Origin: Pseudogymnoascus verrucosus
Lineage: Eukaryota
DNA: 64,000 bases
NCBI GenBank assembly: GCA_001662655.1
Contig: KV460288.1
Strand: one strand, 5' to 3'
The position numbers and the translations under genes are program-made. Below are positions 1 to 64,000 of the stretch, piece after piece. Under the pieces are notes generated by a model, which saw only the letters and a program-made list of their open reading frames with translations, was not told the origin of the DNA and made no database searches. The stretch's first letter is position 1. The number at the start of each line of letters is the position of its first letter.

Positions 1-423
1 TAGTTAATAAGGGCACCTTTAGGAAAAGGTACCTTTCTTAGAAGGTACCTAGTAAAAGAGAGGTGCCTATTAAGAAAGGCACTTATATAGAGTAAGGTGC
101 CTCCTTAGAAGGGCACCTATAGGAATTAGTACCTATAATAAGTGTAGTACCTTTTATAGGACACATACGTAATTAGATTAGTAGGAATAGTAAGAATAGT
201 TAGAGAGTCTACTATTCTAACTATTCCCTTTAGTATAACGCTACTATATAAGTAGATAGTTATTCCTTAGATAGGAGCTTTGTGCTTAACTTAATATAGT
301 ATTTTATTATATACTATAATGTGTTTTATAGAAGCCTTTATGTCTAATCCCCTACCTCCTCTATTAAGTAAACTAACGTAACGAAACCTCTATAAGTCTT
401 ATAGTCTAAGGCCTAGCATTACA
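1..423. mobile_element. LTR, truncated by the window start; same family as the LTRs at 1354-2419 but in the opposite orientation; RIP-mutated
   Basis: Reverse complement of the 1354-1685 and 1686-2108 sequences. Ends in ...GCCTAGCATTACA (CA terminus) at 423. The copies differ mainly by C>T/G>A transitions. Confidence 0.85.
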
Positions 424-1353
424 CTATAGTCTTAGGCTATATAGCCTAGCTTATTATAGTTAAAATAAAGCTGTTCTTTAAATTACTTATCCCTTTTTAG
501 GTTATAGGGCTGTCTAGGTTTAATTATAGCATTAAGTTCTATTAGATCTAACTAACAGTTATCTTATAGGTGTTGTTCCTATTATCTACCTTCGTTCCCT
601 TAATAGGGATAACTTTTCTTAGGTTTATTATAGGTCCGTTGTTCCTTCTAGAATTTGTATAGCTAATTGTTAATTTAGACTATATACTTAATTAGCGTTA
701 CTATGTCCGTTAGTTGTTACTCTAAATAGGTAAGTTCTATATATACATAGCTCTTTAGCCTATGTTAGTAGTAGCTAATAAGCGCGCTAGTGTCCTATCC
801 TATCTAATTGCTATATCTCTAGAATTCTATAGAGTACATAAGGGCGCTACCTATCTGTTTAAGCGTAAATAGGTACTCTACTATAGTCTTAATCTTATTA
901 ATATCTCTAAACATACGTTAGATCTCCTTATAGAATCCTTTCTAGCTACTAAACATAGTTTAGGTAGCTACTATGCTCCTGTTAGTACTTTTATGTTAGA
1001 AGTAGTCCTTAAGGAAGGGTTTAATCTATTAAAGGGCCTCTCCTTAAAGGTAGGATAAAGTCTATAGAGTATAGCTTTCCCTTATAGGAAACTTATTGTT
1101 ATTAAAGTGCTAGTATAGTTTAACCTATAGTAGGAACACTTTAAGTTCCTTTTAATTACTAGAATAGGTGTTAAGGAGCTTAATATGTAAGGCCTCCCTA
1201 AGTTCTAATGTTATAGGCATGTTAAGCATCTCTTTGTTCTTAGTTATAGGTCTTTAAGATAAAGTTAGCGTAGTAGGAGTCTTCCCCTTTAAACTAACAA
1301 CAGACATGTTACTTTATATATAAGCTAGTACCTTATAGAAGTAGTGCTTAAAG
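424..1353 (-). pseudogene. RIP-degraded retrotransposon gag fragment (Ty3/Gypsy-like)
   Basis: The minus strand near 424-470 reads YFNYNKLGYIA*DY, a transition-mutated CCHC zinc knuckle (CFNCNKPGHIARDC). A DLIELNA (DPMELDA-like) motif lies just upstream. Many TAA/TAG stops and high TpA content. Confidence 0.7.
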
Positions 1354-2419
1354 TGTAACGCTAGGTCTTAAACTATAAGACTTATAAAGGTTTTATTATA
1401 TAGGTTTACTTAATAGAGGAGGTAGGGGATTAGACACTAAAGGCTTTTATAAAACACGTTATAGTATATAACAAAATACTATATTAAGTTAAGTACGAAG
1501 CTCCTATCTAAGGAATAACTATCTACTTATATAGTAGCGTTATGCTAAAGGGAATAGTTAGAATAGTAGACTCTCTAACTATTCTTACTATTCCTACTAA
1601 TCTAATTACGTGTGTGTCCTATAAGAGGTGCTATACTTATTATAGGTACTAATTCCTATAGGTGCCTTTCTAAGGAGGTACCTTATGTAACACTAGGTCT
1701 TAAACTATAAGACTTATAAAGGTTTTATTATGTTAGTTTACTTAATAGAGGAGGTAGGGGATTAGATACAAAGGCTTTTATAAAACACGTTATAGTATAT
1801 AACAAAATACTATATTAAGTTGAGCACGAAGCTCCTATCTAAGAAATAACTATCTACTTATATAGTAGCGTTGTGCTAAAGGGAATAGTTAGAATAGCAG
1901 ACTCTTTAACTATTCTTACTATTCCTACTAATCTAATTACATATATGTTCTATAAGAGGTGCTATACTTATTATAAGTACTGATTCCCTTAGGTGCCCTT
2001 CTAAGGAGGCACCTTGCTCTATATAGGTGCCTTTCCTTATAGGCACCTCTCCTTTGCTAGGTACCTTCTAAGAAAGGTACCTTTTCCTAAAGGTGCCCTC
2101 ATTAACTAAGCTACCTATAATCTCTACGTCCATTTTCTGCTGCTAATTAGCTACAAGCTATTTTACCTTATTATTCTATCTTGTGGCATATAAGTTGTAT
2201 GTTTTAGCTGTAACACCTTACTCTATATAGGTACCTTTCCTAATAGGCACCTCTCTTTCGCTAGGTACCTTCTAAGAAAGGTACCTTTTCCTAAAGGTGC
2301 CCTTATTAACTAAGCTACCTACAATCTCTACATCCATTTCCTGCTACTAATTAGCTGCAAGCTATTTTACCTTATTACCCTATCCTATAGCATATAGGTT
2401 GTATGTTTTAGCTGTAACA
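1354..2419. mobile_element. LTR (TG...CA) interrupted by a nested LTR of the same family
   Basis: Starts TGTAACGCTAGG at 1354 and ends GCTGTAACA at 2419. Segments 1354-1685 and 2221-2419 together rebuild one copy collinear with 1686-2215. Confidence 0.85.
1686..2215. mobile_element. Nested solo LTR (530 bp) with 5-bp target-site duplication CCTTA
   Basis: TGTAACAC...GCTGTAACA, flanked by CCTTA at 1681-1685 and 2216-2220. Confidence 0.9.
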
Positions 2420-4472
2420 GTTAGCTATTTCTTATATAGCTTATAGCTAGGGTAGAAATCTACATAAATCTAGGTTAAGAATGTACTAAACAAGAGCTGA
2501 CTCTTTGTATAAAGTCAGATTCTATAATTTAGGAATAGAATTGCATTAAGAAGCCATTCTATAAATCTAATTGCATAAGGTCGTTTAGGGGATATTATAC
2601 AAAGCTACAGCTACTTAAACACTTCGAAATTAGCCTTTTTAAATTGCATTAATAGCTAATAGTATTTGATCCTCTTAATTAGAGGATTAGGCTTATGTTG
2701 GTTGTGGCATGTTTACATTTGTTAAGTTGACGCGTTTTAGTGTTTTAGTGGGCAAGTCGCTTGTGTGGGCGAGTCGCTTGTGAAATACGTTACTGTTTTA
2801 GCTACAAAGCAGAACGGCGACTCCGAGACTAAGCCTGTACCAGAGCGTTCCGCTATGTCCCTTTGCCTGTGCGCAGGCAGGCGAAGGAGTGATTGACGGA
2901 AATAGACTGTTCCTTGCATTCTGAGCCTTCATCGACAAGCATGCTGAAGCCTCGAGTGGCTTAAAGGTGGAAACACGAATTCGACAGCGACGTTTTTCGA
3001 CCTTAGCGCGTAACATGCCTCAGCTCCTTCTCCCGATTCCTTCATCCAACCCTAATCAGCCCATATTAACCCCCCGCTTCATAGATGCAACGCAATTACA
3101 GCAATCTTACCTAACCCGTCATCATTGTTGCTGCCGTCGTGAAGTGTTTTTGACATTAGCTAAGCCACATTCCCACATGCATGGGCAAGAATCATGGCTT
3201 GTCATGTGTGTTCCATCCGCCCTAATCTAAACGCGATGATGCCGACACTTTAGTAAGGTCTACTAGAATCCATAATGTTGCAACCTGATATTAGTTACTA
3301 GAGACGAGACAGGACGCTGGAAACCGCGCCCTGCTTGCCGTCGCATAGTATACTGGAATTAACTATATATGATATTTATTTAGTTATAGTGTTAACACAT
3401 AGAGCTGTATATATATACTAAGTTTACTCCACCCTATTAGAACTATCCTTAAAGACAGCTATTTAATACTCGATCCTTACTATTCCTTACATATCACCAT
3501 CTATCCCCTACCCCCTATTCCACACCTTCAACAATACGAGTCAAACCCTCCCCCAAAATCCACGACACTCTTCAAACCAGTGCACAAGCCAACTAACCGC
3601 AGGAATCTTAGCTAAAACAGCCCGGTATTCCCCAGACCGGCCTCGTCACCCCTCGCCGAATACGTTGCCCCCCCGGTAGGGTAGTCACGAACAGTGACAG
3701 CCCCCCCTTTTCAGCCCTCGTTTGCAAAACACCATACCGCTAAGCACCTACCTCATCACCACCACCACCACCCAGTAACGACCACCCACCAACCCTTCAA
3801 ACCACTTATTCAGCGCCCTTCAAGACACAGTACTCTCACACCACCCACACTCTGAATTTCCAATCCAAAGCGAACCGCCCGCCCAGACCCGCGTGCTCCA
3901 GTCCCCCAATGTGTTCTATTGCGCTGAATGGGGTGGTTTAGCTGCGCGGGGAAGTGATCTTTATTTTTACACCCCCCTTTTCATCCCCAGCTTGGTCAGG
4001 TATGGTGGTCATCTAATGTCGCGGACATTAGTGCACCGCAAAAACAGAAAGAAGGGAACGGAACTGCACTGCAATGAATTAATTGGCCTCATCATCGTTA
4101 TCATATTACCACTTCCCCCTCATCATTATGTAAAAGCAACCCCACCATGCCAAATGCAACCTCCCCCCCCGTTTTAGTCCCTAGGATATCTAATGTACAC
4201 GAAGCGAAAAACGCAAAAGCAGAAACAAAAAAAAAGAACCAAGCACCGCTCCGCTGGCTTAAAAGTGTGATGAAAAAAAAAAGCAAGAAGCTAAAACAAA
4301 CAAAAATGGCAACGCCGACGCTATAGATGGTATGCTAAGAAGCAGAAAAGGTGGTGTGATGACAAAAAAAAAACAGGTTTGGGTTGGGGGGAAAAAGGGG
4401 TAAATGTGTGTGTGTGGTGTGATGGTTCGTCAATCTCCTCAGCCCCCTAGATGAGCGCGCAGAAGCAGACAA

Positions 4473-7326
4473 TCAACGATTAACTCTCCTCCCATCCAAA
4501 AAGATCCTCTCCCTCGGCCCCCCACCATCCACAACATCCCTCCTCCTCCTCGCCTCCTCAAACTCCCTCTTCTCCTCCTCACTTAAACTAAACGCCTTCT
4601 TCAACCACCCGAACCCGCTCCGCTTCTTCTTCACCTTCTTCCCCTGCTCATCCACCCCCACTGTCACCTGGCTGGCAAGCGTCATCTGTGACATGTTGCT
4701 GGGGTACACGCTACCGCTGCCGTTCATCCTGCTCTCCCTCCCACCGTTGTAACTATTAGTCGTATTCCCGTAACTGCTGCCGTAGCTATTATACTGCGCC
4801 GACGCCACCCCACCACTCCTCCCCGGCGGCAACCTCTGCGTCGGCGCCGCAGTCCACGGCCGTTGAAGCGGGGAATGCGGCGACGCCTGCACGGGGTGAA
4901 AATGCTGCTGTTCCGACCTCGGCGTCATGACATACGTAGACCCGTAATCATGACGCGTCTGCGCAGAGGCGATGAATTGGTGATACTCCTGGCTCGGTGT
5001 CCCGACGACCGAAACGCGATTCGGGTCCGAGTAGTACGCTGAGTCGAGACCCAGACCGGTGGTGGTGGGGTTGGAGAGGGAGCGGGGGGAGTTGGGGGTA
5101 GCGCCAGAATGGAGAGGTGGAGGGCGGCGGAGCTCCATGTTGGAAGGGGGACGCCGGATTTGGAGAATGGCGGGAGTGTGTGCTGGGCTGGGGTTGGCGT
5201 TGTGGTGGGATGGGATGTTGAGAAGCGGTGCTGGGGCTGCTTTGCGCGTTAGGGAGAGGCGCTCGCGGAGGGAGGATTTGCGCGCGATAGGTGGGGCGGA
5301 TTCGACGCGCTCTTGGACGTCGGGGGGTGTAGGGAGGCGTGAACTAGGTGGTGGACCCGCGGAATAGGCGCGTGGTGTCAGCGGGGGTGGGGTGTAAGTT
5401 CTCGGTTCCAGGGTGAGGAATTGGGGCTCCTGCAGCTCGGGGTCGGAGATGGAGCTGGAGTCGCGGTCGGGAGATTCTTCGCGCTCTTGGACGAGTTGGA
5501 AGGCCGGGAGGGTGGCGCGGATGGCGGGCGTGATCATGCTGGGGTTTGAGGGAAGTTCTTTGGCCATTGAGGCGCGCGAGCGGGTTGAGGGGCCCGAGCG
5601 GAGGGAGGCGCGGGAGGGGCGGGAGGAGTGGCGCGGGGAGGAGGGGGGGGAGGTGATGGATGTTTGCTTGATGGATTGGCGGGGGGACATAGCGATGCTG
5701 AACTGTGGGATTGTTAGCAGGTGGATTCAGGGGAGAGGGGGAGAGGGGATGGGAAGATTGATTACGCACTCTTGCATTTCGACTAATCTCGCCAGCGCGC
5801 TTGTCGATTTCTGCAACGATGGATCCGAGTTGCACCAGTGCTACGCCAAGTTTGTTGCCCTTCGTCTGCAAGGACACATATGCTTTGTACCACCCATCGG
5901 CATTTCCCTTCATGGCATCAAACACCTCTTTCATTTCGGGGCGTTCTGCCTGCCATCGATGGCGGGCCTTTTCTTCAGCCATATACCCAGCAACTTCTCT
6001 TGTTGCTTCCATGCCTTGCTGCACGTTTCGGAGCGAATCTTTCATTGCTGCCGCTGTCCGCGTGATGATGTGCTCAATGGTCTCGTTTCCGGATACGATC
6101 TGGTTCCTGAAGTCCCTGTCCTCCATCATATCTTCAAAGACGCTAATGTTCTCCAGAGGCATCCTAAGGTTCTTCAGCCTCTCATCAATATCCTCCTGGG
6201 CAAGATCGAAATCCTCCAGAGTCGTCTCTAAAAACCCATCAACCTCATCCACGTGCCCTTGCAGGATAGTAAGGGCTTGCTCGTCGTCTCTTGCCAGGCC
6301 GTTTAGTAAGAGGTAAATGCCGAATGATATCTGAGACATGATCTTCCATAGCTCGTGATATCTCTGGCCCGGCTTCTGCTTCCACTTCCCCGCGTGGGTC
6401 TCCGCAGAGATGTCCTGATCAAGCAATGCCTTCCGTCTCTCGGCTGCGTTGCCGAGGATAGGCTTCAAAGGAGGATCGTCATTGTCAAAGGCATCGAGCA
6501 TAGATTCCTCGAATGCCGCCTGCATTGACTCAATTGGATGTATTGGGACCTGAGTTTCACGGGGTTGGGTGACCGGGCGCTCGCCGTCATCATCATCATG
6601 AATTGAAATGACGCTCAAACGAATCTCGTCGTTTGGGACATAATCTTTATGGAGCGAGACAATGCTACGGCGCCTGCCATTAGCTTCAGTTAGACTCTCA
6701 TTCGTAGAGGTAGTACTTTGGCGCCTATCATCCGGGACTGCATCGTCATATACAGACATAAGGTTCCTTGACGGCTCGTTGGTCTGTGCTGGAAGTTCCT
6801 GCGGAGGGGTAGGAATAGGTGTTGGATCCAGATCGTAGTTCTCCGCGGGAAGCTCATGGATGAACATAACACTGGGGTGTTCGTATTCCTTCTGTGGTTG
6901 TTGGTAGCTGGCGCTAGGCGCAATATCTGTTTGGTTGTCTCTCTTGGGCGCTGAATCCTCACGAATAGGCGTAAGGTTGCGGCCATTCCCGTCGACTTGT
7001 GTAGGTTCCTCCTGTATAGACGCCAAACTCTGACGCCTCCCATCATTCTGCAAACCATCCCCCTCAACCGCCAGCAGACCTGGGCGCACATCGCCATCGT
7101 GCCCCTGCGGCTCGTCGCGCGCCGACCCAACACTACTGCGTCTATCATCCCCCGACGTGCTCCCACCAAACGACATCATGCTGAATCGCGGATCGAGTCT
7201 GTTGATGGCGAAATCCCCGAATGAGAGGTCGAGCGAGGCTCTCGAATCGAACATGCTGAAGGATGTCTCTAGCGGGTGGATGTCGATCGCCGCCGCGTCG
7301 TGCGACGTGACTGCGGGCGTGGCCAT
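4473..7326 (-). CDS. Conserved hypothetical fungal protein with a central helical/coiled-coil domain and Pro/Ser-rich termini; 2 exons, intron ~5703-5769
   Basis: ORFs 5344-7326 and 4473-5690 are joined by a GTGCGT...GCTAAC...CAG intron. Ordered helical core (HELWKIMSQISFGIYLL...) and a C-terminal KKKRSGFGWLKKAFSLSEEE motif. Confidence 0.8.
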
Positions 7327-9272
7327 GGTTGGCAGCGTGGGGCGGTACTACATGGAAGACCTTGGTGCGCCACGGGGAGCTGCAGTTGGGTGTTTGTGGG
7401 TGTGGGTTTGTCGCGTGGAGGGTTTATCGGCTTGAATTCGTTCCTGGGGGTGAGGTGAGGTTTGGCGGGAGAGGGAGGGAGGGAGGGAGGGAGGGAGGGA
7501 GGTGGTGTAGCTCCAGGTGTGCGCGCGGTGGTATCGGGTAACCTTTGTATCCCTTATAACACAGGTCAATCGAGACGAATGTAACTGTGCTGTAATCCTG
7601 TATTCGTTCTTCGCGCCCCGATCTCTGCTCTGCCGCCGTCGTTGTCGTCGTTCCTTCTGACCTGACCGTTGCAGATTTCCAGGGTTTGGAGCTTGGGTCG
7701 TTTCGTTTGGACGTTCGGACGTTTCGACGCGTAGATTTGGAGCTCGAGGCTGAGAATGTGGTCGGCTAATAATAGTAAGGAAGTGTAAGTAGTAGTTGAT
7801 CGGCGAAATTCCGAGCGCACTACTACTTTCGTATTGGTAAGTTCCTGGATTGACCAGTTTTGTATTTTCCCCTGAATCCGACCAAAGAGAGACAGACAGA
7901 CGATGGATGGTAACGGGATAAACTTGGCGGGTGTTTAATAACGACTACGACGTCGTAATTATTTTAGAGGGGGTTAGAGTGCGCAAGGTTCACATGGAAG
8001 GACGACGACGACGATAAGGTAGGGGAGGGAGTAATAAGAGTTACTCCAGATGGGGTAGATGGGGGGGGGATTAGAGAGAGGGGGGAAGGGGGGGGGAAGG
8101 GCCAATTGGGAAGGGGATCGTGGGCATTCGTGGGCATTCGCGGACATTTTCTTTTGATCGAAGCCCAATGTAGATCAATATAGAATCGTTTTGGGTCTTA
8201 CTTGTGATTCTACTATAGAGTCCCCTGTAGAAGGACGGATGTTGCCATATTTACTATATTACCAATTACCATATTACGCATAGTACCACGTATATTACCA
8301 TCTGTTAATACATTTCCTTTCGTATAAATTAGAAATTAAATCCATTGAATATTGAATACTTGGTAGCTAGCTACATGTAAACAGTAAACAATAACGGTAA
8401 TGACAGGTCCACAGTACCCGTCTCCACCACCAACGACCATACTTTCCGTACCGTCTTCTACCAAATAAGTTGCATTATAGCTGCATTTTAAGTTGCTATA
8501 AGTGCATATAAGTGGCTGATTTGGAAGTAAATAAAAGGGTTCAACGCCAACAAACAAATCCAGGGTCCAACGATCCAACGGATCCAACTATCGACAAATA
8601 ACGGAAACACTAAAATACTTCCTACCCGTTGCCTGATCTGGACCGACTATAGACTGGGGATGAAATGTACCTGACCAGCTCTATTTCAGTGGTACGAGAC
8701 ATGGTATCCCCAACCCAGACTCCAACCCAATGATCGTACTGCGAACTGAGACAACGAACCACAACACACCACAACACTGAGATCATCACCAACACATCAT
8801 TCCTAAAAAGTGTATAATAGACCAGACTACTATCACTACTATCACTAACTATTCAATAATTTTCATCCTTACTGTCTCACTACTATCCAGTACTCTAAGA
8901 CTTACATATAAGACCGAGCATGTCTCTTGTCGCGCTCTCCTGACACCACACCACCACCACACCCCACTGGCGCACTCCGCCAGCAACGCCAGCAGCACAC
9001 GACAGCCACTGTCCTGTGAAGAGCACGCGCGCGCGTCGACACTAGAAGTTCTGGTTCAGAACAACAGAAGATACGAGATCTTGATACACTTCCGTCCGAG
9101 CGAACACCTATAACCCTCCTCCGCACGATCGTGCGCGGCGCATTGTCCCCCCCCTGCCTCGACAGCCAGCCATCCCCCGTTGGGCGATCGACCAAATCCT
9201 CAAAACGCACACACGACCACCCTCAAGACAACACACAGAGGCGCACGAAACACAACCACATAACCACCCACC

Positions 9273-10201
9273 ATGTCCGCCCTCCGGCGCATCTTCTCCC
9301 TCAGCCCCGACCTCTTCGACTCCTCCCACCGCTTCGAGACATCCTGGCTCATCACGCCGTGGGCGCTCTTCTTCTTCCGCGCATTCTTCGTTCGTCCCCC
9401 CCTTTCCTGGCCCTCCCCATTCCCCCCCTTCCCTCTCTCCCCACCGTCACAAACTCCAGCTAACCCCCTCTCCCCCCACAGAGTTTCTACGCCTTCTTCG
9501 TCCTAATCTTCAACCTCATCTTCACCGGCGTGCAACCCTCCTACGGCGGCAGCGAAGCAGCCTCATTATCCTTCTCCTACTTCACAATCCTCACCTACTG
9601 GGGTCTAGCATTCTACTTCCTCTTCGCCTCCCTCCACACCCTCAGCTACGCGCGCCACGGCACCCCTCTCCTAGCGCACTTCCCCCGTCCCCTCCAGGCG
9701 CTACACTCCCTCCTCTACACGACGATTATCTGCTACCCCTTCTTGGTGACGATCGTGTACTGGGCGGTTCTATACTCATCTTGGTTCCCCACCCCCTACC
9801 CGCGCTGGACCAACATCTCCCAACACGCGCTCAACTCCCTCTTCGCCCTCTTCGAGCTCATCATCCCGCGCACCTCTCGCCCCCCCTGGATTCACCTCCC
9901 CTTCCTAATCCTGATCCTCGCGCTCTACCTAGCATTAGCGTATCTAACGCACTACACCCGCGGGATCTACGTGTACTCCTTCCTCGACCCGGGAAATGGG
10001 AGGGGGATGCTAGCAGGGTACGTCCTGGGGATCGCGGCGGGGATAGTGGTTATCTTCCTACTTGTGCAGGGGGCGGTGTGGGTGAGGAAGTGGGGGACGG
10101 AGAGGAAGATGGGGAGGGAGGGGAGGTTTCATGGCGGGAGGAGCAAGGGGCAGGGGGATGCGGAGTTGGAGGCTACGAGGCAGTGGGAGGATAAGGCGTG
10201 A
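9273..10201 (+). CDS. FAR-17a/AIG1-like multi-pass membrane protein; intron 9390-9481
   Basis: About 6 TM helices, the SFSYFTILTYWG Thr motif, the NISQHALNS His motif and a VYSFLD motif. GTTCGT...GCTAAC...CAG intron. Confidence 0.8.
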
Positions 10202-10434
10202 GCGTTTCGTTTGAATTTGGCGAGATCTGGTTTGGCGATGTTATATTTGGGCGATGTGTATGTCGGGATATGTTTTGATAGTTGTGGGCGCTGGTGGAAT
10301 TTGTTTGTGTAGATATACCCACCATACTAACAACACCTGTCTATATATAAATAATAATACCCCTAATTTTACCGCACCCACCACAATCACCACACACACC
10401 ACCTCCCACCTCCCATTTCCCCTCCCCTCCCCCC

Positions 10435-12958
10435 TCACTTCCCCTCCCCCTCCCCACCCCCCCTCCCAAACCGTCCCCCAAACGCACTAATATCCCTCCT
10501 AAAAAACTTCCCAATCCCCCTCAAATTCCCCTCCCCCTCCTCCCCAATCCCCACCCCCTCCCTCGCCACCCCCAGTATCTTCTCCCCAAACGCCGCCGCC
10601 GCCGCCGCCTGCGCATTCGGCGGCGTTTGGACAGCCACCAGACTCAGTCCCCCCAGGAAGGGGTCAACATCCACCAATCCCCCTCCCCCATCATCGTCCT
10701 TCGCACTCGCTCTATGGACGCCGAATAACTCGATCAACGACCCGATTTCGGAACGCCGGACGCCCTTCAGATCTAGGACTTTGCGGAAATTGGAGTCGGA
10801 ACGGTCGTGGATGTGGATTAGGTATGCTTGCACGAGGGCTTCGGGGGGGGAGGGGCGCACTTGGAGGGTTTTGAGGAGGGGGTCGAGGCGGGCGAGGGAG
10901 AGGGCGACGCGTTTTTGGAAGGAGGGGTTGGGGGGGAGGAGGGAGGTGAGGGAGGATGTTAGGACGTATTTGTCGAGGAGTAGCTGGGGAGTGTTAGTCT
11001 CGACTTTGCTGAATCAGGGAGAGGGAGGGTGGCAGGGTCAGAAAGAAAAAAAAAGGAACACATACCTGCTCAGCTCCCACCTCAGAAATCGGCCGACAAG
11101 CAACAATAGTCCCCACATAAGCCTGCACCACCCCCTCAACAACCTTATCCGCAAACGCCCTCGCATACCCCGGTTTCTGCAACAGCGCCAACGTCTCCCC
11201 CGCACTCGCCTCCACCCTCCTCACAAGCTCACCCACATAACTCGATTGATCCCCCACGCTCTCCATACGGCTCCAATTCGTATTCCGCATCTCCCTCCAC
11301 GCCGGCTCCGCGGCAGCATCCACACGTCTAGCTAGCGCAACTAGTGCCGCTGAGGCGACGCCCATGAATGTGTCTGCCTGCGGCGCGAAGTCGACTTTAG
11401 GGGCGAGATCGGCGTCGATGCGACGGCGCAGGGTGTCGGCTAGTTGCGTGCTGTTGGTGTGCCAGTAGTCTGCTGTGTTGAGGACGAGGATCGCGTCGTT
11501 GAGGTTGGGGGGGGCGGGCGAGGAGCGGGAGAGCATGGGGAGGAGGACGGCGTGGGCGTATTCGTCGAGGTACTTTGCGAATGTGCGAGAGAGGTCGAGG
11601 AGGCGGTCGCTGGTGGATAGCTTGGCGCACTGCGCGAGGGTGACTTTGTAGAAGTGGAACAGCTCAATGGATGACGCGAGGACGGAGTGGGCGTGGAACT
11701 CCTCGTCCTCGGCTAAGGGGGGCTGATTGCGGTATGTAGGGATCATGGAAGCGAGTTGCTTGTCGCGCGACTCGACCCACAGGCTGAGATAGGGCTCAAA
11801 GGCCTGGGAGATGGAGCCGTCGAAGGTGTGTGCGCGCTCTTCGGAGTTGAGGGTGTCGAGGGAGGCGCGGGGGTCGCTGGCGAACTTGGCTTCGAGGCTG
11901 TGCTCGAAGTCGAGGGTTTCCTGGAGGCAGCGGAGGAGGAGGCTGACGTCGAGGGTGTTGCCGTCTGTGCGCCTTGTGCTTTTCTCGAGGATCGCTTTGT
12001 AGTCTTCTCTGGTCCCTTCGCAGAAGGCGTTCGCGAGCATCTCGTTGACTCTCCAGCTGAGGGGGAAGATAGCCGCATGCTCGTCATCGTAGGTCTTCCA
12101 CATCCTCTTGAACCAACTATATCGCCTCCCAATATTATCCAGACTTCCCGCCTCATCATTCCCCCTAAAGACCTGCCTATACTCTCTCAGCATCGTATTG
12201 CAATACCACGTAATCAACCTCGCCCTCGCCGTATCCCCAAGCGCATCCATAACCAAACACGCCTCCTTCAACATCCCCCTCTTCCCACCCACCTCCCCCT
12301 TCGCAAACGCCATCTCAAAGTCCTCACACACCTGCTCCCCCAACTCCCGCTGCAGATCCGCCACATTCCGACTCAGCGTCGCGATCTGGTCGATACTGCG
12401 ATAGCTCCGGAAGTGCGCCATGAGCTGCAGCACCGCCTGCAGCAGGCCCGCACACTCGCGGTACTGCCTGCTCTTCGCCAGGCCGCGCAGCTGCTCGTAT
12501 GCTGTGGTCAGCATCTGTAGCCGCTTCAGCGCTGTCATGGAGAGCGTCAGGTTCCGCTTGGTGTGGTCGAGTCGCTTGATGTCGGCTGTCATGCTGGTGA
12601 TTGTATGCTCGGTCTCGAGGGCGCGGCTGCGGACTGACTCGATCTTGCGGAAGAGCTGGTCGAGTTCGGTTTTGGCGGAGGACATGCGGTCGAGGGAGGA
12701 GGAGGCGCGGGGGGCGGCGAGGGTGCCTGTTAAGGCGTTTATGGAGGTGTCGAGGGCATCTTGGCGGGTTTGGAGGGCGGCGCCGACGGCACCGACGGAG
12801 CTGAGGGTTGAGGGATGGGAGAAGATGGTGTTGAGATCGTCAATTGGGTCGTAGTCGGCTGTGTCGAGAGAGGTGAGCTGCTGGACGGTGGGGGGGTGAG
12901 GGTAGGTAGGGGAGGCATTACCTGCATCTAGGGACGAGGCTGTGACGGGGCCATTCAT
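10435..12958 (-). CDS. VPS53: GARP complex subunit Vps53; intron 10984-11065
   Basis: Motifs DYDPIDDLNTIF, MTADIKRLDHTKRNLTLSMTALKRLQML, EAGSLDNIGRRYSWF, VGDQSSYV, CRPISEVGAEQ and NFRKVLDLKG. Confidence 0.95.
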
Positions 12959-13608
12959 CCTGTAAGAATTATAATGGAGAAGCTGGCTTGCAGCACATCT
13001 ACAGCATGTATCTGTTACTCCTGGGTATCATATGTCGCGAATTGAAGCCGTTGTGATCATGAAAGTTGTCGTTAAAGAGAGGATTTAAGGTTTGGGTGGT
13101 TCCCCAGGGTTGCATGGTTTGTAGCTGTTCGCTTCGTTCGCGCCACGACGCTCTATGGATCATTTTGGAGAACTAACAAAAGGACGTGCCGACTATCTCG
13201 ACTCAGCACACGCACATCTGCGCATTTCCGCTGTAATGTGTGTACGAGTGTGCACGGGTGTGCACCACATACTATATAAATGTTGGTTAGAATACAAGTT
13301 TTAATCTCAGATAATGAGTGCAATGTTTCCAGTACTTAGTCGCGTGCAAGATTGTATTTCCAACACATTGTCGGAAATAGGCGCCCATGGTATGTGAGAG
13401 TGCATCCTGGTGCCTATAACTACTCGTATAATCCCAGCCTTTGATCTGGCTTCACAAACAACACATTCTCATCATAATCATGAGTTCTTCTCCTCTAACC
13501 CCGCTTTCAAGGTCCCTAAATGATGATGAGCGACGATTCAATCCATTACCTCGCCGTGTGAGTGGGCGGAGGACTACCATCCTGGTGGTTCGAACGATCG
13601 ATACGAGA

Positions 13609-13716
13609 AGGAAGGAGCGGCCCCATTAACTAAGGAAGGAGCGACCGTGTAAAACGGGAAAGAGCGACCCCTTAACTGAGGAAAGAGCAACCAACTCGAG
13701 GAGGACGGAACGACCC
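13609..13716 (+). repeat. Degenerate ~22-bp minisatellite, about 5 units of AGGAA(G/A)GAGCGACC...AAC
   Basis: Units: aggaaggagcggccccattaacta / aggaaggagcgaccgtgtaaaac / gggaaagagcgaccccttaactg / aggaaagagcaaccaactcg / aggaggacggaacgaccc. Confidence 0.6.
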
Positions 13717-14011
13717 TTTTCGAACCGTGGAAAATTTATGTGGCATGTTGGTAAGGTATGTTTGAGGCGTGCATCCGTGGCATATGGGTGTGCTAGGGGA
13801 TATTTAGAGAGCCAGGGGTGTGCTAGATTAGTCTGTGGGGGTTGGTGAAGGGGATGAGGGTGAATTGTGATGTGGTGGAGCTTTTGATGATTGAGTAGTG
13901 CAATGTAGCGTCTTTGACTTGATAAGAAACGTTGATATTGTCGGGAGTTTGCGGGTTCTATATCTAATCACGGATTTGAGGTTAAGGGGACACTTTCCTA
14001 TTGCTGCGGTG

Positions 14012-15118
14012 CAGTGTTGCCCGAATACCGCTCTGAGTACTACTCGAGGATGCTCGAGTAGAGTACTCAAAATTGAAGCTCGAGTACTGGTATTCGAATA
14101 CCAGTACTCGAATACCTCGAGTAGTACTCGAGCTTTAAATAGATATTGATATAATACTGTTTTTTTTTACTATTCTAACTCTCATTATCTACATCGTCGC
14201 CGCTGTCTTCGTCGTCGCCTTGTGATAAAACACCCTAATTCCGTAGGCAGAGTAGATATCTAAGTGTAGAAGGTGATAATCGGTTCCATTTCTTTGTAAT
14301 AATATCACCACTAACACTAAATACTCGTTCCGAGTCCGCTGAGGTAGATAGAATAGCTACATAATCCTTCGCAATAGAACTAATTAATGGATATTAGTAT
14401 TACTTACTCTGCTAATACTTAAGAATAATTGCCAGAACGATTGGCTTTTAATAAGGCGTAATGGTAGGTTATTTGATACTATGAAAGAGAGAACAAGCTC
14501 TCTATATTTCAACGAACTTAGTGCGTTAATAGGTGCTTAGCGGGGCTAGAAGAAAGCAGAAGTAGAAGTAGAGGGCGTTGATGAGCTTCGAATTAAGGAT
14601 ATTTCATATTCTGCATGCACCGATGGGTGCTGCTTCTTAAGATGCTTCTATAGATTGCTCGTTGTCTGGTTCTTTAGTGGCTGGCTCTACGTATATCTAT
14701 AATTGATTTAACGGCATTAGTATTGAATTCTAGTAGGTACTATATCTAATAAAGTACAGTAGAATAGTCCTTTAGAAAAGAGGATTAAAGTAGAATTAGG
14801 TAATTGAAGCCGTAGAGGCATATGCGGCATCGAAATAAGGGGCATTAGAATAAGGGGCGGCAGCTCTAAAGTATCAGACTGATACTCAGCCGGCACCGGC
14901 GACAGCGAAGAGTCACTCATTACAGGAAGTAATACAGAAGCTTCAATTATTATCTATTCTACGATCTATATTACCCCTCTTTGCCAAGGGCGGCAGTATT
15001 CGAGTATTCGGAGAACTACTCGGCGAATACTCGAGTACTCGAAAATATCACCGAGTAGAGTAGTACTCGGGGTATTCGGCGAGTAGTACTCACGGCGAGT
15101 ACTACTCGGGCAACACTG
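14012..15118 (-). mobile_element. Non-autonomous, internally deleted, RIP-mutated hAT DNA transposon (1107 bp)
   Basis: 13-bp perfect TIR CAGTGTTGCCCGA and 8-bp TSD CTGCGGTG (14004-14011 and 15119-15126). GAGTA(G/C)TACTCG subterminal repeats. Minus-strand remnants of a BED finger (TTSNL*KHLKKQHP) and the hAT dimerisation domain (YPLISSIAKDYVAILSTSADSERVFS...NRLSPSTL). Confidence 0.92.
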
Positions 15119-15360
15119 CTGCGGTGAGCTGGAAGCTGAAAATTATTAGAGAAGGGAAGATATGGGATGGGGCTTAGTGCGTTCAGCTTGAAATAGGGGA
15201 TTATTTTTATATAATGAGTTGGAAGAAGTAATATGACGGCGATCATGAGGCTATATCCGTGTGCTAAATTAGTTCACTAACGGCGCTATGTTATTTACCT
15301 ACATGGCTCTAATTTTCGAATTAGTTCTAGTTGTTCAAACCTAGGCGTTAACATACCCCC

Positions 15361-16335
15361 CTAAACTACAATCTCCCCCTTCATAACCTGCACTGCCGAT
15401 CCTCCTAACACAACCCTCTTTACATCCCCCGTCCCCTTCTCAAGCTCAACCTCCGTCTTGATCTCGCTCGGTCTTCCCATATCAACGCCCTGTTTAATCT
15501 CAAACGAGGTGGTTATAGAGGTACTGTCAGACGCACTCTTTCCCCCCTCACTCAACACCTTCTTCGCCCAAAAAACCGAGAACGCCGACGCCGCGCTCCC
15601 TGTCGCCGGATCCTCCAACGCACCCAAATTCGTCACCATCCTCGCACTAATCTGCACCGTCCCGTCTTCTTTGCGGCCGTTGTTGACAAAATACCATGTC
15701 CCCAGCAGACCGCCAGTGAACCAGGGATGGTCCAGGTTGCCGCGGAGCTTGGTGGCGTCGACCGACCCGGAGACGGTTGACAGGACCTCATTTGAGGGGA
15801 GCTCCACCATGACGAAAGTGAGTTCCTTGACGATTGAGACGACCGATAATGGTCCGAGGATTTTTTTCGCTAGGGAAGCTGGAACTCCGGCCCCAGCGGC
15901 TTCCTCGGGGGACAGTTGATGGCTGTGGGCGTGGAAATCATGAGGGACCTCGATGAACGCCATGCCCCGCTCGGCATCAAACTTATACGGGATCGGACCC
16001 GCTTTGGTGATGATCTTTCTGCCGATTCCAGAGTCGGAGCTTGATGATTGATGGGCTGAAAGGATATGGGCTGCCCCTATCGTTGGGTGCCCAGCAAATG
16101 GTAACTCGGCATCGGTCATGAAGATATCAATTCTGTGCTCCGCAGCCCCTTGATCTTCCGACTCATGGATGAATATGGTCTCGGAATAGTTAAATTCCCG
16201 AGCGATAGTCTGCTTCTGGGCCTGCGTTAGAGTGTTTCCTGGTGGTATGCGAACAACACCTAGGGGATTGCCGGCGTAGCGGGAGGTGGTGAAGACATCC
16301 AGTGTCTCGTATTGGAGACGGGTTGGGGTGGACAT
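15361..16335 (-). CDS. PhzF/PhzC-family (DAP-epimerase fold) isomerase, intronless
   Basis: Motifs LDVFT...GNPLGVV, AREFNYSETIF, ELPFAGHPTIG, EDPATGSAA and QGVDMGRPS. First ATG at 16335. Confidence 0.92.
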   Translation of the reverse strand: MSTPTRLQYETLDVFTTSRYAGNPLGVVRIPPGNTLTQAQKQTIAREFNYSETIFIHESEDQGAAEHRIDIFMTDAELPFAGHPTIGAAHILSAHQSSSSDSGIGRKIITKAGPIPYKFDAERGMAFIEVPHDFHAHSHQLSPEEAAGAGVPASLAKKILGPLSVVSIVKELTFVMVELPSNEVLSTVSGSVDATKLRGNLDHPWFTGGLLGTWYFVNNGRKEDGTVQISARMVTNLGALEDPATGSAASAFSVFWAKKVLSEGGKSASDSTSITTSFEIKQGVDMGRPSEIKTEVELEKGTGDVKRVVLGGSAVQVMKGEIVV

Positions 16336-17028
16336 GATTAGTGTGCAGTTCACTGTCGATGATGATTGTTTCGGGGATGAAAAAGGAAGGCTTGTTAATA
16401 GAGATATTTATTTAGTTGAGTCCGTGACTCATCACTTTAATACCTCTCTTTTGGGTAACTGAGTAATTGCCAACTACAGTAACATCACGGGTTTTCGTTT
16501 GTAGTGGCCTTATCTAGCCAGAATCTTAAGGCCAGAATCATATCCATGGAGCGAGGTAATATATTGAGGCTACCGAGTGAGGCATGAATAGACCAGAAGA
16601 TAACTATTACTACTACTGCTACACCATCCGATATATGAAAATTCGAAGAGAAATGGTTTCCAAGACTGGATCAGGGAGAGAATATGAGAGGTGGCGTAAG
16701 GGCGTTCGTGGAGAAGAGAATACCCGAACACAAGGCGAGCAAGTTATAATCCGATGAATACGGAAGACTATATGCGATACAAACACATGGCACCAAACGT
16801 GTAATAAACTAACTGCCATAGCAGTTAGAATCTTTTGATATCTATCTCAAGCGCCTAATCCCCAATCTAAAGTCTATACCTATATAATGTTTCATGAAAT
16901 ATGTTAACCATACTAATTAGTGCGTTGTAAATGCCACTCTTAATGACAAAAAAAAAAAAGGCCATAACATAAGCAATAAAAAAAAGAAAAGTTTGTATGT
17001 TATAGAAACATATGTAATGACAGGTCGA

Positions 17029-20000
17029 CTATTCGGCCTTCTTAGTAGCTTTAGTCCTCAGCCTCATTAGAAGGTAAACCATGCTGTACGAGCTGATCGC
17101 GAAGATGACGACGATGGCAGCATCTCTCCAGCCGTAGTAGTAGTCCTTTAGGTTGATAGTGTAAAGGTAGTCGCTGCCCTGTCGGTACTGGCAGACTTTG
17201 CAGCCCGAGGTCGCGTCTGGGTTGACGAGGTTTGCTCCAGAACCCATTCCCTGGAGATAATCTGACAGGTATGATGCGCAGGTTGTTCCGTTTGGTGTAT
17301 CGAATATGGCGAATTCTCGCTCGGAACAATTGACCGTCTTATCGTAGATATCAAATACTAGCATGCTACCCATCAGATAGTTGAAAGGATTGAGGTAGTA
17401 TATCCAGTACCTCCAGAAGCTCTGGATCTGTGCGTATGGGACTAGGACTCCGCAGAAGGACACGAGGGTACCGATAATAACGGGGTTGCAGAGTGAGGCA
17501 AAAGTTGCGTTAGGTGCGTATGCAGCGATGAACTGACCAATACCGGTGTAGATGAACTCGTACATAAGCATGACGAACAAGGTCGCACCGGCTTTGTTAG
17601 AGTCGCTGGAGAAGCCGACGGTGTAGTACCAGCACACAAAGTAGAGTACGGCGCAAACGCAGAGATACGGGACCTCAGAGGTAACCAAGCCGGTAACAAA
17701 TGCAATCCACGAATACATCTTGGACTTCTTCTCTCGGGCCTCGTAGATGCTGCGTCGTTCGATGAAGAGCGGCTGGAGCTGGTTAATTACACCAGGCGCT
17801 ACAAAGATGAAATTGAAGATCGTGAACAACGCGAGCTGTAGATCGCTGACGCTGTCACCGATCATCCAGAATGAAAACCCATTGAACAATGCAGATCCGA
17901 TGTGCAATGCAAATTTGTTGTTCACATAGTCTGTATTGCGGTATAGAGACACGTTCATCCGTTGGCTAACGATCTTAGTCTGCTCCCATAGAGACATGGC
18001 GAATTCGTGGCCGTCGTCAATTGTACCAGGGGGTTTGGCTGCCGCGTCCTTAATGATATTGTCTAGCTCTTTAGTGACACGTTCATGTTCCGGTGACTCT
18101 AACCAGATCTTGTTCCAGTCCCTACCCTGAGACAAATGGCCAGATACAACGTCGATCATGTGTTCTGCTGGATTTGCCTCCAAGGGGCATGGGGCTCCAT
18201 AGCGTCCGAAGTACTCCTTGATAGTCTGTGCCTGGTACCCAATATCGCCAAAGTAAACAGACTTCCCCCCTTTAGCGAGAAGCAAGAGCGTATCGAACTG
18301 TGCAAACAACTGAGCTGAAGGTTGATGAATTGTCACTAGAACTGCTTGGCCGACATCTGCGAGCTTCCTCAGAAATCGGACAGTGTTGTATGCGGATTGG
18401 CCGTCCAAGCCAGATGTGGGCTCGTCTAAGAATATGAGGATACTGGGCTTTGAGACAAGTTCGACACCGATCGTGACACGTTTCCTCTGCTCTACAGATA
18501 GACCGGCACCAACCTGCCCAATGAGGGTGTCGGCAATGTCGTGCAGCTCTAGTAGGTCAATGATAATGTTGACGTACTTTAGCTTCTCCTCTCTTGGAGT
18601 ATCGCGAGACTGACGGAGAAGGGCGGAGAATTCCAAGGCTTCTCGGACGGTGGCAAACGGTTCATGTACATCGAGCTGTTCGCAGTATCCAGCGGACCTC
18701 TGGAACGAGATAGGGACATCACGTCCATCGACCAAAATAGACCCCTTAATCGTCCCGTCTGTTTTTCGTTGGGCTAGCACATCAAGCAGCGTCGTCTTAC
18801 CAGCACCAGAAGAGCCCATTAGAGCTCCGAGCATGCCAGGCTTGACCCACCCCTGAACATCATCTAGAAGAACGCGATCTCCAGAAGGTGTCTTGACCGT
18901 ATACGACAGGTTCTTCCAGGTGAAGACGGAAGTGTTGCGAATCAGTTCTTCATCGACATTATCATTCTCAACAACAGTTCCAGAAGAACTTCCGGCGGGT
19001 GTCTCTTTCCGAACCTGTGCTTCCTCGTCAACTTTAACAGCCTTAAACTCTTTCGTGGACTCTCGGGGAATCAGCAGAGATGGGCCACTGTCTGATGCGG
19101 CGCGCCATTTTGTTGTCGCAACAATGGTGATAACGACAAAAAAGAACCACCAAGCCCAAACGATTCCGAAGTTCCTCCACATAGTTGAATAGCTGTAGCT
19201 GAGAGAACCAAGATATTGATCGCCCGTAAGTGTAACCTGGCCTTGAACTGCACCCCCAACGCCCGCACATGACTGGTAAGCGGAGTCTGTGTATGTGGCA
19301 CCGTTGGGAACGAGATTTGGGCCAATACACGGGATTGTTTTGCCATGAAATTCATTAGACAGTAAAGCTGAGAAACCGTAGGCCAGGGGGTCAATCCAAT
19401 ATATCCACACAAACCATGGATGCATCTCCGGTTTTGTGATCATGTATCCTGTGTACATGATCAACGCAGATACAAGGAAGCCTGAAACTTTAGAGGCTCC
19501 GTCAAACGTGGAGAAGGCGGCACCAATCCCTCGGAACATGGCGGTCATACACATGGTTGTCGCTACCACGATAATCCAAAATGTGAAGAAAGCCGAAGCG
19601 GTGGCTGTTAGGCCCACCATGAAATAGAGGACGATCGAGAAAATGCTGACTTGGAACAGAATGACTGGAATATCTGCTGCGATCTGTGCAATGCAGAATG
19701 CTGCTGGGTGGAAATATGCGAATTGTTTATGCTTGATCAGAACGGGCCGTCCGCTGAAAGAGTCGGTCACTTCTGACATGGCCATCAAACTGTTGTAGAG
19801 CAACGCAAAGAAGAGGGCGCCGGATTTGATGAAGAGACCACCGGAGTTGTTCGGTGCGTTGTAAAACAGCGAACCGGAAATCAAGGCCTGCACGAGAGTG
19901 GAAATTTGCTTGATGAGAAAAGTGGCCTTATCTCCCCATATGATCTGATATTGCCGGGTGATACAAGCTGTAACCTGTTGTGGAAAGCTTGTTGTGAAAG

Positions 20001-21282
20001 AACTCGAGGCTGGAAGGCGCTTGTGTTTCTCCTCTGCCACTGCTTGTTTAAACTCCTCCGTCCACGCCTTGGCTTGTGCAGTGTTTGGATAGTCGGACTC
20101 TGCCGCCATCCGCTCCCGTATTTGTGATTTCTCATACTCAGCGAGAAGCACGGTAGCATTCCTCGGGAAGCTATTCTCGTAGCCATCTCGTATTTCTCGC
20201 TCTGTTGGCACCGTGACTCCTGTAAGATAGTCGGCTACATTGGCCCCGTTTCCGCAGATGAATCCAAGATCCTCCATGAATGGCTGGGCGTCTTTTGTTG
20301 GGCCGTAGTATATCTGTTTTCCGCCATCGAGCACAAGGGCTTTATCGAAGAGATTGTAGATTCCGTTACCAGCTTGGTATAACGTGACAATGGAGGCAAT
20401 TCCAAGAGTATCAGTCAACGCCCGCACTGCCTTTGTGTAATCGAGAGCTGAACTTGCATCCAAACCACGCGTGCTATTGTCCCAACAGAAGACGGAGGCG
20501 TTTGTCGCGAGAGTTTCGATGATCGATACACGCTTCCTCTCACCTCCAGACACTCCGCGAACGAATTCGTTTCCGACCTTAGTGTCATTTGTGTGCTCGA
20601 TGCCCATAGACTCAAGAAGGAACTGCTTCCTCTCTTTTTGGGATTGTTGCGAAGAGTCGACTCCATTGGGAAGCTTGAAAGGGACCTTAAGCCGAGTAGC
20701 GAAGTCCATGGTCTGGCCGACAGTCAAAGTCGGGAAAAAAAGCTCTTCTTCAGTGTTCATCACGATCTGGCCACGATATTGCTCTGCCTCCTTAGCATTC
20801 ATGGAGCCATACTGCACATTGCCCGTGCAGGAAGAGTATCCAGCACGTCTATTAGCAAGCATCTTCAGCAGGGTGGTACATCCAGACCCGGGACGGCCCA
20901 GGACCAAAAGCATCTCTCCGGGCTTCACACAGCCATGGCTGTTATCCAGAATCGTCTTCAATGCCGGTTTATGTCGAGATTCCTTGATCTTTTCCAAGAT
21001 ATTAAACTGGGAGAAAACATTTTCGCTGACAGCCGCATCCGCACTGACAACCTCAACTGATAGATTTTGCCATGTCACACCCAACTGTCGACCTTTAAAG
21101 CCGGACTCAACATCACGCCGATGTAACTCCTCTACTCTCCCAGACAGCTTCCAGTCGTTTGTTTTGATGCTTCCGGCTTTCTCATTAGCCCCGGTTGGCT
21201 CTAAGAGTGTAACGACACTTTGAGTCTCGGATTTGTTTACCGCCTCGCTTGGCGACTTGATATCTGAGGCTGGGGTTCCCAT
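17029..21282 (-). CDS. Full-size PDR-type (ABCG) multidrug ABC transporter, AtrB/Snq2-like, intronless
   Basis: NBD-TMD-NBD-TMD topology. NBD1 has the degenerate Walker [10 protein letters not shown] and signature [14 protein letters not shown]2 has GSSGAGKTT and [14 protein letters not shown] motif NEFHG...C. First ATG at 21282. Confidence 0.96.
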
Positions 21283-21495
21283 GGTCGAAGCAGGAGTACA
21301 GCACAACGTAGAATCAAACCAAGTAAAAATCCGGAGGGGGCGGTCGTCTATCCATTTATATCTCTAGCTGGCGGCTGAGCCGGGCAGCCTACAAATTTAT
21401 AATATAGATCAACCAGTGTTGAGGAGTCTGACAGTGCCAATCTCAGTGGAGCTGACTCCAGGGTGTCTTCCTTCTTGCCTACATTTTTTCTCCAC

Positions 21496-21575
21496 AGGAA
21501 AACGGGGCCGGAACTTATAGACAACGCCGTGTCGATAAGTTCCGCGATATCTATAAGTTCCGGGCCCGTTTTCCT
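21496..21575. promoter_or_regulatory. 26-bp inverted repeat containing three CGGAACTTAT motifs; candidate Zn2Cys6 binding array upstream of the ABC transporter
   Basis: AGGAAAACGGGGCCGGAACTTATAGA (21496-21521) pairs with TCTATAAGTTCCGGGCCCGTTTTCCT (21550-21575) with 1 mismatch. A third copy, ATAAGTTCCG, lies at 21535-21544. Confidence 0.65.
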
Positions 21576-21698
21576 ATGAGTAACAATGGATATCTCACTC
21601 CATACTTTCCTAAATTAGATACCACCTTCAAAACGGGAATCTCAGGGCCAATATCAAACCAATGGAAGCCGATCCAACGGAGGCGATAATCCTTGGTT

Positions 21699-21794
21699 CC
21701 GCTTAGTCATCGGTTTCGGGGATCTTAGGTATGCCCGAATCTCTCCCGAATGCCCGCTTAGTCAAGTCTGGCAAGGCCATGGCTTACTAAGCGG
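21699..21794. promoter_or_regulatory. Three CCGCTTAGT(C/A)A elements; Yap1/AP-1 response element-like, each fused to a CCG triplet
   Basis: CCGCTTAGTCA at 21699-21709 and 21754-21764, and TTACTAAGCGG at 21784-21794. TTAGTCA and TTACTAA are established YRE sequences. Confidence 0.55.
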
Positions 21795-22026
21795 AGATCG
21801 AGGAGCCGCTAACTTTTAAGGCATTTTTGGGGGGTGGACGCCCAAGGGCCCGCCACCTTGGCAACGGCACCGAGGACCCCGAGGCCCCGGCGTGAGGTTG
21901 TAGGGGCATGCACCCATGACAAAATGTCGTCAAGCAACAGCAAGCCTCAGGGGGATTTTCTGCGAGCCACTCACGGGCATTTGATATAGGAGTCCCTGCC
22001 GTTGAATTATGAATTGTGTTGGTTTT

Positions 22027-22301
22027 GTTAAGGAGGAGCGGTTTGGTGACTTGCGACTATCCACGCTAATCGTCGTATCCAACTTCTCGCTCTGCTCAAG
22101 GTTGGATACGACGATTACTCCGTAACGAGTAAACTCGACCCGTACAGTAGGAATTGGTAGCACTAGCACCTTCAGTGCTGGCGACTATGCAAATTGGTGC
22201 TTCGATATCGTTACAGCCTCGTAAAGCCAGCCAATCGCGAAATTCGCCATTTTATATCCAATCAATTTATGGAGGTTAGCTATAATGTCATATAGTTAAG
22301 A
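22027..22301 (+). repeat. Copy A of a dispersed, structured non-coding element (putative ncRNA or non-autonomous element)
   Basis: Core 22125-22301 aligns with 33541-33724 (about 85% identity by hand count). Perfect 17-bp hairpin at 22067-22083/22101-22117. Confidence 0.75.
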
Positions 22302-22522
22302 CAAAATCAGGTCGCTAAAACGGCACAAGTCAATTATCGTAGTCATACGTACGGCTAGAATATTGTTGTTTCGGACTGTCTAACTGGACAGAAATACCAG
22401 TCAAAGTTCTAAAAGATGCCTTACCTGTATATTTCCATTTTGAGGCTAGAAAGCCATAGTTTATACTAACTATCAAAATCTGATGACGCGTTGGGTTCTA
22501 TAACCTGTATACCATTACACAC

Positions 22523-25004
22523 CTAATTATTATGATCGAGATTCTCCTGTTTAGCTTTGCTAATAGCGCACTTTCCCAGCCTTCTTAACTCCGCAATGAA
22601 CTCATCTACAAGATTAATATGGAAGAGCTCATCCATGGTGGGTTGACGGATAGGCATTCCCTTAATCAAATCAGGTGCCTTGCTGATCAACTCTAAATCT
22701 TGAGCTGCCTGCGGGTCTAGAGGGTTTAGAAGGATATTGCAAAATATTGTCAATAGAGCCGACATTGGATAGAAAAGAATCATCCTAGGTAGGTTTTAGC
22801 GACTGTAACAACAGTAAAGGTCTATCAGAAGTTGAGAATGGATGCTTGAAACAACGTACCAGAAACAATCATCTTCGAGAACATGCTGCGCCGTATGTAG
22901 GTATAAAATCGATGATCGACTCGCTTCTACTGCTAATTCGAGACTTGAACTCACTCCTTCCATGACACTACTCTGACCATCAGCCCAGGCCTTGCATCGA
23001 CCGCTAGCTTCATGTATTATAGCCACGCAGTGATGGTAGGCCAGCCGCGATACCACAACTTGCATGTCCATCTCACTATCGGCCGGTGTGTCGTGTGAAA
23101 ATGATATAGTAGGCCTAAACCCCAGAGGTAATGATATTCTCCATCTCTCTAGGTCGTTGTCGAGTTCTCGTATGTCTCTTAAAAGTTCGGCATCGGATTT
23201 TTGTAGAGCTCGGGCTGAATAGAGAGAGTTGTACGCTCTTGATTTGATCATGGTCAAACGCAGATCGCCCGGGAATAAGGGGATATCACGAGAGGAAGAG
23301 TTGGAATATTGATTTGCGTATAGTCGATCTAAATAACCTGGAGGAAGGGTAAGGTCGCAGTGTTCGTCGTTCATCGATGGAGGCTGTCCAGTTCGCAGAG
23401 ATAGTTCCTTGTCAAACGTATAACAAAGCCAAAACAAATTCCGACGATGATTTTTGGTTCGGGATACAATTTCAGCGGAAGACGACGTTTGACTAGCAAT
23501 AGTTGGATCATGTAAAGTATGAGCACCCAGCATGAAGGCAAAACGAGCAGCTATCGAATTCATGACGGCTGCAGATTGCTGATTGCCACCAAAGAGTTGG
23601 TATATTGACTAGACACCAAAGGTTAGTCACAGGTGAGAGATAAAAGCAAAATATCTTAAACATTACTAAAAATCCCATGACGAAGAACAGAGTTTGCTTA
23701 GTAAGAGTGGTGTTATCTTCAGAGAGCAAGGACATCATCGGACAGAGAAAAACATGAGAATATGAAAGCAAGGTTACTAACTAGCATTATAGCTGTTTGC
23801 AGCAAGTCTGTTGTTATGTCTTGAAGAGCCGGGGCGGCTAAGCTTTGAGCCTTCCAAGCATATGCCTCGCTGTCTAGCGGTAGCCCTGTGCTACTTCCAC
23901 CACTATGAACGTTGAATATGGATACAAAGGCGAGAAATGCATAGATGCATGCCTTTGCGCTGGCATTCCCGGTAGGCTGCAAACTTCCTTGCTGGTAGGC
24001 AAGATTTATTGTATCTTTAAACAAGACTTTATCGATAGTAGGGAACACAAGGGACAAAATGTGTGAGCTGTATTCCAGGGCTAATTCTTCAACGATCTCT
24101 CTGTCAGGAAGGTGGACGCTGTCCTGCAGGAATTGCATGTCCCTAGGGACCGAGTTCATATGAAGGCTGCGCTGGTTCTGCCACGGTGGTCCAAATGCGT
24201 AGAATTTCTCTAACGCAACTGTCTGGCCTGTGCGTGATTTGATCCATTGCTGGCCCTCCGGCAAGAACAAGGGGATGCTATTGTACGAACTGATCTCTCT
24301 AAGCTTGAATCCAGCAAAATGCAGGTTTCCTAAAGATGAAGAGAATCTTGGCGTAATTCTTGTGCCAATTTTTGTAATGGCAGAGGGGCTTTTGTTGGTA
24401 TCGCGTCCTATAAACAAGTTAATTGCTGGCAAAGGAGAAAGATGGCGAGAACTTGAATTTTTTACTCCTCTCTTCCTTCCTTGGGAACAAAATTTGCAGA
24501 TAAAGAGTGGGCACGAATATAATTTTTAGAAAGAGAAAGAACAAGTATTAAAAAGTTATACGTACTAGATTCTTCAGACCCTAACTTTTGACTGAGGAGA
24601 TTCTCAATCCTTTCGATGCGTTCGGCCAACTCTGTGTCCCTACTATATCCACTAATTTAATATTTAGCAACACTGACTAGCAAAATCTAGATATAATGGA
24701 AGGGGAGGGCCATACTCTCGAATCTTTTTCTTCCGGTTTGCTGGAGGAATTCTGTCGAAAGTGCATTGAAGATTGTGATGCTTGCACCAGTTGCATTGCA
24801 GGGCGTTGGTGTCACATTTTATCTAAGGTACGTGGTTATTATTTGTAAATCTTCAGACCTTAATTACAAAAGGATATCCGCAAATCCTAGTACCTTTCTT
24901 TTATAACAAGAATCACACGCCTTTGCCTTAGCAGTGCGTTTACGACTCCGGCCTTCCGGCGTCTCGTCCTCGGAATTTGGAGTGGATGTCACTGGCGTGT
25001 CCAT
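22523..25004 (-). CDS. Zn2Cys6 transcription factor with a fungal-specific TF middle homology region; about 6 introns, internal boundaries approximate
   Basis: ATG at 25004. Spliced ACDSCYKRK|IKCDTNALQCNWCKHHNLQC zinc cluster (intron 24823-24893). RRNLFWLCYTFDKELSLRTGQPP Fungal_trans motif. Confidence 0.9.
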
Positions 25005-25462
25005 ACTAACTCAGTAGCATTGAACCTAGCAGATTAAAAAAGCACTACTGGTTTTGTTAATCGGCAGGCGCACCACAAAGAGATATGGTGATAAATCAGT
25101 GGAGTTAGGATCTCAAGGGTCTACAAAGTATATTTCGCTAACAAATCGGACCCAGTTATTTTTCAAACTGGCTTCGTCATATCACAAATCCCAAAATATC
25201 ACGTGAGCTTGATTAGGGGGTCACAGCTTTTTATTCGAAGCAGGAATATTTTGATCAGAGCTCATATAATTCATAGAATATGTCGACCTAGGTTTAACAA
25301 TGCACCCTCACAAAACGCCACCAAAAACAAGCGCGTGGAAGTAAGAAATATATTCCAAGAGTACCTGAGGCTTGACACCGTGTTTGGGCTACTACTAATG
25401 GAGATACTGAGTTTCCTGCCATAAAGGTCCTAGACAAGTCACCTAGCAGGTAGGACAGGCTC

Positions 25463-26842
25463 TCAGCAGGATGTCTTCCCAGCGTAGATGGCCAGCGCAG
25501 TATCGGAGGCCAGGGTGGCGGTGAACTGGCCGCTCGAATTCACCGTAACGTAGGTGTTGCTCTGGACATTGCAGTACGTCCCTGCAGACAGTGAAGTTTG
25601 GAATGTCTGGGTCACGGAACCCGATTCGTGGTTAATGGCGACGTATCCCTTGCTACCGCGTCCGAAACCGATGGCATTGTTGCCATTGTCCCACCAGTTT
25701 GTCAGCGCTTGGCCGCGGACGGCGTTGCGGAAGGCGACCATGCGCATGATCTCCGCCCAGGCGTGCTGACATTTCCACCCGTTCTGCCAGCAGGCGCTGA
25801 CAGCGCCGTTGTTAGGTGGTCCAGCGTCGTTGTCGGAGAATTCGTAGCCGGAGTGAACATCCGGGGCGCCGTAGGGGTGGGCGAGCATGAAGACGGAAGC
25901 CAGCGTGTACTTGGCATTGTCCTTGTAATTGAGAGTGGCACCGTTGCGCTCCGTGTCGTGGTTGTCGACGAAGACGGCGGCGACAGAGCTGCCCAAGTAG
26001 CCCCAGCCCTCCCCGAAGTTGCTTAGATAGGCGAGCTTCTCGCTGTTGAAGACACGCTTGAGGTCGTAGGCGTAGCGGAACTCCTGGACGTCGCCGTTTC
26101 CGGTGTATTCTGTGGGCTGGACGGCCTCCCCAGCGCCATAGATGACTTCCTGCTTCCAGTACGCGGCCGGGTTGGCCAGGCGGGACTTGATATTGGCAAG
26201 GTCTTCGGTTGCTATGTGCTTGGCGCCGTCGACGCGGAAGCCGTCGACGCCGAGACTGATCAGGTCGTTTATGTAGCCGGAGATAGCCTTGCGGGGGTAC
26301 TCCTCGTTGGTGTCCAGGTCGGACAGGCCGACAAGTTCGCAGTGCTGGACGTTGAAACGGTCAGCGTAGTTGGAGACCTGCGCGGTGCAGTCGTCGAAGT
26401 CGTAGGAGGAGTACAGGCCCGGGTAGTTGTACTTGGTGTACGACGTTCCACCGGTGCCAGTGCCACTGCCGGCGGACATGTGGTTAATGACGGTGTCGAC
26501 GACGACCTTGACGCCGGCTCCGTGGCAGGTATTAATCATGTTCTGGAAGGACGTGCGGTCGCCGAGGCGGCCGGCAATCTTGTACGACACAGGCTGGTAC
26601 GAGGTCCACCACTGCGCGCCCTGAATATGCTCGGCGGGCGGAGAGACCTGAACATATCCGTAGCCGGCGGGACCGATAGTGTTGGTGCACTCCTTGGCTA
26701 CGGAGTTAAAGTTCCACTCGAAAAGGACGGCAGTGACGTCCTTGGTGCCGGGCGGTGAGGCATTGACGACAGGAGGGGTCACGACCATGAGGCCCGCGGC
26801 TATCAGCGCCACGGCTGGAGCGAGGCCGGTCTTGCGTGCCAT
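25463..26842 (-). CDS. Secreted alpha-amylase, GH13 of actinobacterial type (GH13_32-like), intronless
   Basis: Signal peptide followed by [51 protein letters not shown] (nucleophile Asp), KQEVI (acid Glu) and FVDNHD. GC-rich codon usage. Confidence 0.95.
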
Positions 26843-27110
26843 GATGGAGGTTTCGGAGCCTTCGCGGAAACTTTTACACCAACAGTGTCAAGGGCTTAGG
26901 AGTACAGAGAACACACACAACAGAATAGAACAAACTTGGTAATATTGACTGCTGTATGATGAAGAGGAAGGAGAGAACATCTACCTATTATATGTCTTCG
27001 TTCGTACGAGATGGGACAATGTTCAATGGGAAATCCTAAGCACGAGCTTGCTACCTAGTAGTTAGGCCATCATTTAGAATCGTCCAAATCATCACATTTG
27101 ACCGAGCGAG

Positions 27111-27494
27111 AAATTTCCGCGGCTTGGAATTCATTTACTTGCGTTAGTGAGAATGATATTCACGCTGGGTCCCTTCCTCGTCTAGCGCGCTAAAAATCGA
27201 CCCCGCCATCTACATGTTACCTAGTTGGTCGGGCCGTTATCCACGTGCCGTACCCAGTCGGCCCGTTATCAGGTTTAAAGCTTCTAGTCGGTCCTTTGTT
27301 TATGTGCCTCATCGACAAACATTGCAAATCTTACAGGACCGTGCCTCGGCCCAGGCGGCTTGCTCTTAGAAAGTAGTGCCGCTAGTTTACCCCGTGGGGT
27401 TGCAGTGCGTTCTAGACGGAAGTGGTTCCTGCCTTATATGTCGCAGGCCCTGCGGCGGTATTAAGTTGGCACTAGAAAGCTAGACTATGCGGGG
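27111..27494 (-). promoter_or_regulatory. Candidate AmyR-type (CGGAAATTT) and CreA-type (SYGGRG) sites upstream of the amylase
   Basis: AAATTTCCG at 27111-27119. SYGGRG matches at 27201-27206, ~27394-27399 and 27489-27494. Repeated GTCGG(G/C)CCGTTATC at ~27228 and ~27257. Confidence 0.4.
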
Positions 27495-27932
27495 TGCAGG
27501 CTAGGATTACATGCTGTCTCGGCCGTTAATAAATCTTCGGCAAATCTTTATAGTTTGTACGTACGCCGCCTATTGGTGCAAACCCAAGAACATTGATGTG
27601 CCCCACGTTTTAAGTTTCACCCGCCATGCAAGCCTCCAACGCACCCCTCGCCCATTTTCCGGGGTGGTTGGGGAGGAAGTCATGCCAATCCGTCCAGTGT
27701 CTTCTTCCCCACGTTCATCACTAGCGTCCATAAGATCATCATGGCCTTCCCAATGCAGTGACCAAGAAGACGATGGCAATTCTAGCGGAGGGTTGCGTTT
27801 TGTATTTCTAATCACAGCTATAGGCTGAGAAAATACTTTCTTCGTGCTTAGATGAGCTAGCTGGTGCGTTTGTGCATATATTCTAACACTACTCTTACAG
27901 ATATTGAGCCATCTCGCCGAACCAGTCCGCAT

Positions 27933-29497
27933 CTATAGTGGCCAAGGTTTGCCTATTGGTGGTCTCTCTTCTACAGACGTAGAGTTACCCCTTCCGTAGG
28001 TGCCGATGTCGGCTTCCTCCTCGTGCACGTAGGCGTCATTGTTACTCCTTGACATTGAGCGGTCGCTCACTGTGTAGAGTCTCTCCCTCTGGTTGGCACT
28101 GTTCCTCCAAGACGTTGAGCGACCTCCCGCAGTGTAGAATCTCCCTCCCTGGTTCATGTATGTGGCATCGCTCCTCGTGGACGCTGAGCGGGTCCTGTCA
28201 TCGCCTGACCGTCCATAACGGGCAGTTTCTTCCCCTAGATAGTGTCTCTGTGTTGGCTGCATGTATGCATCATCATCACTCCCTGTGTACGAGAAATCCT
28301 CATCCGATGAAGGTGTATAGTCGTTCTTCCGTGCCCGGCTCAAGTTATCCATGTCGTAACTACGCTCAGCTCCTTCACTAGAAGGCATATCATTTATCGG
28401 GGAATTGGCGACTGTCTCATTAGGAGCTGCCCACCGAGTCTTTCTGCGCTCCTTCCTGTCTTCGGGCTCAAAATACCGGTGTATGACCGACCCTATGATC
28501 GCAAAAAGAGCAGCCACCCAAGGCCCCCACTGCCCAACGGCATTAGGGTTCTCTTCAACAGGGATGTTTCGCATCGACCACTCGATCATAATCACAAGTG
28601 GTACCCACACGACTGACCCGATGCTAACACATACCCCTATCAATGCATATCCCTCCTTATCGGATGCGGGGCCATACCCAGATCGCATTTGCGGCTCGTC
28701 GCTTGCCGCCTCATATCGCTCATAAAACGTCTTGTCTAGACTCATAAACGATAAATAATCCCAATCGCTGCCATCAAGCCGGAGAAAATAGTACAAATTG
28801 TTAGGCCCCAATCACCAAGCGCGCCGTTCACAGGAGCCCCCCAGATAACCGTAGCCGCCTCTTGAGGCTTCAGTACGGATCCGCGTGTGAGAAAGCAGTC
28901 ATATATGCATTCGAGGTTTTGCCTTCCATTAAGTTGCGCAAGGCCTGTGAGTAGGGTCTTGTCTGGCAAGAAGCATGCCACCTCTGCATTGCTATTCTGT
29001 GGGGGACCACCTGCGTCGTTGACGAGAAATAAGGCTAGAGTTCCGGTGATGATCATAGTGATAAACCAGAACTTAACGACTGCCACCCCTGCCAGGTTCT
29101 TACGCAATGTCGACGAGAAGCAAATGAAAGCTAGGAACATGGTCACGCTCACCATGGCTATTAAAGCAATGCTTAGTGAGTCGAGGTCCAGGATGGGTGG
29201 GTTCCGCCAGTGAGTTGCAAAGATGATAAAGATGTGGATCGCTGTCGTGGCGCTGAAGGTCATGGCTGAGGCAAGGGCGCCGATGACAAGCCACTCAAAA
29301 TGCTGCCCGCAGACGGCAAAGATGAGAGATACGTAGAAGAGTACCCGAGGGAGGACGCCGTACTGTCCGCTCATGGGATACACGCAAGAGACTTGATCGT
29401 CGACAGATGTGTCGTTAGAAGGTGCGTAGGCTGAGGCGTGAGTAACGAGGAGGGCAATAGCGCACAAGACGAACCGGAAGAAGCGATGAGAAAACAT
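27933..29497 (-). pseudogene. Multi-pass membrane protein with signal peptide, split by a 1-nt frameshift near 28745 (pseudogene or sequence error)
   Basis: ORF 28742-29497 (CVYPMSGQYGVLPRVLFY, TM helices) and ORF 27933-28811 (EENPNAVGQWGPWVAA) overlap in different frames, with no usable intron signals between them. Confidence 0.65.
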
Positions 29498-31270
29498 GTT
29501 GAAGATGATAAAGCGTGCAGTAGTATGGAGCTATCTGACGAGGATTCTAAAGACTAGACTGCCCATAATAATGAAGGTATAATAAAGAGTGGAAATCAGA
29601 GTCGCGCAAGGTTAGAAGCCGTCGGGAGTGCCTATTTGGAGTATAGTGAGTACTGAGAACGCTGACTATTTGGTGCCCTGGAGTAGCGAGTAAGCAGAAA
29701 GAATGTAACAGGGAACTGCAGGTGTATCGAAAAGTTACGGAAGAGAAGAAGGAGACGGGAGAGAAAAAAAGAAACGGGAATATATAAGGCTATCAACTCA
29801 GCCAGGCACGGAGTGTCGGTGGAGATATTTCCGTTGAGCTTGTATGTACGACTCTCAGGGGGCAAGGCGCAGCAAATGAGCAGTTGCACAGCCAGGCACC
29901 GGCAGCCATAGGTAAGACACGGCAGTAGCTAGGCATTTGTGAGGCAGGGAAAAAGGGGGGGAGCCGATTTGCCAATGTCTCTGGCGCTGAGGTTGAAGCT
30001 ATGACAATAGCTGTCACTTCGAGATGTACTTGGCAACAAACCAATACGCCCCATGGTAATATGAAAGACCCCAAAATCGGAAATCTTATACCTCCCCCGT
30101 CTTTGGTTTAACAGCGCTTCGCCCTGTCTGTCCCCTAGGCGCTTCAGAGCGCCCTGGCAGGCATACATACCAGTAACCATATAAACAGGTCGACTAAATT
30201 TGGCTGCTTATTATCCTATTCCTGGTACCTTACATGCTTGTTGTAGATATAGTTGAGCCGCGCGCAGCTGGTCTTTCTTGGCTGTTTCGTCAACCTATCT
30301 AGAAGCTTTCTCTAGCCACGCACGTCAACACGGCAGACAGTCTTGAATTTCCCGCGGAGCCTTGCCACCCTGAAGTATCATAGGAGCCAATAGGTTACCA
30401 CGTACTAATCTCTGATGGTTCAGGCCCTGCGGTTCCTTCCGCGCCGCGTCCCGTCAAGCGACTAATAATTACACCGCACATATACAATGTGAGTTTCCCA
30501 TGGATTCCCACAGTGACTTGAGTTGGCGCCGGGCGTCGGTAGGATTGCAGCATCGACAGTGTCTAAATATAATCGTGAGAATGTGCATGCTATATTGATC
30601 TAGCTATGATGCCACTCGATATACTCTGAGTTCTAGCTCTTGGGCTAGTCTCAGAGGAAGCCCATCCTCGTCGGCAGAGCTGATCTCCAGTGATCGCCCC
30701 CAGCATTGGCGCCAAGTTGTGTGGGCTGCGGAGATACGTACGTTCTAGCTCAATATCTCGCCGCTGCTGCGACGTCTCTGGGCGAAGAGGTGCTTGAGCA
30801 GCATATAGGTGACAAGACGCGAAATGAAGGAAGGTCCTGGGATTTTGAGTTTCGTTAAATTAGGCTGGGGCCCGACGCCACACGTCTGTGGCGTCACTCA
30901 TCAGCTCTTTGCCAACCCCTTCATCTAGATAATATATCCGGTTATCCCCAACACACGGGTAATTATGCTGCATGTGACTCTGGCTCTCTGCCTCCCATGA
31001 CTATGGCAGCCTGGGGCTGGTTTGCAACAGGCTCATACGGCTTCGTTGCTAACGTGAGTAATAATTTTGACAAACCTGCAAGTCCTCATCCAGTCTACTC
31101 ATACAGTATACTCCGAACCAGTTCATTCCACTCCCACATCTATACCGCCTTTTATTTTATTTTCAGCTCAGCACTACGCACCTTCCCTACCTATTCAACT
31201 TGCTACCCACCAAGCTGTTGAGTGGCGGTCTCTTCCGGCATCCATTCACGACGCACTATGCACTGCGAAG

Positions 31271-32803
31271 ATGGCATTTAACTCTCTGCCAAACGAAATA
31301 CTCGCCCAAATATGTTCTTGTTTGTGTTTTCACTGCCGAAACCCCGGAATGTTCCCAAACTCAAACACTAAAGAGTCACGCATGGACAAGATTACGCTGG
31401 CGCGTCTGTGCCGAGCGTCAAAGATGCTATGCTCCTTCGCGCAGCCTGTCCTATTTCACTACTATGCGACTGGCAATCTCGCTCGATCGGTCCGCACCGA
31501 TTTTCAGGAGTATAATCGCAGTTGGGATGTCGAATACTGGAATTTTGAAGACGATAAACTCCCAGCCTTCCTTCGCTCTCTCATAACCCGTCCTGACTTG
31601 GCGCTTTGCGTTAAATCGCTACAGCTTCAGGGCTTTGGGGATCAAGATCTTTGCAGCCCTGAGCTCATGCGGCTTCTTTTTAATGCTGGTAACGCACTTA
31701 ATTTTAAGCCCCCAGCTGGCTGGCGCTGGAAGGGTTGGGCTGAAGAGCCTGAGGACTGGTCTGATTATGAGCCGCCTACCAACCGCACTTATATCGTATC
31801 TTATGAGAATTTCCACCCTGACTTCCTTGATTTCCACGATTGGCTTAGGGCACTAGCAATCGCTCTTACACCACGCACTGAAATGCTAATGTATATTTGC
31901 GAAGGGCTTTCCGAATTGGATTCGTTCAAGGAGACCAAAACGGTGCTACCAGCGCTCAAGACACTCGCACTGAGGGGCGCTAATGATGAAGACTATTTTT
32001 TGTCTAGCATACACCCCCTCCTTACCGTTGCGCCGAACCTAGAGACATTATATGCGCTAGATTGCAATGGCGTAAAAAATAGTCCGTCTAGATATTCTTT
32101 AGTGGCTAAAGGGGATATGTGGATAGAAAACCTTGCTGTTAACAAGGTGCATAAGTTAGTGCTTGATGAGATTCCTCCAGCAGTATTTGAGAAGTTGATA
32201 GAGCGATTTGTTCAATTGGAAGATCTTGAGTACTACATCTATAGTTGGGCGAACTATCCTAATATTATGCAAGCTATTTCTCCGACGAAAGGGAGGCTTA
32301 GGAGGCTCTGTTTTGGATATTTACCACCACCTGCACCCGGCCACTACGAGAGCAGGCTACCAGACAACGACTATGCAACCATCACATCATTGCAGGAATT
32401 CACTCAGCTCGAGGAACTCGTTATTGACCAGGCACTGCTCTACCGCAAATCTGATGGTCCTAAAGGCACAATACTAGTGACACTGCTACCCTCTATTCGA
32501 AGAATACATCTCACGTATGTATACAAGAGCATGTACGAAGATTTGATGAGCCTCGCCCATGAAGCACCAAGAAGCTTTCCTAATCTTCGAAGCCTAAAGA
32601 TCGGTCTCTCGAGTCCAATACCTCCCAACAGAATAGCGGAGATTGAGAAAATGAAAGCAGTGGAATCTACCTTTGTCAGTATGGGCGTGCATGTGTCATG
32701 GGCGGAGGATTTGAAGGGGCCGTTTTTGTACACGGCGATTCCGGGCGGAGCTCCCGGCTTGACGGTAACCCATGTGCCTGCCTCCTCGGGAGTATGGGAG
32801 TAA
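31271..32803 (+). CDS. F-box-like / leucine-rich-repeat protein, intronless
   Basis: N-terminal FNSLPNEILAQIC...LARLCRASKMLCSFAQPVLF, then LRR-like segments (LPALKTLAL, APNLETLY, FTQLEELVI, FPNLRSLKI). Confidence 0.8.
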   Translation: MAFNSLPNEILAQICSCLCFHCRNPGMFPNSNTKESRMDKITLARLCRASKMLCSFAQPVLFHYYATGNLARSVRTDFQEYNRSWDVEYWNFEDDKLPAFLRSLITRPDLALCVKSLQLQGFGDQDLCSPELMRLLFNAGNALNFKPPAGWRWKGWAEEPEDWSDYEPPTNRTYIVSYENFHPDFLDFHDWLRALAIALTPRTEMLMYICEGLSELDSFKETKTVLPALKTLALRGANDEDYFLSSIHPLLTVAPNLETLYALDCNGVKNSPSRYSLVAKGDMWIENLAVNKVHKLVLDEIPPAVFEKLIERFVQLEDLEYYIYSWANYPNIMQAISPTKGRLRRLCFGYLPPPAPGHYESRLPDNDYATITSLQEFTQLEELVIDQALLYRKSDGPKGTILVTLLPSIRRIHLTYVYKSMYEDLMSLAHEAPRSFPNLRSLKIGLSSPIPPNRIAEIEKMKAVESTFVSMGVHVSWAEDLKGPFLYTAIPGGAPGLTVTHVPASSGVWE

Positions 32804-33387
32804 TACGAATGTGTTCAAAATGGGTTCTGGTTATGAATAAATTGAAAGGTTGATGGGAGTTTTGAGTTTTAATTATAAAACAAAACCTGCAACTACACCT
32901 ACTTCGACGACTATAAAAATGCTCATTACTCGCTACATTCACGAGAACAGAGACTTCTTCACTTCCGCTGCTGATCAATAATCTCCCTCGCTGCTAATTG
33001 CCGCTTTCGAACATCATCAGTGCTATGATGGCCTTCACCACAATCCTTTTCCGTAGTCGAGTAGAATGTTTCATGAACATCCTAAATTAGCATATTTTGC
33101 AAAGGTAATACGGGCGGAAAGACGTTACTAAGAAAGCTTAACTAGCGAAGCTCCTCAGGGTCCAAAGGCATGAGTGGTTACCTGAAGAGCGAAGGGGTTA
33201 GTTGAGGAAATTAAGCCATTGACACTTGGATTAAGCCATCGCTAACTGAAATACCCATGAGTCGCTTTAAGTGAATCGGTTCAGAAAAAAACAAGCCAGA
33301 ATTAACAGCCAGCCGTAGTAAACAGTCACTCTATTAGGTCGTATGTGAATGTTTTTCGATTGTGGTGAAATATAAGAAGTGATAGAG

Positions 33388-33724
33388 GTTAAATGGAGGA
33401 CAGATCCTGGGACTTGTCATTTCCGCTATGTATAATTTCTACGTTTATTAATCTGGAGACTCCAATCGTCGGAACCGACCCTAAGGCTTACCTGAGTGAA
33501 ACGAAAGCTTGGTTTCGATGATCATCATCTACTGAGTGAGACGAGTGAACTCGACCGGTGCCATAAGAATCGGTAGCGCTAGCAACCTAAGCGCTGACGC
33601 TGACGGCTATGCAAATTGGCTCTTTGATATCGTTACCAGCCTCGTAAAACCAGCCAATCGCAAAATCTACCATTTTATATCCAATCAATTTACCAGGGTT
33701 AGCTGTAATGTCATATAGTTAAGA
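33388..33724 (+). repeat. Copy B of the dispersed structured non-coding element
   Basis: Same orientation as copy A. Stems at 33465-33478/33509-33522, 33575-33580/33590-33595 and 33699-33707/33714-33722. Confidence 0.75.
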
Positions 33725-34023
33725 ATTCTACATACGGAGATAATACTGTTGCGCCTATATAATGCCCCCTCACCGCCTTTTGGCAGTACCCCCGCACTCC
33801 GTTATTGGGCCAAGCCACGCTCTTCTCCACCTTCCCGTCGCTTGGTCGGAGCCGAGGCATCCTCGGAGTTGGGGACTGGGGTAATGGCTAGGCTTTTAAA
33901 GGCTTCTATATCTCCAATTCAACTTGTTTATACTTTCTTCTCTCATCTGTTATAGAATTACTTACCAGAGTCGTCCTTTACCTCGCCATAACACACTCCC
34001 AATCCCATCTTCCAACCATTACA

Positions 34024-35105
34024 ATGCGTGGAATCCAAGTCTCCAAATACGTCGACGTAAGCAGCCATCCCTCTCACCCCATTTTCCTCAGACTCTCCAA
34101 ACTCTCAACTAACACCTCCCCTTCTAGGGCCCCTCCGCCCTCACCGTCACAACTCACCCCACCCCCTCCCCTTCCCCCAACCTCTACCAGATCACCATCC
34201 ACGCCACCGCAGCCAACTTCTTCGACCTCCTCCAAATCCAAGGGAAATACCAGCACCAGCCCCCCCTTCCCTGGATCTCCGGCTCCGAATTTGCCGGCGT
34301 CATCACTGCGCTCCCTACCTCGCCTTCTTCCCGGCCAAAATTCAAGCTCGGCGACCGCGTCTTCGGCGCCGCGCAGGGAGGGTTCGCTACTCATGTTCTC
34401 GCGCCGGAGGGATCCCTCCGCGCTGTGCCGAGGGGCTGGACCTTTGATGATGCGGCGGGCTTGTTCGTCACTGCGCCTACGGGATACGGTGCGTTAGTCA
34501 CCCGCGCGAATGTGCAGAAGGGCGAGTGGGTGCTGGTCCACGCCGCCGCCGGAGGAGTTGGCTTGGCTGCTGTACAGGTTGCGAAGGCGAGGGGTGCGAA
34601 GGTTATCGCTACCGCGGGAACGGCGGCGAAGTTGGCGGTGGCGAAGAGCTTCGGGGCTGACTACGGCATCAATTATGGGGATAAGAAGTGGGTCGAGGAG
34701 GTTATGAAGATCACAGGAGGGAAGGGGGTTGATGTTGTGTTTGACCCTGTTGGAATGGTGGATATTTCGCTCAAGTGCACAGCGTGGAATGGACGGATTG
34801 TGGTTGTTGGGTTTGCAGCGGGGACGATCGAGAAGGTTGCTATGAACAGGGTGTTGTTGAAGAATGTGAGTCTTGTTGGACTGCACTGGGGACGCTATGT
34901 TAAGGAGGAGCCGGCGATGGTGGAGGAGGTATGGGCGGGGATTTTTGAGATGATTGAGCGCGGGCAGTTCAGGGGGACGGTGTTTACAGACAAGGCGTAT
35001 GTTGGGTTGGAGACTGTGCCAGCGGCGTTGGAGGCGCTGGGGAGTAGAGGGACGTGGGGGAAGGTGGTTATCAAGGTGCCACAGGGGGATTCGTCGAAGT
35101 TGTAA
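34024..35105 (+). CDS. NADPH:quinone oxidoreductase-like (zeta-crystallin/MDR family); intron 34057-34127
   Basis: Motifs ANFFDLLQIQGKYQ, GSEFAG, VLVHAAAGGVGLAAVQ and GKGVDVVFDPVG. Confidence 0.9.
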
Positions 35106-35782
35106 GGAGGGTATGTTATGTACGCTTATGAAGGTGTGAGCTAGCTCGCCTGGGATGTCAATATGTCCAATATGTCCAATATCTCGCTTTATTGTTCTCA
35201 TTAAAATGTGATAAATCCATGCAGCTAAGCGCTTTGTTGCGTTTGTGGTGGTGGTGGCTGTAAGCATGTGGTTGGATGGTGGCATTGGCGGCGGGCGGAG
35301 AAAGGGTTGGATGTCGATAGAAGATACTCTAGAGATGGACCCCTACAGTTGTGTACTCTGTCATTAAACCCTCAGAACATTGTCTTTCTAAATAACTTCA
35401 CGTCCTCCGCATTTCTTCCTTGTGTGTGGAAAGTTGAATTTAACCACCAACTATATTGTACTATAGCTTGTTTAACACAGCTTATATAATAAGTAAGTCC
35501 CAACTTAATATCTATGAGGTCGATCTTCCATGTCATTCGCCAGTCGTCCACTTCCCCCACGATTGGCGATTAGCGATTAGCGGCGAGGCTCCCTTGACCT
35601 TAACGTCATCCAGAAGCCCTCAGTCCCTCATTGCCTGACAACACAATCAGCTGCATTTGCAAAACGAACAGTTGCAGAAATACTATTCGCAGTTCTATTC
35701 GCAACCCACGTACTTATCCGCAGATACAGAACCTCACACGCTCCTACTCTCCGACAGATCGCGGCACCTCATAACGCCAACC

Positions 35783-37174
35783 ATGTCGGAAGAGGACAAG
35801 ACGGCCGAGGAGGTCCTCCTCAACTTCAAGGTCAAGACCTCCAGCGACGGCCTCCACAACATCACCATCGCCGACACCGCCACGGTCCTCGATCTCAAGA
35901 ACAAGCTCGCCAGCGAAGAGTATGAGAACGTCCCAGCTGAGCGCCAACGCCTCATCTACTCGGGCCGCGTCCTTAAGAACGAAGAGCACCTAGCCACATA
36001 CAAGATCAAGAATGGCAACACCATACACATGGTCAAGAGCGCCGCCAGCAATGCCGCACAGAACCCCTCAAATGCAGGTGCTGCCGCCACCCCAGCAAGC
36101 GGCGTCCCAACCAACATGGCAGCGGGAACAGCAAACAACCCTCTGGCAAACCTGACGGGTGCCCGCTATGCCGGCCAAGTCAACCTTCCCAGCCGCGACA
36201 TGTTCGGTGTAGACGGTGGCGTAAGTCACCTCTTTTCCCCCCCAAAACCATTATCACACTCACTAATAACTCATCAGATGGGTGCCCCACCAAACGAAGA
36301 CCAAGTAGCAGACATGCTCTCCGACCCCGCCACCGCGCAAATCATGAACGAAGCCCTCAACAACCCCCAAATGGTCGACATGATGATCCAAGCCAACCCC
36401 ACCCTCCGCGCCCTCGGCCCCGCCGCCCGCGAAATGCTCCAATCCCCCATGTTCCGCCAGATGATGACGGACCCAAACATGATCCGCCAGGCTGCGCGCA
36501 TGCAGCGCCAGATGGGCGGTGGTGGGGGAGCTTCTGCATTCCCCGCTCCGGGTGTAACGGATACTACGCCTGCTGATGCCTCGGGCGCGCAGGCACAAGG
36601 ACAGGGACAGGCTGGGTCGCAGGATCCGGCTGCTATGTTTCCGGGCCTGTTTGGTGCAGGTGGGGGAGCTGGTGCGGGGAATCCATTTGCGAGTCTCTTC
36701 CAGCCACAAGGTCAGGGACAGGGCCAAGGTCAAGGCCAAGGCGCACAATCACCACCTGCCGTCTCGTCGCCAGGATCTCAGCAAGCCGGCCAGCCCGGCG
36801 CAGAAGGCATGCCACCCAACCCCTTCGCGAACCTTTTCTCCGGCGGCGCAGGCGGAAACGCCAATCCTTTCGCATATGGACTGCCGCCGCCAACACCGGA
36901 GCAGATGAGGCAGGCGATGCAGATGCTTGGACAAATGGGTGGTGGTGAGGGAGGTGGTAATCCATTTGCTGGTGCTGGTGCGGGGGGATTCGGGGGCCCA
37001 GGAGCAGGAACGACGTCGCCACCACCGGCGGATACGAGGCCGCCTGAGGAGATATATGCGGATCAGTTGAGGGCGCTGAATGATATGGGGTTCTTTGATT
37101 TTGAGGCGAATGTTAGAGCGTTGAGGAGGAGTGGGGGGAGTGTGCAGGGGGCTGTGGAGCAGTTGCTTGGATGA
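35783..37174 (+). CDS. DSK2: Ubiquilin Dsk2/Dph1 (UBL-STI1-UBA); intron 36221-36277
   Basis: N-terminal UBL (RQRLIYSGRVLK), STI1-like Met/Asn/Pro repeats and a C-terminal UBA (PPEEIYADQLRALNDMGFFDF...GGSVQGAVEQL). Confidence 0.93.
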   Translation: MSEEDKTAEEVLLNFKVKTSSDGLHNITIADTATVLDLKNKLASEEYENVPAERQRLIYSGRVLKNEEHLATYKIKNGNTIHMVKSAASNAAQNPSNAGAAATPASGVPTNMAAGTANNPLANLTGARYAGQVNLPSRDMFGVDGGVSHLFSPPKPLSHSLITHQMGAPPNEDQVADMLSDPATAQIMNEALNNPQMVDMMIQANPTLRALGPAAREMLQSPMFRQMMTDPNMIRQAARMQRQMGGGGGASAFPAPGVTDTTPADASGAQAQGQGQAGSQDPAAMFPGLFGAGGGAGAGNPFASLFQPQGQGQGQGQGQGAQSPPAVSSPGSQQAGQPGAEGMPPNPFANLFSGGAGGNANPFAYGLPPPTPEQMRQAMQMLGQMGGGEGGGNPFAGAGAGGFGGPGAGTTSPPPADTRPPEEIYADQLRALNDMGFFDFEANVRALRRSGGSVQGAVEQLLG

Positions 37175-37625
37175 AGGGTGGCATAGGATGAGAGGATTAT
37201 TGGGACAGATCTGAGGGGAGGTATGGAGATAGCGAGAGACTTTGATGAAGACGATGTTATGGCCTGGGTTGGCCGGAGGAATAAGCTTTTGAGAGCTATG
37301 TAGCTTTGTGGCTAGTATCAAATGACTAAATGCTTCATGAGACATTAATAGATGACTTTCCATGTCTGTTGTTGGAAAATTCGCACGTAATTCGAGCAGA
37401 CCACAGATCAGACACGACTTGGCTGCAAATATGTCACTAGTATATGATTGATGCCTCTACATGCCCATACCATCAAGTACCAGTTCTAGAGTAGAAAATT
37501 CACGGGCGCCATCACCCCCATCTATGTACTACCTCCGTCCCCAACCAAGAAAAAGCTATATCTCCCAATCCCTCCATGCAATGCAAACGAATGCACAAAA
37601 GAAACACCCCTCTACCCATCCCCAT

Positions 37626-38710
37626 CTAATTACGATCCAATCTCCTCCTCAAATTCCTCGTCCGCCTCATAAGCTTCTTATACTTATGCTTCTTCATCTT
37701 CAGCTTCCTCTGCCTCTTCACACTGAGCGCAAACATCTCCCCTCCCGCGCGCTCCTCCACGTATCTCAACCTCCGCTCACGCATGCGGTCCCTGAACGCC
37801 GTTGGTACAGTCGGCTCCTCCACATCTTGTAGTGGCGAGCTGTGCGCTACGTACGTCACCTCGCCGAGCGGGGAGGTGCTCTCCTCGATCGTCAGGGTGG
37901 CGGTGTAGGTGCGTTTCGCCTGGGCCGTCTCGGTCGCTGGCGCAGCGTCAACGGGCATAGGGACCGGTGGCGGCGGAGCGTTGAATGGCTGGTAGCGTCC
38001 CGTCAGGATGTGCTGCGGGAAGGGAATAGCGTCCTGTCCGTCGAGGTGTGTGATGTCGTTTGGCTCGGCGGCGAGGGCGGCGCGGAGGGTCTCGTCAGCG
38101 CCGAAGCTATCGTGGGTGGGGGTGCCGTCGAGGGCGCGGACGGTGCTCGAGAGGGTTGAGAGGACGTCGGCGACGCGGTGGGGGGGGTTGGCGGCGAAGA
38201 TGGAGGCGAATGCCGAGGTGGTGATTGGTTTGGGGAAGGGGGAGGTGACGGAGATGGGGCGGTGGAGGGAGAAGAAGGTTGAGGCTGCGATGTCTGGGGG
38301 TTAAGAGGTTAGCTTCGTGATTCGACCTAGGGGTTGGGAATGGATATGGGAGGTGACAAACCTTTCACTTGGAGGTGGTGAGTGCTGGGCACACTGGGCA
38401 GGTTGTCAAAGGCCTCATCTCGCCCCTTCACGGTGTGAGCGGCAGCGCCCTTAGCCTTGCGGGTGCGCTGAGTCTTCTTCTTCGCGCCCTCCGAGCGAGT
38501 CTGTGCCGGGGTAGCGGGGACAGAGCCCTCCGCAACACCCTTCGAGCCGTCTGCCGGGCTGGACGGCTTGGAGGAGGAGTAGCGGCGTTGTAGGGGCCGG
38601 CACGAGAGGCTCTGCGTCGACACGGCTCGTGGGACTGAGGTGGCGAGGGAAGCAGCGATGGGAGATGGCTGAGCAGCAAAGGCTGCCCGCCGCACGGAAG
38701 AGGTAAACAT
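37626..38710 (-). CDS. COX24: Mitochondrial small-subunit protein mS38 / Cox24 C-terminal domain protein; intron 38294-38361
   Basis: Arg/Ser-rich presequence (MFTSSVRRAA...RRYSS) and C-terminal ALSVKRQRKLKMKKHKYKKLMRRTRNLRRRL. Confidence 0.85.
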
Positions 38711-39381
38711 GGCTCCTTCCTGCTCGTGGTGGCTGGGGGAGTCGTAGTTGTTGAGGTTGCAGGTGTGACGGTTCTATCTCCGAAGTCTTGCTCTCTAGCC
38801 GCCGAAGCGCAAAAGCTCTTGGCGTGTCACGTGAGCGTCGGGATGTTGTGGCGCTAAAATTGTGGGTACGTACTCTTGGGACGACAGACCATCGGCTATC
38901 TAACAGTGAGCAAAGTTGAAACTACAGCAAGTTATAAATTGTATATACACTTTGAAATTTTCGTTGGGGTGGGATTTTTAAAATAACAGATGCATGACTC
39001 TGGTGTTTTTTACAGAAAGCAGAGGTTTCACAGGATCAGTTCACAATTTTCACTTAAGACTGCAAATGGATTTTATAATTTTATTGGATCTGACTATTAC
39101 ACGACTTACTGATTCCCTTTGGTACTTTATTATCGGGTCTCCGTGAATAAGTTCAAATACCGTCGATAGCCAGTTAGCAAATTGTGGACGACATATACCT
39201 ATGATCAAAAATTGAACGAGGAAGTTGTTTGTTGGCGGATACACAAAATCTCAGGGCCTGTCTTGTACTCCTCGTGCTTCCCATTCTCTTTTCCGAAAGT
39301 CGTACTTCAACAATTGTCGCCTCTTTGAGTATATACACATACAGATTTTGACACGTATTGCGTCAGTGTGGCAAGTTCGAA

Positions 39382-42300
39382 TCAAGCAGCACCTGCATGA
39401 AACGTGTGGACCAGAACAGTGATAATCACGACAACAGTGGCACTGCAGACATAGGCGGCGAACAAGTAGCCTGCGGCCTTCTTCTGGGTCTTGCCAAAGT
39501 GGGAGATATCACCCTTGGTGTACCAGATCATGAACTGATCAAGCCAGCCAACTCTCAACAGGAGAAGAGCTGGTGGAAGGAGCATGCATATAGCGAGTGC
39601 AACATTCGAGATCTTGGCCTTGCGATCAGCAGTGTCGGTGGCCGTGGACGAATTGTCATGGATCCAGGCCGACAAGCGTGGGGGGCCCTCATGGATGTGC
39701 CAGGCAGGATCGCGCAAGAGAGGCTCTCCAATGAGTGGGGATGAGTGAACAGAATTCAGGGGCGAATCAATAGGACGCGGGGATGACTGATCGAAACGCG
39801 GGGTCGACTGCTCAAAACGCGGAGATGAATGAGCAGAATGCGGGGACGAGTTGATGCGGTTCAGGTCCGCGGTCGAATACAGATTCATCCACTCAGCTGA
39901 CTGGACTGGAGCAAGAGGAGATCTGTAGACATAGTTCTCAATGTCAGCAGGTTGTGGGATGATTTGGTTCATAGGTCCCAGAGAGTCGGCGACCAGAGAC
40001 AAAGGGCGCAGCATGCGGCTCGGAGAGTATGTCACTCTAGTCTTAGTTGGAGAAGATGGCATCTTGGTGGGTGTCTCATCAACCTTATCAACCTTATCAA
40101 CCTTCTTAGCAAGAAGGGAGTTCGCCTTCGATTGAAGCTTTCTATAGAAGGCTCCAGGGGGACCTTTGACGAGAGGAGCACGGGCGCGAGAGTTGCCTGG
40201 TGTAATTCCAGTGCGTTCCTTCGCATTGGGATTCTGGTTGAAAGCGTACAGACCGCCGTATTGATGGTTCTCGTTCGCAGCCGGGCCACCATGAAGGTCA
40301 ATGAAAGATTGATTATCAGCGACGGTGCTGACATCCGCGATGCTGCTTCCAAGGGTGCGGCGTTCGCTGTCATGGTCTCCCATGTATTGTGGCATCGTAC
40401 CTCCATTTGCCTGCATAACCATTTGCATGAATGAATCTGGGGAGTTTGCTCCTCGGTTGCGTGGGCTTCCTCGCAAGTCCACCTCCAAGTGATCATCGCC
40501 TGCAACCCAATGCATTGGAGTTGATGGGCCAGCAAAATTGCCGCGGCCAGGAAGGGTCATATCCATGGTGGTAGAGATTGTTGGATCCTGATGGAAGTCA
40601 TCATTGAACCTACTCTTATACTGTGGCTTCGCAACTGGGCCATTCTGCCTCGAACGCGAACGCGAGTAATTCTCCAATGGCGAAGATAGAGTATCCTCGG
40701 GAATGAGAGAGCTCGTAACAGCCTCAAAGCCTCTCTTTGGTGTTCTGAACCCATTCAGAGGGAATCCGTCGGTTCCATGCATTCTACGTCTGGGGAGCAT
40801 AGCGGATGATGATGTCTCCATGACGTGCCCTTGATACATCCCATCGTCGCCATTGTAGCGATCACGATAGTGCATGACTTGCTCCGATTGTGCAAGTGTG
40901 AGGGCAGCTAGAATTGGGCCACTGCTGCTCTCGCCAAGATGGTCAGAGAAATTGGCGATGCTGCTCCCAGCCTCGTTGAACGCAGCATCGACGAATGGAC
41001 GAATGTTTTCTTTCTCGTCATCTCTGCTAAACAGCATGATGCTATCTGTAACAGTCTCCCAGTCATTGGGATCATCTTCCTTGCCAGTGACGTTGCTAGA
41101 ACCCGAGGTTCTATACTTTGAAATTCTTGGAGATCTGTCTTTGCCAGGAAGTGGACGGATGGGGATTTTGATGGCCTTGTCCTTGTTCCTCCTATGCCAT
41201 GCCTTCTTCGAAGGAGAGTGACGAGTAGCATAGAACCCATCGGAGAAAATCTTTGAAAGGCGCTTCTGGTCAGATCGAAGGTTTCTAATGACCGATTTGT
41301 AGCTGGGGGGAGTAGTTTGAACTCCGACTTCGCCCTTCTTGGGAGAGGGGGCCTTATCACTGTTTCCACCATCGTCGGCCATTCCATGAAGTTCAATGCT
41401 GATATTTCTCTCATGGCGATTGTGAGTTGCCGGGCTCATGGACTTCTCATCATCTTCGCTGAATCCGTTCTTGAGTGGCGATGCACTGTTTGCCTGCTTT
41501 CCAGCATGTTTCTTGGTTGGTGTATTCGGCGAGAGGCCAAGAAGATTGTGCGTGTCATCATATGGCGAAGACGACGGGCCAAGTACTCTCGGGGAGGAAT
41601 CAGCCAGGTAAACTCTACCGGGTGGCGCAGGTACACGAGGGAGGCCGATGTTGGACGGATTTCCCGTGACTGGAGCGCTGGTGTTCGTACCGTGACGGAA
41701 AGGCGTAAATGGAGCAGGCTGGATTGACTCTTGCGAAGGGCAAATCATGGGACATCCATGTGTGGCTCTGGTGGCTGTCGGAATATTCTCCAGGTAAACA
41801 ATGGACTCGATGCTGTTTTCTTCATCGTAGTAGCTCATAAGAGAGAAATTATCATCGTCTACTCCTGCGAACTCCACATGGTGAAGCACAGTGCCTGATT
41901 CAGAATGAGGAGCTGAATTTGACAAAGAGACAGTGGATGGGTTAGACAAAGAGGTCTGGTCCTTATCTTCAAAGGTTTGAATCTGGTCAGGAAAAAGAAT
42001 CAAGTCTTCGCCATTGTTGCTTCCCTCGAAGCTAATGTCCTCGTCATAGCCGTAGTAAGATCTAGAATCGTCGCCAAAGTTGCCAAAGTTGCTCTCTATA
42101 TGTTGGACTTCGCCGTAGTTGTGATTGTGGATAACGGACTCCGAAGTTGAATGAAACAGGCCTGGTTGATACTTTGATTGATCAATGGTTGGCGACGATG
42201 AAATGAAGTTCACATCATCCTCATTCACCTGTGTTGGAGGTAAAACATTGCTCTCTGGACCGTGGAAAAAATTCTTTGGCGCCGGGCTTGGGCTACTGAC

Positions 42301-43023
42301 GCTGTAAACGCTGCTAGTAGGTCTCACAGGTCTCGGAGCCAACAGATTGACCCTAGCATTGGGTGTGCTGGGTGGGTTCACAAGAAGGCTGGAAGAGCCA
42401 GCGGGAGATTCACTATCTGAGCGTGGAGAATCCTTGACGATTGAGAGACGTGGTGAGAAAACTTTTCCATAGTTGCGGGTCGAGAAAACACCCTTTTCAG
42501 ATTCACTTGCTGCACCCAAGGCTCCAAATTCAAGAGACAGGTTGCGAACATTATTCAAGGCAGCGCGTGGTGGAATAGAAGGCTTGTCAGGAAAAGCCGT
42601 ATCGAGTCTCTTAGACTTGACTTCAAAATGCTCCAGGGTAAGCTCGGTCTTGGGCAATGACGATTCGGTTGGACTGTTCTCTGAGAGCTTTGCTCTGGAG
42701 TTCTTGGAGGTGATCGATGAATGGGCCGTAGCAAAGTCATTAAAGACTGATTGAACTGGAGTAAATTTGCGAGATCCAGCAAGTGAATTTTGCGAAGGGC
42801 GAGTGGTGACTTTGGCCAAGTTGCCAAAAGAATCGCTGTTGGAGAGCGGCGCAGTAAATTTTGCGAAGCTCATGGTCGAATCATTCTTGGAAAGCTGAAA
42901 GGTTCCGTGGGTGGCTTTTGGTGCCACAGTTTGGGATGCACCAGCCATGTTGGCGGTTTGCACCGAGCGCTGTAGATCGTTCTCGTGAGGAACAATCCCA
43001 GCAATAGTAACGTCGGGATCCAT
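39382..43023 (-). CDS. Large Ser/Pro-rich, probably disordered hypothetical protein with two C-terminal TM helices
   Basis: Long uninterrupted ORF; first ATG at 43023 (MDPDVT). Hydrophobic C-terminal segments (VALAICMLLPPALLLL; YLFAAYVCSATVVVIITVLV). Confidence 0.8.
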   Translation of the reverse strand: MDPDVTIAGIVPHENDLQRSVQTANMAGASQTVAPKATHGTFQLSKNDSTMSFAKFTAPLSNSDSFGNLAKVTTRPSQNSLAGSRKFTPVQSVFNDFATAHSSITSKNSRAKLSENSPTESSLPKTELTLEHFEVKSKRLDTAFPDKPSIPPRAALNNVRNLSLEFGALGAASESEKGVFSTRNYGKVFSPRLSIVKDSPRSDSESPAGSSSLLVNPPSTPNARVNLLAPRPVRPTSSVYSVSSPSPAPKNFFHGPESNVLPPTQVNEDDVNFISSSPTIDQSKYQPGLFHSTSESVIHNHNYGEVQHIESNFGNFGDDSRSYYGYDEDISFEGSNNGEDLILFPDQIQTFEDKDQTSLSNPSTVSLSNSAPHSESGTVLHHVEFAGVDDDNFSLMSYYDEENSIESIVYLENIPTATRATHGCPMICPSQESIQPAPFTPFRHGTNTSAPVTGNPSNIGLPRVPAPPGRVYLADSSPRVLGPSSSPYDDTHNLLGLSPNTPTKKHAGKQANSASPLKNGFSEDDEKSMSPATHNRHERNISIELHGMADDGGNSDKAPSPKKGEVGVQTTPPSYKSVIRNLRSDQKRLSKIFSDGFYATRHSPSKKAWHRRNKDKAIKIPIRPLPGKDRSPRISKYRTSGSSNVTGKEDDPNDWETVTDSIMLFSRDDEKENIRPFVDAAFNEAGSSIANFSDHLGESSSGPILAALTLAQSEQVMHYRDRYNGDDGMYQGHVMETSSSAMLPRRRMHGTDGFPLNGFRTPKRGFEAVTSSLIPEDTLSSPLENYSRSRSRQNGPVAKPQYKSRFNDDFHQDPTISTTMDMTLPGRGNFAGPSTPMHWVAGDDHLEVDLRGSPRNRGANSPDSFMQMVMQANGGTMPQYMGDHDSERRTLGSSIADVSTVADNQSFIDLHGGPAANENHQYGGLYAFNQNPNAKERTGITPGNSRARAPLVKGPPGAFYRKLQSKANSLLAKKVDKVDKVDETPTKMPSSPTKTRVTYSPSRMLRPLSLVADSLGPMNQIIPQPADIENYVYRSPLAPVQSAEWMNLYSTADLNRINSSPHSAHSSPRFEQSTPRFDQSSPRPIDSPLNSVHSSPLIGEPLLRDPAWHIHEGPPRLSAWIHDNSSTATDTADRKAKISNVALAICMLLPPALLLLRVGWLDQFMIWYTKGDISHFGKTQKKAAGYLFAAYVCSATVVVIITVLVHTFHAGAA

Positions 43024-44516
43024 TGTTGAAGATCTTAGACGTGTGAAGGCATAGAACAGGATCAATGCAATTGCTTGCCACAGGTAGGATACAGCGAAAA
43101 AGACAGGATTGCGATAAATGGATGGAACGAGCGTATGGCTTTGAAGCCGTAGAATGGTGCTTTGCCTAGATGCTCTAGATGCAAAGTGTTGATGAGTGGA
43201 AGAGCTGAAGGATGCAGCTGGGCATTGCCTGTTGCGAGTTTGATTCTTGACAATTTCCCTCACGAAGATCGGTGAGGTGATGGAACTTTGAAACAAGATT
43301 CAAGAAACGATCAAGAGTTGGCAAGATTACACCTTTCAAAGAACTTGCCAAGATCAGATCGATCAAGGCAATTATTGAATTTCTTTGATCGGGAGTTCTT
43401 TGCGTTGATGCTTTTACGTTATTAGTTAAAACGTTTTGATAGAACTTGACGAATACATACCCAATCTGTAGATCGAATCTACCTTGAGCGAAGAAGCTTT
43501 TCTTGATGGTATCGTGTATATTAATCAACAGCAATGACCGTTGAATCAAAAAGTAGTAGAAGTAGGGAGCAGGTTGTGGGTTTGGAGGTGGTAAACTTAG
43601 GTGGTAAACGTTATGAGAATGAGCAGGTCATGTTAAGCGTTAACCGTTACTGGGGCTCGAACTTTATTGGTCCAATTGGACGGGGGTGCCGCGTGAATAC
43701 CCTTTGTTTTGACGTTAAGCGTTGAACGCCATGTACGGGGGGATGGGGGGCAGACGGGGTTCAGTAGCATGAAATCTCTCTAGCAATCGGCAGTCTCCGG
43801 CAACTACTAGCAGGCATAATATTGTAGACTGTAAAAGCTCGACTCCTGAGAGATGTTTGATATCCCCTCCAAGCAATTTTGAATTTACCAGCACCATGCA
43901 TAATGAAACCAGATATAAAGCAGTACCAGGCGCACTACCCCATGGTACAAATGTTAAGATAGGAAGAGAGTTCTCGAATGCATGAAGCTAGAAGCCCAAA
44001 TATATAACTATTATTGAAAGCATACAATGAAGACTATGAGCACGAGGTGCTCGTATGATAGGCATGGTAGAGAAAGCAGGATTTTATATTATAGCAATGG
44101 AGCAGACTGAGGAGGAATCTGTAGCTTGATGACGCCGAGGTGAATTTGAGAGGCATAACCAGGCTACGCTGTGGAACACTCATTCCATGGACTGCACTTT
44201 GAGTATCAATGGGAACCAGCTTTGGATTGCCGTAACTGAGAGAACTTACGTTGTCACTAAAACCCCTTTCCCGGAAGCAAGCATCACGAGACTTGGAGCA
44301 AAAAGATCAACCTCAAAACCCACACCAATTGTTATAGCGAAGTATACATTGCCTTCATATTTTGTGAGCTTTTATTTCCTCTAGTTGCAGTCTTTCATAA
44401 AACGAGCACAATCTCCACTCTCTTCTTACTCCAAGTTGCATCCTGTAGCAATGGCGGCAGCCAAATAACGCCAAACGCCAACCACCTTTCGTGACATAGT
44501 TGAACTTTTATGCCTC

Positions 44517-45980
44517 TCATTTACATCTCTTCTCGACAACGTTCGGGCCGAACTCGTCGTACTCCTTCTTCGCGATCCACATTTGGTGGAAGGTTCCGAG
44601 ACTGCCCAGAATACTGCCTCCAATCCAGCTACCGAAGCGACGCTCGCTCGTCAGGCCAGCAGCTTGAATCTTAACTCGTGCTCCTGGATATGCTTGCTGG
44701 AGCTCGCTGACCAGTCTGTCGGTGAAGCCATTGGTCAATGTAGTACCGCCGGTGACAACGACGTTTTGAAGGAGGTTGACGCGAAGATCCATGTCGACTG
44801 ATGCAACAGCAGCCTTGATCATCTCTGGGATAGTTTGTGACTTGGTGACTGCTGGCTCTCCAGGTACTGGTAGCGCCGCCTTCTCATCCCACATGCCTTC
44901 GCCAACTTTGAATCGGTCAACGCCCCATAATTGGTTCGAGCCATTGGGCATCTCGAAGACCCGGCCAGGTTGCGACTTGGCAAAGTCTTCATTCGTCGTG
45001 CCTTGAGCTGTGCCTGAGCTGAGGCGTCCAGGGCCTGGCCAGACTTGGACCACAGACTCCTTGAATTCAGTAAGGACACGCTCCTCCTGTAATGCGCGAT
45101 AGCTCGAAGTAGGCGGGATTGCGAAGTTGTGGTACGTCGCTTGTGCGGGGGCACCAGCATCAACGGCTGTCTTTTTAGCAACCATAAAATGCGGTATTAA
45201 GTCCACCTTGGAATCTGGGGAGTTGAATAATGTGCGGATTTGACCTGACAACCAGTTTCCGGCCAACGGAGACTTCTGGACGCCCTTCTTCAAAATTAGG
45301 CCGTCGTGGATCGGCGTGACGGAGATGTTGGTTGCACCGATGTCGATAACCAAGGCGCTAGCCTTTCCGGCGGCGAAAGCTGCGAGAACGCTGTTTCGTG
45401 CAAGCCAGAACGCAGGACAACCCCACGACTCCATTGCAATCTCAATAGCCTTCTCTCGAGACTTGGCAGGGTTCCAGGCTGTTTCCGTCAACAGAAGCGG
45501 GTTTTCCTCAAGCGGCCTCTCATTATCCTCAACGCCTTCCATCTCTGCATCAAGGTCTTTTGTGTCATCGTTCAGCCCATTCTTTGACGGGTGTGTCGGC
45601 TTGAAGCTCGTCAGGCGCGAGGTAATCGCATACTCCCAGACCTTCGCGGCGGCATCCCAGTCCTCCACGGTTCCATCCTTCCCTATTGGGTTTTGGATTT
45701 CTAGGTTGGACATTGGTGTGTGGATGGCGTTATCGCCATAGAGCAGCTTTGTGGCAGCGACATCGCGGACGATACCGTAGTGACTTGGAATGACCGACTT
45801 GGGAACATCTTCTCCAGCGAATCCCGCTCGTGTATTTGTGAATCCCGGATCCAGCACCAATGCAGATACCTCATCTGTGAATCAGTCAGTATGGTAGCTG
45901 ATGAGAGCAGTACGCCGTCCAAACTTACCTCCGCCATAGATGTTTGTGGGCTCCACAGACGAGTTTAAAGCTTGCGCCAT
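44517..45980 (-). CDS. ARP4: Actin-related protein 4 (NuA4/SWR1/INO80 subunit); intron 45875-45928
   Basis: Spliced [26 protein letters not shown] and [24 protein letters not shown]...VEKRCK. Confidence 0.95.
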
Positions 45981-46664
45981 GGTGGGGTATGGTTCAATGG
46001 AGTCGCAAATATGATCAACAGTCGGTATCGATTCTTGCGACTCGATTCCCTCTCGAAATATCACCAAAATATGTGGCTGGGGGCTGGGTGTCTAACGGTT
46101 GTCGCGAACGTAGCTCGATTTCGCGTATCGAGCCTCAACTTCGAAGGTCGACGTGAAGTCTTGGCATGTTCATGGTTGACCAGCCCCGCTTGGCAGCATA
46201 CCGGCGACAAGGTACGCTACAGCCATATAGTGGTGTCACGCATCACTGGCACTCTTTCACTATTAAATATTTAAATATTCATAGTCCAGCATCTACGACA
46301 GATCCTCAAAATATTTTAATCTCACGCCGTAATAAATAAGTTTCCACTCTATTTTATAATTCTCATACTCCAGTCTGTATAAGTCACGTGTGCACTTCCC
46401 AGGACACGTCTTCTTTGGGTGAACGCGCATGTGCGAGGGGCAGGGTCCAGGCTCAGCCGTCGCCAATTCCCCGTATCGTATCAACCCCAGATTTATCCCA
46501 ATCCCAAGACAACAACCTCGTCGCAAACCGCATGGTGAGAGAGAGAGGCTTCTCCGCTTCCCACAATCCTTCTCTCCCACTGCGGATTGATACCTACTTT
46601 TATTAAGTTTCCGGACGCTCGTTATACGGATTCGTAGCTCGCTGGGCGGCCACATGTGACAGAT

Positions 46665-48724
46665 ATGGGCGTTTTCTCCTCCTTACGAAGCATTTATGCC
46701 CTCGACACTCTAGACACCCGCTTTACCAGCTCGCCGAGGGTCCCATACCAGGCAGTAGTCGATGCCCGAGATGGACAGGGAATTGCGCCTGGCACAGATG
46801 TCCCAGTGAAGCTTGACAGCCGGCGGAAGCCAATCCCACCTACGCGGTCCTTATGGAAGACGACCGAGTTCTACCTCTACTATACTGTAGTTACTATATC
46901 TGTTGCGTACATGTTCTGGGTTGCCTTCGATGTTTCTAGACGTCAGTATTACCAGCTCCTTTGCAACTTCAGCTACTGACACTATCGTAGCATCGGATCC
47001 CAACTATTACAAGTATGAGCGCTGGCTAGCACCCGGCTGGATACCGGGTCGCAGAGTCGACGTGTCCGATGCCCAGTACCGAACATTCAGGAGGAACACT
47101 CCATATATCTTTGCGCTGCTCCTTGTCCATCCAGTACTGCGACGTGTTTACGAACGATTACGGCCTGTATCAACTCAGTCGAAGGCAACATTTTCGAGTC
47201 AGCCAGGGGCCGCTGCTGGAGACGCAAGGCTAGAACAGCGCACATCCTTCGACTTTGTGTTTGCTTTGATCTTTCTAGCTGCCCTCCACGGCTTCTCTGT
47301 TTTCAAAGTCGTCTTCATTCTATACCTCAACTACTCTCTAGCCACGAAGCTACCGAAGAAATACATCGTGCCAGCAACCTGGATATTTGCCGTTGGCACC
47401 CTGTTTGCGAACGAGATTTTCAATGGATATCCGTATGCCAAAATCGAGAAATTTCTAATGCCATGGGCTAGCCAAAGTAGCTTCCAGGGTGGCGCGGTTA
47501 AGCTTTCATGGGGTTCTTGGCTCGATGGTTATTCTGGGATTATGCCCAGATGGGCAATCTTGTTTAATCTCACAGTCTTGAGACTCGTAAGCTTCAACAT
47601 AGATTACTACTGGAGTTTGGACCACAGAGCTGGTAGCCCGCTAGAGGTATGCCATTGAAACGATTCTATCATGTCCTGAAACGCATACTAATCAATTCAA
47701 GAAGAAACAACTCGACCCCGCCAACCTCTCCGAAAACGATCGCATCCGCACCTCCGCCCCCGCAAGAGACTACAACTTCCGCAACTACCTCGCCTACGCC
47801 ATATACGCCCCTCTCTACCTCGTCGGCCCCATCGTCACCTACAACGACTACATCTCGCAATGCAAATACCGCTCTCCGACTATCGAGACCTCGCGCACCC
47901 TCAAATACGGCATCCGCCTCTTCCTCACCTTCCTCTGCATGGAATTCATCCTGCACTTCGACTACTGCGTCGCCATCTCCAAAGCAAATCCCGTCTGGTC
48001 TGACTACAGCGCCAAGCAGCTCTCCATCATGTCGCTCTTCAACCTCCACATCGTGTGGCTGAAGCTGCTGCTCCCCTGGAGACTCTTCCGCTTTTGGGCC
48101 CTCCTCGACGGCATCGACCCCCCCGAGAACATGATCCGCTGCGTCTCCGACAGCTTTTCCACCGTCCGCTTCTGGCGCGCCTGGCATCGCTCTTTCAACA
48201 AGTGGATTGTGCGCTACCTGTACATTCCCCTCGGGGGTTCTAACATCACCGGTCGCTTCGGCTTGGCGAGGACGATCCTCAATTACCTCGTTGTCTTTAC
48301 GTTTGTGGCGCTGTGGCATGATATCAGTCTTAACTTGCTTGTTTGGGGCTGGCTTATTGTGCTCTTCATGTTGCCGGAGATTATTGGGACGAGGCTCTTC
48401 CCACGCTCGAAGTGGGAGAATAATCTTAAGGCGTGGCGCATGCTGTGCGCCGCGGGGTCGGTGCTGAATGTTATAATGATGATGTCGGCTAACCTGGTCG
48501 GCTTCGCGGTGGGAGTGGATGGGATGAAGAGTATCATCCACGGCATATTTAGTGATTGGGGAGGTGAGTTTATTTCCTCCTTCTTTTGGGATAAGTCACG
48601 TGCTAACCATGATCCAGGAATCGCCTTCCTACTCACCGCAGCAGGAGTTCTGTTTACAGCAATCCAGATCATGTTCGAAGTGCGAGAGAGTGAGATTAGA
48701 AACGGGATTGATCTCAAGTGTTAG
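46665..48724 (+). CDS. GUP1: MBOAT O-acyltransferase Gup1; introns 46942-46990, 47647-47701, 48564-48617
   Basis: Motifs GWIPGRRVDVSDAQYRTFR, LRLVSFNIDYYW, DGIDPPENM, FWRAWHRSFNKWIVRYLYIPLGG and VFTFVALWHD. Confidence 0.95.
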
Positions 48725-49032
48725 GTGTGGAGCGGCATTATACCGTATTTGCACGCATGTACGGCCGAGCATAAGTTGGCGTTCTTTTCTCTCTTTTGGA
48801 GCCTGTATAGATAGGGATGATTTGACATTTTTTGTACATGGTATTATTAGGCTGTGTAATATGATGCCACTTGAGCCGAGCTTTGAGCATTTGATTTCCC
48901 TCACTCTCCCATGCCACTTTCCCAACGCCCGTAATTCATTGAGTAGAGATACTCGTCCAGACCCAGCCTGATCCGATGCATAACCTTAACGCCTATAATT
49001 TTCACCCTGCCACAATTCGAGAGGCACCATCC

Positions 49033-50520
49033 TCATCGCTTCTCCTTATCATCACCAGGCTGCACAGAGACATACTCGCCCTCACTGTGCCCAGCTTCCA
49101 GATCCACATCGCTCCCCCCAGTACTACTAACACTCACCCCCGACGCCGGCCTCTCCACCTTCCTAACCCCCATCATCCACCCAACCAAACCCCTCGGCGC
49201 CCACGCACCAACAAAACTATACAACCTCGCTCCCCGCCCCACCATAACCGTCCCCCCCGCCCTCCACCCCGTCTTCGCCATCTCGTCAAATACCGCATTA
49301 TGCAGTTCCCGCAGATTACTCCCCTTGCTCCTCTTCTCAACCGCGCTGCCGGCTACGCGCATGAAATTGCTGCCATAAGCTTCTCGCGCATCATCGGACC
49401 ATGTCCGTGCTTCCGCACTGTGGCCGGAGAGGGTCGCGAGTTGGTTCTTGGGAACCATGGGGTTGGTGTCGAAAGAACCGAGTTCGAAGTGTGTTAGTGG
49501 GACGTTGAGAGGGGCGAGCTCGGCGGAGAGGGTGGCGGTAAAGGATTTTAGGCCGGCGCTGACGATGGATTCGGGGGCGTGGAAGGGGGGGTTTAGTGAG
49601 GATATTATGGCGGGGGTGAGGAGGAGGAGCTTTGGTTGCGGCGGAGGATGGGCGTGGTGGTGTTGTGATGTTGGGGCGCTGAGGAGGGGGAGGAAGGCTT
49701 GGGTTAAGAGGATTGGGTGGAGGAGGCGGGTGTTTATGACATCTTGGATGTCGATGGGGGAGAGTGTGGCGACTGGGGAGTTTGGGTAGGTGAGGGTTGG
49801 AATGACGATCAGGGCGGTGAACTGGAGGTAGTGGGCGCGGGCAGTGTCGAAGGCATGTTGGGGGGTTTGGAGGAATTGTGCAAATCGTTCGACGCCGTCA
49901 TGTCCGAGCTGGGTCTGTATTAGTGGTGAGAAACCAACTTAGGGTGTGAGAAGACTTACCTTTGAAGTGGAAACGTTGATAACCAAAGGCCTAATGTCGC
50001 TTCTTCCTTCGCTTTGAACCCGGAGCTCTTCTTGGACATCGTCACAGACAATGAAAACGATGAAGCCCCTTCTCTCCAAATCCAGCGCGAGTGACCGTAC
50101 GAGCGGCTCATTCATCGACCCAGATATCACAACCACTTCCAACCTCGCTCCGTTGGTTCCGCGCTTTGCCCTCCTCTTCTTGTTGTAATTTGCTTTCCTC
50201 CTTTGCACCATGTATACCGACGCTCCAACCCCTGCGACGATGGCGGTGGTGAAGACTTTGTTCTTGAGCACCCATGCTTGCACACGAGCAAACACACCAC
50301 CTGGCAACGCAGTAACGGGTGGTGGCGCGGGAGCTCTAGCAACTGGTTTAGGTCTTGCTGATTCCGGTATCCAGTCGGCTGATGCAAGTGTGTCCCTCAG
50401 AGTCCTTGCGACTCTGTCGACATGGTCTTCAACATAGTTTGCGATATCATTTGAATAGCGTTGGACATGGCGCGGGACGGAGTTTAAGGCATCTAGGAAT
50501 GCCTGATCGTCTGCGGACAT
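49033..50520 (-). CDS. DUF1776 family fungal protein (SDR-like fold with N-terminal TM); intron ~49910-49959
   Basis: Motif RRAKRGTNGARLEVVVISGS...RSLALDLERRGFIVFIV, continuing after a GTAAGT intron into ...VGRGARLYSFVGAWAPRGLVGWMMG. Confidence 0.75.
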
Positions 50521-51046
50521 CGTGGGCGTTATATATTTCGAGCAAATAGGTGTGTGTAGGCGGTGTTGTTCAAGTTATGTTGTATCGATTCGAAGCTGGA
50601 GAGACCTTTGATCTGTGATGGCTGATTTGAAATGACGGGCTGATTCCGTCTTCCTTATCCTGATAGTTAGCATCGACGGGACCAAGCTTGAAGCTAAACC
50701 GGAGCGGCGCCTGCCAATGCCGATTGGCCAACATGTCTCATATCAACTATATCCAGCACATGAGGCTGACAAAGTCAAGATTCACCTTCAAGCTACCGAC
50801 TTTATTTTATGATTCGGAATTATACTGTGAATCAGGAAAACGCTACAAGGTTTGATATTAATAATAATATTCAGTGCCAGTTGAATCTACCGATATCCCC
50901 CACAGAACGGTGATTAAACAGGACCTCTAACATTCAGTATCCATGGCCTTGCGGTCTATATTAACGTTGGAAGCTCCCTAGAAGCTGTTTTTAAGATAAT
51001 TCAGATTTATATTATTTAAAATATTACCCCTAGTGACGTATGAAAT

Positions 51047-52347
51047 ATGGATCCCTTGATATATGATATTCAGGTGGAGCGAGGGCTTCACAGACCAGAT
51101 GTTGCAATGAACACTCTTCAACGTGCCGCCTCGCTGGTCAAACCCATAATGCGAGCTCACAATTTCAAGGTAGGATTGCTAGCAGAGTTTCTACCAAAAG
51201 AAAGAGGCCTTCTTGGTAAGTCTATCAACCTCAGAACACAAACCATGTATACTAACACCCACCAGGTCTCAACACCGGAGGGGGGAGGATGATCCATATC
51301 CGCCTTCGCCATGCGACGGACCCAACACAGTTCTTCACGTTCCAGATGATCATAGATTCTGTTCTCCACGAGCTCTCTCACAACCGATTTGGGCCTCATG
51401 ATGCAAATTTCCACGCACTATGGGACCAGCTCCGCGATGAGTACTATGCTCTCATGCAAAGTGGCTTCACTGGTGATGCATTCCTGAGCCATGGTCATCT
51501 CCTTAGCGGCAAACGCATCCGCCAGGATGAAGCGCGGCGTATTGCGCGTACTGCTATTACAGATAGCCGAAAGAAACAATCACTGACAGTGAACCGGAAG
51601 CTAATCGAAGCGGGTCTCATACAAGGTGTTGGTGCCCGGAGTACCCTTACAGGTGCATTTGGAAGGATGCAGATTGCCCAGGGCTGCGGCTGTGATATGC
51701 CAAAGTCAGAGCAGAAGGCTCTTGTTGCTGCAGCGGGTGTCAATGTGATAAAGTCCAGAGTGGAAAACGATGATGCGAACGAAGTTGCCATCCAAGAAGC
51801 ACTATGGGAGCTAGCTCAGGAGGATAGAGCGTCGTCGAAGCAGAAAGGGGCATCACAAGATTCAGCAGCAACAAAACGTGGAAGGCAATCTATAAACCAC
51901 CCCTCCTTGTCCCACACCTACGACTCCTCATCTAAATCCCCAAAACCCTACGACACCGACTCAGAGTATTCAGAAGATCCTTCACTCTCAAAACCACCCC
52001 CACAATACGTCCAACTCGTCGACGAGGAGTTTTGGCAATGCGAAACCTGCACGCTGATAAACAAGGAAGAAGATGTCTGTTGCGATGCATGTGGCACCGC
52101 CCGGCCGGGTACAGAACCGCCCCCGAAAGCGAGTTCGAGCAAAGCTCCCTCCAAGGCTGTGGTGAAAAAGACAGCTTATAAAGCTCCACCTGCGAAGAGC
52201 TCAGCTCGAACTCGTCCCTCTTCCAGCCGTGCGGGGCCGTCAAGGCAGGTTGCCAGATCAGGACCGTGGCAGTGTGCTTGCTCGCTCATTAACAAGGAGG
52301 GGAGGGTATGTTGCGCTGCATGTGGTATTTCCCGGCCTGGTTCATAA
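51047..52347 (+). CDS. WSS1: WLM-domain (Wss1-like) zinc metalloprotease with two RanBP2-type zinc fingers; intron 51216-51265
   Basis: Motifs VKPIMRAHNFKVGLLAEFLP...LLGLN, IRLR, LHELSHNRFGPHDANFHALWDQL, WQCETCTLIN...CDAC and WQCACSLIN...CAAC. Orthologue versus paralogue is uncertain. Confidence 0.8.
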
Positions 52348-53149
52348 TCCCGTAAAGCAACTGTGAGAGATATTTGTAAGTCAGTTGCGAAGAAATTATA
52401 TGGAATTTAACCCATCCTATGTAGTGTATGAATTATTGACCGGGCTAGATACTCAAGATGACAACCAGTGGTGAATAGTGAGTGGTGGGCTTGTCCAGTG
52501 TATGGGACAGCGAAGTCTATATGCTGATAATATCACATGGTTTACCTGACCGCTGATTGGTCATTACGAGTTATTTTCTAGGCAGGTTTGATTTTTGAAG
52601 CGGGAAAGCAAGATCAGGCGCGGAATAGTTCTGGGCCAATCGAGCGTGCTTTGTTTTAATAAATTGCGTAGTTTTACGTTTCAATATGGCGGCGTGGAAG
52701 CTATTACTGTGAGACGGGGTGCCCTGTGTCCTTATAGGTGCTGTGTTGCGCAAATTTATGCATAATCGCCACAGAGATCGTGACCTTAAGTTAGAGCAAC
52801 TAACGAATTTTGGTTTACCGTAAAGCGACCCCTACGTCCTACGATGTGATTTCGCTTATGTCATCAGTTTGCAAAGCTACGGCTGATCAGGACTATGGCT
52901 GACGCGAGGCTGAACTGAACCACAATTAGTGCTAATGTGGATATTATTAAGCTACAGAAAGCAGGGTGGCATGGATCTAGAAGGTAAGGAAACTCTTTGA
53001 TTTCTTTATCTATAGTTGGGTTTCGTATAGCTAGCTATAGAGCCCTATTTGCTCTGTATGGCGCTGTTTCAGGCGGTCAATTCAGCTGTTTGTGCGACTG
53101 AAGGAACGTGTTAGATATAGTGCGAGTGCACCTTGTCCCAAATGCCATC

Positions 53150-53971
53150 TCAGTTAGCAACAAAGTTGACAGTCAACTCGCCCTTAGAGACATCATTTCC
53201 AGGGTCTGTTGGGATGCTACCGCAGTTCCTGCAGCCATGATCTCTCAGCTGATCAAGATACGTAACTGTTTGGCCCTTGGTAAAGGTGCGAGAGCCGATA
53301 TTCTGGTAGAAAGCACAGAGTCTGCCGGTGACGTGCGGCACACAGGCGATCTGCTGCCCATTTCCCCATTGTCCCTCCGGGCCAGCCGCGACGGCGTCCC
53401 TGACCTGTTCCATTGTGCCTGCAGGAGAGTGGCCAACGCCTCCAACCCCGCAGGTCGAGCTGCCACGACAGTTGATGCCAAGAGCTGCTGCCGATGCCTC
53501 TTTCCTCTCGGTAGGTTGGGAATATTCTTCCTGCACAGCAACCTTCGGGACATCCTCTTCTTTCCTTTTATCTATGCCTGGTTGTGCGTTTGTCACCATG
53601 TTTGCAGTCAGCTCGCCGTTGTTCACATTGTTGCCGGAATCCGTGGGGACGCTACCGCAGGCTTTGCATCCGTGGTCGATGAGTTGTTGAACGTAATTGA
53701 CAGTTTGAGCGACCGTCCACTTTCGACCGTTGGTTTTTTGATAGAAGATGCAGAGCGATGGCTCCCCGATGTTGGACGTCTTAACACATGTAATGTGTTG
53801 TCCGTCGGAGAATTGTTGGCTTTGGTCTAGTGCCCTCAACTGGCCTTGGGCTTGCCCTAAGATCCCTTTGGAACCAGTGCAGAGGCCGCTGCCTTGACAG
53901 TTAATGCCTAAAGCAGTGCTTCCCACAAACGCATATGTAGCAAGGGCGAGTAAGTTTTTGCTGAGAAGCAT
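53150..53971 (-). CDS. Secreted KP4 killer-toxin-like protein with two tandem KP4 domains, intronless
   Basis: Signal peptide. Two domains start LGINCQGS and LGINCRGS (the mature Ustilago virus KP4 starts LGINCRGS) and end HGCxxCGS(V/I)P...GELTxN. Confidence 0.92.
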   Translation of the reverse strand: MLLSKNLLALATYAFVGSTALGINCQGSGLCTGSKGILGQAQGQLRALDQSQQFSDGQHITCVKTSNIGEPSLCIFYQKTNGRKWTVAQTVNYVQQLIDHGCKACGSVPTDSGNNVNNGELTANMVTNAQPGIDKRKEEDVPKVAVQEEYSQPTERKEASAAALGINCRGSSTCGVGGVGHSPAGTMEQVRDAVAAGPEGQWGNGQQIACVPHVTGRLCAFYQNIGSRTFTKGQTVTYLDQLRDHGCRNCGSIPTDPGNDVSKGELTVNFVAN

Positions 53972-56900
53972 TGTTACTGTGAGAGATGGTAGAAGAAGTC
54001 TGAATAGAACTGCTTAGTTTGTAAGGACGATTGCTAAATGCTTTGGCGGCAATTGGTGATCAATGTCCAGGTGAGATATGAACTGATCTTTTATATCTGA
54101 ACCGAAGCCGCCAACGTGGTAAGTAAGTCGAGGAACTGGCATGCAATCCTCTGTACTCTGTAGGGTAGAGGTAGAATATCGACCGTTGGCCCGCACATAA
54201 TTCCAGTACGAGTCTGGCGCCACCGCAACAACAGCACAGAAATCAGACACAGTCCACTGCCAGCGCAGCCCGGTGAGACAACTTCCAGCCTGATAATTGC
54301 CAATCTCTGGGTGGTATACAGCACTTAGCGCTAACCAGAGATGCACCAATATCCCGATGCCAGTGACCAGTGCGAGACGGTTGTCTCAAAATTTTCATTT
54401 GCGCAGAAAGAAAGAGCGAGAGAGATGCCAACAAGTGAAAGACATAGCGCAGCCATGTCTCGATTTCTCGGCGAGGCTTGCGTATCCCTTGGAGTCTAAT
54501 GAATGAGACTGAACAACCCAATATGTGATCTTCACCTTCAAACATTGTGATCTTTACCTTCAGGAACGCAATAATGTAAGTCAATTACTCAGAGAAGAGA
54601 CAAACAGCCTAATAAAATGAGTAACATAGGAAGCCACGGTACCCCCCTATCGCCCTGTATATATATGCAGGCGGTCAATCTCCCGAGACACTGATCCCTA
54701 CTTCAGGGACGAATCTCCGAGTGACTTGATTTGACATGTAGATCGCTGATTGTAGCTGGCTGCGCTGTTCTCTTCTGGCTAACTGGCTGAGATAGGTTTC
54801 TGTAGAGTGAAACGAATCCAATAAAGGGCGCACGGATGTCACGATGCAGAACTGAGACAATATATTCCCACATTTTCCCCAGTTCCAAGGACGTTTCTTT
54901 GGGACAAGAACCGGTCTAGACGCCGAGATATATTTGTGCGCCCGAGTTCCCTACGAATAGCGCAGTGATGTGAATTGTTATTGAACATGTGTTGATGGAA
55001 CCTGCTCCCTCTCGATTTGTCATTCATCATGCACCATGGTAAGACTATTAAATAAGACCTAATTGATAACTACGACATACCTAAGGCTATGATTCGCCGA
55101 TTTTCACTACGAAATGAAGCTGTCTCACAGATAGCACTAATCTAATTTAGCTGGTTCACAGCCACCTAAGACCCCTTAATCCCGTGGGCATATGAGTACA
55201 TGCTGCACGGTCACGGCTGTCTTTGCGTTTCCCGACTTTACAGTTCAGTACCTATACTTATAATAGTCTAAATACATAGTTGAAGTGGACAAGGTTTGAA
55301 TCAACTATGCAAACACTGGCAACCATCTCTTGTATAAAGCTAGTGCGTGCCACCTGCAGTCTCACCCGTCCCCGATCACCTCCCTCATGACCCCCGGCTC
55401 ATCCAAACCTCCATCCACCATACACCCATTGAGGAAAGCAAGGCCAGTCCTTCTCATAAAATCGTCTGATATACCCTTTGAATTTCACCCTTGCGTCCGG
55501 GAGGGGGCATATATATGGACACGTCCCCACTTTCCCATAAACATGAGATCCCAAGAAGAACAGACTCCAAAGACAAACACAACCCCATATTATGAACCTC
55601 CAGTGTTTCGAGGGTCACCTAGTTGGTCAGTTCATCTGATAATCGTCAACACCTGTGAAGGTAGTGGTCTAGATCACCCAACAACTATATGTACCCAGCA
55701 GACTAGGGGCTCCCTGGTCTAAATATTATACCTCCTCTTCTCGCGATAGCTGTTCTTACTGTTAACTTTCTCCGCGATTCTTCACTTCTCACCATTCACC
55801 GCTTCTCACCGTCCACTTCCTCTCACCCACCCCCTCGACACACTTTTGCTTCCAACGCGATCCCGTGTTTTATTCAACAAACTCCCCCACTCCAGTTCAT
55901 TCACCAACGTTCCCCATAAGCAGGGTTTCATTGCCTCTTTTAGTGAGATGATTTCTTTTGTGATGAAGCTTCCTCTAATGTAGAGTTCATTTATATACCA
56001 ATCCACCCAACCCCCCCCTTTCCCCCGGGCAGCTAACAACCCATCCCCAAACCACAGTCCTGGCTAGAAGATGCAACCAAGCCATCTCAAATAATCTTCC
56101 TCCACTATCTGCATTTCGCACTTGGGTTTCGGTCGTATATACACACGGGCATCAACCTCTATCTTTTCCACAACCACGAGATCCCAAAAAAAAACCTCAG
56201 CTCCAGCTCCAACTCCAATGACCTTTCAGCCAGCAAATATATACCTGCAGATCCACAGTATATGATGTTGACAAGCGAGCTAATTACCATAAAAGGCGTA
56301 GTCATCCATGGGAAACGTCAACATCAGAGCCTCGCAGACAACCACAGCGTATCGTCGCGAACTTTACACATTTGGAGAAACTCTGCGTGGACCAGATCCG
56401 AGCTGGCGTTGGTGTGAAATGCACGCTGTTGTCAACCCCTATCTTGTCACTGTCCGCATGAACCCATCAAGCCACGAACTCACGAACTAAACCACGAACC
56501 CACCAACTCACCGCACTAAAGAATTACCAGACCATACATACCAGGGAAGTTATACATCACAACTCCACTCCTCAATCCGCACTATAATGTACCACCAGAA
56601 AACCCAAGGATTCAGAAAGCCAAAATCGATGTCGCCTGGAAAACGGGCGGTTGGATTAGAGGGATCGTCTTTAGGGGGGCTGACCCGTCTGGTCTGGGGG
56701 TTTTTTTGTGGCAGTTCTTCTTGTCATGAACTACTGCTCACTGTCAACCTGTTATTATTCTCAACCCCTATTCCCCCCACCATTCACCTCCTCTCACCAC
56801 CACACCCCTGCCAACAACCTACTATCTCCCCCAACCACGCCCGCAGCCCATCCAAACCCGCACAGCCACCACCCCACCACATCCCCAACACAGGGACAAA

Positions 56901-57439
56901 GAACTAGGAAGCATTGATCGGAGTGGTAGCAACGTCCTTTTGCTGTCCAACCTTTCCATTGGGGAAGGGGGGGTTATATAGCAGTCGCGAACACGTAGCG
57001 GATGGCTGAGAGCCGTGCGTGGGAGGCCGTGCGGGGGACGCGTAGATGGGAACCCCCCTTCCCACATTCCCCGTTATAGTACTGGGAGATGCAGATATGA
57101 GAGAGGGGGGTCAGCTATATACTGCACCGGGTAACCAAAGGGATAAAGCAGCCATCACCAAACAAACATCCCAGCAAAAAACATGTACAGCATCACAGAA
57201 ACTATTTTTTCATACCATATCAAATCAATCAATCAATCAATCTCCCCATTCCACAACCTAAAAGAGAAAAACCCATATCTACATATAAACGCCTCGACTA
57301 CCAAACCGTAAGATTCACCCCTCCCACCCCATCCACTCCCATCCCCCTTTCCCCCATCCCTCCTTTCCCCCATACCTCCCAACCTTCTTCCCCTTCCCCT
57401 TATATCCCCCCACACCCCTATTTTCCACACCCCTCCAAC

Positions 57440-59235
57440 TTAACCAAGTAAATCATCCAACCCACTTCCCCCACCCACATTCCCACTCTGCGTCTTCGGC
57501 GCTCCCGCCCCCCAAATCCCCTGCGTCGCCTTCTCCCTCGCCAACTGTCCCAGCGCCGGCCCTTGCGCAGGGGCAGCCGATTTCTTAACACCCGCGCTGG
57601 CTGTATTCCACAGATTCCCAAACGCGTCACCGCTCGCCTTTGGTTTAGCTGCTGCGGCACCTGAGGTGGTTGCTCCAGAGCCAGTAAAAGTAGCAGTCAT
57701 AGGCGCGCTGCTAGTGGATGCGGCGCCAGGGGCTTGGACGGAGGTGAAGTAGTTAGGTTGCGCGGATTGATAACTACTCGTCTGCGCCGGCTGGGGGCGG
57801 AATGCCTGCGCAGCCGCACCAGCACCAGCAGAAGAAGAGGAAGAAGGAGCGGGGATAGAGAAAGCGGAGTAGTTCACTGGGGTGGATGTCGAGCTCGGCA
57901 CCGGGGAAAGAGAGGCAGCTCCCATCATCGTTGAGAGATCAGCTTGTTTCGGGGCTGACACAGGTTGCGGGGAGGCGAACTGCGTGTACGCCGTCGTCGT
58001 TGACGTTGTAGCCGGTGCGGACGGCGCTGGGGCAGCGGATTGGAAATCGTCGAAATCGTCGTCATCATCGTTCCCCGCGGCGAGGGCGTGGGATGTTGGA
58101 GCCACGGCGCCGAGGCCAGGGGCGGGAGAGGGCTCGTCAAAGGAGAAGAGATCTACCTCCGGAGCTTTGGGAGCGGGTGGTGCGGCCTTGGGCTTTGCGG
58201 TACTGCGCTCTGTACCTGCGCGTGGGGTGGTGCGGGTGGGTTCGGGACGCCGCCTGCTGGAGGGGGAGGAGACGCCTTCGTCGTACTCGTCGTATTCCTC
58301 GAATCTGTCTCCGCCGCCACTGCTACCGCCCGCGCGAGAGGGTTCGTAATCGCCTCCGCTCTGCTGACCACCGAAGCCTCCGCCGTCACCGAATACGCCG
58401 CCACTGTATCCGCCGAAGTCACCTCTCTCTTCACTCCCGAACCCTCCGAAGCGACTAGAGCCGCCGCCTCCGCCGAGCCCAGCGCCGCCTTCCACACCCG
58501 TGTATTTCTGTCTCGTAGCGCGTGCCTTCTTGCGTTCCGTCCTGATCCTCTCGACGTCTGAGAGGAGCTCAGTGAGTTCCTTAGCGCGATTGCGGACGTT
58601 GATGCCCTGGTCCTTGCCGTTGGCGTCGATGAAGTGGAATTGGCGCAGCATTTTGAGGAGGGTGAGGTGGGAGCGGGCGTCGTCGATGACACGCTCGGAG
58701 CCGTTCTTGATGAGGAACTCGAGGAGCTGGAGGGCTTTGTAGATTTGGCGCCATTCGTCGGCGGCTTTTTCGGTGAAGCGCTTGTAGATCATGGGCATGA
58801 TTTCGTTGAGGAGTTGGCTGCGGGGGAGGGGCGGTTAGTTGGGGGAGAGATGGGGAGGAGGGGGAGATGGGGGAGGCGTACTAGTTGTATGTGCCGTTGG
58901 CTATCTCTTGCATGTCCTATACAATGGATCAGTGTGCGATTCGGGCAGTGGGATGGCAACCCAAGGACTGCGGTCCAAGTGAATACCGGGTCGGGGGAGC
59001 ATACCGTCGTAGAAGATCCCCAAGGATTATTATTCGTAGCCTCCCTAACCTTCGCCTCCATCTCCGTATAATTCATAACCGCTGTTCAACCCCCAGTCAG
59101 CCCTCCATCATCCCCCACCCCCTCCCCAAACACAATTGGCTTGCTTGACTTACCATTCTGGACCTTCCGGACGCCGGCCTTGATGTCATAGAGAGACAGG
59201 TTGGTGACCTGCTCCTTGAGGGAGTCGAAGTTCAT
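57440..59235 (-). CDS. ENT3: ENTH-domain epsin-like Golgi/endosome adaptor; introns 59082-59153, 58917-59004, 58818-58881
   Basis: Motifs LSLYDIKAGVRKVQNAVMNYTEMEAKVREATNNNPWG, EWRQIYKALQLLEFLIKNGSE and DQGINVRNRAKEL. C-terminal DDLLG. Confidence 0.92.
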
Positions 59236-61141
59236 GATGGGCGAGATGAGATATATATTAGGAAGTGCGTGCGACAAGGGGAAGAGAAGAGGGCGTGATG
59301 TCGATGGTGCTTGTGGATGGGGGGTGTATTTTATATATAATGGAGGCCGGACGGAGTGGACAATTATATTGGTGGTGCTTGGGTGCCCGATATGTCAATG
59401 CTGGCATGTAGCTGGCGGCCGCGTGTGGCACGTGATTAACGTGTTCGAGTCGAGGGAACAGGGAAAGGAGGGGTGAGTGTGGGGTTGGGCCAATGAGAGG
59501 GGTGGATGGATGGTGAGGCTTATGTAAGCGGGTCTGTGGGGAGTTGTACGCATTGGAAGAGGCGGTGTTGCTGTACACCCAGCTAGAAGGAAGACAGCAA
59601 GTAATAAATCCAATATAAATCGTGTAAATATTGATACTGAAGAAGCGTATATATCACCATCTTCAATCCATAACGCCAGAGCTCTACTACACCAGAATAT
59701 CTTCTAGCACACGTAGCGTCTTTCTCTCCCTACGGGTAGCGCTGACGAGGCGCTGACAGCTGTGGGTGGGGTACGGAGAGCGAGAGAGCCGAGCCGTGGA
59801 GCCACCGGCGCGAGAAAGCTTTTCGAAGCTCCAGACGCCAATCCGCCTCCTTTTCCGGTCATCCTAACCAGCTTCATCACAATTCATCTCTTCTTTGTAT
59901 AACAAGACCATCTTCGGCTTTTTGTAACATCATCTGTACCATCACCTTCTGTACCTCATCTCTTCACATATAATTTGTAAGTCACGTCCCGTGTCCTGCC
60001 CTGGCCTACTCTGCCCTTCTCCGGCCTACCTGGCTCTTCCCCCAACGAAAAGCCGGTGAGGGCAACCAGAGAAAGGAGACTCGAGTCCGCCAATCCCCCC
60101 ACCAACAAGGCAGAGGAAGTCTGCATCTCACGCGCCGCACCGTCCGCACCGCACCGCACCGCGCATCTCAGCTGCCTCCGCGCGCTCAACCCATGTCTAC
60201 CGTCTGCCAGCCAGCCAAACACGCAGCAAGCCGGCTCCTTGGTCATATGCAAGTGCAAGCAGGCAAGGCAATGACACTAGCCACACCGGCTCCGGCGCGT
60301 ATGGTGGGTGTGTGCGAGCACGCAAGTCAGCACACGCAGGCGGTGTTGGTTGATCTTGGCTCTGGTTTGGCTATGGTTGAGGGAGCTGCACGGGGGGTTG
60401 GGGAAGCTGGTTGGTGGCTATATGGGTATGGGATGGATGGGGTACTTGTTGATTTGGTGTACTTGATTCAGTATTGTCCCTGCTGCTGGTCAGAGTTGGC
60501 CCAACAGAGAGATCAGCCATACTGAAGACACGATCAATCAATCCTTCCCATCCTCCAACCACCCTCCTACTCCAACCCGTTCTTTCCCTCCCCCGTCTGC
60601 ACCACATGGCAATCACTCACTCAATTACCCCACGGCCTCGGCCTGCTTCACGGCATACCTCATGGGATACCACACGGCCACCTCCCACTCCTCACTTACC
60701 ACTAGACGCGTCACCTGACTTCTCTTTCCTCTTCCTATGCTGAGTTGAAGGGAGTGAAGGTGGGCGTCAAGTGGGCGTGGGGTCAATGGATGCTGCGAGA
60801 AGAGAGCTGAGTACGGGTCTTCTCCCCCCGTCACCCCCCACCGTTACTTTACACTTCACTGGGCGGGAGTGAACGTTGGCAGGGCGTTGATAGGCGTGGA
60901 AGTGGGCTCCTCCCTCCCTTTCTTCCGTCGCCCGTCCCGGCCGGAATTGATTCGCTTACAACTCCGATTCCCTGCTATTTTTTGCACTTTGGGTCTCCCC
61001 CACTCTCCGTTTCAACCCCTCCATAACCACCTCACACACACATCCCACACCATCCCACCCCCAAGCTACAATACGCTAACCAACTCCGGTCTAGTCCACA
61101 CTTCACAGCCACTCACAACAAATTGCCCCACCTTCCCAAAA

Positions 61142-62116
61142 ATGCCCCTCATCATCCAAAGCCTTCGACAGACATCTCGTTCCTCTCCTCTTCGTTCTCT
61201 TCTTAACAACAACTTCAAATCTATCAACACTACACGCAACTTCCACGCTTCATCTTCCAACATGACTATCAAGACGTAAGTTATAAACATCCAATCCTCC
61301 TCATCTTCCATCTTCCTCTTTTGAAAGCTCCAAATCTGACTTTCCAAAAGTTTCTTCGATGTGACTTGGGAGGGCCCAGTCCTTGACGCCTCCGGAAAGC
61401 CAACCTCGAAGGTTGCTGGTACGTGAACCCTCATCAATTCCATCTCACTTCATCCTCAATCATTTCCCTCATCGACATCTCCATCACTGTACCCCGTAAT
61501 TGAAGTCCCATCGCTCCACGCGTCGGCTCAATTCAAGCTCCTCACTCACAGCTTACCTGGCTGCTGCCCAAAATCTCGCTTCTTCAACAACAACCCCGCA
61601 GTGACGTCGGAGCTAACATCACCCCGCCCCCAACAGAGCAATCCGGCCGCATCAACTTCAACCTCTACGACGACGTTGTCCCCAAGACCGCTGAGAACTT
61701 CCGCGCTCTCTGCACTGGCGAGAAGGGCTTCGGTTACGCCGGCTCTGCCTTCCACCGCATCATCCCGCAGTTCATGCTCCAGGGTGGTGACTTCACCCGT
61801 GGCAACGTAAGCCGAACCCCCCCTCCACCCCCACCTCATCCTCCCCAAACCCAAAACAGCTTGCTAACACCACACCAGGGCACCGGTGGCAAGTCCATCT
61901 ACGGTGAGAAGTTCACCGATGAGAACTTCGTCAAGAAGCACACCAAGCCCGGACTTCTGTCCATGGCCAACGCCGGCCCAAACACGTAAGCCCATTCATC
62001 CCAGCCTCGGCATAACTTTTTTTTTACCTTTTCCCATCTTCCGTCTCTCCAATAGCTAGCTAACCCAATCCCACAGCAACGGCTCCCAGTTCTTCGTCAC
62101 CACCGTCGTGACCAGC

Positions 62117-62155
<39 letters not shown>

Positions 62156-62263
62156 GACGAGGAGTCCCTCAACATCGTCAAGGCCCTCGAGGCTACCGGC
62201 TCCGGCTCCGGAAAGGTCAACTACAACAAGAAGCCCACCATTGTCAAGTCTGGCGAGTTGTAA
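61142..62263 (+). CDS. Cyclophilin A-type peptidyl-prolyl isomerase with N-terminal mitochondrial presequence and second in-frame ATG at 61262; introns 61276-61350, 61419-61636, 61807-61878, 61986-62076
   Basis: Motifs [68 protein letters not shown] and [10 protein letters not shown]. Confidence 0.95.
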
Positions 62264-63166
62264 AGCACTCTCTCTTAACGTAGTAGTGTGAGAAAACTTT
62301 ATATATATATCCTCGCGGTGCTGGCGACGCTTGAGCGTAAGGTTTAGCTAGCTGCCGTGTGTGTGTGCTCAGAGATGGGCGAATAACAAAAGCTTCGGAT
62401 CTTTCAATTAGTGATCTTTATTGGAATGTGATGCGTGAATTGTGTGAATTGTTCTTGTTGCCACAGTTACCTATCACCTGTGCCATACTGCAAACACCAC
62501 TTTTCTCCACCCACGCGCCGAACCACCATAGCACTCTTTCCCTTCCAACATATGAGTTTTGTCATACTCGCATCGCCCAGTAGTCTATAGAGGGGATTGC
62601 ATATATCTCAGAACCAATACCAGCAATTTAAACTCGTACAATTCACTTCTCCACTTCCATTTGTGAGCAAACTATTTAGCTAAGCTTATCAAGTATAACT
62701 CTGCGTGGTTCATCGCCTCTGCTTAAATCACACTTGCTACAGACAACTGATGTCACCACAATCCCTTTCCACACATTTTACACAGTACGAATAGCAACGG
62801 TTCGATACCGATAATTTAATCTGATGAGGTTGTCGCTCTTTCGCTTTGTTTCAGAGTAAACACATTATGGCAAGTACAGCTTTCGGTAATTGAATGTTTG
62901 TTTTTCAGATTACAGATCTTTGTAATCACCACTCTGGTCTCTAGTCCCTCTAGACTTTCAGCCAGCACGAGTATTTTTGGCCTCAAATACAACACCCCAA
63001 CCTCACCCCTCCCAAAAAATCACAATAAGTCCACCTAACACCAAAAAAACGCCCCCACCACTTGATCCCAAGGTATACCCCATTAACGCCCTCCCCTCTC
63101 CCCCCTCTCCCCTCTCCCTCCCATTTCTCCCCCTACCATTCTCCTTCCCTCATCCCCCCCTTCCCC

Positions 63167-64000
63167 TCAGAACCCCCCCCCAGTCAACCACTCCTGAAAA
63201 TAAACACAACTACTCGCACTCACCGGCCCCCCCTCCTCACAAAGCTCAAAAACAGGACACCTCCCACACGGCGCCTCGGTCACTCCATTCCCCCTCTCCA
63301 CCGCCTCCTCCCCTACAATCGCCTTCCTAACCGCCTTAAACGCTACCCCCTCGGGTCCCGCTACCACTTGCTCGATGCGGCGATCGTAGATGAGAACGTC
63401 GAGGAGGGCGGAGATATCGTCTGCGGAGAGGGTGGTGGAGGTGATGGGGGAGGACTCGATGAAGAGGGTTAGTTCGGCGAGGGAGGGGTAGCCGCGGTAG
63501 GTGGGGGGGAGGGGGAGGAGTGTTATGGTATCTCCCCCCTGTGCTTGCTTGGGTGCTGGGCGGCCTGCAATCCGTTTAAGCGGCCGGCGGGAGGTAGACC
63601 GGTAGAACGACCGCGCTTCGATGTACTTATATAGCACCCCCGTCAAGCCCTCAATAAACGCCTCATCCAGCTCATTATCAGTGTACCACGCCCCTCCCGT
63701 CGCCTTTTCAGACGGGCGGAGAGTGGATTTGATGTACATCTTGCGAGTAGGGTGCTCCACGGATTTCATGTCTGAGATCAGCCTCTTGGTCTCGAGAGCT
63801 TTGAGGGCGGAGCGCATGAGGGATTCGTGGAGGGCGGTTTTGTTCTTGATGGTTTTGGACCAGATTCCTTCGGTGGAGGATTCGTCGATGAGGGAGTAGA
63901 CCATTTCTTGTTCGTGGGTTAGGCCGCGGTATCTGGGGGCCGGGTTAGCAAGTGCGTTCACGTCTGTCTGCCGTTTCTTGACGAGGGGGAGGAGGGAGGG
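63167..64000 (-). CDS. RPC34: RNA polymerase III subunit C34/RPC6; 5' part lies outside the window, intron 3' end at 63933
   Basis: Motifs EGIWSKTIK, KSVEHPTRKMYI...PSEKATGGAWYTDNELD and the C-terminal Fe-S motif PCGRCPVFELC...SC. Confidence 0.92.
   Translation of the reverse strand, partial: PSLLPLVKKRQTDVNALANPAPRYRGLTHEQEMVYSLIDESSTEGIWSKTIKNKTALHESLMRSALKALETKRLISDMKSVEHPTRKMYIKSTLRPSEKATGGAWYTDNELDEAFIEGLTGVLYKYIEARSFYRSTSRRPLKRIAGRPAPKQAQGGDTITLLPLPPTYRGYPSLAELTLFIESSPITSTTLSADDISALLDVLIYDRRIEQVVAGPEGVAFKAVRKAIVGEEAVERGNGVTEAPCGRCPVFELCEEGGPVSASSCVYFQEWLTGGGF

Follow-up and report, generated by a model that had tools for sequence, protein, structure and literature searches.

In the 64-kb stretch of DNA analysed here (the window), two diverged repeats, copies A and B, are in our reading old insertions of a short, non-autonomous, SINE-like repeat family confined to a clade of filamentous fungi, to which we give a probability of roughly 0.55. 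Contigs of related fungi, where the same two ends recur at unrelated loci, show the apparent mobile unit to be a 177-nt core. The repeat is real and fairly ordinary, a small mobile repeat with many copies in related fungi. An earlier note on this DNA had taken it for a two-copy element, either a discrete structured ncRNA or ribozyme of ~270-340 nt or, as the last of three alternatives, an RNA-mobilised SINE-like family. It is this last alternative that fits best, given dispersed copies with sharp ends, one of them with a 9-nt duplication.

Results

A pair of diverged repeats

Comparison of the window with itself by blastn aligns copies A and B (Table 1) at 81.5% over 184 columns (E 5.7e-46). 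With the 7 gap columns left out, 150 of 177 positions agree (84.7%), close to the ~85% that had been counted by hand, and the blastn comparison and gene positions likewise bear out that both copies are intergenic and on the same strand (+), 11.4 kb apart. Copy B carries a 6-nt tandem duplication of GCTGAC at 33593-33604, and CCAGCCAATCG and TCCAATCA do not differ between the copies. No third copy was found within the 64 kb, either in the self-comparison or by nhmmer with a profile of both copies.

Copy A is flanked by the start of a PDR-type ABC transporter gene (ATG 21282, - strand) and the stop of a Fungal_trans gene (22523, - strand), and copy B by an ORF at 31058-32803 and a zinc-dehydrogenase gene. 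The core begins ACGAGTAAAC and finishes TATAGTTAAGA, where the similarity between the copies stops abruptly. After TTAAGA the flank differs at a minimum of five sites, at least: window A, window B, X10 22301, X10 33724 and X12 33724 (X10, X11 and X12 being the three relatives introduced below). Read directly, ACGAGTAAAC shows no inverted match to TATAGTTAAGA, so that the core has no terminal inverted repeats; it also has no TG..CA ends and no poly(A) or simple-repeat tail.

A weaker similarity had been thought to extend upstream to ~22027 and ~33388. What stands of this is a shared palindrome half-site, matching at 11 of 14 positions; a 27-29-nt stretch at 22027/33388 outperforms shuffles in the original reader's narrow frame alone, where 16 of 500 shuffles are as good, against 240 of 500 in a wide frame. 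The sequence 21900-22066 is found at the orthologous locus of X10.

Table 1. Features of the two repeat copies, in window coordinates
Feature	Position	Strand	Basis
Core repeat, copy A, 177 nt	22125..22301	+	blastn to copy B; X10 contig ends
Core repeat, copy B, 184 nt	33541..33724	+	blastn to copy A; relatives' depth, loose ends
Weakly similar 5' extension, membership in element uncertain	22027..22066 (copy B 33388-33464)	+	local alignment
Stem 1, copy A, 47-nt palindrome (17 perfect pairs) plus one flanking TA copy	22067..22115	.	inverted repeat, fold, indel
Stem 1, copy B, 14-bp stem, 3 G-U pairs	33465..33522	+	pair check, folding
5'-terminal hairpin CGAG-NNNN-CTCG	22126..22137 (copy B 33542-33553)	+	4 invariant pairs, loop A/G
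Stem 2, AGCACT/AGTGCT (copy B AGCGCT/AGCGCT)	22159..22179 (copy B 33575-33595)	+	one A-U to G-C double change
3'-terminal 9-bp stem-loop then GA, at sharp 3' edge	22276..22299 (copy B 33699-33722)	+	G-U pairs, folding

Copies in related fungi

The comparison set consisted of contigs of three related fungi (X10, X11 and X12), including per-position depth. In these contigs the core is found again elsewhere, bounded by the same sharp ends: one relative has ~6 copies, and another (X12) has ~12-fold depth across the 3' ~70 nt. The two-copy description does not survive this. At 22271, X10 has four contigs and a depth of 136.5 against ~33 per single copy; two of its contigs (records 2 and 3, of 15,422 and 36,612 nt) align over no more than 22126-22301 and 22127-22289, respectively, and then diverge, and another matches from 33671 to 33724. 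At 33669, X12 has a depth of 2338.8 against ~195 for single-copy DNA, with at least six contigs. Loose ends at 33724 occur in both X10 and X12.

Duplications had been proposed as something to look for around other copies, and one was found: in X10 record 2, a 9-nt direct duplication, TTATCATTT, abuts both ends of the copy (22126 and 22301), one letter off on the 5' side. The chance of such a duplication is ~3e-5 over 9 registers, a figure that concerns one relative's copy and assumes that both loose ends come from one contig. It is seen in one of the three copies with both flanks readable, and none is visible by reading at the core ends of window copies A and B. For a longer element, TTCTACGT (33437) and TTCTACAT (33726) were considered as a duplication and rejected: they match at 7 of 8 positions, with ~0.3 such matches expected by chance (hand estimate), and around copy A there is nothing comparable. 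A joint in X12 that runs from 22145 to 33641 was also considered as a deletion of the interval between the copies, which X12 contigs covering 22240-29342 and 30874 onwards at ~195-fold contradict; we read it as a third copy that aligns partly to A and partly to B, with 21 letters on the short side.

Hairpins and folding

The stems hold up as originally described, with no pair lost: in the four listed stems all 33 pairs are standard in both copies (66 of 66 cells), and of the changed pairs three have a substitution on each side and three a single one giving G-U. The alignment of stem 2 is ambiguous owing to the 6-nt duplication in copy B. The 3'-terminal stem (TTAGCTRTA/TATAGTTAA) contains one G-U pair in copy A and two in copy B, and folds at -6.3 kcal/mol as + strand RNA in both copies (z -3.0 and -2.5), compared with -2.8 and 0 as - strand RNA.

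Stem 1 of copy A is an inverted repeat, 22067-22083/22101-22117, 100% complementary and with TA on both sides (-28.8 kcal/mol, z -8.2). In copy B its 30-nt loop is unrelated to that of copy A, and the stem folds at -20.7 kcal/mol as + RNA (z -2.9) against -13.8 as - RNA (z +0.25), the DNA folding no better than shuffles. The terminal hairpin and this copy B stem both fold as + strand RNA and not as - strand RNA or DNA.

Nearly all of the structural signal sits in stem 1. With it, the consensus fold of the two-sequence alignment reaches z -5.09 on the + strand, with none of 300 column shuffles as good; for the core alone, again with two sequences, z is -1.45 and 23 of 300 column-shuffled alignments do as well, and the fold of copy B taken in full does not stand out from shuffles (z -0.29). 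A swap control equals the observed covariation value in 60 of 500 trials, and two sequences give no covariation power. If the same substitutions are placed at random, zero broken pairs have P 0.012 for the core stems and 0.006 for stem 1, values that apply to stems chosen after both copies had been seen. The claim that G-U-compatible changes reflect selection on a + strand RNA is kept in part: the non-Watson-Crick pairs in the stems are solely G-U, on the + strand, but without stem 1 the fold is at z -1.45. The pattern fits, with weak support, a putative + strand RNA intermediate with a 3'-terminal stem-loop.

The stem 1 of copy A is missing at the orthologous site in all three relatives compared, bypassed by joints from 22066 to 22116 in X10 and X11 and from 22044 to 22116 in X12 (23 homologous letters between), so that it behaves as an optional presence/absence module. 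It may be a foldback mini-element inserted beside the core, or belong to a longer variant as a part prone to deletion; in either case it would be dispensable. The shared palindrome beside both cores is an observation that counts against the core alone as the mobile unit: since A and B have a homologous upstream palindrome, a core that moved by itself would call for a longer variant or two targeted insertions.

Searches for known families

Rfam 15 gave no match at gathering score in the 64 kb, in agreement with the earlier note, which had recognised no known family. Below threshold, two miRNA models matched the palindrome by chance, at 18.1 and 14.9 bits against cut-offs of 79 and 90 (E 0.67 and 2.3). 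Neither copy resembles a tRNA, 5S or SRP RNA in Rfam up to E 10, ARAGORN found no tRNA genes, and snoRNA boxes and ribozymes were seen neither by eye nor as Rfam matches. Compared by eye with the consensus boxes, no A or B box is convincing: copy A's closest approach to a B box, GCTTCGATATC, has decayed in copy B. A scan of 21 long ORFs across the window turned up no transposase.

A metagenome scan with the 22-mer CCATTTTATATCCAATCAATTT returned no matches, this pattern being strict (one relative's copy is without a C there). With an 18-mer, at least 118 loci were returned, and the matches listed include no family member, the best nhmmer score among them being 13.8 bits and confined to the 18-mer. 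Six motifs of the element, 13-16 nt long, had no match in the full text of papers, a search that lies outside Repbase and Dfam. No run recorded as RNA contains the stretch, and in X9, a run presumed to be RNA, neither copy has a contig, which does not bear on expression either way.

Discussion

We propose that the core moves via a + strand RNA that would be copied back by a reverse transcriptase acting in trans, in a SINE-like manner by target-primed reverse transcription. The 3'-terminal stem-loop and the GA that follows it may be the part recognised by this putative enzyme, and such recognition would account for the sharp 3' edge, the excess of the 3' ~70 nt and the G-U-only departures on the + strand. 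On this view it would be selection acting on RNA from source copies that preserved the pairs, rather than any role at loci A and B. In LINE/SINE pairs of the stringent type, the reverse transcriptase recognises a 3' stem-loop. The core resembles these pairs in its conserved 3' stem-loop at a sharp edge and in the 3' part being the most represented, and differs from them in having no terminal short repeats.

Several features count against the SINE reading. In classical SINEs the head comes from a tRNA, 5S or 7SL RNA, and its internal Pol III promoter (A and B boxes) is a defining feature. Such a head is absent from the core, as is a poly(A) or simple-repeat tail, and a TTTT run lies on the + strand within its most conserved block. 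Neither a partner LINE nor a transcript was seen. The nearest comparison is with AfuSINE2 and AfuSINE3 of Aspergillus fumigatus, which are 140-493 bp long with flanking direct duplications of 4-14 bp (PMC5063351). Like these, the core is short, low in copy number and dispersed in the gene-rich DNA of a filamentous ascomycete, with a short flanking duplication in one copy (PMC5063351). The AfuSINEs described there have a tRNA- or 5S-related head and Pol III boxes, some with a trinucleotide-repeat or LINE-like tail (PMC5063351); the core, in contrast, has no tRNA or 5S likeness and no repeat tail, and has small hairpins at both ends.

Among the alternatives, a DNA-transposon derivative is unlikely, and the others are less likely still. 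Here the core would be MITE-like (Mutator- or Merlin-like, with 9-bp duplications and decayed inverted ends) and stem 1 a Tc1/mariner-type foldback with TA duplication. A 9-nt duplication is within the Mutator range. The core ends have no inverted similarity, however, no transposase was found among the 21 long ORFs, and the hairpins decay by G-U on one strand alone, which DNA pairing would not tolerate. The mimp elements of Fusarium are ~200 bp long. Unlike fungal MITEs, stem 1 is only 47 nt and is seen in two examples, both beside the same core, itself without inverted ends; as in fungal MITEs such as mimp (PMC5579170), stem 1 of copy A looks like a minimal foldback, with perfect inverted arms (17 nt), TA flanks and presence/absence differences between species. 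We also hold it rather doubtful that the core represents a novel type of fungal retroposon (no tRNA, 5S or 7SL head, hairpin-bounded, with G-U-only drift) accompanied by a still-mobile foldback palindrome homing to its 5' flank, or else a real multi-copy ncRNA gene. A functional family of structured ncRNA genes making a discrete + strand RNA, the copies in relatives being paralogues or retro-pseudogenes, is improbable. It would be consistent with the fully paired stems, their three double and three single G-U changes, the P values for random placement, the restriction of G-U to the + strand and the conservation of copy B in X11. Against it stand the post hoc choice of stems, the swap control with two sequences, the poor folds of the core and of the whole of copy B, the absence of an Rfam family, and the target-site duplication and variable flanks in relatives. 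With a multi-copy core that has its own ends, and with stem 1 lost from the copy A orthologue in all three relatives, a discrete structured-RNA gene is not supported.

Just as improbable is a host cis-regulatory module, a conserved block kept, whatever its origin, for driving neighbouring genes. The block contains what we take to be two CCAAT boxes (+ strand) and a TATAAAA (- strand), CCAGCCAATCG and TCCAATCA are identical in both copies, and ~300 nt separate the end of copy B from the downstream start of the dehydrogenase gene. The copy B region differs from X11 at 6 of 403 nt, compared with 120 of 3,221 nt for the other seven listed pieces (P = 0.007), which hints at host-level constraint such as a promoter and also counts against the SINE reading. 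Copy A, however, is oriented away from every gene on the + strand, at ~840-1020 nt from the ATG of the ABC transporter, and the copies in relatives have unrelated flanking DNA, with a target-site duplication. An LTR pair, solo LTRs or a Helitron end would explain direct repeats 11.4 kb apart with a TATA-like motif and a hairpin at one end, and is very improbable. LTR retrotransposons have TG..CA ends, 4-6-bp duplications and gag/pol between paired LTRs, and Helitrons have TC..CTRR ends and make no target duplication. Here the interval consists of ordinary host genes on both strands and is collinear in X10; its scanned ORFs include Fungal_trans and alpha-amylase but no gag, integrase or reverse transcriptase. 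Neither copy has TG..CA ends, and 18% divergence and a 9-nt duplication do not fit an LTR pair. TC..CTRR ends are lacking on the + strand, and one copy does have a duplication; we rejected these candidates on their ends, duplication length and interval. The least credible alternative, a decayed protein-coding exon, was rejected as well. A 60-codon open frame crosses core B on the + strand, but the same frame is broken in copy A, the 35 substitutions fall 14/11/10 by codon phase with no periodicity, and Pfam found no family in the element in six-frame reading. A phmmer search of 1.84 billion proteins gave only four matches (E 1e-7 to 7e-4), all unrelated bacterial-type repeat proteins (cadherin, hemopexin) hit through a repeated 28-residue match.

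For scans of this kind, the SINE-like reading carries a caution: two diverged copies of a mobile element can mimic the covariation of an RNA gene, because source copies have constraints of their own and palindromes are self-complementary from birth. The repeat family is also a small marker of genome dynamics, its presence or absence differing between species. The repeat sits in the promoters of a drug-efflux-type ABC transporter gene and a dehydrogenase gene, and the CCAAT-type motifs that it presumably carries make co-option possible. Should the core prove to be a retroposon with hairpin boundaries and no head, the known range of fungal SINEs, so far a narrow one, would become broader.

Two diverged copies of a non-coding repeat

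Comparison of the window with itself returned one strong non-trivial match, between copies A and B, which share a strand and are 81.5% identical over 184 alignment columns (E 5.7e-46). Without gap columns, 150 of 177 positions are identical (84.7%), in agreement with the ~85% of the earlier note. Both copies are intergenic, their likeness breaks off abruptly past ...TATAGTTAAGA in each, and a profile built from the two found no third copy within the 64 kb. The weaker similarity claimed upstream stands in part: a palindrome half-site upstream of the core (the 177-nt repeat unit) is common to both copies at 11 of 14 positions, while the likeness over a 27-29-nt stretch is marginal, being equalled by 16/500 shuffles in the frame originally used and by 240/500 in a wider one. 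The window comes from a filamentous fungus; by Pfam, its genes comprise a PDR/CDR-type ABC transporter, a Fungal_trans domain protein, an alpha-amylase, DUF1776, actin and others; no transposase or reverse transcriptase was found among the 21 long ORFs scanned.

Features of the window and their coordinates
Feature	Coordinates	Description
Copy A	22125-22301	
Copy B	33541-33724	
Stem 1 of copy A	22067-22115	49 nt: 47-nt palindrome plus one TA
Hairpin B (stem 1 of copy B)	33465-33522	
Tandem GCTGAC, copy B	33593-33604	6-nt duplication, missing from copy A
Second short stretch	21947-22001	just upstream of copy A; multi-copy in relatives; 22001 covered by 3 X10 and 2 X12 contigs; loose ends at 21946/21947, 21986, 21997
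Inverted repeat	21493-21578	35-nt arms, 89% complementary, composed of recurring TATAAGTTCCG units; precedes the PDR-type ABC transporter ATG by about 210-300 nt; candidate transcription-factor binding palindrome
Spaced inverted repeats	14029-15097	18 nt (89%), 1033 nt between; GAGTACTACTCG sub-repeats grouped at both ends; candidate non-autonomous DNA transposon
AT-rich stretch	1-2600	GC 0.32; many AGGTACCT-type palindromes; tandem duplications; looks like degraded repeat DNA
Large tandem duplication	1354-2015	331 nt x2
Large tandem duplication	2010-2419	204 nt x2

The earlier note recognised no signature of the RNA families it named, and Rfam likewise gave no match at gathering score in the whole window; at E up to 10, the palindrome drew merely two chance matches to miRNA models. 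ARAGORN found no tRNA, and no Pol III-type head was found for the core, nor a transcript or a partner element. A coding origin was rejected: the 35 A/B substitutions fall 14/11/10 over the codon phases, Pfam assigns no family to the 60-codon open frame across core B, and against 1.84 billion proteins this frame met nothing beyond four weak matches, to unrelated tandem-repeat proteins via a short repeated segment.

The core recurs in related genomes

Contigs of four public sequencing runs of related organisms (X9 to X12) were aligned to 21900-33950 at a likeness of at least 80%. In X10, the likeness of two contigs (15,422 and 36,612 nt long) is confined to 22126-22301 and 22127-22289; position 22271 is spanned by four contigs of this run and position 33669 by two. 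X12 reaches a depth of 2338.8 at 33669, where single-copy DNA stands at about 195. Judging by the mean depth over the 393-nt bin around this position, the majority of the additional copies match the 3' ~70 nt alone. Beyond the 3' end of the core the sequence is different in at least five places. The search for target-site duplications around other copies, suggested in the earlier note, yielded one: TTATCATTT occurs in X10 immediately beyond 22126 and again beyond 22301, in two loose ends assigned by assumption to a single contig, the sole listed piece with exactly these limits. No duplication was found at the core's ends around either window copy; these copies may derive from a longer variant including the palindrome, which would explain this. 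The matches listed from metagenome scans held no family member. Between copies A and B, X12 contigs carry rearrangement joints (29342 to 33414, and 33488 back to 30874) and leave 29538-30743 uncovered.

An optional stem carries nearly all of the structural signal

The four stems described earlier are exactly so: 33 pairs, none lost in either copy, and 66/66 cells holding standard pairs. Between copies, three pairs differ at both positions and another three at one, giving G-U; the 3' arm of stem 2 aligns ambiguously because of the tandem duplication in copy B. Random placement of the observed substitutions leaves zero broken pairs with P 0.012 (core stems) and P 0.006 (stem 1), for stems picked after seeing both copies, and a swap control, which has no power with two sequences, reached the observed value in 60/500 cases. 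As + strand RNA, hairpin B (-20.7 kcal/mol) and the 3'-terminal hairpin (-6.3 kcal/mol) are stable, and neither is stable as - strand RNA or as DNA, a real asymmetry.

The unbroken pairing and its G-U changes on the + strand favour a new structured ncRNA or ribozyme, as first proposed; several other results weigh against it. Tested by alifold against column-shuffled alignments, the extended alignment reaches z -5.09 for the + strand, a value equalled by 0/300 shuffles, and -2.0 for the - strand; for the core alone the values are -1.45 (23/300) and -0.67, so that nearly the whole signal lies in stem 1. Copy A reaches z -5.0 because of its perfect palindrome; whole copy B folds no better than shuffles (z -0.29). 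Stem 1 of copy A is itself optional, being missing in all three relatives with contigs over the site (X9 has none there): X10 and X11 skip it at the orthologous locus (joint 22066 to 22116, 2 letters shared), as does X12 (joint 22044 to 22116, 23 homologous letters between). Either a TA-targeting foldback landed next to the core or a palindrome already present in the ancestor was lost by slippage between its flanking TAs, and under neither origin is stem 1 a conserved component of a single RNA. In X11, copy B is present with its hairpin and well conserved, showing 6 differences over 403 nt, compared with 120 over 3,221 nt in the remaining seven listed pieces (P 0.007). With stem 1 optional and the core recurring elsewhere with the same ends, a new structured ncRNA or ribozyme is unlikely. 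Every stem mismatch is G-U on the + strand.

A probable short interspersed repeat

We therefore consider the core a mobile element: it is short and non-coding, its ends are fixed and its flanks unrelated, related species carry it several times per genome, and one copy is bordered by a duplication. It is likely to represent a lineage-restricted short interspersed repeat, a mobile repeat family as such having a probability of about 0.85. Its closest described counterparts are low-copy fungal SINEs, among them AfuSINE2 and AfuSINE3, whose defining feature is a tRNA or 5S head (PMC5063351). The core is like these in size and copy number and, in the one X10 copy, in having a short duplication at its flanks; unlike them, it has no tRNA or 5S head, and we thus call it SINE-like without assigning it to any SINE family already described. 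Full-text search of the literature for six of its sequence motifs found no match.

Because its ends are neither inverted nor LTR-type, and the A-B interval consists of host genes collinear in X10, a SINE-like retroposon mobilised in trans fits best, although retroposition specifically is put at slightly under even odds. The + strand is likely the RNA strand of the element, as the 3' tail, stem-loop included, is the part best kept and most represented, and pairing drifts through G-U on that strand only (about five independent events, all + strand-compatible; roughly P 0.03 by our own estimate).
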